The notes beneath the pieces are model-generated. The model was given only the letters and a program-made list of their open reading frames with translations. It was not told where the DNA came from and did no database searches. 64,000 nucleotides of DNA, taken from NCBI RefSeq assembly GCF_004010195.1, contig NC_057756.1, positions 8,786,921 through 8,850,920 on the forward strand. The letters run 5' to 3'. This DNA is from Chiloscyllium plagiosum. Lineage: Eukaryota. Positions 1 to 64,000 of the stretch are shown here, piece by piece. Numbering within the stretch: the stretch's first letter is position 1; every line of letters starts with the position of its first letter. Position numbers and translations under genes: made by a program.

Positions 1-239
1 CCTCCTCACCTCCACCCCTCACAGGCGCCCCCAGAGGGGTCTGGGTGCTGCCTCTCTCGGGAAAAGCCAGGTCAAAGCTGCAAATCCCCTGATGGGGATT
101 GGGGTTGGACACTGATCCGGGTGGGGACTCCCGGAAAACTGCGGGTCCAGAGCCGGGGAGTTGAGAGGAGGTGAGACCCAGGGGATTGATCCCTCCCATC
201 TCACAGTACAATGTGGGTCAGTCTGTAACAAGCTCCTCC

Positions 240-270
240 CCCCCCGGAAGTGGCGCCAGTTTTAAAGACC
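240..270 (+). promoter_or_regulatory. Putative proximal promoter of the IgV receptor gene (ETS site plus TATA-like element)
   Basis: CCGGAAGTG (ETS/GABP consensus) at 244-252 is followed by TTTTAAA at ~260-266. The stretch is GC-rich, contains CpGs and lies ~110 bp upstream of ATG378. Confidence 0.4.
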
Positions 271-377
271 AGGACAGAGAGAGAGAGAGGGAGAGAATCC
301 AGGGGGACATTGCAGTATCGGCTCTGGGCTGTATCTGAGACACGATCCGCTCTCCCTCCAACGTGGAGTTTTACCAA

Positions 378-467
378 ATGTTTCTCAGCAGCTTCTCGGT
401 CTCCTGTCAGTGTCTGACCCTGATCCTGATCGCAGTCCCGGTCCCGGTCCCGGGAAAGGAGCTGCAG
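378..467 (+). CDS. Candidate exon 1 of B7/butyrophilin-like IgV receptor (MFLSSFSVSCQCLTLILIAVPVPVPGKELQ)
   Basis: ATG at 378, hydrophobic stretch, donor CAG|gtactt at 467/468 (phase 0). This matches the phase-0 reading of the 1506 exon. Confidence 0.5.
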
Positions 468-640
468 GTACTTACTGTCAGTGTCTCCCACCCGGGGACA
501 CCGAGGGAGGGAGGGAGGGGGATCTGGGGGAAACTTTCCGAGCAGTGAATCACCTCTTTATTAAAAGGAAACGCTGACAATCTCAGACACAGACCGAAAG
601 GGCTGGGACTTCTCAGAAGTTTATAAAGTGATGTGTGAGT

Positions 641-1235
641 GAATGGTGGCTCAGTGGTGAGCACTGCTGACTCTCAGCACCAGAGACCTGGCTTTGATTC
701 CAGCCTCAGGCGATTGTCTGTGGAGTTTACACCTTCTCCCCGTGTCTGCGTGGGTTTCTCCCACAGTGCCCAGGGATGCGCAGTATAGGGTGGCTTGGCC
801 ATGCTAAATTGTCCCATAGTGTCCAGGGATGTGCAGGTTAGAATGGCTTGGGCCATGCTAAATTGCCCCATAGTTTCCAGGGATGTGCAGGTTAGAATGG
901 CTTGGGCCATGCTAAATTGTGCCATAGTGTCCAGGGATGTGCAAGTTAGGGTGGCTTGGGCCATGCTAAATTGTCCCATAGTGTCCAGGGATGTGCAGGT
1001 TAGGGTGGCTTGGGCCATGCTAAATTGTCCCCAAGTGTCCAGGGATGTGCAGATTAGGGTGGATTGGCCATGCTAAATTGTCCCATAGTGCCCAGGGATG
1101 TGCAGGTTAGGTGCATTAGTCGGAGGGAAATGTAGAATAATAGGCTAAGGGAATGGGTATGGGTGGCTTACTCTTCGGAGGGATGGTATGATTTGTTTGG
1201 CCAAATGGTCTATTTCCACACTGTAGGAATTCTTT
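641..1235 (+). mobile_element. HE1-type tRNA-derived SINE with internal tandem amplification
   Basis: A-box TGGCTCAGTGG (647-657), B-box-like GGCTTTGATTCC, HE1 body GGCCATGCTAAATTG, and CR1-like tail ...TTTCCACACTGTAGG. Confidence 0.85.
760..1110 (+). repeat. 54-bp tandem repeat (~6.5 copies) derived from the SINE body
   Basis: Unit CCCATAGTGTCCAGGGATGTGCAGGTTAGGGTGGCTTGGGCCATGCTAAATTGT recurs at ~760, 813, 867, 921, 975, 1029 and 1082. Confidence 0.95.
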
Positions 1236-1505
1236 AAAAAAAATTTGAAAAAAAGTTGGGGGGTGGTCAATTGGAATCTTGAAAAGGGGGTTAGACGCAG
1301 ACCCGACGGATCTAAAATGGGTGAAGAATATTTTCTAAAGAAACATAATCTGGCAAAATACCATCAGAATTTTTCATTAAACTCTCAGTCTCAAATTGAG
1401 GTGGATCACTCTGGAGCCCAGCCTCTGTCAGTTATCACCCGGGGGCAGGGCGGGATCAGGAAGGGAATCTGTTGGAAAGGGACCGACTGTGTTTTCTTGT
1501 TGCAG

Positions 1506-1570
1506 GGACACAGCTCCCAGAAACTACTCCCCCCCGCTGCTGCTGCTAAATGTTGTTGCTGCTGTTTCAG
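1506..1570 (+). CDS. Candidate exon 2 (signal-peptide exon) of the IgV receptor
   Basis: Acceptor gttttcttgttgcag| and donor TTTCAG|gtcagt. One frame reads PLLLLNVVAAVS(G) and ends in phase 1, matching the IgV1 exon. A C7 run lies inside the exon (see findings). Confidence 0.6.
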
Positions 1571-1714
1571 GTCAGTGCTGTGAGTGCTGGAACATTTCAG
1601 CAGGGATCAAAGGCTGGGGGTGGGGGGAATCAGGAATTCCTCTTGCTTTAAGGTGCTGTGTGGGCTGCCAGTGGACCCACTGAGGGAGTGGGACACAATA
1701 GGTTCACAATTAAA

Positions 1715-2012
1715 CACCATTAATATAACTTCTAGAAAAAAAAGCTCTGGGATTTACATATGAAAAAACTGAAACCAACATGGTCATTCTAAAAGATGAG
1801 ACACTTAACAAACAATCCAGGTCTTTTTCAATGTATAACGTCAGCTGCATCACACTGTAAACGTTTGCTACAAATTCTGTGTCTTATGATCTAATGTTCC
1901 ACAACCACCTGATGAAGGAGCAGCGCTCCAAAAGCTAGTATAACTTTTTTGACTATAACCTGGCGTTGTCTGATTTTTAACTTTGTACACCGCAGTCCAA
2001 CACCAGCACCAC
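1715..2012 (+). mobile_element. Penelope-like 3' fragment (pLTR) with degenerate hammerhead core
   Basis: CTGATGA-AGGAGCAGCGCTCC-AAAAGCTAG at 1909-1938 (GAAA mutated). The fragment interrupts one copy of a local duplication. Confidence 0.55.
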
Positions 2013-2141
2013 TTAATCATGATTAGACACCATGATTGTGTGGGAGAGAGCTGTAAGGGAGGCACTTAATGTCTTCAGATTAACCCCTGGGATGTGAACA
2101 GTGGCATCTGAACCCTGAGCAACATTCAGTGACACTGATAA

Positions 2142-2430
2142 GATTACTTACAGTGTGGAAGCAAGCCCTTCGGCCCAGCAAGTCCTCATCGACCCTCACC
2201 CAGACCCATTCCCCTACATTTACCCCTTTACCTAACGCTACTGACAATTTAGCATGGCCAATTCACTAACCTGCACATTTTTGGACTGTGGAAGGAAACT
2301 GGAGCATCCGGAGGAAACCCACTGGGAGAATGTGCAAACTCCACACAGACAGTGGCCTGAGGTGGGAAATGAACCCGGGTCTCTGGCGCTGTGAGGCAGC
2401 AGTGCTAACCACTGTGCCACCGTGCTGCCC
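2142..2430 (-). mobile_element. HE1-type SINE
   Basis: Reverse complement begins GGGCAGCACGGTGGCACAGTGGTTAGCAC and contains the body motif GGCCATGCTAAATTG. Confidence 0.9.
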
Positions 2431-3299
2431 GACGGGATGGGGGACTATAATTCATGGGTCTGGGATGGGTCCTCAGCACTGGGATCAGTTCTGGAATTGA
2501 ATAGAACTGGGAATTGTCCAAGAGTAGAGGGATTGGGGTATCAAGATTGGGATGTAGAGTGTGTTTGATCATGTAATGGTTGTTCAGACTTGCTGGTTAC
2601 AATCAAGCTCACTCACTAACAATAGAAGCTTAACTTTCTGAGCCACACTAATGAATGATCAATCGACACAGGTTTCACATTCTGAATCATAAGAGTAAGT
2701 TTAATTTGTACAGAGAATCTCAGTATTGCACAGCCCATGCTAAACATTCTTATCTGATAAATAATGAGATATTCCTCCTCCTTTTCCCCCCCCCCCCCCC
2801 CCCCCCCGCCGGCCCAAAAGTGGACCCACCTAGGGATTGGACACAGTAGGTTCACGTTCACCACATGATTATGAGAGAGAGCTGAAAGGAAGGCACTTGA
2901 TGTCTTTAGATTAACCCCTAGGATGGGAATATTGGCATCTGGACACTGAGCAACACTCTACTGGGACTGGAAACTGGGATCCAGTGGAAGTTTGGTGGGT
3001 TCCTGAGTATTGGGGTCAGGTTTCTTGCCAAAGCTGAAATCAAGTAGAACTGGGAATTGTCACTGTGTAAGGGGAGTGAGGTTATCAGGACTCATTATTG
3101 GGCTTTGGATCCTGGGATAAGGCTGGACCAAGCTGTACTGGATCGGGGGCGCAAGATCTGTCGGGTTAGTGGCGGAGGGAGTTGAGGATCCACATTGCCC
3201 GGGCCCCTTTCACACCATCAGCTGCTGCCTCATCCCTATGCTGTTCTTGCCTGTCACTGTCCCCCTCGACCTGTACGAAAGCCATTTCCACATTCTCAG

Positions 3300-3340
3300 G
3301 AACCCCTTTCACACACATCGCTCTCCTTTTTTACACTCAG
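3300..3340 (+). CDS. Candidate 41-nt frame-restoring exon (RNPFHTHRSPFLHSG)
   Basis: Acceptor cattctcag| and donor TCAG|gtcagt, phase 2 to phase 1. It joins exon 2 (as assembled) in frame to IgV1. Confidence 0.3.
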
Positions 3341-4339
3341 GTCAGTGTTCTCTGTCCCAACCCCAAGTCAGTGATTTTTCTTGAAAAATTGTATCTGGTT
3401 CGGAGGGTGTGTGCTATGAGAAAAAATTGATCAGACTGGAATTACATACCAATAAGTGAAGGCCATTTGATCGTGCCTGACCTGAATTTAACTTCAACTC
3501 TATCTTCCTGGACATCCTGAAAAACTTTCATCCTCTTGGTCATCAAGAATCTATCTGTCTCTGCCTTAAAGACTCTTAAATGTCATTCCAGATTTTAATA
3601 TTGGATGCAAATTTCATCATCCGCCATAGTTGGATTTGAACCCAAACCCCAGAATGTTAACCTGTGTTTGTGGATTGCTGATTCAATGACATTACTCCAA
3701 TGCCACCATCTCCATGTCAGACCCTTGGTCCTAGCTTTACCCACAAGAGTGCGAAGTAAGATGGTGGTGGAGTAGACCTGATGTCCACTCTGTCTCCTTT
3801 CTTTCTCCTCCCTTCTCCTGGCCTTGGACACCTGGCCCAGGCATCCGAAGCAGGGATGCCAGTGACCAGTGGGCCAGTGTAGTGCGTGGCAGTAGCCAGT
3901 GGAGACCACGTGGAGGTCCCATTCTGTTGTGGAGAGCCTTTGGACAGAGACTATTCTGTTTGTCCTTTTAACTTTGCATCTTGTTTTTCTGACCTGTGGC
4001 CACACTGTCTACAGATGTAATGTAAATTTTTTTCTTAATTTTTCTATTCTGTAAGTAAAGATTGTACCTAGTACTCTGTTCCTAAGATGCCATTGTATAT
4101 TCCTTGTATTTTCCACTCAAATCACTTTCTGACCTATCTTTGCATCATCAGCTAACTTAGGTTCCAAACTTTGGATCCTTTCATCCAAACCATTTATAGA
4201 AATTACAAAGAGTTGAGGCCCCAACACTGAATCCTGTGGCACAGTCCTCATAACATCCTGCCAACCTGTGAAATGACCCATTTATTCCTACTTTTTGCTT
4301 CCTGTTCATAAGCCAATTTTCAATCCATGTTACCCCCTG

Positions 4340-4755
4340 CAACACCAGCTTTTAGTTTCCATGGTGTTCCTTGGAGCAGTGAATGTTGAGAAGGGACTTG
4401 ATGGGGGTGGATAAGATTGAGGGACATACATCATGTGGTCAGGAAGATACTTTCTCCATGAATAGAGCAGTCAATCGGTAGAGGCTGCGCACTTAAGGTA
4501 TGAGGTAGAAGGCGAAGAGGAGAGTGAGAGAATTCATTTCACACAGAGGCTGGTGAGAGTCTGGAACCTTATGACTGAGAGTGTGATTGAGTCAGAAACT
4601 CCTCTTATATTTAAGCTGTGTTCAGATATTCAATTGTGTTGCCATAGTGTCCTGGACTATAGGCAAAGAGCTGGAACTGGAGTAGTTATCGTCAGATCAT
4701 TGTTAAGTATTGTAAACACGATGGGCCAAATGGCCTCCTGTGCTGTAAGTGTCTG
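4340..4755 (+). mobile_element. Old CR1 LINE 3' fragment
   Basis: Degenerate ORF2 C-terminal motifs (TTCACACAGAGGCTGGTGAGAGTCTGGAAC) and a CR1 3'UTR (GGGCCAAATGGCCTCCTGTGCTG). Confidence 0.7.
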
Positions 4756-4789
4756 AGTCCAGTATCCAGCTGTTTTTTTCCCAGTGTGT

Positions 4790-6622
4790 GCCCAAATGGG
4801 AAACATAGCTATGGAGAAGGAGACAGGCAAGAAGGGGTAAGATAAAGGAACCTTGGATGACGAGAGCAGAGGAGCTTCTCGTCAAAAGAAAGAAGGCAGC
4901 TTACATAAGGTGGAGGAAGCTAGGGTCTTGCTCAGCTCTAGAGGATTACAGGCAGGCGAGGAAGGAGCTCAAAAATGGTCTGAGGAGAGCCAGCAGGGGG
5001 CACGAAAAAGGCTTGGCAGGAAGGATTAGGGAGAATCCAAAGGCATTTTACACGTATGTGAGGAATAAGAGAATGATCAAAGAAAGAGTAGGGCCAATCA
5101 GGGATAGCATAGAGAACTTGTTGTATAGAGACTGAGGAAGTAGGGGAAGCCCTAAATGAGTTTTTTTTTCTTCTGTCTTTACTAAAGAAAAGGACCTTGT
5201 AGTGAATGAAACCATTGAAGAGCAGGTGTGCATGCAGGAATGCAGAGATTGAGGAAGCCGATGTGCTGAAAATTTTGACAAACATTAAAATTGACAAGTC
5301 GTCAGGGCCAGACCAGATTTGTCCTCGGCTGCTTTGGGAAGCGAGAAATGTAATTGCTTCACCGCTTGCAAGGATCTTTGCATCCTCGCTCTCCACTGGA
5401 GCCGTACCTGAGGACTGGAGAGAGGCAAATGTAATTCCTCTCTTCAAGAAAGGAAATAGGGAAATCCCTGGCAATTACAGACCAGTCAGTCTCACGTCTG
5501 TCGTCTGCAAGGTGTTAGAAAGGATTCTGAGGGATAGGATTTATGACCATCTGGAAGAGCTTGATTAAATGCAGTCAGCACAGCTTTGTGAGGGGCAGGT
5601 CATGTCTCACAAATCTTATTGGGTTCTTTGAGGATGTTACTAGACAGGTTGATGAGGGTCGAGCGGTGGATGTGGTGTATGTGGACTTCAGCAAGGCATT
5701 TGATAAGGTTCCCCATGGTAGGTTCATTCAGAAGGTCAGGAGGAATGGGATTCAGGGGAACATAGCTGTCTGGATACAGAATTGGCTGGTCGACAGAAGN
5801 NNNNNNNNNNNNNNNNNNNNNNNNNNNNNNNNNNNNNNNNNNNNNNNNNNNNNNNNNNNNNNNNNNNNNNNNNNNNNNNNNNNNNNNNNNNNNNNNNNNN
5901 NNNNNNNNNNNNNNNNNNNNNNNNNNNNNNNNNNNNNNNNNNNNNNNNNNNNNNNNNNNNNNNNNNNNNNNNNNNNNNNNNNNNNNNNNNNNNNNNNNNN
6001 NNNNNNNNNNNNNNNNNNNNNNNNNNNNNNNNNNNNNNNNNNNNNNNNNNNNNNNNNNNNNNNNNNNNNNNNNNNNNNNNNNNNNNNNNNNNNNNNNNNN
6101 NNNNNNNNNNNNNNNNNNNNNNNNNNNNNNNNNNNNNNNNNNNNNNNNNNNNNNNNNNNNNNNNNNNNNNNNNNNNNNNNNNNNNNNNNNNNNNNNNNNN
6201 NNNNNNNNNNNNNNNNNNNNNNNNNNNNNNNNNNNNNNNNNNNNNNNNNNNNNNNNNNNNNNNNNNNNNNNNNNNNNNNNNNNNNNNNNNNNNNNNNNNN
6301 NNNNNNNNNNNNNNNNNNNNNNNNNNNNNNNNNNNNNNNNNNNNNNNAGGGGTCATAGTTTTAAGCTGTTTGGCGGGAAGTATAGAGGGGATGTCAGAGG
6401 CGGGTTCTTTACGCAGAGAGTTGTGGGAGCATGGAATGCGTTGCCAGCAGCAGTTGTGGAAGCGAGGTGATTGGGGATATTTAAGAGACTGCTGGACATG
6501 CATATGGTCACAGAAATTTGAGGGTTCGTACACTAGGTTTACCTTACATGAGGATCAATGGTCGGCAGAACAACATGGACTGAAGGGCCTGTTCTGTGCT
6601 GTACTGTTCTATGTTCTATGTA
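4790..6622 (+). mobile_element. CR1/HER1 LINE, 5'-truncated, frameshifted ORF2 (RT), spans an N-gap
   Basis: Motifs ENPKAFYTYV, KSSGPDQICPRLL, VPEDWREANV.PLFKKG, NYRPVSLTSV, SCLTNL and DFSKAFDKVPH. Ends in (TTCTATG)n. Confidence 0.95.
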
Positions 6623-6850
6623 ACGCAGTACTGTTCAGCTGCTTAGTGCTGACAAATATCCAGCACAAGTTCCTTTTAGTTGAAGACCCTCAGTATCTGA
6701 GCTTCAACCTTCCCATAGAAATGAAAGCAGTGAGTTACTAATCAGAGCTTCTTGTAAATCCAGCATTGCAGTGTAACCATGTGAAGCTTGGGATGTAATG
6801 TACCAGCAGGGAGGTTCTATCTGTGGATAAATACTTTCAATGTTTTCCAG

Positions 6851-7195
6851 GTGACTCACCTGTCCCAGTTTCTGGGTTCCTTGGGGAGCAGGTTGTGCTG
6901 CCCTGTACCTACAAAGGGAATGTCCCAGTATCTGATTTACTGGTTATCTGGGGAACACCCAAATATGAATTTTTACACAAGTTTGTGAATGGGAGTGATG
7001 ATTTGAGAGAACAAGACCCACGGTTCAGAAACAGAACAAACCTGTTCAAAGATCAACTGGAACAAGGCAACTGGTCAGTTCTGATCTCTGACCTCAGGGA
7101 GACAGACCAGGATGAGTATCAATGTCAGATTTACAGCAAGATGGGAGATCGCTTTCGATGGCTGGAAGTTGTTTCAGTCCATCTCTCTGTCACAG
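6851..7195 (+). CDS. IgV exon 1 of B7/butyrophilin-like receptor
   Basis: 345 nt, phase 1-1, ttttccag| ... ACAG|gtgagt. Contains the V-set motifs VLPC, W and DQDEYQC, plus the B7/BTN-type signature QDPRFRNRTNLF..QL..GNWS..I. Confidence 0.93.
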
Positions 7196-7335
7196 GTGAG
7201 TGTTTTTGTTTGGTTATTTTGCTCTGCGTTTGATTTCCTGAGATAATAGTATAGTGGTCATGTTGGGAAACTAGACTTTGAACATTTCTGCAGTTTGTTT
7301 CACACACCGTACTAAACACATGATGTTTCCTTTAG

Positions 7336-7374
7336 AGCGAGCTCCTACACCTGGACCGAACACACCTGTACCAG
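7336..7374 (+). CDS. 39-nt Pro/Thr-rich linker exon (ERAPTPGPNTPVP)
   Basis: tttcctttag| ... CCAG|gtaaat, phase 1-1, open in the frame of both V exons. Confidence 0.8.
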
Positions 7375-8051
7375 GTAAATCTGTTTCTAAACTACTGCAT
7401 GTGTTTTCAGCTCTTACATTGGATCATGCTGGATAGACAGGGAGGAACGTTGGAAGGTTTGAAATGCTGTGTGATATTTTACCAAAGAATGATTCAGTGA
7501 GAGTTAGTGGTATGAGCCACTGTTCCCTGGAAGTGGTCCTTAATCTTCCTGGGATTGTTATTTCTGTTTCCGAGACACCCCTTCCTGTCCCTCAGATACA
7601 GAATACTAGGGATTCCTACTTCCTACTATCATTAGTCTTTCTGGAATTCTGTGTGGAGACTCTCGGTACAATGTGAATGGAACCCTCCTCTTGGGAAACT
7701 GATGGGATTGGGAATGATGCTGGTTGAAGTCAGTGAAGCCATATTGACTGGTCTTCCACCCAGTCCCTGGGAGAAAGGGAATTTTCTCATCTTGTTGAGA
7801 TTTACTTGCTTCCATGCGTCTCTGTGCAGTTTTCAGTTTAAAGGAAGATTAGAGTCTACACACTGTGGAGGGAATCTTTGTTAGAAATAATGTGATCTTG
7901 AGCCTTAATCTTCCCATAGAAATGAAAGCAGTGAGTTACTGATCAGAGCTTCTTCTAAATCCAGCATCGTAGTGTAACCATGTGAAGCTTGGGATGTAAT
8001 GTGCCAGCAGGCAGGTTCTCTCTGTGGATAAATCCTTTCAATCTTTTCCAG

Positions 8052-8396
8052 GTGACTCACCTGTCCCAGTTTCTGGGTTCCTTGGGGAGCAGGTTGTGCT
8101 GCCCTGTACCTACGAAGGGAATGTCCCAGTCTCTGATTTATGGGTAATCTGGAGGACACTCAAGATGGAAATTGTACACGGGTTTGTCGAGGGGATCGAT
8201 GATTTGAGAGAACAAGACCCACATTTCAGAAACAGAACAAACCTGTTCAAAGATCAACTGGAACAAGGCAACTGGTCAGTTCTGATCTCCGACCTCAGGG
8301 AGACTGACCAGGATGAATACCAGTGTCAGATTTACAGCAAGATGGAGGAGCACTTTCATCGTGATGGAGTTGTTTCAGTCCATCTCTCTGTGAGAG
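8052..8396 (+). CDS. IgV exon 2 (tandem duplicate of IgV exon 1)
   Basis: 345 nt, phase 1-1, cttttccag| ... AGAG|gtgaga. 96/115 residues are identical to V1. Confidence 0.93.
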
Positions 8397-9065
8397 GTGA
8401 GATATTTCTGTTTCAGGTATTCTGTTAAGTCTCTGATTTTACAGAGACAATAATCCAGTGGTGAGTTATGTTGACATGTGACTCCAGTCCCACATTAACC
8501 TGGGGAAGGTTTAATTGCCCTCTTTAATTGTCTGAGCACATCAATCAGTTTGTACCAAACCCCGAGACAGGAAAATCCACAATAAAACTGAATGGGTCAC
8601 TGGCTGTGAGCCAGGCATCGAATCAGGACACAGCAATGACACAGCCAGCCCAGCTGCCCCTGTAAAGTCCCCGTCACTAACATCTGGGGACTGGGGTCCA
8701 ACTTGGGAGACTGTGGGACATAGTCACACTGACAGAAATAACACAACATCCCAGACTCCCCTATCACCATCCCTGGGTATGTCCTGTCCCACTGGAAGGA
8801 CAGGCCCACCAGAGGCGAGGGCACAGAGAGATACAGTCTGGAGGGGGTGACCCTCGATGAAGGCAGTGTGGTATAATATTGACCCAGTTGTAAAGCACAT
8901 TGAAATTCATCTCAAGCACTTTCCTCTCAATGCTGTAGGCTTCTCCACAGGAAAATAACTGTAAAATAAAACAATTTCATCAGTGGTTTAATTGAAGGGT
9001 AACTGATGCTGGTCAGTGTACAGTTCTCAATATTGGAAAGCATGTATCAATCCCATCGTGGGGCA

Positions 9066-9092
9066 GTGTGTGTGTGTGCGCGTGCGTGCGTG
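9066..9092 (+). repeat. (GT)n/(GCGT)n microsatellite
   Basis: Direct inspection. The homologous position in the inverted paralog carries (CA)n at ~26622-26651. Confidence 0.9.
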
Positions 9093-9277
9093 CAAAGCGC
9101 TGTGAGGTGGTCCAGTGTGTGATTATTGGGATCTAACCTCCCATATCCCTCCAGGACTAGAATTACCCAGGGATCTGTTTGTCCTGGGGCTGGTTCTGAA
9201 ACACTAGGTGCTGAAGGTCTTTGCTGTTAGTTTTGTTTGTGTGTCCCAGTCTGTTAATGGCTTCATTCTGTTTCTAG

Positions 9278-9392
9278 GTCTTGGACTCGCCACTGGAGCA
9301 AGAGTTAGATTGGGAATCGGGATTGTTGCTGGGATTGTTGGTGTTCTTGTTGCTGGAATTGTGTTTTATATCATCCAAAAGCAACAAACCAG
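9278..9392 (+). CDS. Transmembrane exon (GLGLATGARVRLGIGIVAGIVGVLVAGIVFYIIQKQQT)
   Basis: tgtttctag| ... CCAG|gtgagt, phase 1 to 2. Encodes a ~22-aa uncharged hydrophobic helix with a GxxxG motif, followed by polar/basic residues. Confidence 0.88.
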
Positions 9393-9639
9393 GTGAGTTG
9401 TGGAATGTTCACTATTCCCATGGTAACCCTTTGATCTTTGTATAACATTGTGTGAAATGTTGCTGAGCTCTGTCCCTGTCCATTCCCTGAGCTGTGAGGA
9501 TGCTTCAATCCAGCCTGTCATTGAGCAGCAGCATCCAGTCACTTCCAGCTTGTCATCCTCTCGCTGCTGAACAGTCCCGTGGATTGGAAAGGAGCAAATA
9601 TTATCCAACTGGAGAGCCAGAGGATGGGGCATATATTGG

Positions 9640-9960
9640 GAATTTCAGGAGGTATTTGGGAAGGTGCCACACAATAGGTTGTTGTACAAGATGAGGGCCC
9701 AGGGGATTGGGGGGTAATATAGCATGGATTGTGGATTGGTTAATGGACAGGAACAGAGCAGGAACAAATGGGTCATTGTCAGTTGTCAGGATGTAACTGG
9801 TGCTGCGAGGATCAGTGCTGGGACCTCAGTGACTCACCATCTATATCAGTGACTGAGATGGGGGGATAGAGTGGGATTGTCCCAGTTTGCTGCTGATACA
9901 AAGCTCAGTGGGAAAGTAAGCTGTGAGGAGGATACAGAGGCTGCAAACAGGGATAAACTG
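9640..9960 (+). mobile_element. Old CR1 RT fragment inside the TM-cytoplasmic intron
   Basis: Degenerate equivalents of KVPH.RL, GSVLGP and FADDTKL. Confidence 0.7.
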
Positions 9961-10790
9961 GTTCACGTTTATACTCCATGAGGGTGTGGATGCTCCATTG
10001 TTTAATCTGTTTCAGACTGAGATGGATAGATTTGAACATTCCCATCCTTTTTCCAATCCCTCCATTGCCTCAGCCCTCCCTATCTGTAACCACCTTCAGC
10101 TGTACAGTCCCTGTTCTCTTAGATCTCTGTGCTCCTGTCTCCCTGATATTTCCATTACTGCCCCATTCGTGGCTGTGCCTTCAGCTGCCTGACTTTGGAG
10201 CTCTGTAATTCCTCACCTAAACATCTTTTGTCTGAGTTTCTCTCCCTCCGTCTCCCTCTGTCTCTCCAATGCTTCTTTCTTTCTTGTCTTTTCCTGTACT
10301 GCACAATGTGCAAGGTGTTATGGAAATGCAAGTTGTTGTTCACTCTCTTGCACTTTTTGAACCACACAGCCCATCCCTTCTCCAGGGTATTGGAGGGTTC
10401 AGTCACTGGGAAGAACATCTTGGATTTCCTTGTTTCCCTCAATATCCGTATCTCTGTGCTCCCCGCCTTTCCCCATGTACAGCCCTCACAGTGGGAGGAG
10501 GAACTACTGCAGGTTTCTCTCACTCTCTCCTCTGGCCCTCCCTCTGTCAGTCAGCATAGCTCCTGTGGAGTGCCCAGCTTTTGCCCATTGCCTCCTCTTT
10601 TAGCCTCCTCTCCTCTACCATCTGTGCTCCATCACCGTGCAGCTCCTGTCGCCCATTTTCCAGCTGCCATTGGTCCCCAGGATGTTGAGGGTCATTTAAT
10701 GGGTCTGTGCTCCTGAACAGCTCCTTTTACACACGTGTCCAAAGTGTTGGACTCTTCTAATGTGTACTCTGCTGGTTTCTCTCTCCATAG

Positions 10791-10932
10791 GAAACAAAAT
10801 CCACACAAGATGGCAGCATCGAATGGTGTCCCTTTGAGAGAGGTGACCTGTTCAGGTGAAGCAGAGAGCTTGTGCCACACGTACCTGAGCATCAGGATGG
10901 AGCTGCCGGGGAACGGGACTGTCAAGCACTGA
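10791..10932 (+). CDS. Terminal cytoplasmic exon (RKQNPHKMAASNGVPLREVTCSGEAESLCHTYLSIRMELPGNGTVKH*)
   Basis: Strong acceptor tttctctctccatag|, phase 2 matching the TM donor. Homologous to the paralog exon at 22612-22714. Confidence 0.75.
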
Positions 10933-11149
10933 CCGAGTTTCCATTGCACTGAGCCGGGCTCAGGGAGGGTGAAACAGCCCAGTGTTGTGGGGATCGAGTG
11001 ATTGCTGGTGGAAAGTCTGAGCACAGGATTGGGATCAACAATCACTTCCCACTTTGCACAAGCCCTTCTGAGAAGCACAATTCAGGAGAGAAACTCCCAA
11101 TGGACATATTATCACTTTATGATCTGAACAGTATTTTATCTATACAATT

Positions 11150-11450
11150 AGAATCAAAATAATGTACAGCATGGAAACAGACCCTTCGGTCCAACCCGTC
11201 CATGCCGACCAGATATCCTAACCTCATCTAGTCCCATTTGCCAGCACTTGGCCCATATCCCTCTAAACCCTTCCTATTCATATACTCATCCAGGTGACTT
11301 TTAAATGTTACAATTGTACCAGCCTCCACCACTTCCTCTGGCAGCTCGTTCCATACACGTACCACCCTCTGTGAAAACGTTGCCCCTTAGGTCCCTTTTA
11401 TATCTTTCTCCTCTCATCCTAAACCTATGCCCTCTAGTTCAGGACTTCCC
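11150..11450 (-). mobile_element. CR1/HER1 LINE 3' end
   Basis: ATGTACAGCATGGAAACAGACCCTTCGGTCCAAC 3'UTR (reverse) and ORF2 C-terminus. Confidence 0.85.
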
Positions 11451-11674
11451 CTCTTTTTTGTTTTGGTGTCATGACTCGTTTCAGCTTTGACAGATTGTGA
11501 ACAGCGGTGTAAGAGTTAAATGTCCCCCAGGCCGATCTTTGCTCAGACTGATCCTTTTGGCTGGACTGGAAAATAAACAGTGAGGGGTCACATCAGACTC
11601 CACTTGAATGAGAGGAAAACCAAACGTTCTTAAAATACTCACGTCTGGCTGGCTGAATTCCTCTACACTCAATA

Positions 11675-12110
11675 GTAGAACATAGAACAATACAGCACAG
11701 AACAGGCCCTTCGGCCCACAGTGTTGTGCCGAACATTTGTCCTAGCTTAAGCACCCATCCATGTACCTATCCAATTGCCACTTAAAGGTCACCAATGATT
11801 CTGACTCTGCCACTCCCACAGGCAGCGCATTCCATGCCCCCACCACTCTCTGGGTAAAGAACCCACCCCTGACATCTCCCCTATACCTTCCACTCTTCAC
11901 CTTAAATTTATGTCCCCTTGTAACACTATGTTTTACCCGGGAAAAAGTCTCTGATTGTCTACTCTATCTATTCCCCTGATCATCTTATACACCTCTATCA
12001 AGTTACCCTTCATCCTTCTCCGTTCCAATGAGAAAAGGCCTAGCACGCTCAACCTATCCTCGTACGACCTATTCTCCATTCCAGGCAACCTCCTGGTAAA
12101 TCTCCTCTGC
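11675..12110 (-). mobile_element. CR1 LINE 3' end
   Basis: (TAGAACA)n tail and reverse ORF2 C-terminal motifs (FFTQRVVGAWNALP). Confidence 0.88.
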
Positions 12111-13780
12111 AAGGTTTTGGTCCTTCAGCAGTGCCTTATTTTCTTTCACTGTCTGGTTAAAGAGTACGAACTGGTTTTTAAAAGCAGCAGTTAAATTTGA
12201 TCAAAATCAGTGGCCTTAAGTTCACTTATCGGTGCAGCTGTAACACTCCGAACAGACTGGGATAAATAATTTCTTGGGGAAAGGGCCTTGGCACGTTGGT
12301 CCTCAGAGTATGGTGGGAACTTCAGGCGACTTTTAGTTTTATGAAGATGTTCCCCTTGGCCGTCCTGTGGGTGAGGTTTGAGGAGGGAACCGGAGGAGGT
12401 TGGCTGACAGGACGAGAGGCGTAAAATATTTCCTCCTCCAAACCAGAGTCCCATTCCTCATCTGCAGATGGATCAGGATTCTTTAGTATTGGGTCTTTGG
12501 GGGAGGGGAGAGTGGGATGTAAGGAATAGTCGTTATTGTCAGTCTGGTCTTGCACGGCTGTAGTCTGTTGATTATTCACTAGTTTCCCCTTTTCTTTGAA
12601 GTGCTTGACATTTCAGCGTAGGTTCTGAATCTTTGCTTTCCTTCTTATTTTTTCCTATTTTCTCCCAAGCCAATGCCAACTCTGCTTCTAAACCGTGTGC
12701 TTCACATTTGTGTTTTAGTTCTGTCCAGTCTAGTTCAAATCCTTCCTCAGTTAATGGGCTAATTCCCCGTTTAATACAGCTTTGTCTCCATGATGATTCC
12801 ATGGATTTTTCACTAGCTACCTTTCCACGCTGATATGGCTTCTTTTTGCTTGCTTCCCTTTTTTCCGAATCCCTTGTTCAACTTTAATGAGTAGAGTATC
12901 TTCACAAAACTACTGATCTACAGGGGCTCCAACCCCAATTACTTCAGGGTGCTGCAACCCCAGTTACTACAGGGGCTCCAACAGTCAAGGTATAATCTTG
13001 TGGGCCCATTGGTCTCGAGTCTGACCTCTAGGTGAAGCTCCTATTTTCCAGTTTCACTCAAACATGCCCCCTGTTTGAACCCTGCTCGCAGTGCAAAATT
13101 GTTAAAAGTACAGATTTGAGACGGCCCAGGGAATCCCTTGTGGACTCAAACTGTAAGCCTCTCTTGGTTCGTCCCGGAGATCGTACTCTTTGGTAGCCTG
13201 GAATAAAAAAATCCTTTTACAGACAGTTTAGTTTAATTTTAGTCATCCCGTTTATTTACTAATAGCGTCACTGTTACAACAGAACACTGATACCTGTAGG
13301 CCAGTCTAACTGGATTCTAATAACCCAGAAGGGTAGGAGATCAGCACTTCAAGAGCCCTGGCAGGCTACCCTGTTGTACTATCAAAATCAGGCTTCATTT
13401 ATATAAAGTTTACAAAAGCTGTACTATCACAAACAGGCTTTCTTTATACAAAAAGTTAACAAAAGCACTGCATGTTCTGAACTAGACAGATAACAGTGAA
13501 GGACAATAATTCAGGAGAGAAGTTAATTGATACCGAGTTTCGTTTCGAGGTCAGAATCAAACACTTATTAATTTCACAAAGGAACACTGTGAACGTTATC
13601 ACTTGGTGTCTTGTTTATACAAATTCACTGATGTTAAGCCAAATGTTTTTAATTGCCTTACCCTCCCTGTCTGTCTTATTTTCTCATTTGCAGCAAATGT
13701 TTTCAATAATTCAACATTACATTTTAGTCTAAATGTTTAAGGACAAGGTTTAATGCTATAAACTTTCTCACTAGTTGTCA
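12110..13780 (-). mobile_element. Endogenous retrovirus/LTR element 5' end: LTR (~13100-13780), tRNA-Ser PBS, leader, broken gag-like ORF
   Basis: On the minus strand the LTR ends ...TTAACA and is followed by TTGCACTGCGAGCAGGGTTCAAAC (13073-13096), 20/24 to the vertebrate tRNA-Ser(UGA) 3' complement as recalled. The LTR contains AATAAA and TATA-like motifs. Downstream frames are Pro-rich (FPPY, QPPPVP). Confidence 0.6.
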
Positions 13781-13819
13781 TAATATTCCTAGCCCCTGAC
13801 CTGCTCTTGTAGCCACTAT

Positions 13820-15275
13820 GAGTCCATAGAATCATACAGCATGGAAACAGACCCTTCCGTCTAACTAGTCCATGCTGAACATAATCATAAACTAAACTAG
13901 TCTGAACTTGCCTGATGCTGGCCTGTGCCCCATTCTTTCCTATTCATGTACATATCCAAATGTTTTTAAATGTTGTAATTGTACCCACATTCACTACTTC
14001 CTCAGGGAGTTCATTCCACACTCAAACCACTATCCTGTGTAAAAAATATGCCTCTCATGTCTTTTTTATATTCTCTCTCACCTTAAAATTATGCCCCCAA
14101 GTCTTGAGATCCCCATCCTTGGGGAAAGGGCAACTACCATTAACTCTATATATTATTTTATAAACTTCTGTCAGGTCACATCTCACCAGCAACACTCCAG
14201 TGAAAAAAAGTCCCAGCCTTTCCAGCCTCTTCTTCACAACTCAAACCTTCCATACCTGGCAACATCCTGGTAAATCTTTTCTGAACCCTCCCTACCTTTC
14301 TGGATGTAGGTTTGCTTGCTGAGCTGGAAGGTTAATTTTCAGACGTTTCGTCACCATACAGGGTAACTTCTTTAGTGAGTCTCTGGATGAAGCACTGCTG
14401 ATGTTTCCTGCTTTCTATTTATATGTTTGGGTTTCTTTGGGTTGGTGATGTCATTTCCCATTTACATCAACTAGCCACAAAATGACATGACCCTCTCTCA
14501 CCAATATCCTTACGCACACATAAGGAAGGACACCACTTCGACTGGGACAACATCCATTCTAGGACAAGCCAAACAGAGACACGCACAAGAATTCCCGGAA
14601 GCATGGCATTCCAGCCGGAACTCTAATCAATAAATACCATTTTCCACCCCCACCCGAGGAGAAAAAAACAGGAAATTATATCACCGTAGGAAATGGAATC
14701 ACCAACCCAAACAATCCCAATAGAAAGCAGGAAACATCAGCAGTGCTTCATCTGGAGGCTCACTGAAGATGTTACCTAGTATGGTGACGAAATGTCTGAA
14801 AATGAACCTTCCAGATCAGCAAGCAAGCCTACATCCAGAACCTTAACCCGAGCTACAAATCTTCTCAAAACCCACCAATATCCTTCCTATAGCAGGGCAA
14901 CCAGAACTGGAAACAGTTTTCCAGAATAGGTCTCATCAATGTCCCATCTGGTTCAAATCCTGTTGTAATCTGAGGTAACCCTCTTCGCTGTCCACTACAC
15001 CTGCAATTTTGGTGTCATCTGCAAACTTACTAACTATATCTCTTATGCTCGCATCCAAATCATTTATGTAAATGACAAAAAGTAGAGGGCCCAGCACCGA
15101 TCCTTGTGGCACTCCACTGGTCACAGGCCTCCAGTCTGAAAAACAACCCTCCACCACCAGCCTCTGTCTTCTACCTTTGAGCCAGCTCTGTATCCAAATG
15201 GCTAGTTCTCCCTGTATTCTATGAGATCTAACCTTGCTAACCAGTCTCCCATGGGGAACCTTGTCAAACGCCTTA
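13820..15275 (-). mobile_element. CR1 LINE 3' portion interrupted by a Penelope insertion
   Basis: ORF 14936-15157 has VTSGVPQGSVLGPLLF.IYINDL and KFADDTK. 3'UTR near 13825. Confidence 0.88.
14298..14875 (+). mobile_element. Penelope-like element 3' fragment with inverted pLTR and hammerhead core
   Basis: ~14300-14460 is the reverse complement of ~14690-14840. Encodes the C-terminal HHFDWDNTSILGQAKQRHAQEF motif. CTGAAGA..GAAA at 14763-14792. Confidence 0.85.
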
Positions 15276-17498
15276 AATGACAGTTGTGCTTCTGATGGAT
15301 AGTAACCCTAGGATGTTGATAGTAGGATATTCAATGATGGTATTGGAACAATTAATCCAAGTACAACTTTAAAGGAACATCTGTCATTTTCCACATAAAT
15401 TTAATCACATTTCACCCCAAGAATACGCAGTTCCCTGTCACTGCCAGTTTCCCTCCAGGCTCCATCACCATTTCTCTCTGCGTGGCTGCACTTATTCTGA
15501 CACGAAACAACATCTCCTTTTACTCACTCACTTGCTCCAAACTAAAGATGTGAGCTATGAGCACCCACATAGGAATTGGTTCCTGCTGTCTTTTTGTAGG
15601 AAATGTAGAACTCTCCTTGGTTCAGTTCTGCTCTAACCCCCGCCCTCACCTCTCCTCCTGGTACATCAGTAACTGAATTGGTGTCATTTTCAGATTTCAC
15701 CCTGACCTGGACAATTTCAGCTCTGTTTCCAGTGTCCCCTCTTCTCCCACCTTCACAGTCCCCATGATTCCCCCAACCCACCTTCCTGTTAGTAAACAAT
15801 GTGAAGTCACATGGGTGGGGGAGTTGGTAATATAGTGATATGGATTCCCATCCTGTGCTGGGAACATACATTTTAAGAATGTACGGGTACAGGAGGAGGG
15901 TATTTGACCATTCCATTCTTGTTCTCATTAAATAAGATGGAAGCTGATTTTTCACCTCAACTCCACTTTCCTGTCTGATTCCCATTTCCTGTAATTCCCA
16001 ATTAGTCAAAAATCTCAGAACTGAATTTCCAAGAGAATCCTGCCCAGGATAGCACTGATCCAGTGCTGAGTGGTTACATTAAGGTCTCAGTGGGTAGCAA
16101 TTCCACTTCTGAATTCCCATGACAGAGACAAGAACCCCACAATATAGGGTGACCCTCCCAGTGCAGTGCTGAGGGAGTGCTGCACTGTTAGAGGGGAATA
16201 CAGGACAGATTGCTGCAGTGTTGGATATTCTGTTCTTTGGATGAAACATTGAACCGAAGTGCTGTCTGTCCTTCAGGGGAATGGGAAAAATCCTTTGGCA
16301 TGATCTGGAAGATGCTCGGAGTATGTTTTCATCTGAGACATTAACCAAGTTGGCTGATCTGCTCTAGTCCTCGCCCACATTTTGTGTGAGCCTGCTGTGA
16401 CTTCTTGTGGCAATGCCAACTTTAAAACATCTACATTCACTTATATCACGGGCTCCCGACGACTTTAGAAAGTCCTGTAATCCTGAAGGGCGCTATAGAA
16501 ATGCAGGGTGCTGTTGTTGGAATTGCTCCAAGCTCTCCCTACAATGCCACGCTCTGCTCACGTGGTGGGGCTGTTAGTGAAAGTTGTTCACTTGTGGTGG
16601 ACAGCACTGGCTTTACCCTTTACTGCAGGAACCAGACTCTCAGCCTATTTCTCTGAACCGCCTTTAATACAGGAAACAGATTCTTTACTTTTCAGCTCCT
16701 CTGCTTCTGATATCTAGGCAACTTTGAAGGTGTTTTCCCGGAGTGAACAATCTCCAGGGAGGAATGGAGGGCACTTATTCCACAATTAAAACCTCTGTTA
16801 TCCTGTATCGCAAATGCATGGACCCATCACCCTGTGATTCTCACTGACATACTTTGTCTCCAACTGCTGTGCTTCTCCAGCACCATTCTAATCTAGACTC
16901 TTGATATTAAATATTGAGATAATTGGAATATTTAAATAATGGGATTCTGCTGATGGATTGAGATGATCATTTTCTGTGGGAGGCACCAAGTAAAAGATAG
17001 ACCAATCCCAGGTGGTGTTGGAAAAGGTGGACCTGATACCAGTCTCTGTCCTTTGATCCCAGTGCGGTGACTCCTGGGTGGAATTGACCTGAACAGTGAG
17101 TCCAGAGAAACTGGTGACTTAGTGTTCAAGCAGTGGGAGTCCAAGCCTCATAACTACCCCCAACCCCCTTCCACACATTCCAAACCCACTGATTCAGCTA
17201 CTCAAGAGAATTCTCAAATATCATGTTCTATATTCATGATGGGAAAGATCATGGAAAGCAGTAAATTTTATAGAATATTTAAACAGTAGAAAATGGAACT
17301 TTCTCCCACCAATTACCAGTGATTTTTTTCTGTTTAGTGCAGGGAGTAACAATGATCTTCAAGAACAATTTAAAAAAAACACCAGTGATGGCCACAGAAC
17401 CATTTTGATTTGATCAACTTTAACTAACTAGACTGGGTGAAACACACAGATTTCTGATTGTGAAATGTCCCACACAGATGTTGATATTACCTTTCCAG

Positions 17499-17890
17499 GA
17501 AGTTTCAGTGCAGTTTAAGGACCCATCCCTGAATAGCTGGTGGCTTGTTCTAAGTTTCTGGTCAATGTGGATCATTGACCATAGTAATCTAATCTAATTG
17601 ACTGGTAAAAAAATGACAAGAGCACCTCCTTTAAAAAAAAGACTCAGAAAACTAGTCTGAAGGAAACGTACATACGTTCTGACATTGTAACTTTGTGACA
17701 GAAAGCTGTAGTGAACCAGCAGACATTGTGCGTTTCCCACCGTGGTCAGTTCCTCCGGCTGTTCCAATCCCTGGGAAATGCTGGTTTGTACAGCCCACGC
17801 TCCACCACTCAATGACACTGGGTGTTACTTATGCTCAAATTTTCCAGTGTCCAGTCCAACCACATTAATACACTTCACAATAATGTTCTG
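17499..17890 (+). pseudogene. Decayed B7/BTN-type IgV exon
   Basis: Acceptor ctttccag|, then GSFSAV*GP. Across frameshifts it reads QQ..VSHRGQF...SLGNAGLY...LNDTGCYLC (DxGxYxC at 17814-17834), with several stops. Confidence 0.45.
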
Positions 17891-18184
17891 AATGTTATTC
17901 AATGTGTGTGCATGGAAGGTGAAGGACAGAATCTGAGCCACTGTCTTCCAGAGTCCAGATAAGACAAAGGATCACTTTCTCCAAGAAGGTCAAGTATGAA
18001 TCTAGTGTTTCGGAATCACAGGCAACTTCTGACCTGATTTTACTGTGGAGGCACCATCTCTACCCAGACCGGAGGGATTCAGGAATAAGGTTCACCATAA
18101 ACTGGAGGGTGAATACAGATGGATAATAAATGGAGCCGTGTCACCCAAACTGTGAATAAATTATGCTGAACCTATGTGTTATTC

Positions 18185-18690
18185 ACAGGGACCCAGAACC
18201 TAGGAGTAGGAATGGGTCATGTTTGAGCCTGCTCCACCATTCAATAAGATCCTGGCTGATCTGGGTGTGGTCTCAGCTCCACTTTCCTGACTGTCCCCCT
18301 CACAGCACTTGGCTCCGTTGTCTCTTAAAAATCAATCAAACCTTCCTTAGATCAATTCAATGGCCCAGCCTCCACTACTTTCTGAGTAAGAGAATTCCAC
18401 AGACTCATAACTTGTGCAGAGGGAACATGCCTCTTTATCCTCCTAAAAAAAGGGAGACCTCAGTTTTAAACTGTGTGCCCTAGTCCTAGTCTCCCTGAAC
18501 AGAGGATACATCCTCCCAATATCTGGTCCACTCAGTGTCTTCTATATTATTCCAATAATCTCACCTTTCATTCTTCTAAAACTCCAATCAGTACAAACCC
18601 AATCTACTCAATCTTTCCCTCATCCCAGGAATGAACCTTCTCTGAACTGCAGTTATATCCTTTTACAAATAAGGACCTCAAACTGTTTTG
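18185..18690 (-). mobile_element. Old CR1 LINE 3' fragment
   Basis: AGGAGTAGG..CCTGCTCCACCATTCAATAAGATC 3'UTR (reverse) and degenerate ORF2 end. Confidence 0.7.
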
Positions 18691-18959
18691 AGTTTGTTTG
18701 ATTTCGTGTTTATTGCCAGGTGAAAAGTGTCCAACGTCATCATTCCTGGCACTATCTTTGATACAAAAATAGAAAAACAAAAAAATAAGTTTTAAAAAGT
18801 TCCATACAACTGCATAAAAGCAGAAAAATGAATAAGTAAGTTTTAAAAAGTTCCACACTAGGACATTAGTCAAGCATTACAATCCTTCCCTAAGCCATGG
18901 GTCTGCAGATGATCCAAGGTGGGCTTCAGCTCAATAACTAGGAAACAACTAGGAAAGCA

Positions 18960-19975
18960 AATGATTCGTTACAAGGGAGTTGGAGAGTAAGGACGTCTTG
19001 CTACAGTGATTTAGGGCTCTGGTGAAACCACATCTTGAGTACTGTGTTACACCTTAGGTCTCCCTACTCAAAGAAGGATCCTGAGACGGGGTTGTACAAG
19101 GACGGTGTTTCCTGGGATGAAAGGGCTGTTCTATGAAGATAGATTGAACGGAATGGGTCCATATTCTCGAGAGTTTATAAGAATGAGAGAGAATCCCATT
19201 GAAACTCATACCTTTAACTTCCCAAGCTTGTTCCCACCTCGATCCCATTTTGACTTTGGACAACTGACATCGCACTGGGATGATTGGGAATGGAATTGGA
19301 AAGGAAGCATCGATTCCTGCTCCCCACACCTTGATTGGGATGGGGGTGGGCGGAACAAAGGTTGAGTGAGGTGAGAGTTGACGAAAAGACAAGGTTTGGA
19401 CCAAAACACAAATCCTGACCCCTTCACCTGCCTTGTTTTTGCAGCAGGGATTGGGCCTGAGAGATCAACTCATTAGGGTCCCCTCCCCTTCCCCCTCCAC
19501 CTTCCCTACCTACCCAGAGAAAAGCTGTGAGAATCGGAAGGGACTTTGTGCGATTAGCACTCAGTCCATCCTCATGGCAGCCATTCCTGCCTCACAGCTC
19601 ACCGTCCTCAACTCTCAGCTGATGATCCCACAGGGAGGGGCATGGGGTTTGGAAGGGACAGCCTTGTCCCAGGAGGTTTGACAGGGTCAGTGCTGATAAG
19701 CTGGCCCCTGGCAGGAGAGTCTACAACCCAAGGTCCTAGCCTCAGGATAAGGGCCTGGCCGATTGCAGAATGAGATGAGGAAAAGAATTCTTCACCCAGA
19801 GGCCTGTGGACCTTTGGAATTCTCACCCCCATAGAGCTGTGAATGCTCAGATACTGAGGTGATTAAAGACTGAGATCCATCGATTCTTGGACACTAAGTG
19901 AGAGGGTATGAAACTGGAGATGGGGTAGAACATCACCGATGGGGGAGGTTAGATGTATTCCTGCTCCTGTTTGTG
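18960..19975 (+). mobile_element. Old CR1 LINE 3' fragment, interrupted
   Basis: Motifs resembling LVKPHLEYCV, PGMKGLFYEDRL and FFTQR. Unrelated sequence is inserted at ~19210-19680. Confidence 0.65.
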
Positions 19976-20309
19976 AAGTTCATATCCATGGAACATTCTG
20001 GAAGTTACTATCTCACACACCAGCACAAAGTGTGATCAATGATCTACACAGTGAAAGGTGGTCCCCTTTGTTCCTGAGACTGTGTTTGGAAACAGTCTGC
20101 AGAAGTAAGGCGGAGAAATGAAACTGATTGTCAGACATCTCAGTTTCTCCAGGGGGTTTCATGTGGAATGCTTGGCTGAGCTCCAAGAGCCACAAATCGA
20201 TAGAGCTCAGGCCAGGGTTTGTTTTGACAGTTTGAAGTGAGGTGTACGTTTTTCATTGATCTTTGATATGTTGTTTCAGCATCTGAAGGTGCACTTGGAC
20301 AAGATTAAG

Positions 20310-22000
20310 AGTCATAGAAATGTACAGCACGGAAACAGACCCTTCTAGTACAACCCGTCCATGCCGACCAGATATCCCAACCCAATCTAGTCCCACCTGC
20401 CAGCACCCGGCCCATATCCCTCCAAATCCTTCCTATTCATATATCCATACAAATGCCTCTTAAATGTTGCAATTTTATCAGCCTTCACCACTTCCTCTGG
20501 CAGCTCATTCCAGACACTTACCACACTTTGCGTGAAAAAGTTGTCCCTTAGGTCTCTTTTATATCTTTCCCCTCTTACCCTAAATCTATGCCCTCTAGTT
20601 CTGGACTCCCCAACCCCAGGGAAAAGACTTTGTCTATTTACCCTATCCATGCCCCTCATAATTTTGGAAACCTCTATAANNNNNNNNNNNNNNNNNNNNN
20701 NNNNNNNNNNNNNNNNNNNNNNNNNNNNNNNNNNNNNNNNNNNNNNNNNNNNNNNNNNNNNNNNNNNNNNNNNNNNNNNNNNNNNNNNNNNNNNNNNNNN
20801 NNNNNNNNNNNNNNNNNNNNNNNNNNNNNNNNNNNNNNNNNNNNNNNNNNNNNNNNNNNNNNNNNNNNNNNNNNNNNNNNNNNNNNNNNNNNNNNNNNNN
20901 NNNNNNNNNNNNNNNNNNNNNNNNNNNNNNNNNNNNNNNNNNNNNNNNNNNNNNNNNNNNNNATTTTGGTGTCATCTGCAAACTTACTAACTGTACCTCT
21001 TATGTTCGCATCCAAATCATTTATGTAAATGACAAAAAGTAGAGGACCCAGCACCGATTCTTGAGTGCAATTCACAGGCCTCCAGTCTGAAAAACAACCC
21101 TCCACCACCACCCTGTCTTCTAACTTTGAGCCAGTTCTGTATCCAAATGGCTAGTTCTCCCTGTATTCCATGAGATCTAACCTTGCTAATCAGTCTCCCA
21201 TGGGGAACCTTGTCGGACGCCTTACTGAAGTCCATATAGATCACATCTACTGCTCTGCCCTCATCAATCTTCTTTGTTACTTATTCAAAAAACTCAATCA
21301 AGTTTGTGAGACATGATTTCCCACGCACAAAGCCATGTTGACAGTCCTTGCCTTTCCAAATACATGTACATCCTGTCCCTCAGGATTCCCTCTAACAACT
21401 TGCCCACCACCGAGGTCAGGCTCCCCGGTCTATAGTTCCCTGGCTTGTCTTTGCCACCCTTCTTAAATAGTGGCACCACGTTAGCCAACCTCCAGTCTTC
21501 CGGCACTTCACCTGTGACTATCGATGATACAAATATCTCAGCAAGAGGCCCAGCAATCATTTCTCTAGCTTCCTACAGAGTTCTCGGGTACACCTGATCA
21601 GGTCCTGGGGATTTATACACTTTTCAAGACATCCAGCACTTCCTCCTCTGTAATCTGGATTTTGCAAGATGTTACCATCTATTTTCCTACAGTCTATATC
21701 TTCCATATCCTTTTCCACAGTAAATACTGATGCAAAATACTTGTTTAGTATCTCCCCTATTTTCTGTTGCTCCACACAAAGGCCGCCTTGCTGATCTTTG
21801 CGGGGCCCTATTCTCTCCCTAGTTACCCTTTTGTCCTTAATATATTTGTAAAAACCCTTTGGATTCTCTTTAATTCTATTTGCCAAAGCTATCTCATGTC
21901 CCCTTTTTGCCCTCCTGATTTCCCTCTTAAGTATACTCCTACTTCCTTCATACTCTTCTAAGGATTCACTCGATCTATCCTGTCTGTACCTGACATATGT
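20310..22000 (-). mobile_element. CR1/HER1 LINE, 5'-truncated, spans an N-gap
   Basis: ORFs with NRIKENPKGFYKYI, VPEDWRLANVVPLFKKG, DFSKA.DKVPH, KFADDTK and FFTQSVVSVWNELP. Confidence 0.95.
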
Positions 22001-22611
22001 GAGGGTGTGAAATGATGGAAAGCTGCTGACATTAGACAGGCTGAATTTTTTCAAAGGTGATATCTAATTCTTTTCAATCTGCACTTAAGCTTGACATCGC
22101 TAGAGCTGGTGAATTGATTCAGTACAGAGTGTGGACTGGGCTGAGCAGGACAGAGCAGGCATGGCTAACAGTTTTCAAACTTCAGGTTTCTGAATGCAGG
22201 CTAGAGTTCACAACTCCCATCAACTATCAATCATCGAAGGATTGGCCCAACTCGACAAACAATCCATGGGGTTGAAGATAATGACCCCATCCTGTGGAGA
22301 TGGCCAGGTGGTGAGTGCAGGGAGCAGGATTAAACATTGCTGGAATCATCGGAATCAAGGAATCAGATCTCACCAGCCATTTTTAACGGCCCCCAGAGTG
22401 GGTCTGAGTTTGTGAAAACCGAGGCCTAAATTTACGGGATTGTGGTTGGTGGCCAGGACTTGGACATCGGGATGTCATTGCTGATCTCAGCCTCTCCATG
22501 GATAATCACTGAGCAGCTAATGGAAAGAGCTGATTGTTCCCTCAGTGACTCGGTCACAGGGTTAAAGTAACTCATGGGGGTTTCATCGACAGCTCCAGCC
22601 CCCAGAGGGGC

Positions 22612-22714
22612 TCATTCTCCAGCCGCTCCATCCTGATGATTGGGTGATGTTGGACAAAATGCTTCCCTTTCACTTGGATGAGACACATCTCTCAAAGGGA
22701 TTTGTTTAGATGGT
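22612..22714 (-). pseudogene. Terminal (cytoplasmic-homologous) exon of the inverted paralog
   Basis: Acceptor ttgatttttcttctag|. The frame reads PSKQIPLRDVSHPSEREAFCPTSPNHQDGAAGE*, homologous to 10791-10932. Joined to the TM exon it starts with TG|A, a stop. Confidence 0.65.
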
Positions 22715-22965
22715 CTAGAAGAAAAATCAACAAGAATTCATGTTGCATTTGAACACGTGTGTAAAGGAGCTGTTCAGGAGCACAGACACATTAAATGACC
22801 GTCGACGTCCTGGGGACCAATGGGTGACAGGAGCTGCACGGTGATGGAGCACAGGGTGTAGAGGAGAGGACGCTTATAGGGGAGGCAATGGGCAAGAGCT
22901 GGGCACTCCACAGGAGCTGTGCTGACTGACAGAGGGAGGGCCAGAGGAGAGAGTGAAGAGCCCTG

Positions 22966-24875
22966 CAATTAGGGACCGTGGGAGGTTGCTGAGTAAGGTA
23001 AGGGCCCATGGTTTTCAAGGTGAGCTACTGGCATGGATTGAGGATCGGCTGTCTGACAGAAGGCAGAGAGTTGGGATAAAAGGTTCTCTTTCAGAATGGC
23101 AGCTCATGACAAGTGGTGTCTCGCAGGGTTCAGTACTGGAGCCGCAGCTGTTCACTTTAGAAATTACTGATCTGGATGAACTGGGGCATTCTGGCGAAGT
23201 TCGCCAATGATATGAAGTTAGGTGGACAGGCAGGTAGTTCTGAGGAGGTGGGAGGCTGCAGACAGATTTAGACAGTTTAAGAGAATGGTCCAAGAAATGG
23301 CTGATTCGATTTGATTCGATTCAATTCCTTACAGTATGGAAACAGGCCCTTCTGCCCAATAAGTCCACACCGACCCTCCAAACAGTAACCCACCTAGACC
23401 CATTCCCCTACTCTATATTTACTCCTCACTAATGCACCTAACACTATTGGCAATTGAGCATGGCCAATTCACCTGGCCTGCACATCTTTAGATTGTGGAA
23501 GGAAACCTACGCAGACACGTGGGAGAATGTGCAAACTTCACACAGACAGTCGCCCAAGGCAGGAATCAAACCCCCAAGGCAGGTCCCTGGTGCTGTAAGG
23601 CAGCAGTGCTAACCACTGAGCCACCGAACTGCCCTTAAGTTAAGGGCAGTTCAGAGGCTAGGAATCCCGCAACAACTAACTCACCTCCTGACACCCCAAA
23701 GTCAGCCACCACAAGGCACAAATCAGGATTGCGATGGAAAAGTCCCCACTTGTCTAGATGGGTGCAGTTCCAAAAAGACAAGAAACTTCACACCATCCAC
23801 GACAAAATAACCTATTTGATTGGCACTACATCCACAAATATTTACTCTCTCTGCAGACGCTCAGTAGCAGCAGTGTGAACCATCTTTAATAAGCCCATAA
23901 TACATAGGAGCAGAAGTAGACCGTTCAGCCCATTGAGTCTGCTCCACCATTCAATGACAGCATGGCTGGTCTGAGAATCCTCAGCTCCACCTTACTGCCT
24001 TTTCCTTATAACCCTCAATTCCCTGACTGATTAAGATTCTGCCCATCTCAGCCAAGAATCTACTGAAATTCAACGTGAGCAAATGCAAGGTCTAGCACTT
24101 TGGAAAAAAAAAATGCAGGCATGGACTATTTTCTAAACGGTGAGAAAATTCATCAAGCCAAAGTACAAAGGGATCTGGGAGTGCTAGTCAAGGATTCTCT
24201 AAAGGTTGACTTGCAGGTTGAGTCCGTGGTTAAGAAAGCAAATGTAATGTTGTCATTTATCTCAAGAGGGTTATAATGTAAAAGCAGCGATGTGCTACTG
24301 AGACTTTATAAAGCTCTGGTTAGGCCCCATTTAGAATACTGTGTCCAGTTTTGGGCTCCACACCTCAGGAAGGAAATATTGGCACTGGAGCGTGTCCAGC
24401 AGAGATTCACACGGATGATTCCTGGAATGGTAGGCCTAACATACGATGAACGGCTGAGGATCATGGGATTGTATTCATTAGAGTTTAGAAGGTTGAGGGG
24501 AGATCTAATAGAAACTTACAAGATAATGCATGGCTTAGAAAGGGTGGATGCTGGAAATTTGTTTCTGTCAGGCTGGAATACTAGGACCCGTGGGCACAGC
24601 CTTAGAATTAGAGGGAGTCAATTTAAAACAGAAATGTGGAGACATTTCTTCAGCCAGAGAGTGGTGGCCTGTGGAATTCATTGCACAGTGGAGGCTGGGA
24701 TGTTAAGTGTCTTCAAGGCAGAGATTGATAATTTTTTAATCTCACAAGGAATTAAGGGACACAGGGAGAGTGCGGGTAAGTGGCGTCGAAATGCTCATCA
24801 GCCGTGACTGAATGGCGGAGTGGACTCGATGGGCCGAATGGCCTTACCTCCACTCCTATTTCTGATGGTCTTAAT
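22966..24875 (+). mobile_element. CR1 LINE RT/3' region inserted in the paralog intron, itself interrupted by a SINE and other repeats
   Basis: ORF 22953-23210 has SGVSQGSVLEPQLF. ORF 24292-24807 has LYKALVRPHLEYCVQFW. The flanks rejoin seamlessly against the + gene intron at ~10505. Confidence 0.9.
23324..23634 (-). mobile_element. HE1-type SINE nested in CR1
   Basis: Reverse GGTGGCTCAGTGGTTAGCACTGCTG head and CR1-like tail. Confidence 0.85.
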
Positions 24876-25140
24876 AGTTCCTCCTCCCACAGTGAAGGGT
24901 GCATGTGGGGAAAGGTGGGGAGCACAGGGATGTGGATATTGAGGAAAACAAGGAAATCCGAGAGGGTATTCCCAGTGACTGATGCATCTGATGCCCAGGA
25001 TAAAGGGGAGGTTTGCAAATCCTGGAGGCAACAGAGCAACAACAACTTGCATTTATTTAGCAGCTGTAACACAGAATATAGGAGAGGTTAAACACAATCT
25101 GACCCTGAGTGACACACAGGAATTTAGGCAATGAGGTATA

Positions 25141-25675
25141 CAGGCAGCCCCCGCTTTTCGAATGTTCGCTTTATGCCAATTCGCTTTTACCAAAGACCTA
25201 CATTAGGACCTGTTTTCGCTAACTGAAAGAGGATTTGCGCTTTTACAAAAAAGCACACACAACCTCCTTCCCCGAACGTGTTAATAGATGACCCTCTTCC
25301 TCTATCTCCTACACTCCAGTCTCCCACCTACCCCAACCTCGGACGACTCAGTCTAACATATCATCATCATCACCTCCACCTCTCAGCCTTCCAGTGTGCT
25401 CACTGCGTTTCCTAATTCTGGTGAATGAAACTAATGTACATACATCATTTCCTCTTTATGTAGGCTGTATATTTATTGTATCAGTGCTGCTTTTTCTATA
25501 CATTGGTGTTGTTTTAGGTTTTGTGTGTTATTTGGTATGATTTGGTTGGGTATTTTTTGGGTGTGGAAACTGAAAAGGATTTCCCATATAAATTACTGCT
25601 TCTTTGCTTGACGCCATTTCAGCTTACGAAAGGTTTCATAGGAACACTCTGCTTTCAGACAGCGAGGGATACCTG
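25141..25675. mobile_element. Tigger/pogo-like non-autonomous DNA transposon (MITE)
   Basis: Imperfect TIRs CAGGCAGCCCCCGCTTTTCGAA / CAGGTATCCCTCGCTGTCTGAA (reverse complement), flanked by TA on both sides. Confidence 0.7.
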
Positions 25676-26326
25676 TACCTTAAGATCCAGCTTCAATGAG
25701 CACAGGGTGGGTGGGGCTGAGGGTCCATTGACCCCAGTGTTCAGCAACTTTGTGACATTCCCATAAACCCAAACACCATCCAGTCTTTGCAAAAGGGACC
25801 AAGACCGTCTCGTTCCTCTGACCCACTTGCAATAAAGCCTACCATCCCATTTACCTCCCTCATATCCGACCTGTAATTTGGAGATTTATCTACAAATTCC
25901 TCTGAATGACATTCACTGGCCTTTCTCCTTGTAAAAATATTCTTTTCTATTCACGCTTCACTTTTTTTTAAAAAACAGAAACGACTGCAGTTATTATCCA
26001 AATATTTATCCAGCATTTCCCTGTTTGCAGCCTCTGTATCCCCTTCACAGCTTACTTTCCCACTGAGCTTTATATCAGCAGCAAACTGGGACAATCCCAC
26101 TCTATCCACCCATCTCAGTCACTGATATAGATTGTGAGTCACTGAGGTCCCAGCACTGATCCTCGCAGCACCAGTTACATCCTGACAACTGACAATGACC
26201 CATTTGTTCCTGCTCTGTTCCTGTCCATTAACCAATCCACAATCCATGCTATATTACCCCCCAATCCCCTGGGCCCTCATCTTTCAAAGGGTTACCATGG
26301 AAATAGTGGAACATTCCAGAACTCAC

Positions 26327-26435
26327 CATCTTTGTCGCTTTAGGACAAAAAAACCTGCAATTTCAACAACAACAGCAATCCCAGCAGCAATCCCGACTCC
26401 CAATCCAACTCCTGTTCCAGTGAAGAGTCCAGAAC
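26327..26435 (-). pseudogene. TM exon of the inverted paralog (GSGLFTGTGVGLGVGIAAGIAVVVEIAGFFVLKRQR)
   Basis: Intact acceptor ctgtctccag| and donor TG|gtgagt, 109 nt, phase 1 to 2. Flanking introns align to 8985-9960. No upstream V exon was found in the window. Confidence 0.8.
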
Positions 26436-26619
26436 CTGGAGACAGAGTGAAGCCATTAACAGACTGGGACACACAAACTAAACTAACAGCAGAGACCTTC
26501 AGCACCTCGTGTTTCAGAACCAGCCCCAGGACAAACAGATCCCTGGTTAATTCTAGTCGTGGAGGGATGTGGGAGGTTAGATCCCAATAATGTCATACAC
26601 CAGACCACCCCACAGCTCC

Positions 26620-26654
<35 letters not shown>

Positions 26655-27049
26655 CCCACAATGTGATAGATACATGCTTTCCAATAGCGAGAACTGGACA
26701 CTGACCAGCAGCAGTTTCCCTTCAGTTAAACACAACAGCAAGAGTGTGTAACTTACCAATTTGGAAAACCATGCAATTGGTGGAATATTGGTTGACACTG
26801 ACTTCAACCAGCATCACTCCCAATCCCATCAGTTTCCCAACAGGAGAGTCCAGTTCACATTGTACCGAGACTCTCCACACAGAATTCCAGAAACACTGAT
26901 TCAAGTGGGAAGCAGGAATCCTCAGAGTTCTGTATCTGAGGGACAGGAAGGGGATTCTGAGAAACTGAAATAACAATTCCAGGGAGTTTAAGGACCAGTT
27001 CTAGGAAATGGTGACCCACATCACTCACTCTCACAGGGTCATTCTTTGC

Positions 27050-27450
27050 TGAAGTAACTGGACTATAGCTGTAGGTAAACAGATATAAACCAATAGCATT
27101 TAGCACAATCACAATTATAAAATCCTCCTTTACCCACACGGACAAAGCAAATGGGGAAAATAGCTTACTAGCGGAAGTGGAGAAAATTGGAAAGTCAGTC
27201 TAAGTATCATTCCTTCCTGATCCTGATTTGAGATCATCTTTCTTTGGCTGGCCAAGCCATCAGTGTTTAATTTCCAGAGAAAAAGAGTCTCTGGATCAAT
27301 TTAAAAAGTCACCACTCACAGCAACAGCTGCAGGAAAGTAAGTGGAAAGGTAAGTTTTATGTAAATACACGTTTAAACTGAATGTTTACTGCAGAGAACA
27401 GACAGCTTCTGCAGAGAACAGCAGCACAATCTTCTGTCTCCTTTGTTCCG
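27050..27450 (-). mobile_element. LTR-like repeat fragment, same family as 29880-30800 but in opposite orientation
   Basis: CACTCACAGCAACAGCTGCAGGAAAGT and TGCAGAGAAC...CTTCTGCAG align to the reverse complement of 29920-30020. Confidence 0.55.
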
Positions 27451-27469
27451 TGTGCCCGTATTTCTGGGA

Positions 27470-28725
27470 CTTGTTTTCCAATCCCCTCAAATTCAAAAGT
27501 GATAGAAAATGGGAGAGTGAACATAAGACAAGAGATAAGAAATGGAGAGCTGGGAATGCCCCAAGGTCTCCCCCTCAGACCAAAAAGAAAAGTACTGAAG
27601 GTGGAGGGTGCAAGCTAAGGTGTTTCCACGGTAACAAGGAAATTTGGAGGAAAATTGGAGGTTCAATGGAAACCAATGGGATAGATTAGAGTTTGTAAGA
27701 AAGCGCCTGAAAAAGAAAGGAATCGAGTTGTAGATTTACTTACAATTCAAGGCCAGAGATAGACACTACGGTGAGTGTAGGGTGAATGAGAGAATATGGA
27801 GGATTTTTATGTAAATACAAGGTAGCACCTTTTTCTTCAAAGGAAGAATCCAAGCCAATCACTATTCTCACAGATACAGGAGCTACTTGATGGAGAAGGA
27901 TGAAGCCAAAGTGTTGGGAAATGGGATGAATGGAGGGTATATCCCACTTGCCTTTGTCCAAAGTCCGATAGAAGTGTGACTCGGGTTGTCTGGACTCGTG
28001 GTAGTTGGGGCAGTAAAAAAATTACCTGTAGATGGAATCATTTTGCTTCTGGGGAGTGGTTTGGCAGATGTGAGAGTCGCAGTTTTGCTTTTGATCACAG
28101 GAAGTCCAGTTGAGGCTTAAAAGACAGAACAGTAAGAGGAACAGGTCCTGGGTATTTTCCAACACTGGGCATGATCAGAGCAATTGCTAAACAAAGTCCA
28201 TCACCAGAGGTCCCAGTAATACCACAAGCAGATTTTCGGGTCACCAAAGCTGTATTTAAGAATAAGGATAATTCAAAGGATGAGTTGGATATGTCTTTAT
28301 GAACTGAGACTCAGGGTGCAGAGTCAGACCTGAGTAAGACAGCACAGACAGATCCCACTGAGGCTGGAATGTCAGTATATATTTTAAGAAATAGAGTTCT
28401 GATGAGGACATGGAGACATCATCACAAACCTATGAATGACAAACAGATGGCTGTTCATCAAATACTGGTACCATCCAGAGACCTGAGGAAATATTGTGAA
28501 TAGCACATGAAATTCCAAAAGCAGGGGATATAGGAATATAAGAAACAAAACCATCCATAAACAAGTATTTTACAAGGGCCAGGACTTCATCAAGACATCG
28601 TGCAGTTCTGTAAAATATACCATACAGGTCAGGAGGTCAGGACATTTCAGCATGTAATCAGACCCGTCCATTTGATAGCCGCACCAGGTTTTGAAGAACT
28701 TTATAGCCAAGTGTCAATGGACTGT
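27470..28725 (+). mobile_element. Degenerate Ty3/Gypsy (Gmr1-like) internal fragment: gag knuckle, protease, integrase N-terminus
   Basis: Motifs KLRCFHGNK, KPITILTDTGAT, LPVDGIILLLGSGLA, AHEIPKAG.IG, GLHQDIVQFCK..HT.Q and FEELYSQVSMDCV. Confidence 0.8.
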
Positions 28726-28775
28726 GAATGATCATATTCATAATGATGGGAAAGACAGTATAATTACAGATACAT

Positions 28776-29421
28776 TGTCACAAAGCTGGTACCTTTTCTC
28801 TAAAAGCTGTTCCTTTTCTCAAGGATATTGTGTCCTTGGTTTCTTTCAGAGGGTCCTAAACAGCTCCCGGTTCCAATTAGACTGGTTTGGTACAGAGATT
28901 AAAGGGTATTGAGAGGCCTTTTTGTTTATATGTAACCAGATGAGACTTCAGGCCAAAGTGGTCATGTTTTAGAAGTGACCGGTATAATGAAAGGGCAGTG
29001 GTCAGCTCTCTAGCTGAGCAGTTCAGTCCAGAACTGTTTGGGAGTTCAACAGTGAGCTGTATGGAAGCAGGTTGCTAAACTCTCTCTCCTTCTGCCCTTC
29101 TAACTTCAACCTGTAAGTGTTCGTTCCATTTTTACTGTTTTTTAAAGTGGGTTTGCTTATTGGGACTGTTGTGTATATTCGGAACAGCATGATTAAGTCT
29201 AGTTTGGACAGACTGAGTTCTGTAGGGGTTCTCTATTCTGTTCTTTGTGTTTCATTGTGTAATTTTGTGAATAAATTTTTGTCTGTTTTAAAACCTGGTA
29301 GTCAACCTCGCTCACCTACTCTGCGTAGTTTTCACTGTACACTTAGCAAAACAAATTGTAAAGTTATGGTCTGGGCTGCCTGTGTAAGAATGTTTTGAGT
29401 GGTCTGGCCTAGACCATAACA
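28776..29421 (+). mobile_element. Solo LTR with 4-bp TSD
   Basis: TGTCA...TAACA termini, ACAT duplicated at 28772-28775 and 29422-29425, AATAAA near 29270. Confidence 0.85.
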
Positions 29422-29879
29422 ACATTATCCCAAATGTAAAATGTTAGAATAAGTTAAACATTCAGGAAATTTTCAGACTGTGTGAGGTTTCATAAAGTGG
29501 GAGGACAAATAAAAGCATGTGGATCTTGTTTTGATGCTGTGTATTACATGTTTATAATTAAACACGTTTAATAAAATGACATTTCATTCCCTTCAGGATG
29601 GAGACAGTAAGGACTGCATCTTTTTATTTTGTGCTTTTAAAAAACAATTCTTTATCATTGTGGAGCAAAGATTTTCGATAAAAGCTTTACCAGGATGGCT
29701 CCAAAACTTGAAAACAGGGAGTTTGATACCTGTTGCGAACTCTATTTTGTGTTTGCGGCTGTGGGATCCCACAATGTGCAGATGATCAGGAACCGAGGGA
29801 CGTTTACAAGTGAAGCTTGGTTGGTACTCAGTGAACTGAGCAGTTTGGAATGGGAAACAAGTTCACAGAGACTGAGAGA

Positions 29880-30800
29880 GAGAGAGAGTGAGAGTGACAG
29901 AGTGTTTCTTATTGTTCTCCCCTGCAGAAGTCAGTTCTCTGCAATAAAACAGAACTCTGTTTCAACTTGAAAAACACCAGTTAACTTTCTTGCAGCAGTT
30001 GCTGTGAGCTGTAACTTTTGAAATGATAAATAAGGAACATTTTACAAGTTAATCAGTCCCTCTTACAAACAGGGGAAGCATTCAGAGAAAGATGTCTAAA
30101 TAACAAGGCCTCTGGCTAGAAAGACGGATCATTTCAACACCAGAACTGGGAAGCAAAGAGCACTGACCGGACTTTCCAGTGTTACTACCTCTGCCAATCA
30201 GCTAGTTTTCACTACTTGCCTGTTTGTGTATGTGACAGGGAGAGGGAGAGGGGGAAGGGGAAGGAGAGGGAGAAGGAGAGCGGGAGAGAGGGAGGGAGGG
30301 GGGAGGGAGTGTACATGTAAGAGGGAGTTTAAAAGGGGATTAGAGTTTGAGTTAGTCATTGTTATATGCCGATGATTTAAAAAAATTTTTTTTTAAGCAG
30401 TGTCCTTCACGTCAAAGGGCAATTTTCTCTTTAACCCCCACACTACTGCCTAACTGCGGTAGTGCTTATTTTTTTCCCCCAGCACCCATGGTGTGTGTGT
30501 GCAGGTGTGAGACACAGTGAGAGACACAAGGTGCACGAATCTTTATTCAATTTCACCACCAGGAAGAAAGGAAATACCCAAGTGGCCAGTGACAAGCAGT
30601 GCCCTTCACATCAAAGGGCAGTGCTGTGTGATGTCGATGATTTATATCTGTTCACATGTAATTCCAGCCTAATTACTTGTAATAAATAGCATTTCTTGTT
30701 AAGTACAGAAACCTGCTCCAAGCTTGATCTGAAAGTTGGGTGAATTGGAGTCTGATGAATACTTTAAAATATCATTAATATTTGGTACAATTCTGTGAAT
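29880..30800 (+). mobile_element. LTR-like repeat with a nested non-LTR insertion
   Basis: Homologous to 27050-27450, with AATAAA at ~30681 and a purine-rich internal tract. Confidence 0.55.
30380..30634 (-). mobile_element. 5'-truncated non-LTR retroelement 3' end (L1/Tx1-like) with 10-bp TSD
   Basis: CGATGATTTA is duplicated at 30370-30379 and 30635-30644. There is a T-run at the left end and an internal direct repeat AAGCAGTGYCCTTCACRTCAAAGGGCA. Confidence 0.7.
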
Positions 30801-31554
30801 AGTGAGGCTGAATTTACAGAGCGCTAACCCAGTGGGTCATTACAGCTGCAAAAACAAATTCTAGTGAAGGATATGGCTGTGAGAAATTGTTGGACCAGTT
30901 TATAAAATGACTTTCCTACAAAGCAAAACAATGTCCAATTGAATAACCTTCGAAAACAAAGCATCACCATTTGCTTCAAAATTACCCACAAGCTGATAGA
31001 ACTTGTTAATAGCCCCAAGGGTTGCATTCATTCGTAATGCTCTCAGTCATGAGAAACGGATTCCCCCAATTCTTCGAATGAACATCTGATATTTACACCA
31101 TTGTCAGGCTGTGGGGATTAACGGCAGGGCTGGTATTTATCGTTAATGCCCAATTGCCCTTGAGAGGGTAGTAAATGAGACCCTGCCCCATGGATCAGGA
31201 TCAGAAAACAGCAGAAATGAAACAAATCTTCTCCCACTTTTGGGAGAAACAATAAAGAGGCTGACCCTGGGCAGGATAAAAGAAAGTTTTCCCCAAAATC
31301 TCCTTGGAAGTCCTTGATTAGATTCCAGTCTCTAACTTACTCCCAAGTACAGTATTTGATGTGTTTATGAAACCCTCGAAGATTAGAATCTAGTTTGTAA
31401 CTGACACTTGGGTTTCTATGGCTCAAGAAATAATCAGCACACACCCTTTGATTGGATTCCAATTGCAACAGAATCTTGGGTACCTGCTATTCTATGTATA
31501 AACACCCCGAAGCTCTGCTTTACATCCTAAGCTAAAACCCACTTCTGAGTAGCT

Positions 31555-31740
31555 TTTTAGAACATAGAACATAGAACAGTATAGCACAGAACAGGCCCTT
31601 CATCCCACGATGTTGTGCCGACCACTGATCCTCATGTATGCACCCTCAAATATCTGTGACCATATGCATGTCCAGGAGTCTCTTAAATGTCCCCAATGAC
31701 CCTGCCTCCACAACTGCTGCTGGCAACGCATTCCATGGAC
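31555..31740 (-). mobile_element. CR1 LINE 3' end
   Basis: (TAGAACA)n tail; reverse complement of the 3' end seen at 6430-6620. Confidence 0.85.
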
Positions 31741-31749
31741 ATAGTTTTT

Positions 31750-32110
31750 GTTTATTAAGTCATGGGATGAGGGTGTCACTGGCTAGGCCAGCATTTATTG
31801 CCCATCCCTAATTGCAGAGGGCAGGTGAGAGTCAACGCCCATGGCTGTGGATCCGGAGTCACTTGTAGGCCCAGACCAGGTGAGGATGGCAGTTTTCTTC
31901 CCTGAAGGACAATAGTGAACCTGATGGGTTTTTCCAACAATCGACAATGGAAATTATGGTCATTATTAGACTTTAATTCCCAATTTTATTTCTATTCGAT
32001 TCAAATTCCACCATCTGCCATGGCAGGATTCAAACTCGGGTCCCCAGAACATAATCTGGGTCTCTGGATTAACAATCTAGTGATAATACCACTAAGCCAT
32101 CACTCCCCAG
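31750..32110 (-). mobile_element. Interspersed tRNA-headed SINE/L2-related repeat
   Basis: GGATTCAAACTCGGGTCCCCAG (reverse B-box). Related copies occur at ~3590-3715 and ~37940-38520. Confidence 0.55.
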
Positions 32111-32889
32111 GTAATCTGTTATTCTATACATAATCCACCCCAAATCCATTAACACGATTCTAGCCTGTAACTCATTCACAGGTATCTGTTATTCCACAAA
32201 TAAACATCATGAACCCTTTGATTAGTTTGCAGTCTGTGACTCAATCCCAGATATCTTTTATTCTGTTTAATAATTCTTTGATCTCTTTGGTCCATTTCCA
32301 ATCTATAACAACTCCCAGATATCTGTTATTCTATGTATAAACCCCATTGCACCCCTTCCTTATATATACATCCTTGAATGAACCTCATTTGGTCAATTCT
32401 AAGAACCAACAATTTATCCAATACAACTTTCTCATCAATTTTGAACATTTCCAGAGACAGACTTTGTTCCTCTGATGCCATGACCAAGGTAACATCTCTC
32501 ACTGTCGTGTAGACACACATACAGTAATCATTTCACACTTACTCAGCTATGCCTCTTGTCTTCATGTTTCAATTCTTTTTTTGGTTCCAAGTTGGGCCTA
32601 CCTCTCCTTTTAGCATCCTTTCACTCCTTATTTGCCATTTGAAGATGGTTTCTCCTTTATGTTTACTGCTAGTCCTTTGTCATCATCACTCTTTGCTTCT
32701 CTAATATTTTTTCCACCTCCCCTTCAGTATTCCTGTTGGTTCTCAATTGTATGTTCCACCTGACACCCGTCAGAAACAAACGTTTTCTTATTTATCTTAA
32801 TTCTCTCTCTTTTGTTTCATCTAGGGAGCTCTGAATGTGTTTGCCACACCTTTCTCTTTTGAGGGGAGATACTTTCGCAGTGTCAGGTT

Positions 32890-33240
32890 CATATCTGCCA
32901 CCATGAGTATCCTCACATACAGATCAGGAAGGATACCACTTTGACTGGGAGAACGCATCCATCCTAGGACAAGCCAAATAGAGACACTCATGGAAATCCT
33001 GAGAGGCCTAGCATTCTAACTGGAACTCCGTCAATAAACACAACGATTTGAACCCCATCTACCATCCTCTGAGAAAAGGAACTGGAAATGATTTCGCCCA
33101 CCTTAAGAATCCAAGTCACATAAATAGCAAGCGAGACATTCCACCAGTGTTTCACCGGAGGGTCACTGATAGTGTCACCTAGTATGGTGACAAAACATCT
33201 GAAAACAAGCCTCCCAGCTCAGCGAGCAAGCTTGCAACCA
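32890..33240 (+). mobile_element. Penelope-like 3' fragment
   Basis: YHFDWENASILGQAK motif and a pLTR with degenerate hammerhead (CTGATAG..GTCACCTAGTATGGTGAC.AAAA). Confidence 0.75.
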
Positions 33241-34371
33241 TCTCTGCTTGTTCAGCTACAGCTTTTACCACCAACACTGTAAATACAAACCACCCAAAGC
33301 CCTTGATGAGGCTCCGTAACTTTGCAAAACATGGAAACCTTGTGTCCCAATTATCTTTGGGCAATTAGCTCAAGGACTTCCTGGCAACAGAATGTGTGTC
33401 ATAATGTGGCCAAACAGGTTGATTACCGACCTGTAAATCCTTTCGATATGCCCAGTCTCCTGGTCTGGCAAAAACAGGTGGCAGCTGATGTGGACTCCCC
33501 ACATTGAGACTGCACACACAGGTTCATGCTTTGAGCAAGCATCATCCTCACTCTGAGGAATCGATGACCCGCAACAACAACTTTATCCAGCAGGTGGCAG
33601 ACTGCCTTAGCAGATTTGTCACCACAATTTGAGGGGTTATTTACCTGAAGTGGTGTTAGATGTTATCTGATTCTCTGCTTCACCGCCTGGTGGACTTTTT
33701 TGCAGATGATTTTGAGCAATCTGGAAGGTAAAATTCCATCCATTAAGTCGCTCTTACAGCGCAGACTGAACTGTTTCAGTTTTGATTCAGGCCTGATCTT
33801 ACAGGTTATACAGACCTGACTGATCTTACACTGACTGTTTTTAACTGGAGCTTGGTTAACCAATCACTCACATTCCCATAGTCCCTAAAATGATCTTCAC
33901 AAGAGCACAAATCACAGAAACATTTTGTAACAAGTCACATAAGGAGATATCTGAACAGCTTCTTTCTCTGACCATGTGGTCGTTATCTTTGTCTGTCTTC
34001 TTCCTTTTTAAAGTGCTGTTGTTTTGATCTTTTCACCCCCAGAGTTCCTAAACAATGCAACAGCATATAGAACAATCCCGGAATTTGAGGAAATCACCTC
34101 CAGTACTTAAAATATCTCAAAAAAAGTGGCTCTTCCAGCCACAAACTTTTCCAATCCTCCATCTTAGATTACCCAGAATCCTTTGGTCCAAGAGGCAATT
34201 GTTGAAGGACAGTTTGAAAGGAGGATAGAAGGAGGAGGGGAGGTTGAGTGAGGGAGCTCCAAAGTTAATGGGACATGGTCAATATGATGGAGTTACAAAT
34301 TTTAAAAAATCAGCGAATCTGAAAGTGACCATATTAGGAGCTACACAGCAACCTTGATGCATTGCAAATGG

Positions 34372-34580
34372 CGACAGAGATAGTGGGGGGGGGAGTAGGG
34401 GCTGGAGGGGGTTACAGAGATTGGGAGGAGGTTATAGAGATCGGGAGGGGTGTAGGGGCTGGAGGGGTTTACAGAGTCGAGAGGGGGTGTAGGGACTGGA
34501 GGAGGTTATAGAGATAGGGAGTGGTGTAGGGGCTGGAGGGAGTTACAGAGATAGGGAGGGATGTAGTGGCTGGAGGGGTA
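34372..34580 (+). repeat. G-rich ~37-bp minisatellite
   Basis: GAGATAGGGAGGGGTGTAGGGGCTGGAGGRGGTTAYA repeated about 5-6 times. Confidence 0.85.
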
Positions 34581-35407
34581 TGGAATGTTGTAGGTTAGGT
34601 GGGCTTTTGATTGGTTTCACAGGTCGGCGCAACATCGAGGGCCGAAGGGCCTGTACTGCGCTGTAATGTTCTATGTTCTATGTCCCAGAAATCTAAAACC
34701 CTTCGTCAAGCACCAACCTGAATAAATCTGTAACTATCCTGTTGCCTCTCTGACAATGGAGTGCACCCTGAGTTACAGGCACAAGGGAGGGTCAGCCTGG
34801 ATGAACAGCTCCAACAGCAAGGACTCAAAGCTACAAGGTTCAGTCCCAGAACACCAGCAAGGACGACCCTGGTTATTGCGCTACTAAACAATGGTCCAGC
34901 CACTGTTACAAATCTTTCCAAGGTATGAATTCTGGGACATTTCCACTTTTATCCACAGGCTCCTCCGGCCCAAGGGAGCTCAGATCTTGAGATCCCACCT
35001 GATCTTACAACGAACATGTTCAGAGTGATCCTGAACAAACAGGTCCCTGATGAAACACTTTACCTGAGTCATCACCACAAACACGTTGCTGACTCAGAGC
35101 CAGGACAGTGACTGCCCCAAGAACCAACATGTCTGGAAGAGAAACACTGAGACAGTGACATTCACCAGCTCGGCACATGCCAATTAACTTCACAGCCAAT
35201 GGAATCGATTTTCTGAAAAGTGATCAGTGTAGTAGTACAGCAACACTGGCAGAAAATATCTGCGCACTGAGGTCCTTGCAATCATGTCTGATAATGTACC
35301 TTACAGACATTAATTTACCCAGTTCCTTGTGGTCACAAAACATTTTACATTCACCCGGTCGGGAGATGGGGCTCTGTTTGCAGTTACATCAGTATGACTA
35401 CAACTCT

Positions 35408-36603
35408 GACAGAGCGGTATTCCCTCAGCACTGACCCTCCGACAGTGTGGCGTTCCCTCAGCACTAACCCTCTGACAGTGCGGCGCTCACCTCAGCACTG
35501 ACCCTCTGACGGTGCGGCACTCCCTCAGTACTGACCCTCCGACAGTGCGGCACTCCATCAGCACTGACCCTCCAACAGTGCGGCGCTCCCTCAGCACTAA
35601 CCCTCCGACAGTGTGGCGCTCACCTCAGCACTGACCCTCTGACAGTGCAGCACTCCCTCAGTACTGACCCTCCAACAGTGCGGCACTCCTTCAGCACTGA
35701 CCCTCCTACAGTGCGGCACTCCCTCAGCACTAACCCTCCGACAGTTCGGCGCTCACCTCAGCACTGACCCTCTGACAGTGCGGCACACCCTCAGTACTGA
35801 CCCTCCAACAGTGCGGCACTCCCTCAGTACTGACCCTCCAACAGTGCGGCACTCCCTCAGCACTGACCCTCCGAGAGTGCGGTGCTCCCTCAGCACTAAC
35901 CCTCTGACAGTGTGGCACACCCTCAGTACTGACCCGCCAACAGTGCGGCACTCCCTCAGCACTGACCCTCTGACAGTGCGGCGCTCACCTCAGCACTGAC
36001 CCTCCGACAGTGCGGTGCTCCCTCAGCACTAACCGTCTGACAGTGTGGCGTTCCCTCAGCACTAACCCTCTGACAGTGCGGCGCTCACCTCAGCACTGAC
36101 CCTCTGACTGTGCGGCACTCCCTCAGTACTGACCCTCCAACAGTGCGGCACTCCCTCAGCACTGACCCTCTGACAGTGCAGCGCTCACCTCAGCACTGAC
36201 CCTCCGACAGTGCGGCGCTCACCTCAGCACTAACCCTCCGACAGTGCGGCGCTCCCTCAGCATTAATCCTCCGACAGTGCGGCGTTCACCTCAGCATTGA
36301 CCCTCTGACAGTGCAGCACTCCCTCGGTATTGACCCTCCGACAGTGCAGTACTCCCTCAGCATTGACCCTCTGACAGTGCGCACTCCCTCAGTACTGATC
36401 CCCTCCGACAGTGCAGCGCTCACCTCAGCACTAACCCTCCGACAGTGCGGCGCTCCCTCAGCACTGACCCTCCTACAGTGCAGCGCTCACCTCAGCACTA
36501 ACCCTCCGACAGTGCAGCGCTCACCTCAGCACTAACCCTCCGACAGTGCGGCGCTCACCTCAGCACTGACCCTCCGACAGTGCGGCACTGCCTCAGTGCT
36601 GCC
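35408..36603 (+). repeat. 32-33-bp minisatellite (~36 copies)
   Basis: Unit CTCCCTCAGCACTGACCCTCCGACAGTGCGGCA/G with a few variant types (CTCACCTCAG, AGTACT, CTAACC) and no unique spacers. Confidence 0.95.
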
Positions 36604-38634
36604 CTCTGCTGTTTTATGTCTGTACATCCATCTTTGCTTTCTCCACTGTATATTTTGTCCAGCTTCCTGGAGGACTCCATTCACAGAAGTCAATGTAGTT
36701 TGAACCCCAGGATGTTTGAGCTGTGATGTGGAGATCTTTCTTACTGGAAATTCTGGAAAAAGCCTGGAGTCATGCGGAGAAGCAGCTATGAAAGATTGCT
36801 CAGGCACCAGGTGTATTGCGTTCCATTCCAGTCACCACCCCCTTTTGGAACGATGTTTCCACTTTGGAGAGGGGTTCAGAGCAGATTTACCAGAATGAAC
36901 CAAGGAATGAGGGAATTCCCTCCGTGTGAAGAGACTAGGAAAAGCTGGACTTGTTCTCTTTGGAGCCGAGTGGAGATTGAATTGGGAAGTTCAAAATCCC
37001 TGTAGGCGGGGTTTTGATTGAGTTAATGAAGGAGACACCATCTCTAGGAGCAGGAGGGTCAATCACCAGAGGGACATGGGTTGGAGAGAATTGGGAAAAG
37101 ACCCAGAGGAGTTGGGGGTGGAGTGGGAAGAGGGGGAGAATTTGCTTTTTTGACCTGGCGAGTTGGTGTTGTAATCTGGGATGTGCTGCCTGGAAGGGAG
37201 CGGATTCAACAGGATCTTTCAAACGTTGGGGAGGTGGGAGGGGGTAGAATTGGAAAAACACCCGAATGGGAAAGATTTGCAGGGCAGTGTGGGAAAGAGT
37301 TGGGCCAGTGGTCTCCTCTTGCGTTGTATTTTTGTGTGACGCGTGCACAAACGTTGAGCTAAAAGCATGTCCACACCGGTTCGAAATGAGTTTTTTTAAT
37401 GCTTGCTTATTGCGGCTGGATAATACCAGGAAATATATGTTGAAGACAAATTGACAGTGTTGACACTGAATCAATTGCATTTTTAAGTTATAAGATGGTT
37501 TTGCCCTCAGGCTGGTTAACATTTGAAATCACTCACAGGATCAGAGAATGTTGATTAAAACATTGAGAATGTTTCCAACATGTTGAGGCTATTCAGCCCA
37601 TCATGTCCATGACATATGGAAAGCCACAATTGAACCTGCCTCGAACACACTCTGAGGCAGCATATTCCAGACCCTCGTCACTTTCAGAAACAGGTTTGTT
37701 CTCACGTTGCCATTACTTCTATTGCATTCCATCTCAACTCCATATGATTATCAATCCTTGCACCAATGGGAACAATGTCTCCCTTTCTACTCTGCCCGGA
37801 CCCTTAGGACTTTCATCATTTCGATTGAATCTCTTCCCAGGACTTCCTTTCTCTGAGTAGAACCGTCCCAGCTTCTAAATGAAGTGAAATTCCCTACCTG
37901 TAACTCTCATATGTGATTTCAGGCAAAGGGTTGAGAGGGAAATCATGGGGTGATGTATTGTCACTGGACTGGTAAGCCCGAAGCTGTGGCGATGTTTAGA
38001 GGATGCAGTAATATTGCTGGATTAGTAATCCCTAACCCCAGGCTTTGGTCATGGGTTCAAATCCCACTTTGGTGAATGGTGAAATTTGAATTCAATAAAT
38101 TTCTAGAATAAAGAAAATTAGCCTAATGTTGATCTCCAATAATTGTTATTAAAAACACACCATCTTCACTAAGGCCCTTTAGGGAAGGAAATCTGCCTCC
38201 TGTATCTGGTCGGTCCTACATTTGACTACAGCGATGTGGTTGACTTGGAAATGTCTGTTCAGTTAAACCTAATCACTAGAAACTCTGAGAAAAGGAATGA
38301 AACCAGACAAACTAGCCGGCATTGACTAAGGCACTGGAAATGCCAATGGGCCACACTCCTCTGTCAATCCTGCAAGGTCCTCCTTTCTAACATTAGGGGG
38401 TTTGTGCCAAAATTGGGAGAGCTGTCCCACAGACTAGTCAAGCAACAGCCTGACATGGTCACCCCCCACGGAATCACAGACAATGTCCCAGGTACCTCCA
38501 CTCCAATGTTCCCTCAAAGCTACTCAACTGGGCAGCCCCTTGAAGGTCCCACACACATCCTTGACTTTCCCTTGCCGATGTCACTGCTATACACGGACCT
38601 CTGAGATTTAATCATCGACATTCCAGAGACTCAA

Positions 38635-41600
38635 CAAAGTGGTCTTGAAATAATGGATGCATTGGTGAATATCTTTCAAGATTGTATAGACTCCAGAACA
38701 GTTCCGATGGATTGGAGGGAAGCTAAAGTAACTCCACTACTTAAAAATGAAGCTTGGTAGAAAACTGGAAATAATTGACCATCAGCCTGACAGTGGCAGT
38801 GGGCAAAATATTAGAGTCCATCATCAAAGAGTTAATAGCAGAGCACCTGGAAAACAGTGACAAGATCAGACAAAGTCGGCATGGATTTACGAAAGGCAAA
38901 TGATGCTCAACAAATCTATGGGAATTCTGTTAGGATGTAAAGAGGGGAACCAATGGTTATTGATTCATAGAATCCCTACAGGGTGGAAAAAGACTATTTG
39001 GCCCAACAAGTCCAGATTGACCCTCTGAAGAGTAACCCACCCAGACCTGTTCCCCTACCTTATTACTCTACATTTACCCCTGACTAATACACCTATGCTA
39101 CACATCCCTGAACACTATGGGCAATTTAGCATGGCCAATACACCTACATTGGACATCTTTGGATTGTGGGAGGAAACCAGAGCACTGGGAGGAAACCCTC
39201 ACAGGCACAGAGAGAACGTGCAAACTTCACACAGACAGTCCCTGAGGCTGGAATCGAACCTGGATCACTGGCGCTATGAGGCAGCAGTGCTAACCACTGA
39301 GCTATGTATCACAGTCAGACACAGTACGGTTGCACCATAAGCCCAGGCTTGGTTTGTTTGGACTTTCAGGTAGCTTTCAACAAAAGATCAGTGTTTAAAA
39401 TTGAAGCGCGTGTGACTGAGGGTTGTGTATTGAGATGGAAAGAGAACTGGCAAATAAGAAACAACAGTGAGAATAAATGGGTAATTTTGCAAATGACATT
39501 CAGTGATTAATGGGGTACCAACAGGGCATCAGCGCTTGGACCCCAGTTATTCACAACATATATTAGTGATTGAGATGAGGCAGCTAAGTGTAAGTTTGCA
39601 GACAACATAGAGCTGGGTGAGATGGTGTATTCTGAGGGGGATACAGGGGCGCTTCACACTGATTTGAACAAGTTGAGTGAGTAGACAAGTGTATTGCAGA
39701 TGGATAAATGTGAATAAATTATCTGCTTTGGGAGCAAAAATAGAAATTATTATTATCTAAATTATGAGACTAAGGTCAGTACATTTGTGGATAGTGCCGA
39801 AGGATGTTGCAGGTTTCAGAGAGACACAGATAAGCTGCAGAGCTGGGCTGACAGGTGGCAAATGGAGTTTAATGCAGAAAAGTGTGAGGTGATTCACTTT
39901 GGAAGGAGTAACAGGCATACAGAGTACTGGGCTAATGGTAAGATTCTTGGTAGTGTGGATGAGCAGAGAGATCTTGATGTCCATGTACATAGATCCCTCA
40001 AAATTGCCACCCAGGTCGACAGGGTTGTTAAGAAGGCATACGGTGTGTTAGCTTTTAGTGTTAGAATGATTGAGTTTCGGAGCCATGAGGTCATGTTGCA
40101 CCTGTACAAAACTCTGGTGCGGCCGCAGTTGGAGTATTGCGTACAGTTCTGGTCGCCGCATTATCGGAAGGGTGTGGAAACATTGGAAAGGGTGCAGAGG
40201 AGATTTACCAGGATGTTGCCTGGTATGGAGGGAATGTCTTATGAGGAAAGGTTGAGAGAGGCCTGAGGCTGTTTTCGTTAGAGTGAAGAAGGTTGAGAGA
40301 TGACTTAATAGAGACATATAAGATGATCAGAGGATTAGATAGAGTGGACATTGAGAGCCTTTTTCCTCGGATGGTGATGGCTAGCATAAAGGGACATAGC
40401 TTTAAACTGGTGGATGATAGATATAGGACAGATGTCAGAGGTAGTTTCTTTACTCAGAGAGTTGTAAGGGCGTGGAATGCCCTGCCTGCAACAGTAATAG
40501 ACTCACCAACGTTACGGGCATTTAAATGGCCATTGGATAAAATATGGATCATAATGGAATAATGTAGGTTAGATGGGCTTCAGATTGGTTTCACACGTTG
40601 AGGGCTGAAGGGCCTGTACTGAGCTCGAATATTCTATGTCCCATCTACCTCTTTCATTTCCTATATGTTAACTTGGTGATTCACACTTCACATTTTTTAC
40701 ACAAAGTACTACATTTATTGCCCATTTATCCAGTTTATCCCTGTTTGCAGCCTCTGTAGCCCCCTCACAGCTTACTTTCCCACTGAGCTTTGTATCAGCA
40801 GCAAACTGGGACAATCCCACTCTATCCCCCCCCCATCTCAGTCACTGATATAGATTGTGAGTCACTGAGGTCCCAGCACTGATCCTTGCAGCGCCAGTTA
40901 CATCCTGACAACTGACAATGTTAGCTTTTTTTAGTAGAAGGATCGAGTTTCGGAACCATGAGGTCATGCTGCAGCTGTACAAAACTCTGGTGCATGCAGT
41001 TCTGGTCACTGCATTACAGGAAAGATGTGAAAGCTTTGGTAAGGGTTCAGAGGAGATTTACTCATATATTCCCTGGTTCGGAGGGAAGGTCTTACGAGGA
41101 AAGGCTGAGGGACTTCAGGCTGGTTTTGTTCGAGAGAAGAAGGTCGAGAGGTGACATAATTGAGACATACAAGATAATTACATAGTTAGATGGGGTGGAC
41201 AGTGAGATTCTTTTTCCTAGGATGGTGATGGCTAGCACAAGGGGACATAGCTTTAAATTGAGGGGTGATAGGTGTAGGACAAATGTCAGAGGTAGTTTCT
41301 TTACTCAGAGAGTAGTAGGGGGTGTGGAATGCACTGTCTGCAATGGTTGTAGGTTCATTAACTTTACGGGTACTTAAATGGTCATTAGATATGGACAAGA
41401 ATGGAATGGTGTAGGTTAGCTGGGCTTCAGATTAGTTTCATAGAGCTGCGCAACATCGAGGGCCGAAGGGCCTGTACTGCTCTGTAATGTTCTATGTTCC
41501 AGATTGGGAAGGGGGTAGGTGCAAAGAGACCAGGATGCCCTTGTACACCAGTTGCTGAAAGTAAGCGTAGAGGTGCAGCAGGTGGTGAGGAAGGCAGCTC

Positions 41601-42215
41601 CCTTCGTAGTGAGAGGATTGAAATACTGGAGCAGGAAGGTCTTGCTGCAATTGTACAGGTGAGACCACACCTGGGCTATTGTGTGCAGTTTTGGTTTCTC
41701 TATTCATGGAAGGATGTTCTAGCGATGGAGGAGTATACTAGACTAATTCATGGGATGCAGGGCAGATGTATGAAAAGAGTCTAGATTGGTTAGGGCTATG
41801 TTCGTTGGAGTTGAAGAGAATAGGAGCCGGGGTGGGGGTGGGGGGGTATTGGGGGCTGTGGGGTTGCGGGGATATCTTCTAGAAACCTATAAAACTCTAA
41901 CATGGTTAGATGCAGGAAAGATGTTCCCAATGGTGAGGAAGCCCAGAATCCATTGAAGGATATTGGGGTGGGCCAGTTAGGACTGAGATGAAGAGAAAAA
42001 TCTTCACCCAGAGAGTGGTGTGGGATTCCCTACCAGAGAGCAACTGAGGTTCAATCATTGAGTGTTTTCAAGATTGAGTTAGATATAGTTCTAAGCGCTA
42101 AAGGGATCAAAGGGAATGGGGAGAAAGCAGGGACTGGATACTGAGTTGGATGATCAGCCATGATCACATTGAATTACAGAACAAATGGCCAACTCCTGTG
42201 TCTCTATGACCTTCC
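38635..42215 (+). mobile_element. Nested stack of CR1 LINE fragments of different ages
   Basis: ORF 39787-40266 has WQMEFNAEKCEVIHFG and LYKTLVRPQLEYCVQFWSP. Young 3' ends lie at ~40640 and ~41500 inside an older copy. Confidence 0.9.
38965..39302 (-). mobile_element. HE1-type SINE
   Basis: Reverse CTCAGTGGTTAGCACTGCTGCC head and the GGCCATGCTAAATTG motif. Confidence 0.85.
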
Positions 42216-42221
42216 TTCAAT

Positions 42222-42530
42222 GCAGCAGCATGGTGGCTTAGAGGTTAGCACCGCTGTCTCATAGTGCCAGGGACCCGGGTTCGATTCCAGCCTTGGGTGA
42301 CTGTGTGGAGTTTGCACATTCTCCCCGTGTCTGTGTGGGTTTCCTCCGGGTGCTCTGAAGATGTGCAGGTTAGGGTGAATTGGCTGTGCTAAATTGTCCC
42401 ATATTGTTGAGGAAAGTATCGGTTAGGTGCATTAGTCATGGGAAATGTATGGGTCTGGGTGGGGTACTCTTAGGAGCATCAGTATGGACTTGTTGGGCCA
42501 AATGGCCTGTTTCCACACTGTAGGGATTCA
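42222..42530 (+). mobile_element. HE1-type SINE
   Basis: GGTGGCTTAGAGGTTAGCAC, GGTTCGATTCC B-box, and tail GGCCTGTTTCCACACTGTAGGGATTC. Confidence 0.88.
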
Positions 42531-45500
42531 ATGATGATTGTAAGGTCAGAAATGGGGAAGTTGGCTGATGGTTGCACAATGTTCAGCATCATTCGTGACT
42601 CCTCAGACACTGACTCTTTCAAAACAAAGTAAGAGCTGGATAAGGCTTGGGCTGGCAAGGGACAAGCAACATTGTCATTGCCTGGCACTTGTGTGATGCC
42701 AATCTCCAACTAACCATACTCTGATGTTCAATGGGGTTACCGTTGCTGAATTCCCCATTATCAACATCCTGAGGGTTACCATTGATCAGAAACTGATCTG
42801 GCATAGACTACAAGACCTGATTGGAGGCAGGCAATTCTTCAGAGAGTGACTCAACTCTTGTCTTCATAAGAGTTTGTCCATATTTCTATAACGCACGGAT
42901 CAGGAGTGTGGTGGAGTACTCTTCAACAACATTAAAGAAGTTTGACACCCTTCAAGGGTGACTTGCTTTGTATCAATGACTTCCAACATTCACTCCCACC
43001 ACTCATGATGTACAGTAGTAGCAGTGTGTACCAAATATAAGATGCATTGTTACAACTCAATAATATTCCTGAGGTGACCCCTTCTGTACTTGGGGCTTCT
43101 ACCACCTAGAAAGACAAAAATAGCAGATATAAGGTANNNNNNNNNNNNNNNNNNNNNNNNNNNNNNNNNNNNNNNNNNNNNNNNNNNNNNNNNNNNNNNN
43201 NNNNNNNNNNNNNNNNNNNNNNNNNNNNNNNNNNNNNNNNNNNNNNNNNNNNNNNNNNNNNNNNNNNNNNNNNNNNNNNNNNNNNNNNNNNNNNNNNNNN
43301 NNNNNNNNNNNNNNNNNNNNNNNNNNNNNNNNNNNNNNNNNNNNNNNNNNNNNNNNNNNNNNNNNNNNNNNNNNNNNNNNNNNNNNNNNNNNNNNNNNNN
43401 NNNNNNNNNNNNNNNNNNNNNNNNNNNNNNNNNNNNNNNNNNNNNNNNNNNNNNNNNNNNNNNNNNNNNNNNNNNNNNNNNNNNNNNNNNNNNNNNNNNN
43501 NNNNNNNNNNNNNNNNNNNNNNNNNNNNNNNNNNNNNNNNNNNNNNNNNNNNNNNNNNNNNNNNNNNNNNNNNNNNNNNNNNNNNNNNNNNNNNNNNNNN
43601 NNNNNNNNNNNNNNNNNNNNNNNNNNNNNNNNNNNNAGTTTCCGAAGGTGCAATTTGAACATAAGCAACATCTGGTTCGATTTCAGCTCATTGTCCATTC
43701 CCAGCTACGCCACTGTTTTCATTTTTTGAGAAGTAGTTTGTGTTCCACCGAAAGCTGCATTGTGTCAGACCAACTTGTGCGTGGGGACAGAGAGCGCGTG
43801 TAGAGCGCATGAAGTCGACACATGCGAATTCCACTCTGCTCAATTTTTGTCATCACAGTATTTCTGATTGCTTTTCAGAAGGAGAAAAAAAATGCTGGCA
43901 GGTAAATAATTTTCTCCCAAATGTTATTCATGTCAATATAAATCAAAAACTAAGGATGCTGTTTGGGAACTAAGTAGGCCGGGCCGCATCTATGTAGATA
44001 AACAAAGTTAATGTTTCAAATTGATCTGAGGACAAATGTGCTCCTTTGCCAGTGAAAGACACTGCTTCACAAGGTGGACCGATTGAACAGAAGCAGTCAT
44101 CGTGATGATCGTTGTTGGTTGGCTGCATTTTGAACTTTCTCGTGGATGCGCATGATCATGTTAACATCAGAATTCTGAAGAATGGGGGCGTTATGCATGT
44201 ACAGGGCCATTGGGCGCAACAGTTTTGGCTCTTGCTTCACGTGAGCGCAATTCACAGTCTCTTTATTTTTCCAACTCATCTTCGTCACTGTCCTGAAGCT
44301 GAGATGATGTTTGAGTCCCTGATCTGCAGCAAGGTGAATCTTTTCACTGTCTCATTACAGTAAATGCGTCCGAGAACTTTGGAGTCATTCTCACAGAGAT
44401 TGTCAGAGGAGGCAAAGCTGAAATACTCCCACACGTTGATCATGGGCACCTTTCCATTTCCCAAACCCACTGACTCAATCCCTGCGGCTCCCGTGAATGG
44501 AAAAGACACAAAACAACAAAATTCAGTCTCCAGTTTTGTGAGTCTTTCGAAATTCATTGGGAAGCGGAAGCAGAAAAAAAATGAAGGGTAACCCTGTCTG
44601 ACTGAGCAGAGTCAGACGGGGCAGCTTCCCCTTCGTTCAAATCAAAATCTGATGTTCTTGGGAACATTCACTGATCCAAGAGATTGAAAAGTTTCCCATC
44701 AGAGCTGCTCTGCTTCTGCTGTTGCCACTGTCAAGAACAATAAACCAGGATTCCCTGACGGGTATCAAAAATAGGCATTGGTGGTAAAAGCGTCGAATCC
44801 GAAACACTAGGCCACCAATGATAGAGGCAAAAGCTCCTCAGTAGTTTCTGAATGACACATCTTCTGGCTTTTGTTTTCATTGGAGACCAGTTTCTCCTCC
44901 AAAGTAGTGTAGTAAGTGTACTTTTACAACACAGAAAGAGGTCTATCTAGCATATGACCGGGAGCCTTGTGTTCAGCTCCGTTATAATTTCTGTAAAACG
45001 TGTTACTTTCTTTTCTGACTCTTCCTTTTGCTCCTAAGTTGTTGTACATGTGTTTGTAGACTGCATCGGTCCATTTCATTCCATATGTGGAGTAACAATT
45101 CGAACCAATTTGTTTAATTAACTGTGACCAATCATTATTCCGACGCATCTAGCTACTGTTGTTATGTGGAGGAGAACCACGTGAAAGTTTCAGTGAGAGG
45201 GTGAGATTTTTCTTCAGGGACGTATGTCCAAAACATCGCTTCTCTTACTCCTCAGATGCTGCATGACCTGCTGTGCTTTTTTAGCAACACATCATCGAGT
45301 CTCATGTCCAGCATCGGCAGTCCTCACTGTCTCCTCTCAATGCTTCATGAATATTACTGAATAGCTATTCTGGCTGTATCTGCACAAAATGACATATGTA
45401 CTCCTACTAGAACTCAGAATCAAAGTAAATGACCGATATGGATCTAAGTTGGATGTAAAGTGTGTCTTGGTGTGAAATTTGCATTTATTGTGTTGTGTTA

Positions 45501-45765
45501 TTTCTGATGCCCTTGTCATAGATTGTACTGTTTGATGTCAACGCCAATTCAATTGCATTGATGCGTGTACCCTGCATGTTGTTAATCTGAAACTACATCA
45601 GTGATATGTAATGCCTTATTATTGGATGCTGGGAAGCTGGCAGCAGTTCATCTTGTAGAAGCAGCAATGAACATTACTTGTGTAGAAGGTAAGTGTGGTC
45701 ACTTGGAGTCGGCTAACTCTCGTGTCCTGATGCATAACATTCGTTTTCTTCGCTTCTCCTTGCAG

Positions 45766-45975
45766 TTGACTTAGTGGAGATTGCCGTCCTGATCCAAGGT
45801 TAGTGTGGTCTCTCCAGATGTATGATTTGCCCCCTCATGGCCATAGCAACGGCAGATGTATTGGTGGTCGTCCTCGATCTGATATTCAGACATAGCCCTA
45901 TTCTTTAGCCAGAACACTTAATTTGCCTGGAAGACACAGATGTGTGCATCGTTCATGCTGCACTGCTTTATACAG
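45766..45975 (+). pseudogene. GPR139/GPR142-like GPCR pseudogene fragment (TM1-TM3)
   Basis: Acceptor cttctccttgcag|, then (V)DLVEIAVLIQG*CGLSRCMICPLMAIATADVLVVVLDLIFRHSPIL*...VCIVHAALLY. This matches the recalled shark GPR139-like pattern NL..I.IL.RG.CGLS.C...YL.AMA.AD. It has two in-frame stops and is truncated. Confidence 0.75.
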
Positions 45976-46959
45976 GAGACAGCAATGCGGAGGATTCTGG
46001 AAACATCGAAATAAAGAGTAGAAGTCGATCCAATAAATTACTGTTTTCCATTTCTGATAAGTCTACAAAGGTCTGGACAATTCTTACTGTGTGGTCTATT
46101 CTTGAAAGGTTGAGGGGTCTTTTTATTGGGTTGTTCATTCCTNNNNNNNNNNNNNNNNNNNNNNNNNNNNNNNNNNNNNNNNNNNNNNNNNNNNNNNNNN
46201 NNNNNNNNNNNNNNNNNNNNNNNNNNNNNNNNNNNNNNNNNNNNNNNNNNNNNNNNNNNNNNNNNNNNNNNNNNNNNNNNNNNNNNNNNNNNNNNNNNNN
46301 NNNNNNNNNNNNNNNNNNNNNNNNNNNNNNNNNNNNNNNNNNNNNNNNNNNNNNNNNNNNNNNNNNNNNNNNNNNNNNNNNNNNNNNNNNNNNNNNNNNN
46401 NNNNNNNNNNNNNNNNNNNNNNNNNNNNNNNNNNNNNNNNNNNNNNNNNNNNNNNNNNNNNNNNNNNNNNNNNNNNNNNNNNNNNNNNNNNNNNNNNNNN
46501 NNNNNNNNNNNNNNNNNNNNNNNNNNNNNNNNNNNNNNNNNNNNNNNNNNNNNNNNNNNNNNNNNNNNNNNNNNNNNNNNNNNNNNNNNNNNNNNNNNNN
46601 NNNNNNNNNNNNNNNNNNNNNNNNNNNNNNNNNNNNNNNNNNNNNNNNNNNNNNNNNNNNNNNNNNNNAGCGGAACGCACTGACACACTTCGTGCATTCT
46701 GAAAGATACAGACTGCCAGAAGGAATCTACTATCTGGAAATATGCCTGTACTATTGGCTTTATCACAGGCAGGTTAATATCAAATCGGAAATCATTTTAG
46801 TGTGGACTTTTATTTCATCTCCCCCAGAATTCAGTTCAGGGGAACCAGCCACCACATCAGTTGTGGTGACTCGTCCGTGTATCTCAACACACAAGAGTGG
46901 TTCGGAGGATAATCTGTGCAATGGGATTCATGAAAAAATTAAAACTCTGAAAACCGGTG

Positions 46960-47720
46960 GCAGAGTCAGAAAGTCACAGCGTTTTTCAACACGGAAATGG
47001 AACCTTCACTCAAACCCACTCATGCCAAAAAGATGACCAAATTAATCTCGTTCCATTTGTCAGCATTTGGATCAAATCTATCAAACGATTCCACTTCATT
47101 ATGTAATAATGCCAGCCTCCAGTATATACTCTCTGGCATCTCATTCCTTACACACACCATGCTCTATTGAAACAGATGCCCCTTTGCTACCATTCAAGTC
47201 CTTCCACTCTCATCTTGGTTCTATGTTCTCTTGCTTTGAAATACCGAACAAGGGGTGGGGGATGGCGGAAGTGAGGTGGGGAAGACTTTGGATCATCACT
47301 CTATCCAAGCCCCCGATGATTTTATGTTCTCTGTAAGGTCACCCCTCAGCCTCTGGCGCTCCAGGGAAAATAGCTGTTGCCTACTCAGCATCTCGCTGTA
47401 GCTCAAACCCTCCAGCCTTGGAAACATCCTTGTGAATCTTTTCCAAACCTTGTCAAGTTTAACATTTTTCTGATAGGAGCAACATAAAAATAGCCTGACC
47501 AATGTCCCGGATTGCTCTAAGATGATCTTTCACCTCCAATACTCAATGTACTAATACACAACAGCAAGGATACGAAAAGGCCTTCTTCATGAACCTGTTT
47601 ACATGTGATTCGAATTTCAAGGAACTATCGACCCTCCCTCCAAGGTCGCTTTACTCAACAACGCTCCTTAGGATCTTTCCAGTCAGTGTATAAGTACTAC
47701 CGTGATTTGCCTTACCAGGG
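46960..47720 (-). mobile_element. Diverged CR1 LINE 3' fragment
   Basis: ORF 47296-47502 contains RFTRMFPRLEGLSY and LFSLERQRLRGDL. Confidence 0.75.
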
Positions 47721-48179
47721 TGGTATATTGAATAGTGTCTATGTTAACGCAAGACGTGTCAGAAATAATGCTAATTAACCTTGTGCATGGGCACGTTTGT
47801 GGAGCTACTATGCTGTGGCCTTTATGTAGACTTGAATATCACCGTGGTAGGAATTTCCTTTTGATGTTCTTTGGTTTTGATATTTGATATTTCAAAAGCA
47901 ACAGGAAGAAAGTTAAAGAGGTAGAGAGGAAGGTAAAAGAGGTAGGGAGGATGACATTAATCATCAGGGATCTGAGAAAGTGAGGTCGTTAAAACGGGTT
48001 TGTCTATTGAGTCAATATGGGTAGACGTCAGAAACAAGAAGGGACCCCAGTGACTTGATGTGGAGTTTTCCATAGACACAATTGTAAGAGACACAGAGGA
48101 GCTGATTAGGAGGCAGATTTTAGTAATTTGCAGAAGCAACAGGATTGTTGTCACAGATGATTTCCACTTCCCTAATATT

Positions 48180-48505
48180 GGGGCGGCATGGTCGCTCAGT
48201 TGTTTGCACTACTGCCTCACAGCGCCAGGGACCCGGGTTCAATTCCCGCCTCAGGCAACTGTCTGTGTAGAGTTTGCACATTCTCCCCGTGTCTGCGTGG
48301 TTTTCCTCCGGGAGCCACAGTCTCCTCCTACAATCCGAAGACCTGCAGGTTAGGTGAAATGGTCATGCTAAATTGTTCGTAGATTTAGGTGCATTAGTCC
48401 GGGATAAAGTAGGGGAATGGGTCCGGGTGGGTTACTCTCCAAAGAGTCGGTATGGACTTGTTTTGCCGAGGGGCCTGTTTCCACGCTGTAGCGAATCGAA
48501 TCTAA
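48180..48505 (+). mobile_element. HE1-type SINE
   Basis: GGGGCGGCATGGTCGCTCAG head, GGTTCAATTCC B-box and CR1-like tail. Confidence 0.85.
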
Positions 48506-50469
48506 TTTTAAGTGGAACTATCTTAATGCCAATAGTTTGAATGGACCAGATTTTGTCAGGCGTGTCCGAGAAGGATGCTTGAGTTAATATGTGGAAAGGC
48601 CGACAAGAAGGGAGGCCATGTTGGATTTCGTACTTGTCAAGAGACCATGTTACTGTTCAGATTTCCCGGTGGGAATGCATTTGGCTGATAGTGAGCACAG
48701 CTCTTTGACCTTAACTGCAGGCACGAAGAGGGAGAGGATAAGACGGCAGTGGAGAGTGTTTAATTGGGCGAGGAGGAATTATAGTGCAGTCAGGCAGGAA
48801 CTGTCAAGCATAAATTGGGGGCAGATATCCTTAGGGTAATGTCTGATATCAATGTGGAGATCGTTCAGCGAGCACTTGAGCCTGGTCTGAGAGGAGTTAA
48901 ATGTTGGCCGAAATGAACACTTTGCTTCTTAGTTCATTCGTGAGAGGGGTCTTGGCGTTTGTGAGAACAGCGTGGAACAGGTTTATTTGATTGTTAAGAA
49001 GGAGGATGTGCTAGTTAGTTTGAAAACCATGCGGATAGATAAGCACTCAAGCCAGATGGAATACACACAAGGTTTTTGCAGGAAGCGAGGAAAGAAATTG
49101 GTGCGCCTTTGGCGATGATCTTGACGTCCTCTCTGTCAACTGGAGTAGGACCAGACATTTGTCAGGTGGCAAATGTTATTCCACATTCAGGAAAGAGAAA
49201 GGAATAATCCTGTGAATTACAGATGAGTCAGTTTTACATCAGTGATATGCAAATTAAGGGAGAGTTAACGAAGCTTGTCTGAATTCCTGAGGTTTTAGCA
49301 AATACCTGCTTGCTGGCCTTTTACCGTCTCAGCTGTCTCTGTCATTCCTTCCTTGATTAATGAATGCACGAATTCATTTCATTTGCTTCCATCATCAGAT
49401 ATTAGCTGTACATATTTAGGTTCTCTAAGTCAAGCCGCTGTCTTTGAGAGGTTATCTGTTTGCCCCATCTATCGTTCAGTTCGGCCTTGCTGACGGCATA
49501 GGGATTCCTCTCCACTATATATAGAAATTTGTTTAGAGGAATTTTGCAAAATTTCTTATGTTAGGTTTACATTAGTTTGGGCATTGTTTCTTCCTCAATA
49601 GCGAATTAACTATCACTTTTTATTATGGTCGAATAATGATTTTAATTTAATTCTTGTTTAAGGTCGGGCAGGAGTCTTCTGTGGGTAATCCCCACTTGAA
49701 AGTCTATACCGTTTTGGATGTTGTTGGGGAGATAACTTCTAAGGAATGTGAAACAGTAACAGCCAGGCTGGTGGCACAAAAACTGACTCTTCTGTACATC
49801 AGGATTGGGAAAATTACAAGCGACTGAAAGTGAGAGATCACGAGCTAGTGAGCGGCACAGACTGACCTTTCTCTGGAAACGATCGAGATGGCAGTAAAGT
49901 TCGTTTCCTCTCAAGGGCCACAGTGATGGCACTCTCTGAGCTGCTGCATGAAATTCTTAAAGACCAGCTTGAGCAGCGAGAGGTCGCTGTGCAGACTGGT
50001 ATCAGTACATAGGGAGAAAGAGGAATTTGGTTCTGCGGAGTCAGTACTGAGTGTTTAGGAAGAGACTGTAAAACATGACTTCTTCGTAGTAATCTCTGAG
50101 TTACTGCCAGGACCATATGCTCATGAGCCAAGGAAGCAGAAGGTAGCACCGATGAATGCATGGTTAAGAAAGTTGTATAGCGTGCAGTATTTCAGGTTAT
50201 GAAACTTCAGATTACTAAACTAGACGTGAAACTCTATGTCGAAAGTCAACCTGGAGGCATAAACATATTGGATCTTGTGTTGGCTGATGAGCCTGGCCAT
50301 GTGACTAACGTTTTGAGGAAGAGCACTTTGGAGGAAGTGATTACCTCACTTAATGTTTTAAGTCGGGTACGAATAAGAATACATCAGGGCCTTTCAGAAA
50401 GTTACGGACTTGGGAGCACAAATTAAGCCAGTATGAGGCAGGAGAGAGTGGTTGTTAAATCAGAGGAAC

Positions 50470-51680
50470 CGTTGCTGTGGTTCCGTTCGCCGAGCTGGAA
50501 GTTTTTGTTGCAAACGTTTCGTCCTCTGTCTCGGTGTCATCCTCCGTGCTTGGGAGCCTCCTGTGAAGCGCTTCTGTGGTGATTCCTCCGGCATTTATAG
50601 TGGCCTGTCCCTGCCGCTTCCGGTTGTCAGTTTCAGCTGTCCGCTGTAGCAGCCGGTATATTGGGTCCAGGTCTATGTGTTTGTTGATGGAGTTTGTGGA
50701 TGAGTGCCATGCTTCTAGGAATTCCCTGGCTGTTCTTTGTTTGGCTTGCCCTATAATGGTAGTGTTGTCCCAGTCAAATTCATGTTGCTTGTCGTCTGGG
50801 TGTGTGGCTACTAGGGATAGCTGGTCGTGTCGTTTCGTGGCTCGTTGATGTTCGTGGATGCGGATCGTTAGCTGTCTTCCTGTCTGCCCTATATAGTGTT
50901 TTGTGCAGTCCTTGCATGGGATTTTGTACACTACAATAGTTTTGCTCATGCTGGGTATCGGGTCCTTCGTTTTGGTGAGTTATTGTCTGAGAGAATACAG
51001 AACGAGGACATGCCGCAACCCAAAGGACGAGCCACACTACCATACATCAAGAATATATCTGAAATGACAGCCAGACTACTGTGACCACTAGGACTTATAA
51101 CAGCACACAAACCAACAGCCACTCTCAGACAACAACTCACCAAAACGAAGGACCCGATACCCAGCATGAGCAAAACTAATGTAGTGTACAAAATCCCATG
51201 CAAGGACTGCACAAAACACTATATAGGGCAGACAGGAAGACAGCTAACGATCCGCATCCACGACCATCAACTAGCCACGATACGACACGACCAGCTATCC
51301 CTAGTAGACACACACACAGACGACAAGCAACATGAATTTGACTGGGACAACACTACCATTATAGGGCAAGCCAAACAAAGAACAGCCAGGGAATTCCTAG
51401 AAGCATGGCACTCTTCCACAAACTCCATCAACACACACATAGACCTGGACCCAATATACCGGCCACTACAGCGGACAGCTGAAACTGACAACCGGAAGCG
51501 GCAGGGACAGGCCACTATAAATGCCGGAGGAAACACCACAGAAGCGCTTCACAGGAGGCTCCCAAGCACTGAGGATGTCACCTAGACAGAGGACGAAACG
51601 TTTGCAACAAAAACATCCAGCTCGGCGAACAGAACCACAGCAACGAACACCCGAGCTACAAATCTTCTCACAAACTTTGA
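50470..51680 (+). mobile_element. Penelope-like element: GIY-YIG 3' portion with a ~520-bp inverted 5' copy
   Basis: ORFs 51166-51585(+) and 50455-50949(-) both encode VVYKIPCKDCTKHYIGQTGR. AGAGGAACCGTT is duplicated at 50462-50473 and 51681-51692. Confidence 0.93.
51565..51605 (+). ncRNA. Minimal type I hammerhead ribozyme in the Penelope pLTR
   Basis: GCA-CTGAGGA-[TGTCACCT..AGAGGAC]-GAAA-CGTT-TGC, with intact CUGANGA and GAAA boxes and a palindromic AAACGTTT stem III. Confidence 0.6.
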
Positions 51681-54559
51681 AGAGGAACCGTTATTGAGCA
51701 AAAGCAAATTTGACATGTGGGAGTTGTTTAAAGACCTGTTGATTATAGTTCAGGAGCGGCATGTTGCATTGAGAAAAAAAACAAACGGATTCCTATGCAA
51801 GGGTCCCTTGCATGTCTAAGTCAATCATTAATTTAATTGTAAAGGGAAAAAATACATAAATATAAGGGAAGGAAAATGGGTCTGGACCCGTGCAGAATTT
51901 ATGAAAAAATAAATTGAGAGACTAAGGAGGCGTCATGACAGCTACATGTCAAGTCTAGATAAATATAACCTCAAGCCACAAAAAGCAGCACAGTAAGTTG
52001 GGAGAGAGGGGTTCAATTAAGAACAAATGATTAAACTTGTACTCAATACAGAAGATATGGACGATATATAAAAGAGTTCTTTTTCGCTGTATTCAACAAG
52101 GCGAAGGACATGGAAGATAGTGAGATTAGTGTGAGGCATGTTAATATGTCAGGGTAGTTAGAGATCAAGAAACAAAAAAGTGGCGTTCGGTCTCTTGAAG
52201 AATGTAAAGTTGGGTAAGTGACTAGGGACGGAGACGATCTTTCCCACGTTTTGAGATAGTCAAGAGATGAGTTTGCTGGAGTCTTGATCAAGATCTATGT
52301 ATCATGACTAGTCACTGGAGAGGGACCAAAGGCCTGGTGAATAGCTAATGTTTTTTTTTCCCTTTGTCCAAGAACAGGAACAGGGATAATCCAGGAACTT
52401 AAAATTGAGTCTTCCGTCGCTGGTGGGGACGCTATTGCAGAGGATTCGTAGGGATTGCATTTATGCGCATTTGGAAAGGTGTGGTCTATTTAGAGACAAT
52501 CAGTATTTCTTTGTGTCTGCAGGCAACGTCTTCCTAACTTCATTGATTGTTTTGAGGATGTGACAAGGTGGTCGATGACCGTAGAACAGCGGATATTGTT
52601 CTCATGGAAAGTAATAAGGCATTTGAGGAGGTGTCTCCCTGTAGGTGCATTAGAAATATTGAGATGCTTGTGATTCGTGGTGACTTCATCATTTCGATTT
52701 ACAATTGACTTATCTATAAAAGACAAATGGTAGTTGCTGGAGAGTACTTTTCCGACTGGAGGTATATGACTACTTTGTTTCGCAGGGACACGTACTCGAA
52801 CCTCTACTGTTTGTGACTTATACAAATTACTTGGGTGAAAATGTTGGTAGGTTGGTTAGTACGTTTGCAGATGACACAAAGATCGAGGAATTATGGATAG
52901 TGTAGAAGCTTTCCAAATGTAAATGCAGAATAATTAGTTTTCGATGTGGGTGGAGAAACATCACATGAAGTTTAATTCGGGAAAGTGAGAGATGCTGCTC
53001 TTGGTAGATGAAATATTAAGAGAAAGTATACAGATGATGGCAGGCCCCTGAATAGAATTGATGCACAGAGAGATATTGGGATCCTGATGCTTTGCTCCCT
53101 GAAAGTGGTCAAGTGCCGACCTGATTTTTCAAGCTGCAGCATCACTTCCTGACTCTTGCACTCAATGCATCGAACAATACAGGCAAGCATATTATGCCCA
53201 TTCCTTCCCATTCTATCTATTTGTGTCTAGGAAGGATGTGGAGGCTTTGGACAGGGTGCAGAATAGGTTTACCAGAATGCTGCCTGAATTTGAGGGAATG
53301 AGCTATACAGATAGGTTGGGAAGCCTGCTGTTGTTTCCTTGAGGAGTGGCAAAGGCTCCGGGGAGACTTGACTGAAGTTTATAAAATTATGAGAGACACA
53401 GATATCGTGGACAGTCAGAATTTTTGTTCTCCCCCAGAGTTCAAATATCTAATAATAGATGGCACTCGTTAAGATAAACGGGGAAAATTTCAAAGGAGAT
53501 ATTATGGGCATTATTTTTACATATAGAGTGGTAGGTACCGCCGACTTTAGTGCTGGAGGCAGATACATAGGACCATTATAAGGCACTTTTAGAGAAGTGG
53601 GTGAATAAGTAAGGAATGGAGGGATACGTGCCACGGGCAATCCAAAATAAATCATTTTACTTTGCTTTCGCCTCAAAATTATGCACGGAAAGGGCCTTCT
53701 CCTGCGCTGTTCCATTCTCTGGTCTGTGTCCTCAAGGATCTTTCTTTCTTGCAAACCGTCGGAAGACCTGCTGATAGCTAATATAGGTTTCCACTGTCAG
53801 CTCTCATAAAAATCCTTACCCAGTGTCTCAGTAACTTTGCAGGTGGTGCAGCAATCGGCCTGTACCTCTTGCAAGGAACTGAGACTAACTTGTAGAAGTG
53901 AGATTGGAGAGCAGCAAGCTCTAACAAGCAGAAGGATCATCTCTGCACTTCTTGTAGACTGGATCCATTAATCTGCCAATATAAATGAACTCACATGGTT
54001 GGGGAGCCGATACAAGACAGGAAACAAAGTGGAGGAATAAAAGGATATTTTACGGATTGGCAGCTGGCTTCTGCAGGGGTATAGCAGTGATTGGTTATTC
54101 GATCCATTTTTTCATGATATATGGTCATGATTTAGATGTGGGAGCTAAATGTAATCTTTCTTTGTGAGCGGAGAACACGGAGCAGGGAAAGAGCATGATG
54201 GTTGAGCTGAGTGAAGAGATGTTTCAGTGTGACTTGCACAAATAGTGAGCAAATGCATGACTGATGCAGTTTAATGCAGATAGCTGTGAAGCTATACTCT
54301 TTTAATAAAAAAAAATGTAATGCAGAGTACTTCTTGGATGACAACAAATTGTAAAAGTTTGCGTTGTTTGTTTGCTACACGAGTCGTGGAAGGTATGTGT
54401 TTTAGGGGTGAAAAACAGCAAGTGGCATGCTGCTCCTCGTAGCAAAAGATCTGCCTACATGACGGTGGATATGTTGTTACAGCTATGCAGGTTTTCTGGA
54501 GAACCACTCCTGAAAGCAGCTTGACAGGTGCAAGTCCTCGAATTGTATCATTTGCCTTC

Positions 54560-56730
54560 AAAATGTCATGCTGTTGGAAGGCAAATTAGCTTTTTTTAAA
54601 AGACAACAGATTCTTAAGTTTAGCTAATTAATTTAAGCAGGCATTTGGACACTAAGGGCCAGTTGAGTTAAAATCTGATTGTTTAGACAACCGAGAACCA
54701 ATACGGTGGTAAATAAATTAATATGTCATCAAGGATATAGTAGAAGAGGGCATTCGAAAATGTGGCGGAGAACAAACTGCCATTTAAAGTAATCAGGTCT
54801 CTCAGCTCTGAGTAACAATCATGCAATTAAAGGTCCAGCAGCACGCTTGAAAAAAGTTCCTGACACAGGAATTCGACGGAGAGGCGAGTTCCTCACGCAG
54901 GTAGAGACATTTTTGAAAGAAGATCAGTATAGGATGCATAGCTTTCCGAAACAGGTCCCTTCTGTAATTTCGAGAGATTCAATTCTGTTGTTGTGTTAAG
55001 AAAGTGGAGGCTTGCATATATTGGAGCAGCAAACCATTAGAGTTCTGTTTTATTCAGTAATACTTAGTAGTTAGATGGGAATTGTTCCGTTTGTGTGCGG
55101 TTCTGATTATTTGTTTAGTGTTGGTGTGCGATATATGAATTATTATTTGTGGTTTAACAGTCAGTGAAAGCACTTCTTATCGTTTAAACTCTCTTTTATA
55201 ACAGGTTGGGAGTGTGGGATGGAGGTTTTGACACTGTCCACACGACTTATAGTAGTTTATGAGGCGACATTAACCCCTCTCAGTATTTTAGTTTCTGTTT
55301 CCACAGGGGGGTGACTTCCACTTTGTAACACTGCTTAACAGAGGGAGGGTGTTTCGGCCATGAAAAAAAGTGCAGCAAACGTTTACCTATATTCACCGTG
55401 GTTCACAAGGATTGGGGCAGAGTCTCCGAGAAACGTAATAATTGTAACATGACGAATTGTGGTCAATACACCAATGCCATTCCCAACGGCATTGGAATGA
55501 AGAACCTGAAAGTTAAAGTCTAAACACAGTTGTGTCAGCGAGGAATTGACTTGGCTTTCGTGACAGAAAGGATCACCCCCGACTGTTTGTTGGTTTGAGG
55601 CCAGGCGATTACGTCAGCTCAGGGCTGTGGGAGATCTTAACCCTGAGGTTTTGTCGTGGGGTGGAGCATTCAGTCCAAAAGATGAGGGATGTACGACAGG
55701 TCACGAGATTTTTAAGTTTGTTTCGAGGAAGGGGGTGTTGCCTTGTTTTCGTGTCTAAGTGACACAGGGGACGGAGACCTCAGGTGAAAGTATAACAGGT
55801 CAATTCGTAAGGATGTCCAATCGAACCGATTTGGGATTCTATTTTTGTAAAATTGGAAAATCGCAAAGTGGGGAAAGCATTGTGTAATGCCTTTAAAAGA
55901 TTTTTTTTCTAGGCTTAGAGTTTTATAATAAAGGATGGATTTGGTTTGCAGATGCACAAAACCCCTGAATTGAATCATTTATATCAAACGTGCTGTGTAG
56001 TCAGCATCTCAGGCAAGCATTTGTTTTGCCCTAAAGACATGTTCGAATTTAGCCCATCAGTTTAAATGAAGCCTTCAGATATAAGGCGCATAATACATTT
56101 CAATCTGATGCTTTTGGCGATCCAATTGTTAAATTTTGATAGGAAGTCAAAGGTGTAAAAGCTGTGGTCATTGGGAAAGTCGAAAAGTGCTCACTGTCAT
56201 TTGGCTGTGAAATTGGTTGTTACATTCTGATAGTTATTTGAGAAAGCACAATTAAATTATGTTAACAACATCGGTGCCAACGTTAGCAGAGACACTTCAA
56301 CAGAGGAAAATTCGGGAATGTATTTCAGAACCAAGGAGACGACAGAATAAGCCACAGAACATTCCAGAATATGTGACCACGGCTGTTACTTTGAGACACT
56401 GATTTTTAATGTTTTGTTACGTAAATGGGACTTGCACTTACTGAGATAACATAACACTTAATACTTGCATTATTCCTGTATAATTAGGAGACAGACGGGA
56501 ACTGCTTGCACTGTTAACAGTTTAGTTAATTTGTTCACTATCAGAGTTTGGTAAATACATATTTACATTTGGATCGCAAAGTGAGCGTTAGGGATTTCTT
56601 TACATAACCACGAGAAGCTGCTGAAAAAAAATAACGCACTTTCTCACCCACCTTTTCAATAGATTAAAAGACGACACGCTCCTCTGTTTTATTTTTGTTG
56701 GGAGCCAATAGCCTCTACTTCATAATAATG
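54560..56730 (+). mobile_element. Probable decayed LTR-like repeats (two segments, ~54560-55330 and ~55880-56730)
   Basis: TGT starts and ...TAACA or ...CATAATA ends, noncoding, with a layout like the other LTRs. No TSD could be confirmed. Confidence 0.35.
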
Positions 56731-56739
56731 TTAAGGCGA

Positions 56740-59700
56740 CAATGGATTGAAGTGTTGAAAAATTTGGTGCTGGAAAAGCTCATGAGGTCAGGCAGCATTC
56801 GAGGAGCAGGAGAATGGACATTTCGGGCATAAGTCCTTATTCAGTAATGAGGCTGGTATGCCAAGCGGACTGAGATAAAAGGTAGGGGGGTAATTTGGGG
56901 GAGAGGCGCAGGGAATATGATAGGTGACGGTGAGTGTGATAGGCCGGAGAGGGGGTGGGGGGAGAGGTCGGGGAGAAAATTGCACGTCAAAATGGCGGTG
57001 CTGAATCTGGGGGTTGGGACTGAGATGGGAGGGGAAATGAGGAAGCTGGAAAATCTACATTCATCCTGAGTAGTTAGAGGGTTCCTAGGTGGAAGATGCG
57101 GCGCTCTTCGTCTAGGTATCATGTGGCCAGGGTCTGGCGATAGAATAGGCCAAGGACCTGCATGTCCTTGGCGTAATGGGAAGGGAGTTAAATTGTTCAG
57201 CCACGGGGCGGTTGGGTTGGTTGTTGCAGGTGTCCTAGAGGTGTTCCCTGAAATGTTCCGCAAGTAGGCGGCCTGTCTCTGCAATGTAGAGGAGACCACA
57301 TCAGGTGCAGCGGATACAGTAAATGATGTGTGTGGAGGTGCAGGTGAATTTGCGANNNNNNNNNNNNNNNNNNNNNNNNNNNNNNNNNNNNNNNNNNNNN
57401 NNNNNNNNNNNNNNNNNNNNNNNNNNNNNNNNNNNNNNNNNNNNNNNNNNNNNNNNNNNNNNNNNNNNNNNNNNNNNNNNNNNNNNNNNNNNNNNNNNNN
57501 NNNNNNNNNNNNNNNNNNNNNNNNNNNNNNNNNNNNNNNNNNNNNNNNNNNNNNCCCCCATGCCTAACTCTGGACCGACTCCCAGCTCCAGCCCCACACC
57601 AGGTCCTAGCTCCCAGCCCTGCCGTATATTCACCATCCCTCCAGACCTCCCCCTCTCTGAGGATGAAAGATCAGTCCTCAGCAGAGGCCTCAATTGCATC
57701 CCCCAACGCTCTCAAATCAATTAGTTCGACACACGGCTAGACATCGAGAATTTCTTGAGCCGCCTTCGCCTCCGCACCTACTCCTTCAACCAGGACACTC
57801 GCCCACCCTCTGACGACCCGTTCTCCTGCCTCCAACACACCTCATCCACCTGGACACCCCGTGCTGGCCTCTTACCCCCTCGATCTCTTCATATCCAACT
57901 GCCACCGCGACATTGACTGCCTCAACCTGTCCATCCCACTCACCTACTCCAATCTCTCACCCTCACAACGCGCAGCCCTCCACTCCCACCGCTCCAACCC
58001 CAACCTCACCGTCAAATCGGCAGACAAGGGAGGCTCAGTGGTAGTTCGACGCACTGATCTTTACAACGCTGAAGCTAGAAGCCAACTCGCGGACACCTCT
58101 TCCTACTGCCCCCTTGACCATGATCCTACCTCCCACCAACAAACCATCATCTCCAAGACCATCAATAACCTCATCACCTCAGGGGATCTCACATCCACTG
58201 CCTCCAAACTCATAGTCGCATAACCCCGCACCGCCCATTTCTACCTCCTGTCCAAAATCCACAAACCCGACTGACACATCTGACCCATTGTCTCAGCCTG
58301 TTCCTGCCCCACCGAACTCATCTCTGCCTATCTCGACACTGTCCTGTCCTCCTTAGTCCAAGAACACCCCACCTACGTTCGGGACACCACCCACGCCCTC
58401 CACATCCTCCATGGTTTTTGCTTCCCCGGTCCCCAACGCCTAATCTTCACCATGGACATCCAGTCCCTATACACCTCCATCCCCCATCACGAAGGCCTCC
58501 AAGCCCTCCGCTTCTTCCTCTCCCACCGACCCAACCAGTACCCTTCCACTGAAACCCTCCTTCGACTGAATGAACTGGTCCTCACTCTTAAAAACTTCTC
58601 CTTCCAATCCTCCCACATCCTCCAAACTAATGGAGTAGCTATGGGCACCCGCATGGGCCCCAGCTATACCTGTCTCTTCGTCGGATATATGGAACAGTCC
58701 ATCTTCCTCAGCTGCACTGGCACCACCCCCGCCTTTTCCTCGCTACATCGATGCTTGTATTGGCGCTACCTCATGCTCCCACGAGGAGGTTGATCAGTTC
58801 ATCCACTTTACTAACACCTTCCATCCCGACCTCAAATTTACGTGGACCGTATCAGACTCCTCCTTCCCCTTCCTGGACCTCTCAATTTCTATCCCGGGCG
58901 ACCGACTCAACACAGACATTGACTACAAACCGACCGACTCCCACAGCTTTCTAGATTACACCTCCTTCCACCCTATGCCCTGCAAAAACGCCATCCCATA
59001 TTTCTAATTCCTTCGCCCCCGCCGCATCTGCTCCTAGGAGGACCAATTACACGACCAAACAACTCCAATGGCCTCCTTCGTCAGTGACGGCAATTTCCGC
59101 TTTGACGTGGTCGACGATGCAGTCCACCGCATCTCCTCCACTTCCCGCATCTCCGCCCTTGAACCTCTCCCCTCCAATCGCCACCAGGACAGAACCCCAC
59201 TGGTACTCACCTTCCACCCTATCAACTTCCAGATACATCGTATCATCCTCCATCATTTCTGCCACCTCCAAACTGACCCCACCGCCAGGGCTATATTTCC
59301 CTCCCTTCCCCTATCAGCGTTCCAGAGAGGCCACCCCCTCCGCGACTCCCTCGTCAGGTCCACACACCTCCACCAACCCAACATCCACTCACGGCACCTT
59401 CCCCTGCAACAGCAAGAAGTGCAAAACTTGCGCCCACAACTCTCCCCTCACCTCTCTCCAAGGCCCCAATTGATCCTTCCACAACCGTCGCAAATTCACC
59501 TGCACCTCCACCTCCACACACATCATTTACTGTATCCGCTACACCCGTTTGGTCTCCTCTACTTTGAGGAGATGAACCGCCTACTTGCGGAACGTTTTGG
59601 GGAACACCACTGGGACACCCGCACCAACCAACCCAACCGCCCCATGGCTGAACACTTTAAGTCCACCTCCCACTCCGCTAAGGACATGCAGGTCCCTGGC

Positions 59701-59900
59701 CGACTCCATCGCCAGACCCTGGCCATATGACGCCTGGAGGAATAGCAGCCAATCTTCTGCCTAGGAACCCTCCAACCACACGGGATGAATGTAGATTTCT
59801 CCAGCTTCTTCATTTCTCCTCCCCCCACCTTATCTCAAGCTTTTCCAGCACCACACTTTTCAACTCTGGTCTCCAGCACCTGCAGTCCTCACTTTCTCCT
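56740..59900 (+). mobile_element. Penelope-like element with decayed RT + GIY-YIG ORF and an inverted 3'-derived segment upstream
   Basis: Motifs KSADKGGSVVV, MDIQSLYTSIPH, GVAMGTRMGPSY, RYID, GTFPCNSKKCKTC and FTCTST..HIIYCIR. Region 56760-57355 is a reverse-oriented copy of the 3' end. Confidence 0.9.
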
Positions 59901-61039
59901 TTGGATTATAGTGACATTGGAGGCAAGTCCTGAATATTGAACAGGTCTGCAGTAAGGACTGAGGGTGTCAAATGTCAGCTGTTTGAATTGGAGATCCAGT
60001 ACCAAAAATAAAGTAGCATTTGAATGCTCCATACCTTTCAGTGCAATAATTCCGATGAATGTTGTTGGTACTATGATACAAACTAGGCATGCTGTGTATT
60101 GTACCTCTGGGTTTGGGTTTAAAACTATAAGCTTAGTGACCTACAACAATTCGTTGGCATTTGAAATTTCAGTGTTAAGAAAGTTTATCTGGATCAGTGA
60201 ATTAAATACTTCATTTCAAAGAGATGATGTAACTGCGAGTAGAGAGATTGGGAGAATGTTCCATGAGATCCCTTGACCCATTCAATGGAATTGTAGTTCA
60301 TGTTTGAAATCCGCTTTCTCTACCTCTAAACGTTTTGTTGCTTTAGACCGAATATCTCTGTTTCATCCTTCGAGAACAGTCAATGTTTTAGCCTGGACTA
60401 TCGCAAATCCTTTGCACTGGAATTATTCTGGCTGTCAGAACCCTGGATGAGAGTGTGACGGGTTTTGTAAATTGAACATGGAAAACATCCATCGCTAACC
60501 AAAAGTGAAGAACCTTGCAAGAATTGATCAACCAATGACTTCAAACATTTGACATGAGAAGGATACGCATTTGGGCTTGACTAGATGCAACAATAAGTTC
60601 TGAGAAACAGGTTGAAAGTTCATTCACAATTTTGATTTCATAACTTGCTAACTGATTTTCTGTGCAAAAACTTAAAAACGTTTTTCCTTCATCTAATAAA
60701 CATTTTTTTGCAATCGGCATGTGCACCGTGAGTTACTTCTGAATTTGTTACAGTAGCTAACCACCATTTGCACCCCCAGGGAATATTAAATGCGTGATCT
60801 ATCAAGCCAACATTTCCAGTATTGCTCGGAGTTAGATGGAAGACAGAAGCCTCGGAACTGTACTGCGGCAATCACTAAACATTCCCCAGAAATGCAGGGT
60901 TTTTGGAATTTTCAAATGCACCTTGATATTCCTTGAGGGAACACTGTCCTGGAGTTTCAGCAGGATGCAAACACATGACTCCAATTCATACTAATACTCA
61001 TTGGCACATCACGTTTATAACAATGAACAACACCAATCA

Positions 61040-63900
61040 ACATAGAGTCATAGAGATGTACAGCATGAAGACAGACCATTCGGTCCAACCCGTCCATGCT
61101 GACCAGATAGCCCAACCCATTTTAGTCCCACCTGCCAGCACCCAGCACATATCCCTCCAAACACTTCCTATTCATACACACATCCAAATGCATTTCAAAT
61201 GTTGCAATTACACCTGCCTCCATCACTTCCTCTGCCAGCTCATTCCATACACGTACCACCCGCTGTGTGAAGAAGTTACCACTTAGGTCTCTTTTATATC
61301 TTTCTACTTTCAACCTGCACCTATGCCTTCTAGTTCTGGACTCTCCGAACTCAGGGAAAAGACTTTGTCTATTTATCCTATCTATGCCCCTCATAAATTT
61401 ATAAACCTCTATAAGGTTACCCCCCAGCCTCCGGCGCTCCAGGGAAAACAGCCACAGCCTGTTCAACCTCTCCTTATAGTTCAAATCCTCCAATCCTGGC
61501 AGAATTCTTGTAAAACTTTACTGAACCTTTTCAAGTTTCACGACATCTTTCCGAAAGGTAGGAGACCAGAATTGTATGCAATATCCCCAACAGTGGCCTA
61601 ACCAATTACCTGTACAGCCTCAACATGACCTCCCAACGCCTGTACTGAATATTCTGACGAATAAAGGAAAACATGACGAATGAGTTCTTCACTATTCTAT
61701 CTACCTGCAACTCCACTTTAAAGGAGCTATGAACCAGCACTCCAAGGCCTCTTTGCTCAGCAACACTCCCTAAAACCTTACCATTAAGTGTATAGGTCCT
61801 GCTAAAATTTGCTATCCCAAAATGCAGCATTTCTCATTTATCTGAATTAACCTCCAACTGCCACATCTCAACCCATTGGCTCATCTGGTCAAGATCCCGT
61901 TGTAATCTGAGGTAACCTTCTTTGCTGTCCACTACATCTCAAATTTTGATGTCATCTGCAAACTTACTAACTATCTCCCTTATGCCCGCATCCAAATTAT
62001 TTATATAAATGACAGAAAATAGAGGAACCAGCACCGATTCTTCTGGCACTCCACTGGTCACAGGCGTACAGTCTGGAAAACAACCCTCCACTACCACTCT
62101 CTGTATTCTACTTTTGAGCCAGTTCTGTATCCAAATGTCCAGTTCTTCCTGTATTCCATGAGGTCTAACCTTGCTAACAAGTCTCCCATGGGTACACTTG
62201 TCGAATTTCTTACGGAAGTCCATATAGATCATGTCCTCTGCTCTGCCCTCATCAATCCACGTTGTTACTTCTTCAAAAAACTCGATCAAGTTTGTGAGGC
62301 ATGATTTCCCACGCACAAAGCGACGTTGACGATCCTGAACGATTTCTTGCCTTTTTCAATACATGTACATCCTTTCCCTCAGGATTCCCTACAACAACAA
62401 GGGCGGCACGGTGGCTCAGTGGTTAGTATTGCTGCCTCACAGCACCAGGATCCCAGGTTAGATTCCATGCTCGGGTGACTTTCTGAGTGGTATTTACACA
62501 ATCTCTCCGTGTCTGCATGGGATTCCTCCAGGTGCCCCAGTCTCCTCCCACAGTCCAAAGATATGCAAGTCAGGTGAATTGGCCATGCTAAATTGCCACT
62601 AGCGTTAGGTAGTCAGACGGAAATGGGTCTGGGTTGGTAAGTCTTTGCAGGGTCGCTGTGGATTGCTTGGGCCAAAGGGCCTGTTTCCACACTGTAGGAA
62701 AAAAATCTAAAACCTTGCCACCCACTAACGTCAGGCTCACTGGTCTATAGTTCGCTGGCTTGTCCTTACCAACCTTCTTAACGTGGCGCCATGTTAACCA
62801 ACCTCCAGTCTTCCAGCACCTCACCTGTGACTATTGATGATACAAATATCTCAGCAAGCGGCCCAGCAATCGCTTCTCTAGCTTCACACCGAGTTCTAGA
62901 GTACACTTGATCAGATTCTGAGGATTTATCCAGCTTTATGCTTTAAAAGACATCCAGCTCTCCCTCCTCTGTAATATGGACAATTTTCAGGGTGTCACCA
63001 ATAATTTCCCTGCATTCTGAATCTGCTATATCCTTTTGCACAGTACACACTGATGCAAAATACTCGTTTATGATCGCTCCTATTTTCCGCGGCTCCAAAC
63101 AAAGGCTACCTTGCTGATCTTTGAGGGAACTTATTCTATCCCGAGTTACCCTTTTGTCCTTATTGTATTTGTAAAAACCCTTTGGATTCTCCTTAATTCT
63201 ATTTGCCATAGCTGTCTCATGTCCCCTTTTTACCCCCCTGATTTCCCTTGTAAGTGTATTCCTACTGCCCTGATACTATTCTAAGGATTCATTCGATCTA
63301 TCCTGATATATGCTTCCTTCTTTTTCTTAACCAAACCGTCAATTTCTTCAGTCATCCAACATTCCCTATACCTACCAGACTTTCCTTTCACCCTATCAGG
63401 AGAATACTTTCTCTGGACTCTCGTTATCTCATTTCTGCATGTTTCCTATTTTCCAGCCATACCCTGACCAGTGAACATCTGCCTCCAATTAGCTTTTGAA
63501 TGTTATCCCTCATACTGGCAATATTGACCTTTCTCCGATTTAGAACTTTACCTTTCAGATCCGCTCTATCCTTTTCAATCATTGTTTTAAATCTAATAGA
63601 AATATCGTCTCTGGCCCTAAAATGCTCCCCCACTGTCGCGACATCGCCTGTCCTGCCTTATTTTCCAAGAGTAGGTCAGGTTTTGCAACTTCTCGAGAAG
63701 GGACATCCACATATTGAATCAGAAAATGTTCTTGTACACATTTAACAAATGCCTCTCCATCTAAACCCTTAACACTATGACAGTCCCATTCTATGTTTGG
63801 AAAGTAAGAATCTCTTACCATAACCATCATGTTATTCTTACAGATCCCTGAGAGCTCCTTGAAGTTTGTTTCTCAATTTCCCTCTAACTATTATGGGGTC
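61040..63900 (-). mobile_element. CR1/HER1 LINE, long ORF2 fragment (endonuclease C-terminus to 3'UTR)
   Basis: Motifs SCLTNLIEFFEEVT, SGVP..SVL.P, KFADD, NRIKENPKGFYKY and FFTQRVVRVWNEL. Confidence 0.95.
62401..62710 (+). mobile_element. HE1-type SINE nested in CR1
   Basis: GGGCGGCACGGTGGCTCAGTGGTTAG head and GGCCTGTTTCCACACTGTAGG tail. Confidence 0.9.
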
Positions 63901-64000
63901 TATAATACAATAAGAATAGAGTGATCATCCCTTTGACCTTCAGGTAAACACAAAATGATGATGCTCAGGAGTCAGATAATCCACATTGTAATGTTAACAC

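Follow-up and report, generated by a model that had tools for sequence, protein, structure and literature searches.

Among described proteins, the closest to the gene studied here in V-domain sequence and fold is B7-H4 (VTCN1; 4gos), a single-copy V-C protein. The gene lies in a 64,000-nucleotide stretch of the Chiloscyllium plagiosum genome (hereafter, the window) and shares with B7-H4 a type I membrane layout and a short tail without signalling motifs, but it is arranged as V-hinge-V, lacks a C domain and is multi-copy. MOG (1py9), a single gene with one V in the mammalian MHC, resembles it as a B7/butyrophilin-group member whose extracellular part consists of V only (E 8.7e-10), although its profile match is weaker than that of B7-H4 or PD-L1. 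Chicken BG genes, as described in PMC8813856, belong to the B7 superfamily, encode one V and a transmembrane (TM) segment without C or B30.2, end in a long heptad coiled-coil tail, and form a tandem array with copy-number variation that adjoins the MHC and shows selected variation in the tail. The shark genes are likewise V/TM genes without C or B30.2 in a tandem array; in contrast to the single V and long heptad-repeat tail of BG, their tail is short and non-heptad, the number of V domains ranges from one to three, and the variation lies in the V face. For butyrophilins, the same source gives a V-C or V-C-V-C layout, heptads and a B30.2 tail, and the window gene departs from them in both layout and V grouping.

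Two sets of automatic gene models are also relevant. Teleost models named “butyrophilin-like 2” or “CD276 homolog” carry adjacent V domains with no C between them, an arrangement present in 124 of the 147 unnamed or looked-up relatives under a ranking that favours multi-domain proteins; eight of the ten relatives looked up were teleost. These models stand apart from the shark family: when scored with the shark profile, no domain exceeds ~65 bits, and none of their tandem-V rows fell inside the shark clade in a quick V tree, so the teleost and shark expansions are likely parallel. Public shark models called “CD276 antigen homolog”, “MOG-like” and “ICOS ligand-like” (e.g., XP_043539184, XP_072409802, XP_048476541) belong to the same family, sharing leader, hinge, TM and tail, but their automatic names disagree with one another, and our literature searches yielded no description of them as one family.

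Exon anatomy and internal duplication

The initial annotation joined eight forward-strand segments into a 1182-nt reading frame (393 aa plus stop) in which all introns are GT-AG, and our splice check reproduces this join. The coding part of exon 1 (378..467, phase 0) encodes the first half of the leader, with a start at 378 common to public models P0014, P0028, P0029, P0035 and P0052. Exon 2 (1506..1570, 65 nt) is the hydrophobic signal-peptide exon. After a disputed third segment (3300..3340) come the first IgV exon (V1; 6851..7195), which is B7-H4-like; a 39-nt exon (7336..7374) for a 13-aa Pro/Thr hinge, which corresponds to the stalk exon of single-V paralogs and is matched by 54 of 73 shark homologs; and the second IgV exon (V2; 8052..8396), 83% identical to V1 in amino acids. 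All three are phase 1/1. The TM exon (9278..9392) is rich in Gly, Ile and Val, with no charged residue in its core, and the last coding exon (10791..10932) encodes a cytoplasmic tail of ~47 aa without B30.2, ITIM or ITAM. A candidate polyadenylation signal, identified by motif only, follows on the same strand (11572..11577).

Both V exons score above the Pfam V-set cut-off of 26 bits (39.9 for 6851-7195 and 40.3 for 8052-8396). Among ORFs of at least 70 aa in the readable introns, none was convincingly IgC-like; the sole loose C-W-C pattern (a pattern match, not Pfam) starts at 6349, in repeat DNA beside an unreadable assembly gap of 548 N (5800..6347). This gap sits within a LINE-like repeat of intron 2, with repeat matches on both sides and an RVT_1 fragment at 5206-5565. 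The V-set matches and the intron search thus bear out the V-hinge-V core without IgC or B30.2 that had been proposed, and the hinge and TM exon are as originally described. Elsewhere in the window, an inverted paralog remnant (22585..27056, reverse strand) retains a TM exon near 26431-26364 and a tail with a stop codon near 22700; we found no V exon for it within the 64 kb.

Two units, each comprising ~150 nt of intron, a V exon and ~60 nt of intron (6698..7258 and 7899..8462, forward strand), are 87% identical over 565 nt, intron flanks included. Judged from the sequence, a phase-1/1 exon was duplicated to give the V-V layout. Sixteen of the 19 differences between V1 and V2 fall on C-C' and F-G, where entropy across 72 shark V rows averages 1.62 bits versus 0.65 elsewhere; these rows are related, and the associated p-value is no real test. 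On this alignment evidence, the V domain varies chiefly on its GFCC' face. For the seven V exons compared in pairs, dN/dS (0.32-0.77) gives no support for positive selection, and in the variable segments pS climbs together with pN.

Reading frame of the leader and status of the window copy

Alignment with its paralogs shows the C-run of the window copy (1529-1535) to be longer by one C, which puts the family leader out of frame, and exon 2 spliced directly to V1 meets a stop at codon 53. The gene is therefore not “complete” as assembled, contrary to the initial annotation. In five of eight other copies, exon 2 is 64-73 nt long (3n+1) and ends in a hydrophobic leader; the remaining three comprise a copy with an expanded C-run, a copy that diverges partway through and a copy whose divergence precludes comparison. 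The family leader motif is present in 48 of 73 homologous proteins, and neither the shifted peptide nor the exon-3 peptide of the initial annotation occurs in any of the 73.

Reads were compared over 300-2300 of the window. Three runs cover the site, and the extra C is absent from each: X13 (1/1 read), X6 (1/1 contig) and X11 (1/1 contig); run X9 does not reach 1529-1535. Record 8 of X6, an RNA-type contig, joins 343-462, with zero differences, to 1501-1572, and no other assembled copy identical over 343-462 was found. Where its match ends, the final two letters agree with the beginning of a V exon, not with that of exon 3; of the proposed exon joins, this contig shows the one between exons 1 and 2 and does not run on into exon 3. 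Support from reads is thin: the X13 evidence is one read, the assignment of X6 to RNA is a guess (no run with a match is on record as RNA in the run search), the X6 contig exceeds the assembly by two leucine codons, and the X11 contig has a depth of 56 versus ~5 for a single copy. The leader reads may come from paralogs instead of the window gene. From the adjacency of the exons and the predicted gene models of relatives, we infer that V1, hinge, V2 and TM are co-transcribed.

How, then, should the 5' end be read? That the 393-aa model is right, with 3300-3340 spliced in as a frame rescue and a hydrophobic part of exon 1 (peak hydropathy 2.8 in an 11-residue span) serving as signal peptide, seems to us very improbable. 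The segment does have an acceptable acceptor and donor, with a pyrimidine fraction of 0.71, but four frame-fixing AG...GT segments can be found in the same intron under loose criteria, so chance alone supplies such segments, and the model would place seven Cys among the first 66 residues. Across 460 kb of the cluster, 3300-3340 matches only itself, and its single weak protein match is a chance alignment at 26% identity. As neither the paralogs nor the 73 homologs carry it and the X6 contig does not run on into it, we reject it as a genuine exon; it is likely intron sequence whose inclusion only restores the frame. A rather unlikely alternative, though a good deal less so than the 393-aa model, is that the extra C is real, the leader lost and the transcript ended at codon 53, the window copy being either a pseudogene of recent origin or a common null allele. 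The last exon shows further losses relative to paralogs (1 nt after 10868 and 17 nt after 10902, shifting ~11 codons of the 393-aa model before the family stop returns), a broken paralog nearby has an expansion of the same C-run, and five of the cluster's 12 V exons are broken. Our homolog searches found no public protein identical to the window gene, even though for four neighbouring genes there are five public proteins that map at 100%, a pattern that fits annotation as a pseudogene. However, both V exons, the hinge and the TM are intact with canonical splice sites, dN/dS between V1 and V2 is 0.43, the 17-nt tail loss is apparently shared with the C. punctatum model P0017, and the extra C is missing from the runs that span its position, one contig of which links this gene's exon 1 to exon 2 in frame. 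Because of those three runs, we infer that the extra C is an assembly error or a null allele. The true transcript would then consist of exon 1, exon 2 in the family frame, V1, hinge, V2, TM and tail, encoding ~379 aa without 3300-3340. The exact 393-aa model is unfit for use.

Placement in the B7 superfamily and in the genome

The best PDB match is the human B7-H4 IgV (4gos; E 3.4e-16). Profile scores are 69 bits for B7-H4, 53 for PD-L1, 34 for MOG and 31 for CD80/86, and a sequence search gives 62.4 bits for B7-H4 versus 32.9 for BTN1A1. Structure prediction agrees, yielding a V fold (pLDDT 91) with a TM-score of 0.80 to B7-H4; in the model of a whale-shark V-V protein (pTM 0.38), both V domains are folded and the linker has low confidence. 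In the quick V tree, the shark family is a separate clade (SH-aLRT 99), weakly joined (SH-aLRT 81) with a V on C39 and four teleost V rows, and apart from the V domains on C37, read here as BTN. Of the original “B7/butyrophilin-type” description, the B7 part thus stands, specifically as B7-H4-like, and the butyrophilin part less so. The IgV is most similar to B7 members, which suffices for an extended definition of B7; the canonical ligand domain set is lacking, as no C domain occurs in the readable sequence here or in any of 13 two-V homologs. The canonical type I layout and short tail without tyrosine motifs are present, with a leader that comes into frame only once the extra C is removed.

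That the gene is the 1:1 ortholog of CD276 or VTCN1, diverged and without the IgC it once had, is the least probable reading of all, at the edge of what we would consider. B7-H4 and CD276 are indeed the best PDB matches, but C40 carries a clear CD276 V (scoring 96 bits with single-domain CD276, versus 30-31 for the window gene), C12 carries a separate B7-H4-like V, and the family is a distinct multi-copy clade with different neighbours. A VTCN1 ortholog would be a single-locus V-C gene with conserved neighbours, and a CD276 ortholog a single-locus best reciprocal match; the window gene is neither. As first suggested, it is not a CD276/VTCN1 ortholog, and 1:1 orthology is largely refuted by the separate loci and the multi-copy clade.

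The paralog count gives 12 V exons, seven of them intact, in a tandem cluster of ~420 kb (C47:8.59-8.97 Mb). The cluster includes a second leader-V-hinge-V-TM gene, for which public models include a V1-skipping isoform (P0058, P0020). The 73 homologous shark proteins come from 12 species and, with isoforms counted, comprise 43 with one V, 28 with two and two with three. All 13 two-V homologs have V-set domains and none has C1-set, C2-set or SPRY. Among 65 TM-bearing homologs, one (a PRDM fusion model) has an ITIM-like string and three have a charged residue in the TM; family tails are ~47-65 aa, in one or two exons, without heptads. Close relatives were shark-only in the homolog searches; rays and chimaeras were not named in them, a weak absence given that such searches need shared words. 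The cluster and this range bear out the proposed lineage-restricted multigene family. The claim that V-V is atypical fared worse: V-hinge-V occurs in gene models of 10 of the 12 shark species, and teleosts commonly have tandem V-only B7/BTN-like models, so that the layout is less novel. By itself, the V-V layout is ordinary exon duplication.

The cluster neighbours XRCC1, RPS19, an SK channel, an IRG and a nectin-like gene ~60 kb away, a set that resembles human 19q13.2-13.31. Linkage to leukocyte receptor complex markers was considered and rejected, as five of seven marker-family searches gave no C47 placement. XRCC1 and RPS19 reached C47; CNOT3 lies on C39, spliced RPL28 on C42 and CLPTM1-type genes on C41 and C29, ERCC1 had no match in the marker search, and the Smg8_Smg9 family matched only C28, which is uninformative.

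Possible function and its implications

The gene is one member of a shark tandem B7-type cluster without a constant domain, with V2 added by exon duplication, and probably works at the cell surface as a ligand, not as a receptor that signals. A ligand is likely because the tail has no signalling motif, which makes the “receptor” label of the initial annotation doubtful. The outer V would engage a partner on another cell through its GFCC' face, most likely, by analogy with other B7 members, a lymphocyte Ig-superfamily receptor. The Pro/Thr hinge, likely O-glycosylated and flexible, would lengthen the reach; V2, differing from V1 mostly on the GFCC' face, could add avidity or a second specificity; and phase-1/1 exons would allow V number to change through duplication or exon skipping. 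A less probable but credible alternative is that the family serves in adhesion or as decoys for pathogens, as do the nectin/PVR and CEACAM genes of the corresponding human region, its variable face tracking microbes instead of host receptors. The variable GFCC' face, the birth-and-death cluster, the motif-free tail and the nearby nectin-like gene are all compatible with such a role; yet the V domain is B7-type, nectins are absent among the matches listed, and dN is not in excess over dS.

Returning to the ligand reading, we tentatively entertain a broader version of it, one that we hold to be possible but not probable: an undescribed, shark-only B7 branch in a 19q13.31-like block (KCNN4 to PVR/NECTIN2) where mammals are not known to have a B7 gene, forming a modular ligand repertoire. 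By swapping phase-1 exons, the cluster would combine a single set of leader, stalk, TM and tail with between one and three V domains, or with an unclassified Ig-like domain of another kind, and the variable face would be read by a shark lymphocyte receptor family.

B7 genes are located in MHC paralogons according to PMC11599192, and this locus allows testing of how they spread over vertebrate paralogons. If expressed as we propose, sharks would own a multi-copy B7-type ligand family without a mammalian counterpart, hidden until now under conflicting automatic names and forming a shark parallel to the chicken BG and teleost tandem-V expansions.

The two-V gene and its 5′ end

The gene at 378-10932 is a genuine two-V B7-like member of a shark cluster; the model of its 5′ end is faulty, and the assembled copy is frameshifted. 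Joined across GT-AG introns, the eight segments of the initial annotation do give an open frame of 393 aa, and its two 345-nt V exons (V1, 6851-7195; V2, 8052-8396) both exceed the Pfam cut-off as V-set domains; it is the 5′ part of that model that is wrong. Between V1 and V2 lies a 39-nt Pro/Thr hinge exon (7336-7374), each of the three being of phase 1/1, and V2 is followed by a transmembrane (TM) exon (9278-9392) and a short tail. The last coding exon (10791-10932) has lost 1 nt and 17 nt relative to the family of related shark B7-like proteins, and the two losses jointly regain the family stop; P0017, a public C. punctatum model, appears to have the 17-nt loss without the 1-nt loss. We found no IgC-like ORF in the introns of the gene, apart from a single ORF that loosely fits the pattern; it lies in repeat DNA adjoining a 548-N gap, and the gap is itself inside a LINE-like element. 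Intron 1 also contains a tandem ~55-nt repeat within a SINE-like element (756-1111). Elsewhere in the window, 9688-9961 and 26010-26283 are 97% identical, above their flanks, a possible recent conversion tract, and 22585-27056 on the minus strand is an inverted paralog remnant with a TM exon and a tail containing a stop.

In public models of the family, the 3′ end of exon 2 codes for a poly-leucine signal peptide and is spliced straight onto V. Exon 2 is 3n+1 bases long in five of the eight other copies examined; the window copy (1506-1570) has 65, with one surplus C in the run at 1529-1535, and when spliced directly to V1 it meets a stop at codon 53. The exon initially placed at 3300-3340 restores the frame, but it has no match elsewhere in the 460-kb region or in 73 homologous proteins, and it is probably not a real exon; under loose rules the intron in question offers four comparable frame-fixing segments. 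In the family frame without it, the protein would be 379 aa long. Immediately upstream of the window is a divergently oriented paralog (L051, G000:C47:8,778,994-8,783,554, minus strand) with an expanded exon 2 C-run and a frameshifted V exon.

Read alignment over 300-2300 drew on four sequencing runs (X6, X9, X11, X13). One letter was absent at 1529 in the one read from X13 and in the one contig each from X6 and X11 (1/1 in every case; X9 did not cover the site), and the seven-C form at 1529-1535 was seen in none of the aligned records covering it. The X11 contig has a depth of 56 and is therefore likely to represent collapsed paralogs. Record 8 of X6 carries 343-462 without difference, joined to 1501-1572 minus the C, plus two additional leucine codons; the window gene is the sole identical assembled copy of the 343-462 stretch, and paralogous first exons may sit in gaps. 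This record stops two letters beyond exon 2, and these letters fit the start of a V exon and not the proposed exon 3. The reads favour, if thinly, an in-frame expressed allele of the window gene.

The shark cluster and its relatives

The window (G000:C47:8,786,921-8,850,920) lies in a cluster whose 12 V exons, of which 7 are intact and 5 broken, occupy both strands, so the multigene family proposed at the outset exists, and its lineage restriction holds in that named homolog matches came from sharks only. Five public Chiloscyllium plagiosum proteins map at 100% to four genes neighbouring the window gene, and a second leader-V-hinge-V-TM gene is found at 8.968-8.974 Mb, one of its models skipping V1. 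The V-hinge-V layout had been called atypical, a view that we abandon: among 73 shark proteins from 12 species, isoforms included, the number of V domains is one in 43, two in 28 and three in 2, and two-V models occur in 10 of the 12 species, although some are probably mis-joined genes. None of 13 two-V proteins gave a C1-set, C2-set or SPRY match. Since tandem V-only proteins are common among more distant relatives (teleost in 8 of the 10 looked up), this architecture is not unique to the family.

The window gene can be likened to a B7-type ligand, yet it departs from the V-C layout of canonical B7 proteins (PMC11599192) and from the V-C-B30.2 layout of butyrophilins (PMC8813856). As the initial annotation proposed, it is not a true CD276/VTCN1 ortholog, CD276 and a B7-H4-like V being separate loci. 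The family forms its own clade (support 99); its deeper placement is tentative, and a B7-type V exon matching CD276, CD80, CD86 and ICOSL (L016, G000:C39:16.50 Mb) is weakly sister to it in both trees. No description of the family was found in the literature searched (listings and abstract starts, in non-subscription journals), nor any mention, under the terms used, in the passages searched of PMC10751288, PMC12227049, PMC12151841 and PMC11372145. The cluster is apparently undescribed; the main B7-evolution papers (PMC3709836, PMC4594805), outside this comparison, may already mention the locus.

Several further loci were observed. In one cluster gene with the family leader, TM and tail (L048, G000:C47:8,758,796-8,759,065, minus strand), a ~90-aa Cys-containing ectodomain replaces V; a diverged copy lies near C47:9,082,983-9,083,204. 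This ectodomain has no Pfam match, bar a faint V-set match in catshark relatives, and atlas leads to V-set/PVRIG-type folds score <0.9. It recurs in models of several sharks (P0232, P0233, P0230, P0236) and adjoins a V in P0021. Within the V cluster, L055-L060 (G000:C47:8.89-8.94 Mb) comprise one or more SRCR exons along with several Ig exons of the C2 type (C19orf38/Ig_2), with weak LILR, CEACAM and FCRL5 matches. Copies of the exon-2 region or V exon outside C47 are at C37:5,867,336-5,867,634, C37 being likewise a large contig, and on the small unplaced contigs C1635, C97528 and C67909.

Genomic surroundings on contig C47

Along C47, a nectin-like V exon (best match Nectin-1; 8.53 Mb) and an IRG-type GTPase (8.567 Mb) are followed by the cluster and, past it, by an SK-channel exon (9.118 Mb) and a second IRG (9.303 Mb), these four with family-level identity only, and then by XRCC1 (9.33 Mb) and spliced RPS19 (9.65 Mb). 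A short GPCR-like fragment with P2Y/HCAR-type matches (L074:9654-9962, minus strand) lies ~45 kb beyond the cluster. The order in human 19q13.2-13.32 is RPS19, XRCC1, IRGQ, IRGC, KCNN4, CEACAM20/IGSF23, PVR and NECTIN2, a stretch not known to carry a B7 gene; the literature searched yielded no confirmation of this order. Several points count against a simple 19q13 match: CNOT3, RPL28 and CLPTM1-type genes are on contigs other than C47, searches of the shark genome did not locate ERCC1 or SMG9, and the nectin, IRG and SK-channel loci are identified at family level only. MHC genes of the species have been assigned to chromosome 37 (PMC7677710). Contig C37, which need not be that chromosome, holds at least 15 more B7/BTN-type V exons (G000:C37:17.9-33.6 Mb) at 24-36% identity.

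Origin and putative role of the V-V layout

Over 565 nt, intron flanks included, the V1 unit matches the V2 unit at 87% identity. In a quick tree, the V domains of two-V proteins mostly cluster by lineage (Heterodontus, Pristiophorus, S. torazame and one Cetorhinus model), and V-V therefore arose more than once or was homogenised within lineages. In the same tree, V2 of the window gene forms a pair (support 94) with the V2 domain of a C. punctatum model; V1 is nearer to a single-V paralog than to V2 (DNA identity 92% versus 88%). The V differences are patches amid near-identical frameworks, a pattern that we infer to fit gene conversion.

By sequence, profile and fold, B7-H4 is closest to the window V domain. 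Most variation among 72 shark V rows falls in C-C′ and F-G, as do 16 of the 19 V1/V2 differences; the C-C′/F-G face is the receptor-binding face of B7 members. Pairwise dN/dS is <1. Of 65 homologs, 62 have an uncharged TM segment and 64 a tail free of ITIM-like strings; inspection found no such string in the tail of the window gene. The predicted structure of a whale-shark two-V protein has two independent domains and a low-confidence linker. On the simplest reading, the window protein is a putative ligand that would signal via a partner on another cell, and its second V may add reach, avidity or a second specificity.

Follow-up and report, generated by a model that had tools for sequence, protein, structure and literature searches.

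Why should two neighbouring exons of one gene agree almost everywhere and disagree mainly on the surface that would be expected to touch a partner? The gene that raises this question lies on the forward strand of the window, by which we mean the whole 64 kb stretch of Chiloscyllium plagiosum DNA that was analysed (NC_057756.1 8,786,921-8,850,920, which is G000:C47:8786921-8850920 in the coordinates used here). Its exons run in the order leader 1, leader 2, V1, stalk, V2, transmembrane (TM), tail (Table 1). The original prediction was that V1 and V2 had been driven apart on their binding face by diversifying selection, or by patchwise conversion from other paralogues, giving two binding specificities in one receptor. 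We favour, with moderate confidence, an answer in which both exons are mosaics. They belong to a shark-wide, V-only, B7-like family, clustered at this locus, in which conversion likely homogenises the framework and likely moves older variable blocks around; this copy of the gene is likely dead or null.

Table 1. Features of the gene and its neighbourhood. Positions are those of the window, except for the three paralogues at the foot, which are given by genome and contig.
Feature	Position	Strand	Basis or remark
Leader exon 1, ATG to phase-0 donor	378..467	+	tblastn with P0029/P0014 N-termini, splice donor
Leader exon 2, signal-peptide core, 65 nt	1506..1570	+	+1 frameshift in 7-C run, 1529-1535
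Pre-V1 intron stretch, common to most family V exons	6700..6850	+	blastn, pairwise counts
V1 exon, B7/BTN-type IgV	6851..7195	+	Pfam V-set, PDB sequence match, AF2 model; full codons 6853-7194
V1 patch 1, codons 30-48 (C, CC', C', C'')	6940..6996	+	within tract near-identical to paralogue D
V1 patch 2, codons 98-105 (FG turn, start of G)	7144..7167	+	residue comparison with P0001, P0014, P0003
Pro/Thr-rich stalk exon, 39 nt	7336..7374	+	sequence and homologous proteins
Pre-V2 intron stretch	7901..8051	+	differs from 6700-6850 at 12/151 bases
V2 exon, open, GT donor intact, mosaic	8052..8396	+	Pfam V-set, shifting nearest paralogue; full codons 8054-8395
V2 patch 1	8141..8197	+	5' half closest to A, 3' half closest to G_V1
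V2 patch 2	8345..8368	+	closest to G_V1
TM exon, Gly-rich, span without charged residue	9278..9392	+	
Cytoplasmic exon up to stop	10791..10932	+	shorter than paralogues through 1-base and 17-base losses
Truncated paralogue: intron, TM, tail copies	22588..27056	-	self-blast, exon map
Paralogue A	G000:C47:8593125		
Paralogue D	G000:C47:8857628		
Paralogue G_V1	G000:C47:8969799		

Two exons that differ in two patches

V1 and V2 are both open, with AG/GT ends, and are the only V exons that tblastn found in the window, none being detected in the truncated paralogue on the other strand. They differ at 42 of 342 bases and at 19 of 114 full codons, much as had been counted by hand (the earlier total of 115 took in the split codon). 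Nine of the 19 residue changes lie in patch 1 (V1 to V2: L30W, G34R, P36L, Y38M, F40I, L41V, K43G, N46E, S48I) and seven in patch 2 (G98E, D99E, R100H, R102H, W103R, L104D, E105G), leaving K21E, R57H and T114R outside. None of 2000 shuffles put 16 changes into its best two windows, the maximum being 14. The NGS sequon at residue 46 of V1 is missing from V2, and the framework is as near-identical as described (2/84 bases differ in codons 1-28 and 7/144 in codons 49-96). Also as claimed, the upstream introns are more alike than the patches, with the 12 differences in 151 bases listed in Table 1 set against 19/60 in codons 29-48 and 14/54 in codons 97-114. This intron likeness is family-wide: the 6700-6850 stretch is matched by blastn upstream of seven other V exons or remnants (84-95%), and the V1 intron is nearer those of three other copies (6/140, 6/125 and 7/125) than that of V2 (11/140). 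It is therefore not evidence of a private, recent V1/V2 duplication.

The predicted binding face

Both domains are Pfam V-set, and the top PDB sequence match of V1 is B7-H4 (E 3.4e-16); by sequence, the closest solved relatives are B7-H4, B7-H3, MOG and PD-L1. The AF2 model of V1 (pLDDT 94.8, from 42 alignment rows) places strand C at residues 29-34, C' at 40-45, F at 87-97 and G at 100-113. Its closest folds are B7-2 (Z 18.2, rmsd 1.1 over 107 aligned residues), ICOS-L (17.4) and B7-H4 (16.6), together with B7-H3. Identity to B7-H4 is 29-31%, several B7 members score similar Z values, the automatic annotation names of homologous proteins conflict, and the Atlas matches are generic V-set clusters.

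The GFCC' face of B7 proteins is the site that binds receptors of the CD28 family. In the V1 model, a V domain of B7/butyrophilin type, patch 1 is predicted to run from C to C'', and patch 2 to cover the turn between F and G together with the beginning of G. According to PMC7348870, BTN2A1 and BTNL3 contact gamma-delta TCRs through a C-F-G surface. The strand model and fold matches thus bear out the C-C'-C''/F-G side as the location of the differences; they do not extend to the middle of strands F and G. There Q90, Q92 and Y94 (F) and V106, S108 and H110 (G) vary across the family yet are identical in V1 and V2, so that the V1/V2 differences lie on the C/C' side and at the FG tip.

Blocks with separate histories

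The mosaic tests covered eight exons, the seven intact ones of the cluster and a frameshifted pseudogene, C. PHI gave p 0.0002-0.0004, the C-C'' and FG blocks rejected each other's trees in AU tests (p 0.002 and 1e-6), and codons 19-37 form a run shared by A and pseudogene C (Bonferroni p 0.009). The nearest paralogue changes from block to block. Over codons 29-48, V1 is 2/60 bases from D as against 19/60 from V2, and D is its nearest paralogue in windows from codon 13 to 48. V2 over the same codons is 10/60 bases from A, and only 1/36 over codons 28-39. The FG blocks (codons 97-114) of both V1 and V2 are nearest to G_V1, at 7/54 and 9/54 bases, respectively. PHI, the AU tests and these block-by-block neighbours together substantiate the half of the prediction that proposed patchwise exchange with other paralogues. 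For each patch, some other paralogue is nearer than the sister domain, so V1 and V2 did not come by their differences through divergence from one another in situ, and we rejected a private, recent V1-to-V2 duplication diverging fast where it stands.

Proteins from other sharks tell a similar tale. Residues 95-114 of V1 differ from domain 1 of P0001 (C. punctatum), P0014 (Hemiscyllium) and P0003 at 0/20, 1/20 and 3/20 positions, and the V2 patch 2 region is 1/20 residues from P0001 domain 2. The FG blocks of V1 and of domain 1 in P0001 and P0014 differ by 0-1 residues. In the C-C'' block, V1 is 1 residue from D, and the orthologues P0001 and P0014 share in domain 1 another block, 3 residues apart. 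The simplest reading of these sequences would be that D's C-C'' block was copied recently into V1, a cross-species polarity that rests on automatically annotated protein models, not DNA.

Silent changes follow the patches as well. Differences at fourfold sites amount to 33/82 and 32/98 in the patches and 58/529 in the framework, that is 3-4x higher in the patches (the pairs compared are not independent). Among codons for the same residue, the synonymous excess in the patches is +0.155 (permutation over codons, p 0.0004); codons whose residue is invariant in all seven exons, the strictest subset, show synonymous variation in 3/5 cases in the patches and 14/42 elsewhere (p 0.24). Higher synonymous divergence in the patches is what is expected if conversion homogenises the framework. 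Conversion limited by divergence could also produce it without selection, and the long identical runs in the core can be explained by constraint alone. PMC3966226 treats a joint rise of dS and dN in variable regions as a signature of conversion acting together with selection, with Ig V genes, RH genes and protocadherins as examples.

We picture the following mechanism. The conserved framework would serve as homology arms for conversion. Now and then a whole C-C'' block may be copied in, as from D into V1, presumably once the C. punctatum lineage had separated; more often, it would be the framework alone that is copied. Selection may preserve the differences between blocks because the blocks determine the binding of each copy, and of these steps this is the one we propose most cautiously.

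One small observation belongs here. In the C. punctatum models P0001 (domains 1 and 2) and P0055, position 78 is Thr in place of Ile/Leu, a change absent from the rows of other species and a sign of framework conversion within C. punctatum.

How much selection?

Synonymous divergence is a stronger signal than anything the site models offer. Between V1 and V2, pN/pS is 0.278/0.375 in patch 1, 0.498/0.508 in patch 2 and 0.022/0.14 elsewhere. Region omegas over the seven paralogues are 1.05 (codons 1-28), 0.65 (29-48), 0.38 (49-96) and 1.13 (97-114). The third is below 1 (p 0.002), and the D-E-F core is under purifying selection; the patch values of 0.65 and 1.13 are not significantly above 1. 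Neither are those for sites whose side chains point outward, as deduced from strand alternation alone (1.12 and 1.73).

The codon models were fitted with our own code to the seven intact exons only. On one tree, M1a/M2a and M7/M8 give 2dL of 29.9-31.6 (p ~1e-7) and flag L30, Y38, R102 and S108, with M8 assigning an omega of 7.6 to ~6% of sites. When M2a is compared with M1a using four segment trees and rates, 2dL drops to 3.95 (p=0.14), in a version of the test that can absorb real signal. Simulations without selection but with a mosaic history reach 5.99, the 5% cut-off, in 70 of 106 cases, and their maximum is 29.36, as against 29.39 for the real exons. We set the naive M1a/M2a and M7/M8 p-values aside for these two reasons. 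The locus is a warning case: ~2/3 of the no-selection simulations with a mosaic history pass the usual dN/dS test. The real statistic stands narrowly above all 106 null simulations, so some positive selection at a few sites is plausible, if weakly supported. The prediction of diversifying selection comes through only weakly, with the one-tree M7/M8 signal in its favour, and the segment-tree p of 0.14 and a pN that does not exceed pS against it. As for the site-by-site dN/dS check proposed with it, the region omegas stay at values not significantly above 1, and the sites do lie on the C-C'-C''/F-G side.

Could the patches be nothing but exposed loops that drift freely (omega ~1), beside a purified core and with conversion homogenising whatever stays alike, so that they have no role in specificity? 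The region omegas, a pN no higher than pS, the non-significant segment-tree test and the many broken copies in the cluster all fit such drift. Against it, not one of the null simulations exceeds the real statistic, and five sites (R102, S108, P36, Y38 and Q90) retain posteriors of 0.93-0.99 with segment trees. Variable positions interleave with constant ones along F and G, the A-B/D-E side is conserved although it too is exposed, and the FG blocks are stable among orthologues. Drift of this kind we consider unlikely.

The state of this copy

As assembled, leader exon 2 measures 65 nt, as against 64, 67, 70, 73 and 73 nt, all in frame, in the cluster's other full copies that were parsed (5/5), and 76 and 70 nt, again in frame, on unplaced contigs (2/2). 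Spliced from the assembly sequence, leader 1, leader 2 and V1 meet a stop after 52 residues, and by eye we saw no alternative ATG in leader exon 1 that would rescue the frame. At 1529-1550, a run of C is followed by a CTG repeat; the in-frame copies have 5-6 C, this gene 7 and its neighbour C ~11. From the sequence, such a run could act as a slippage switch, turning the gene on and off; the frameshift could also be an assembly error. The gene's own product is not among the 55 hits of our protein search. We conclude that the copy is probably dead, or else a null allele, and that as assembled it would make no protein.

Downstream of the leader, the tail has lost 1 base and 17 bases, which jointly restore the family's final frame (compared by eye with seven other copies). 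At 10860-10932 of the window, the shift creates a Tyr-x-x-Ile and removes the EQNLL motif seen in the family.

The idea of two specificities in one receptor is therefore not sustained for the gene as assembled: its leader is frameshifted, and the splice joints listed for 8 runs include none from V2 to TM, those seen in contigs fitting paralogues. That the gene makes one receptor, whose two V domains were driven apart by positive selection for two ligands, strikes us as quite improbable. V1, stalk, V2, TM and tail do form one open frame to the stop at 10932 when spliced in silico, two-V layouts occur among homologous models (15/55), and the single-tree M8 estimate could be read as favouring it. 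Yet beside the broken leader and the missing protein, the orthologue models are themselves damaged, and no signalling motif is present. P0001 starts without a normal leader, carries Tyr in domain 1 in place of the first Cys, and continues past V2 with Asp where this gene has its donor Gly; in P0014, V2 is frameshifted.

The sequence of both V2 patches and of V1 patch 2 is real, given that run X6 yields exact contig pieces at 8130-8254 and 8308-8466, spanning both V2 patches, and run X8 an exact piece across V1 patch 2, in the FG region. That the mosaics are assembly chimeras of near-identical copies is thus hardly credible: the assembly of this repetitive cluster is gapped and the frameshift sits in a base run, but the exact pieces in X6 and X8 cross these three patches, the same block types occur in independent shark assemblies, and V1 and D retain differences, both in the introns and at those 2/60 bases. 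A joint from 7794 to 8476 in X8 and X9 had looked like a presence/absence polymorphism of V2; its loose ends map to C and to D, a gene collinear over this stretch that has no V2, so we rejected that idea.

A V-only family of sharks

Where, then, do the blocks come from? In a genome search, 49 matches were recovered; those that are close lie at 8.59-8.97 Mb of C47 and on one unplaced contig. Of the V exons, seven have remained intact, namely V1, V2, A, B, D, G_V1 and G_V2, and the remainder are frameshifted, interrupted or partial. The protein search gave 55 hits from 105 candidates, all shark-labelled and 62-89% identical, and the V domains of the Chiloscyllium plagiosum proteins P0016, P0020 and P0029 match exons of the cluster exactly. 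A further, alignment-based search, which covered proteins of 628-2000 residues, gave three distant fish hits.

Homologous proteins are laid out as leader-V-(stalk)-(V)-TM-tail. Unbroken leader-V-V-TM models with differing patches do occur elsewhere in the family (P0002, P0003, P0004, P0010 and P0013). Pfam matches V domains alone on P0016, P0002 and P0003, without an IgC after the IgV, and neither IgC nor B30.2 appears in the scanned proteins or the precomputed domains of the 55 hits. Tails are ~60 residues long. Among the 47 of these proteins with a TM, tails hold an ITIM in 0/47 and an ITAM in 0/47, GxxxG is present in 46/47, and the TM window is charged in 4/47.

The 19 sites that distinguish V1 from V2 are variable across the family. 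Their mean entropy is 2.02 bits, as against 0.83 elsewhere (p=1e-7), in 68 domains (73 extracted, 69 unique, one frameshifted row removed; near-duplicate isoforms remain). Outside Chiloscyllium and Hemiscyllium the values are 1.87 and 0.83 bits (50 domains). Annotated isoform pairs in which one V exon is omitted (P0020 and P0002; P0049 and P0010) hint at cassette splicing. D, a single-V gene, keeps at V2's place a 61-base remnant of a pre-V intron (G000:C47:8858651-8858878), which suggests that it lost a second V exon.

We found no description of the family in the literature searched, in which subscription journals are thinly covered. CD276, butyrophilin and VTCN1 are absent from the main text of PMC7677710, whose supplements may list them, and PMC12227049 deals with UrIg, a different thing from this family.

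Comparison with known systems

The B7 proteins (B7-H4/VTCN1, B7-H3/CD276, PD-L1, CD86 and ICOS-L) are the best sequence and fold matches of the family and share with it the type I membrane topology and a short tail without ITIM or ITAM. It differs from them in lacking a C domain, V or V-stalk-V leading directly onto the TM, at ~30% identity, and in forming a cluster of many copies that exchange blocks. Most B7 ligands are encoded by single, conserved genes. To butyrophilins, BTNL proteins and MOG it is related through the IgV. MOG is V-only as well, whereas the butyrophilins and BTNL proteins differ in having the IgC and B30.2 that the shark family is without. With neither, the family is not canonical B7 or butyrophilin.

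Clustered copies, pseudogenes and a variable GFCC' face are also features of CEACAM/PSG, SIRP, CD300 and teleost NITR, clusters that include paired inhibitory and activating receptors. The shark family is unlike such pairs in its ITIM and ITAM counts, both zero, and so its proteins would be surface ligands, adhesion or decoy molecules, not signalling receptors. In its evolution, the family works like known conversion-plus-selection families, and the pattern itself, associated with Ohta and Innan, is well known. According to PMC3966226, Ig V genes (CDR versus framework), RHD/RHCE and the clustered protocadherins likewise show elevated dN and dS where they vary and homogenisation in the remainder. 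The differences are that here two blocks of one 345-nt exon have separate histories, and that selection is not firm.

What might it all be for? Tentatively, and with rather more doubt than belief, we suggest a germline-diversified form of recognition in sharks, in which CDR-like blocks would be recombined between copies, broken copies would act as donors and V exons as splice cassettes, all keeping pace with a partner that changes fast, for instance a pathogen protein or a polymorphic receptor of shark lymphocytes. Sharks are among the oldest vertebrates with adaptive immunity. If true, an expanded, shark-wide V-only offshoot of B7 with block exchange on its predicted face would offer a fresh candidate there for an arms race or a code of self-recognition.

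Further observations

Several things seen in passing deserve recording. In Carcharodon, models P0008, P0009 and P0039 have a TM Arg where P0011 and P0040 have Gly, and are possible adaptor-coupled forms. Cetorhinus model P0033 is a family member fused to a PRDM7/9-like protein, a hint that a gene of that kind adjoins a family member. On G000:C37, between 17.9 and 33.6 Mb, lie ~20 more distant B7/BTN-like V matches (28-36% identity) and one leader-like match. Inside the cluster, at G000:C47:8880590-8940002, at least 12 tandem C2/I-type Ig exons belong to another family and by eye resemble Fc-receptor-like or leukocyte-receptor-complex genes. ORF fragments at G000:C47:8989108-8990740 look, again by eye, like retroelement pol. 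The window itself contains a short-period tandem array at 35404-36608 and, at 50470-51645, a 524-base inverted pair of 97% identity with mobile-element-like ORFs.
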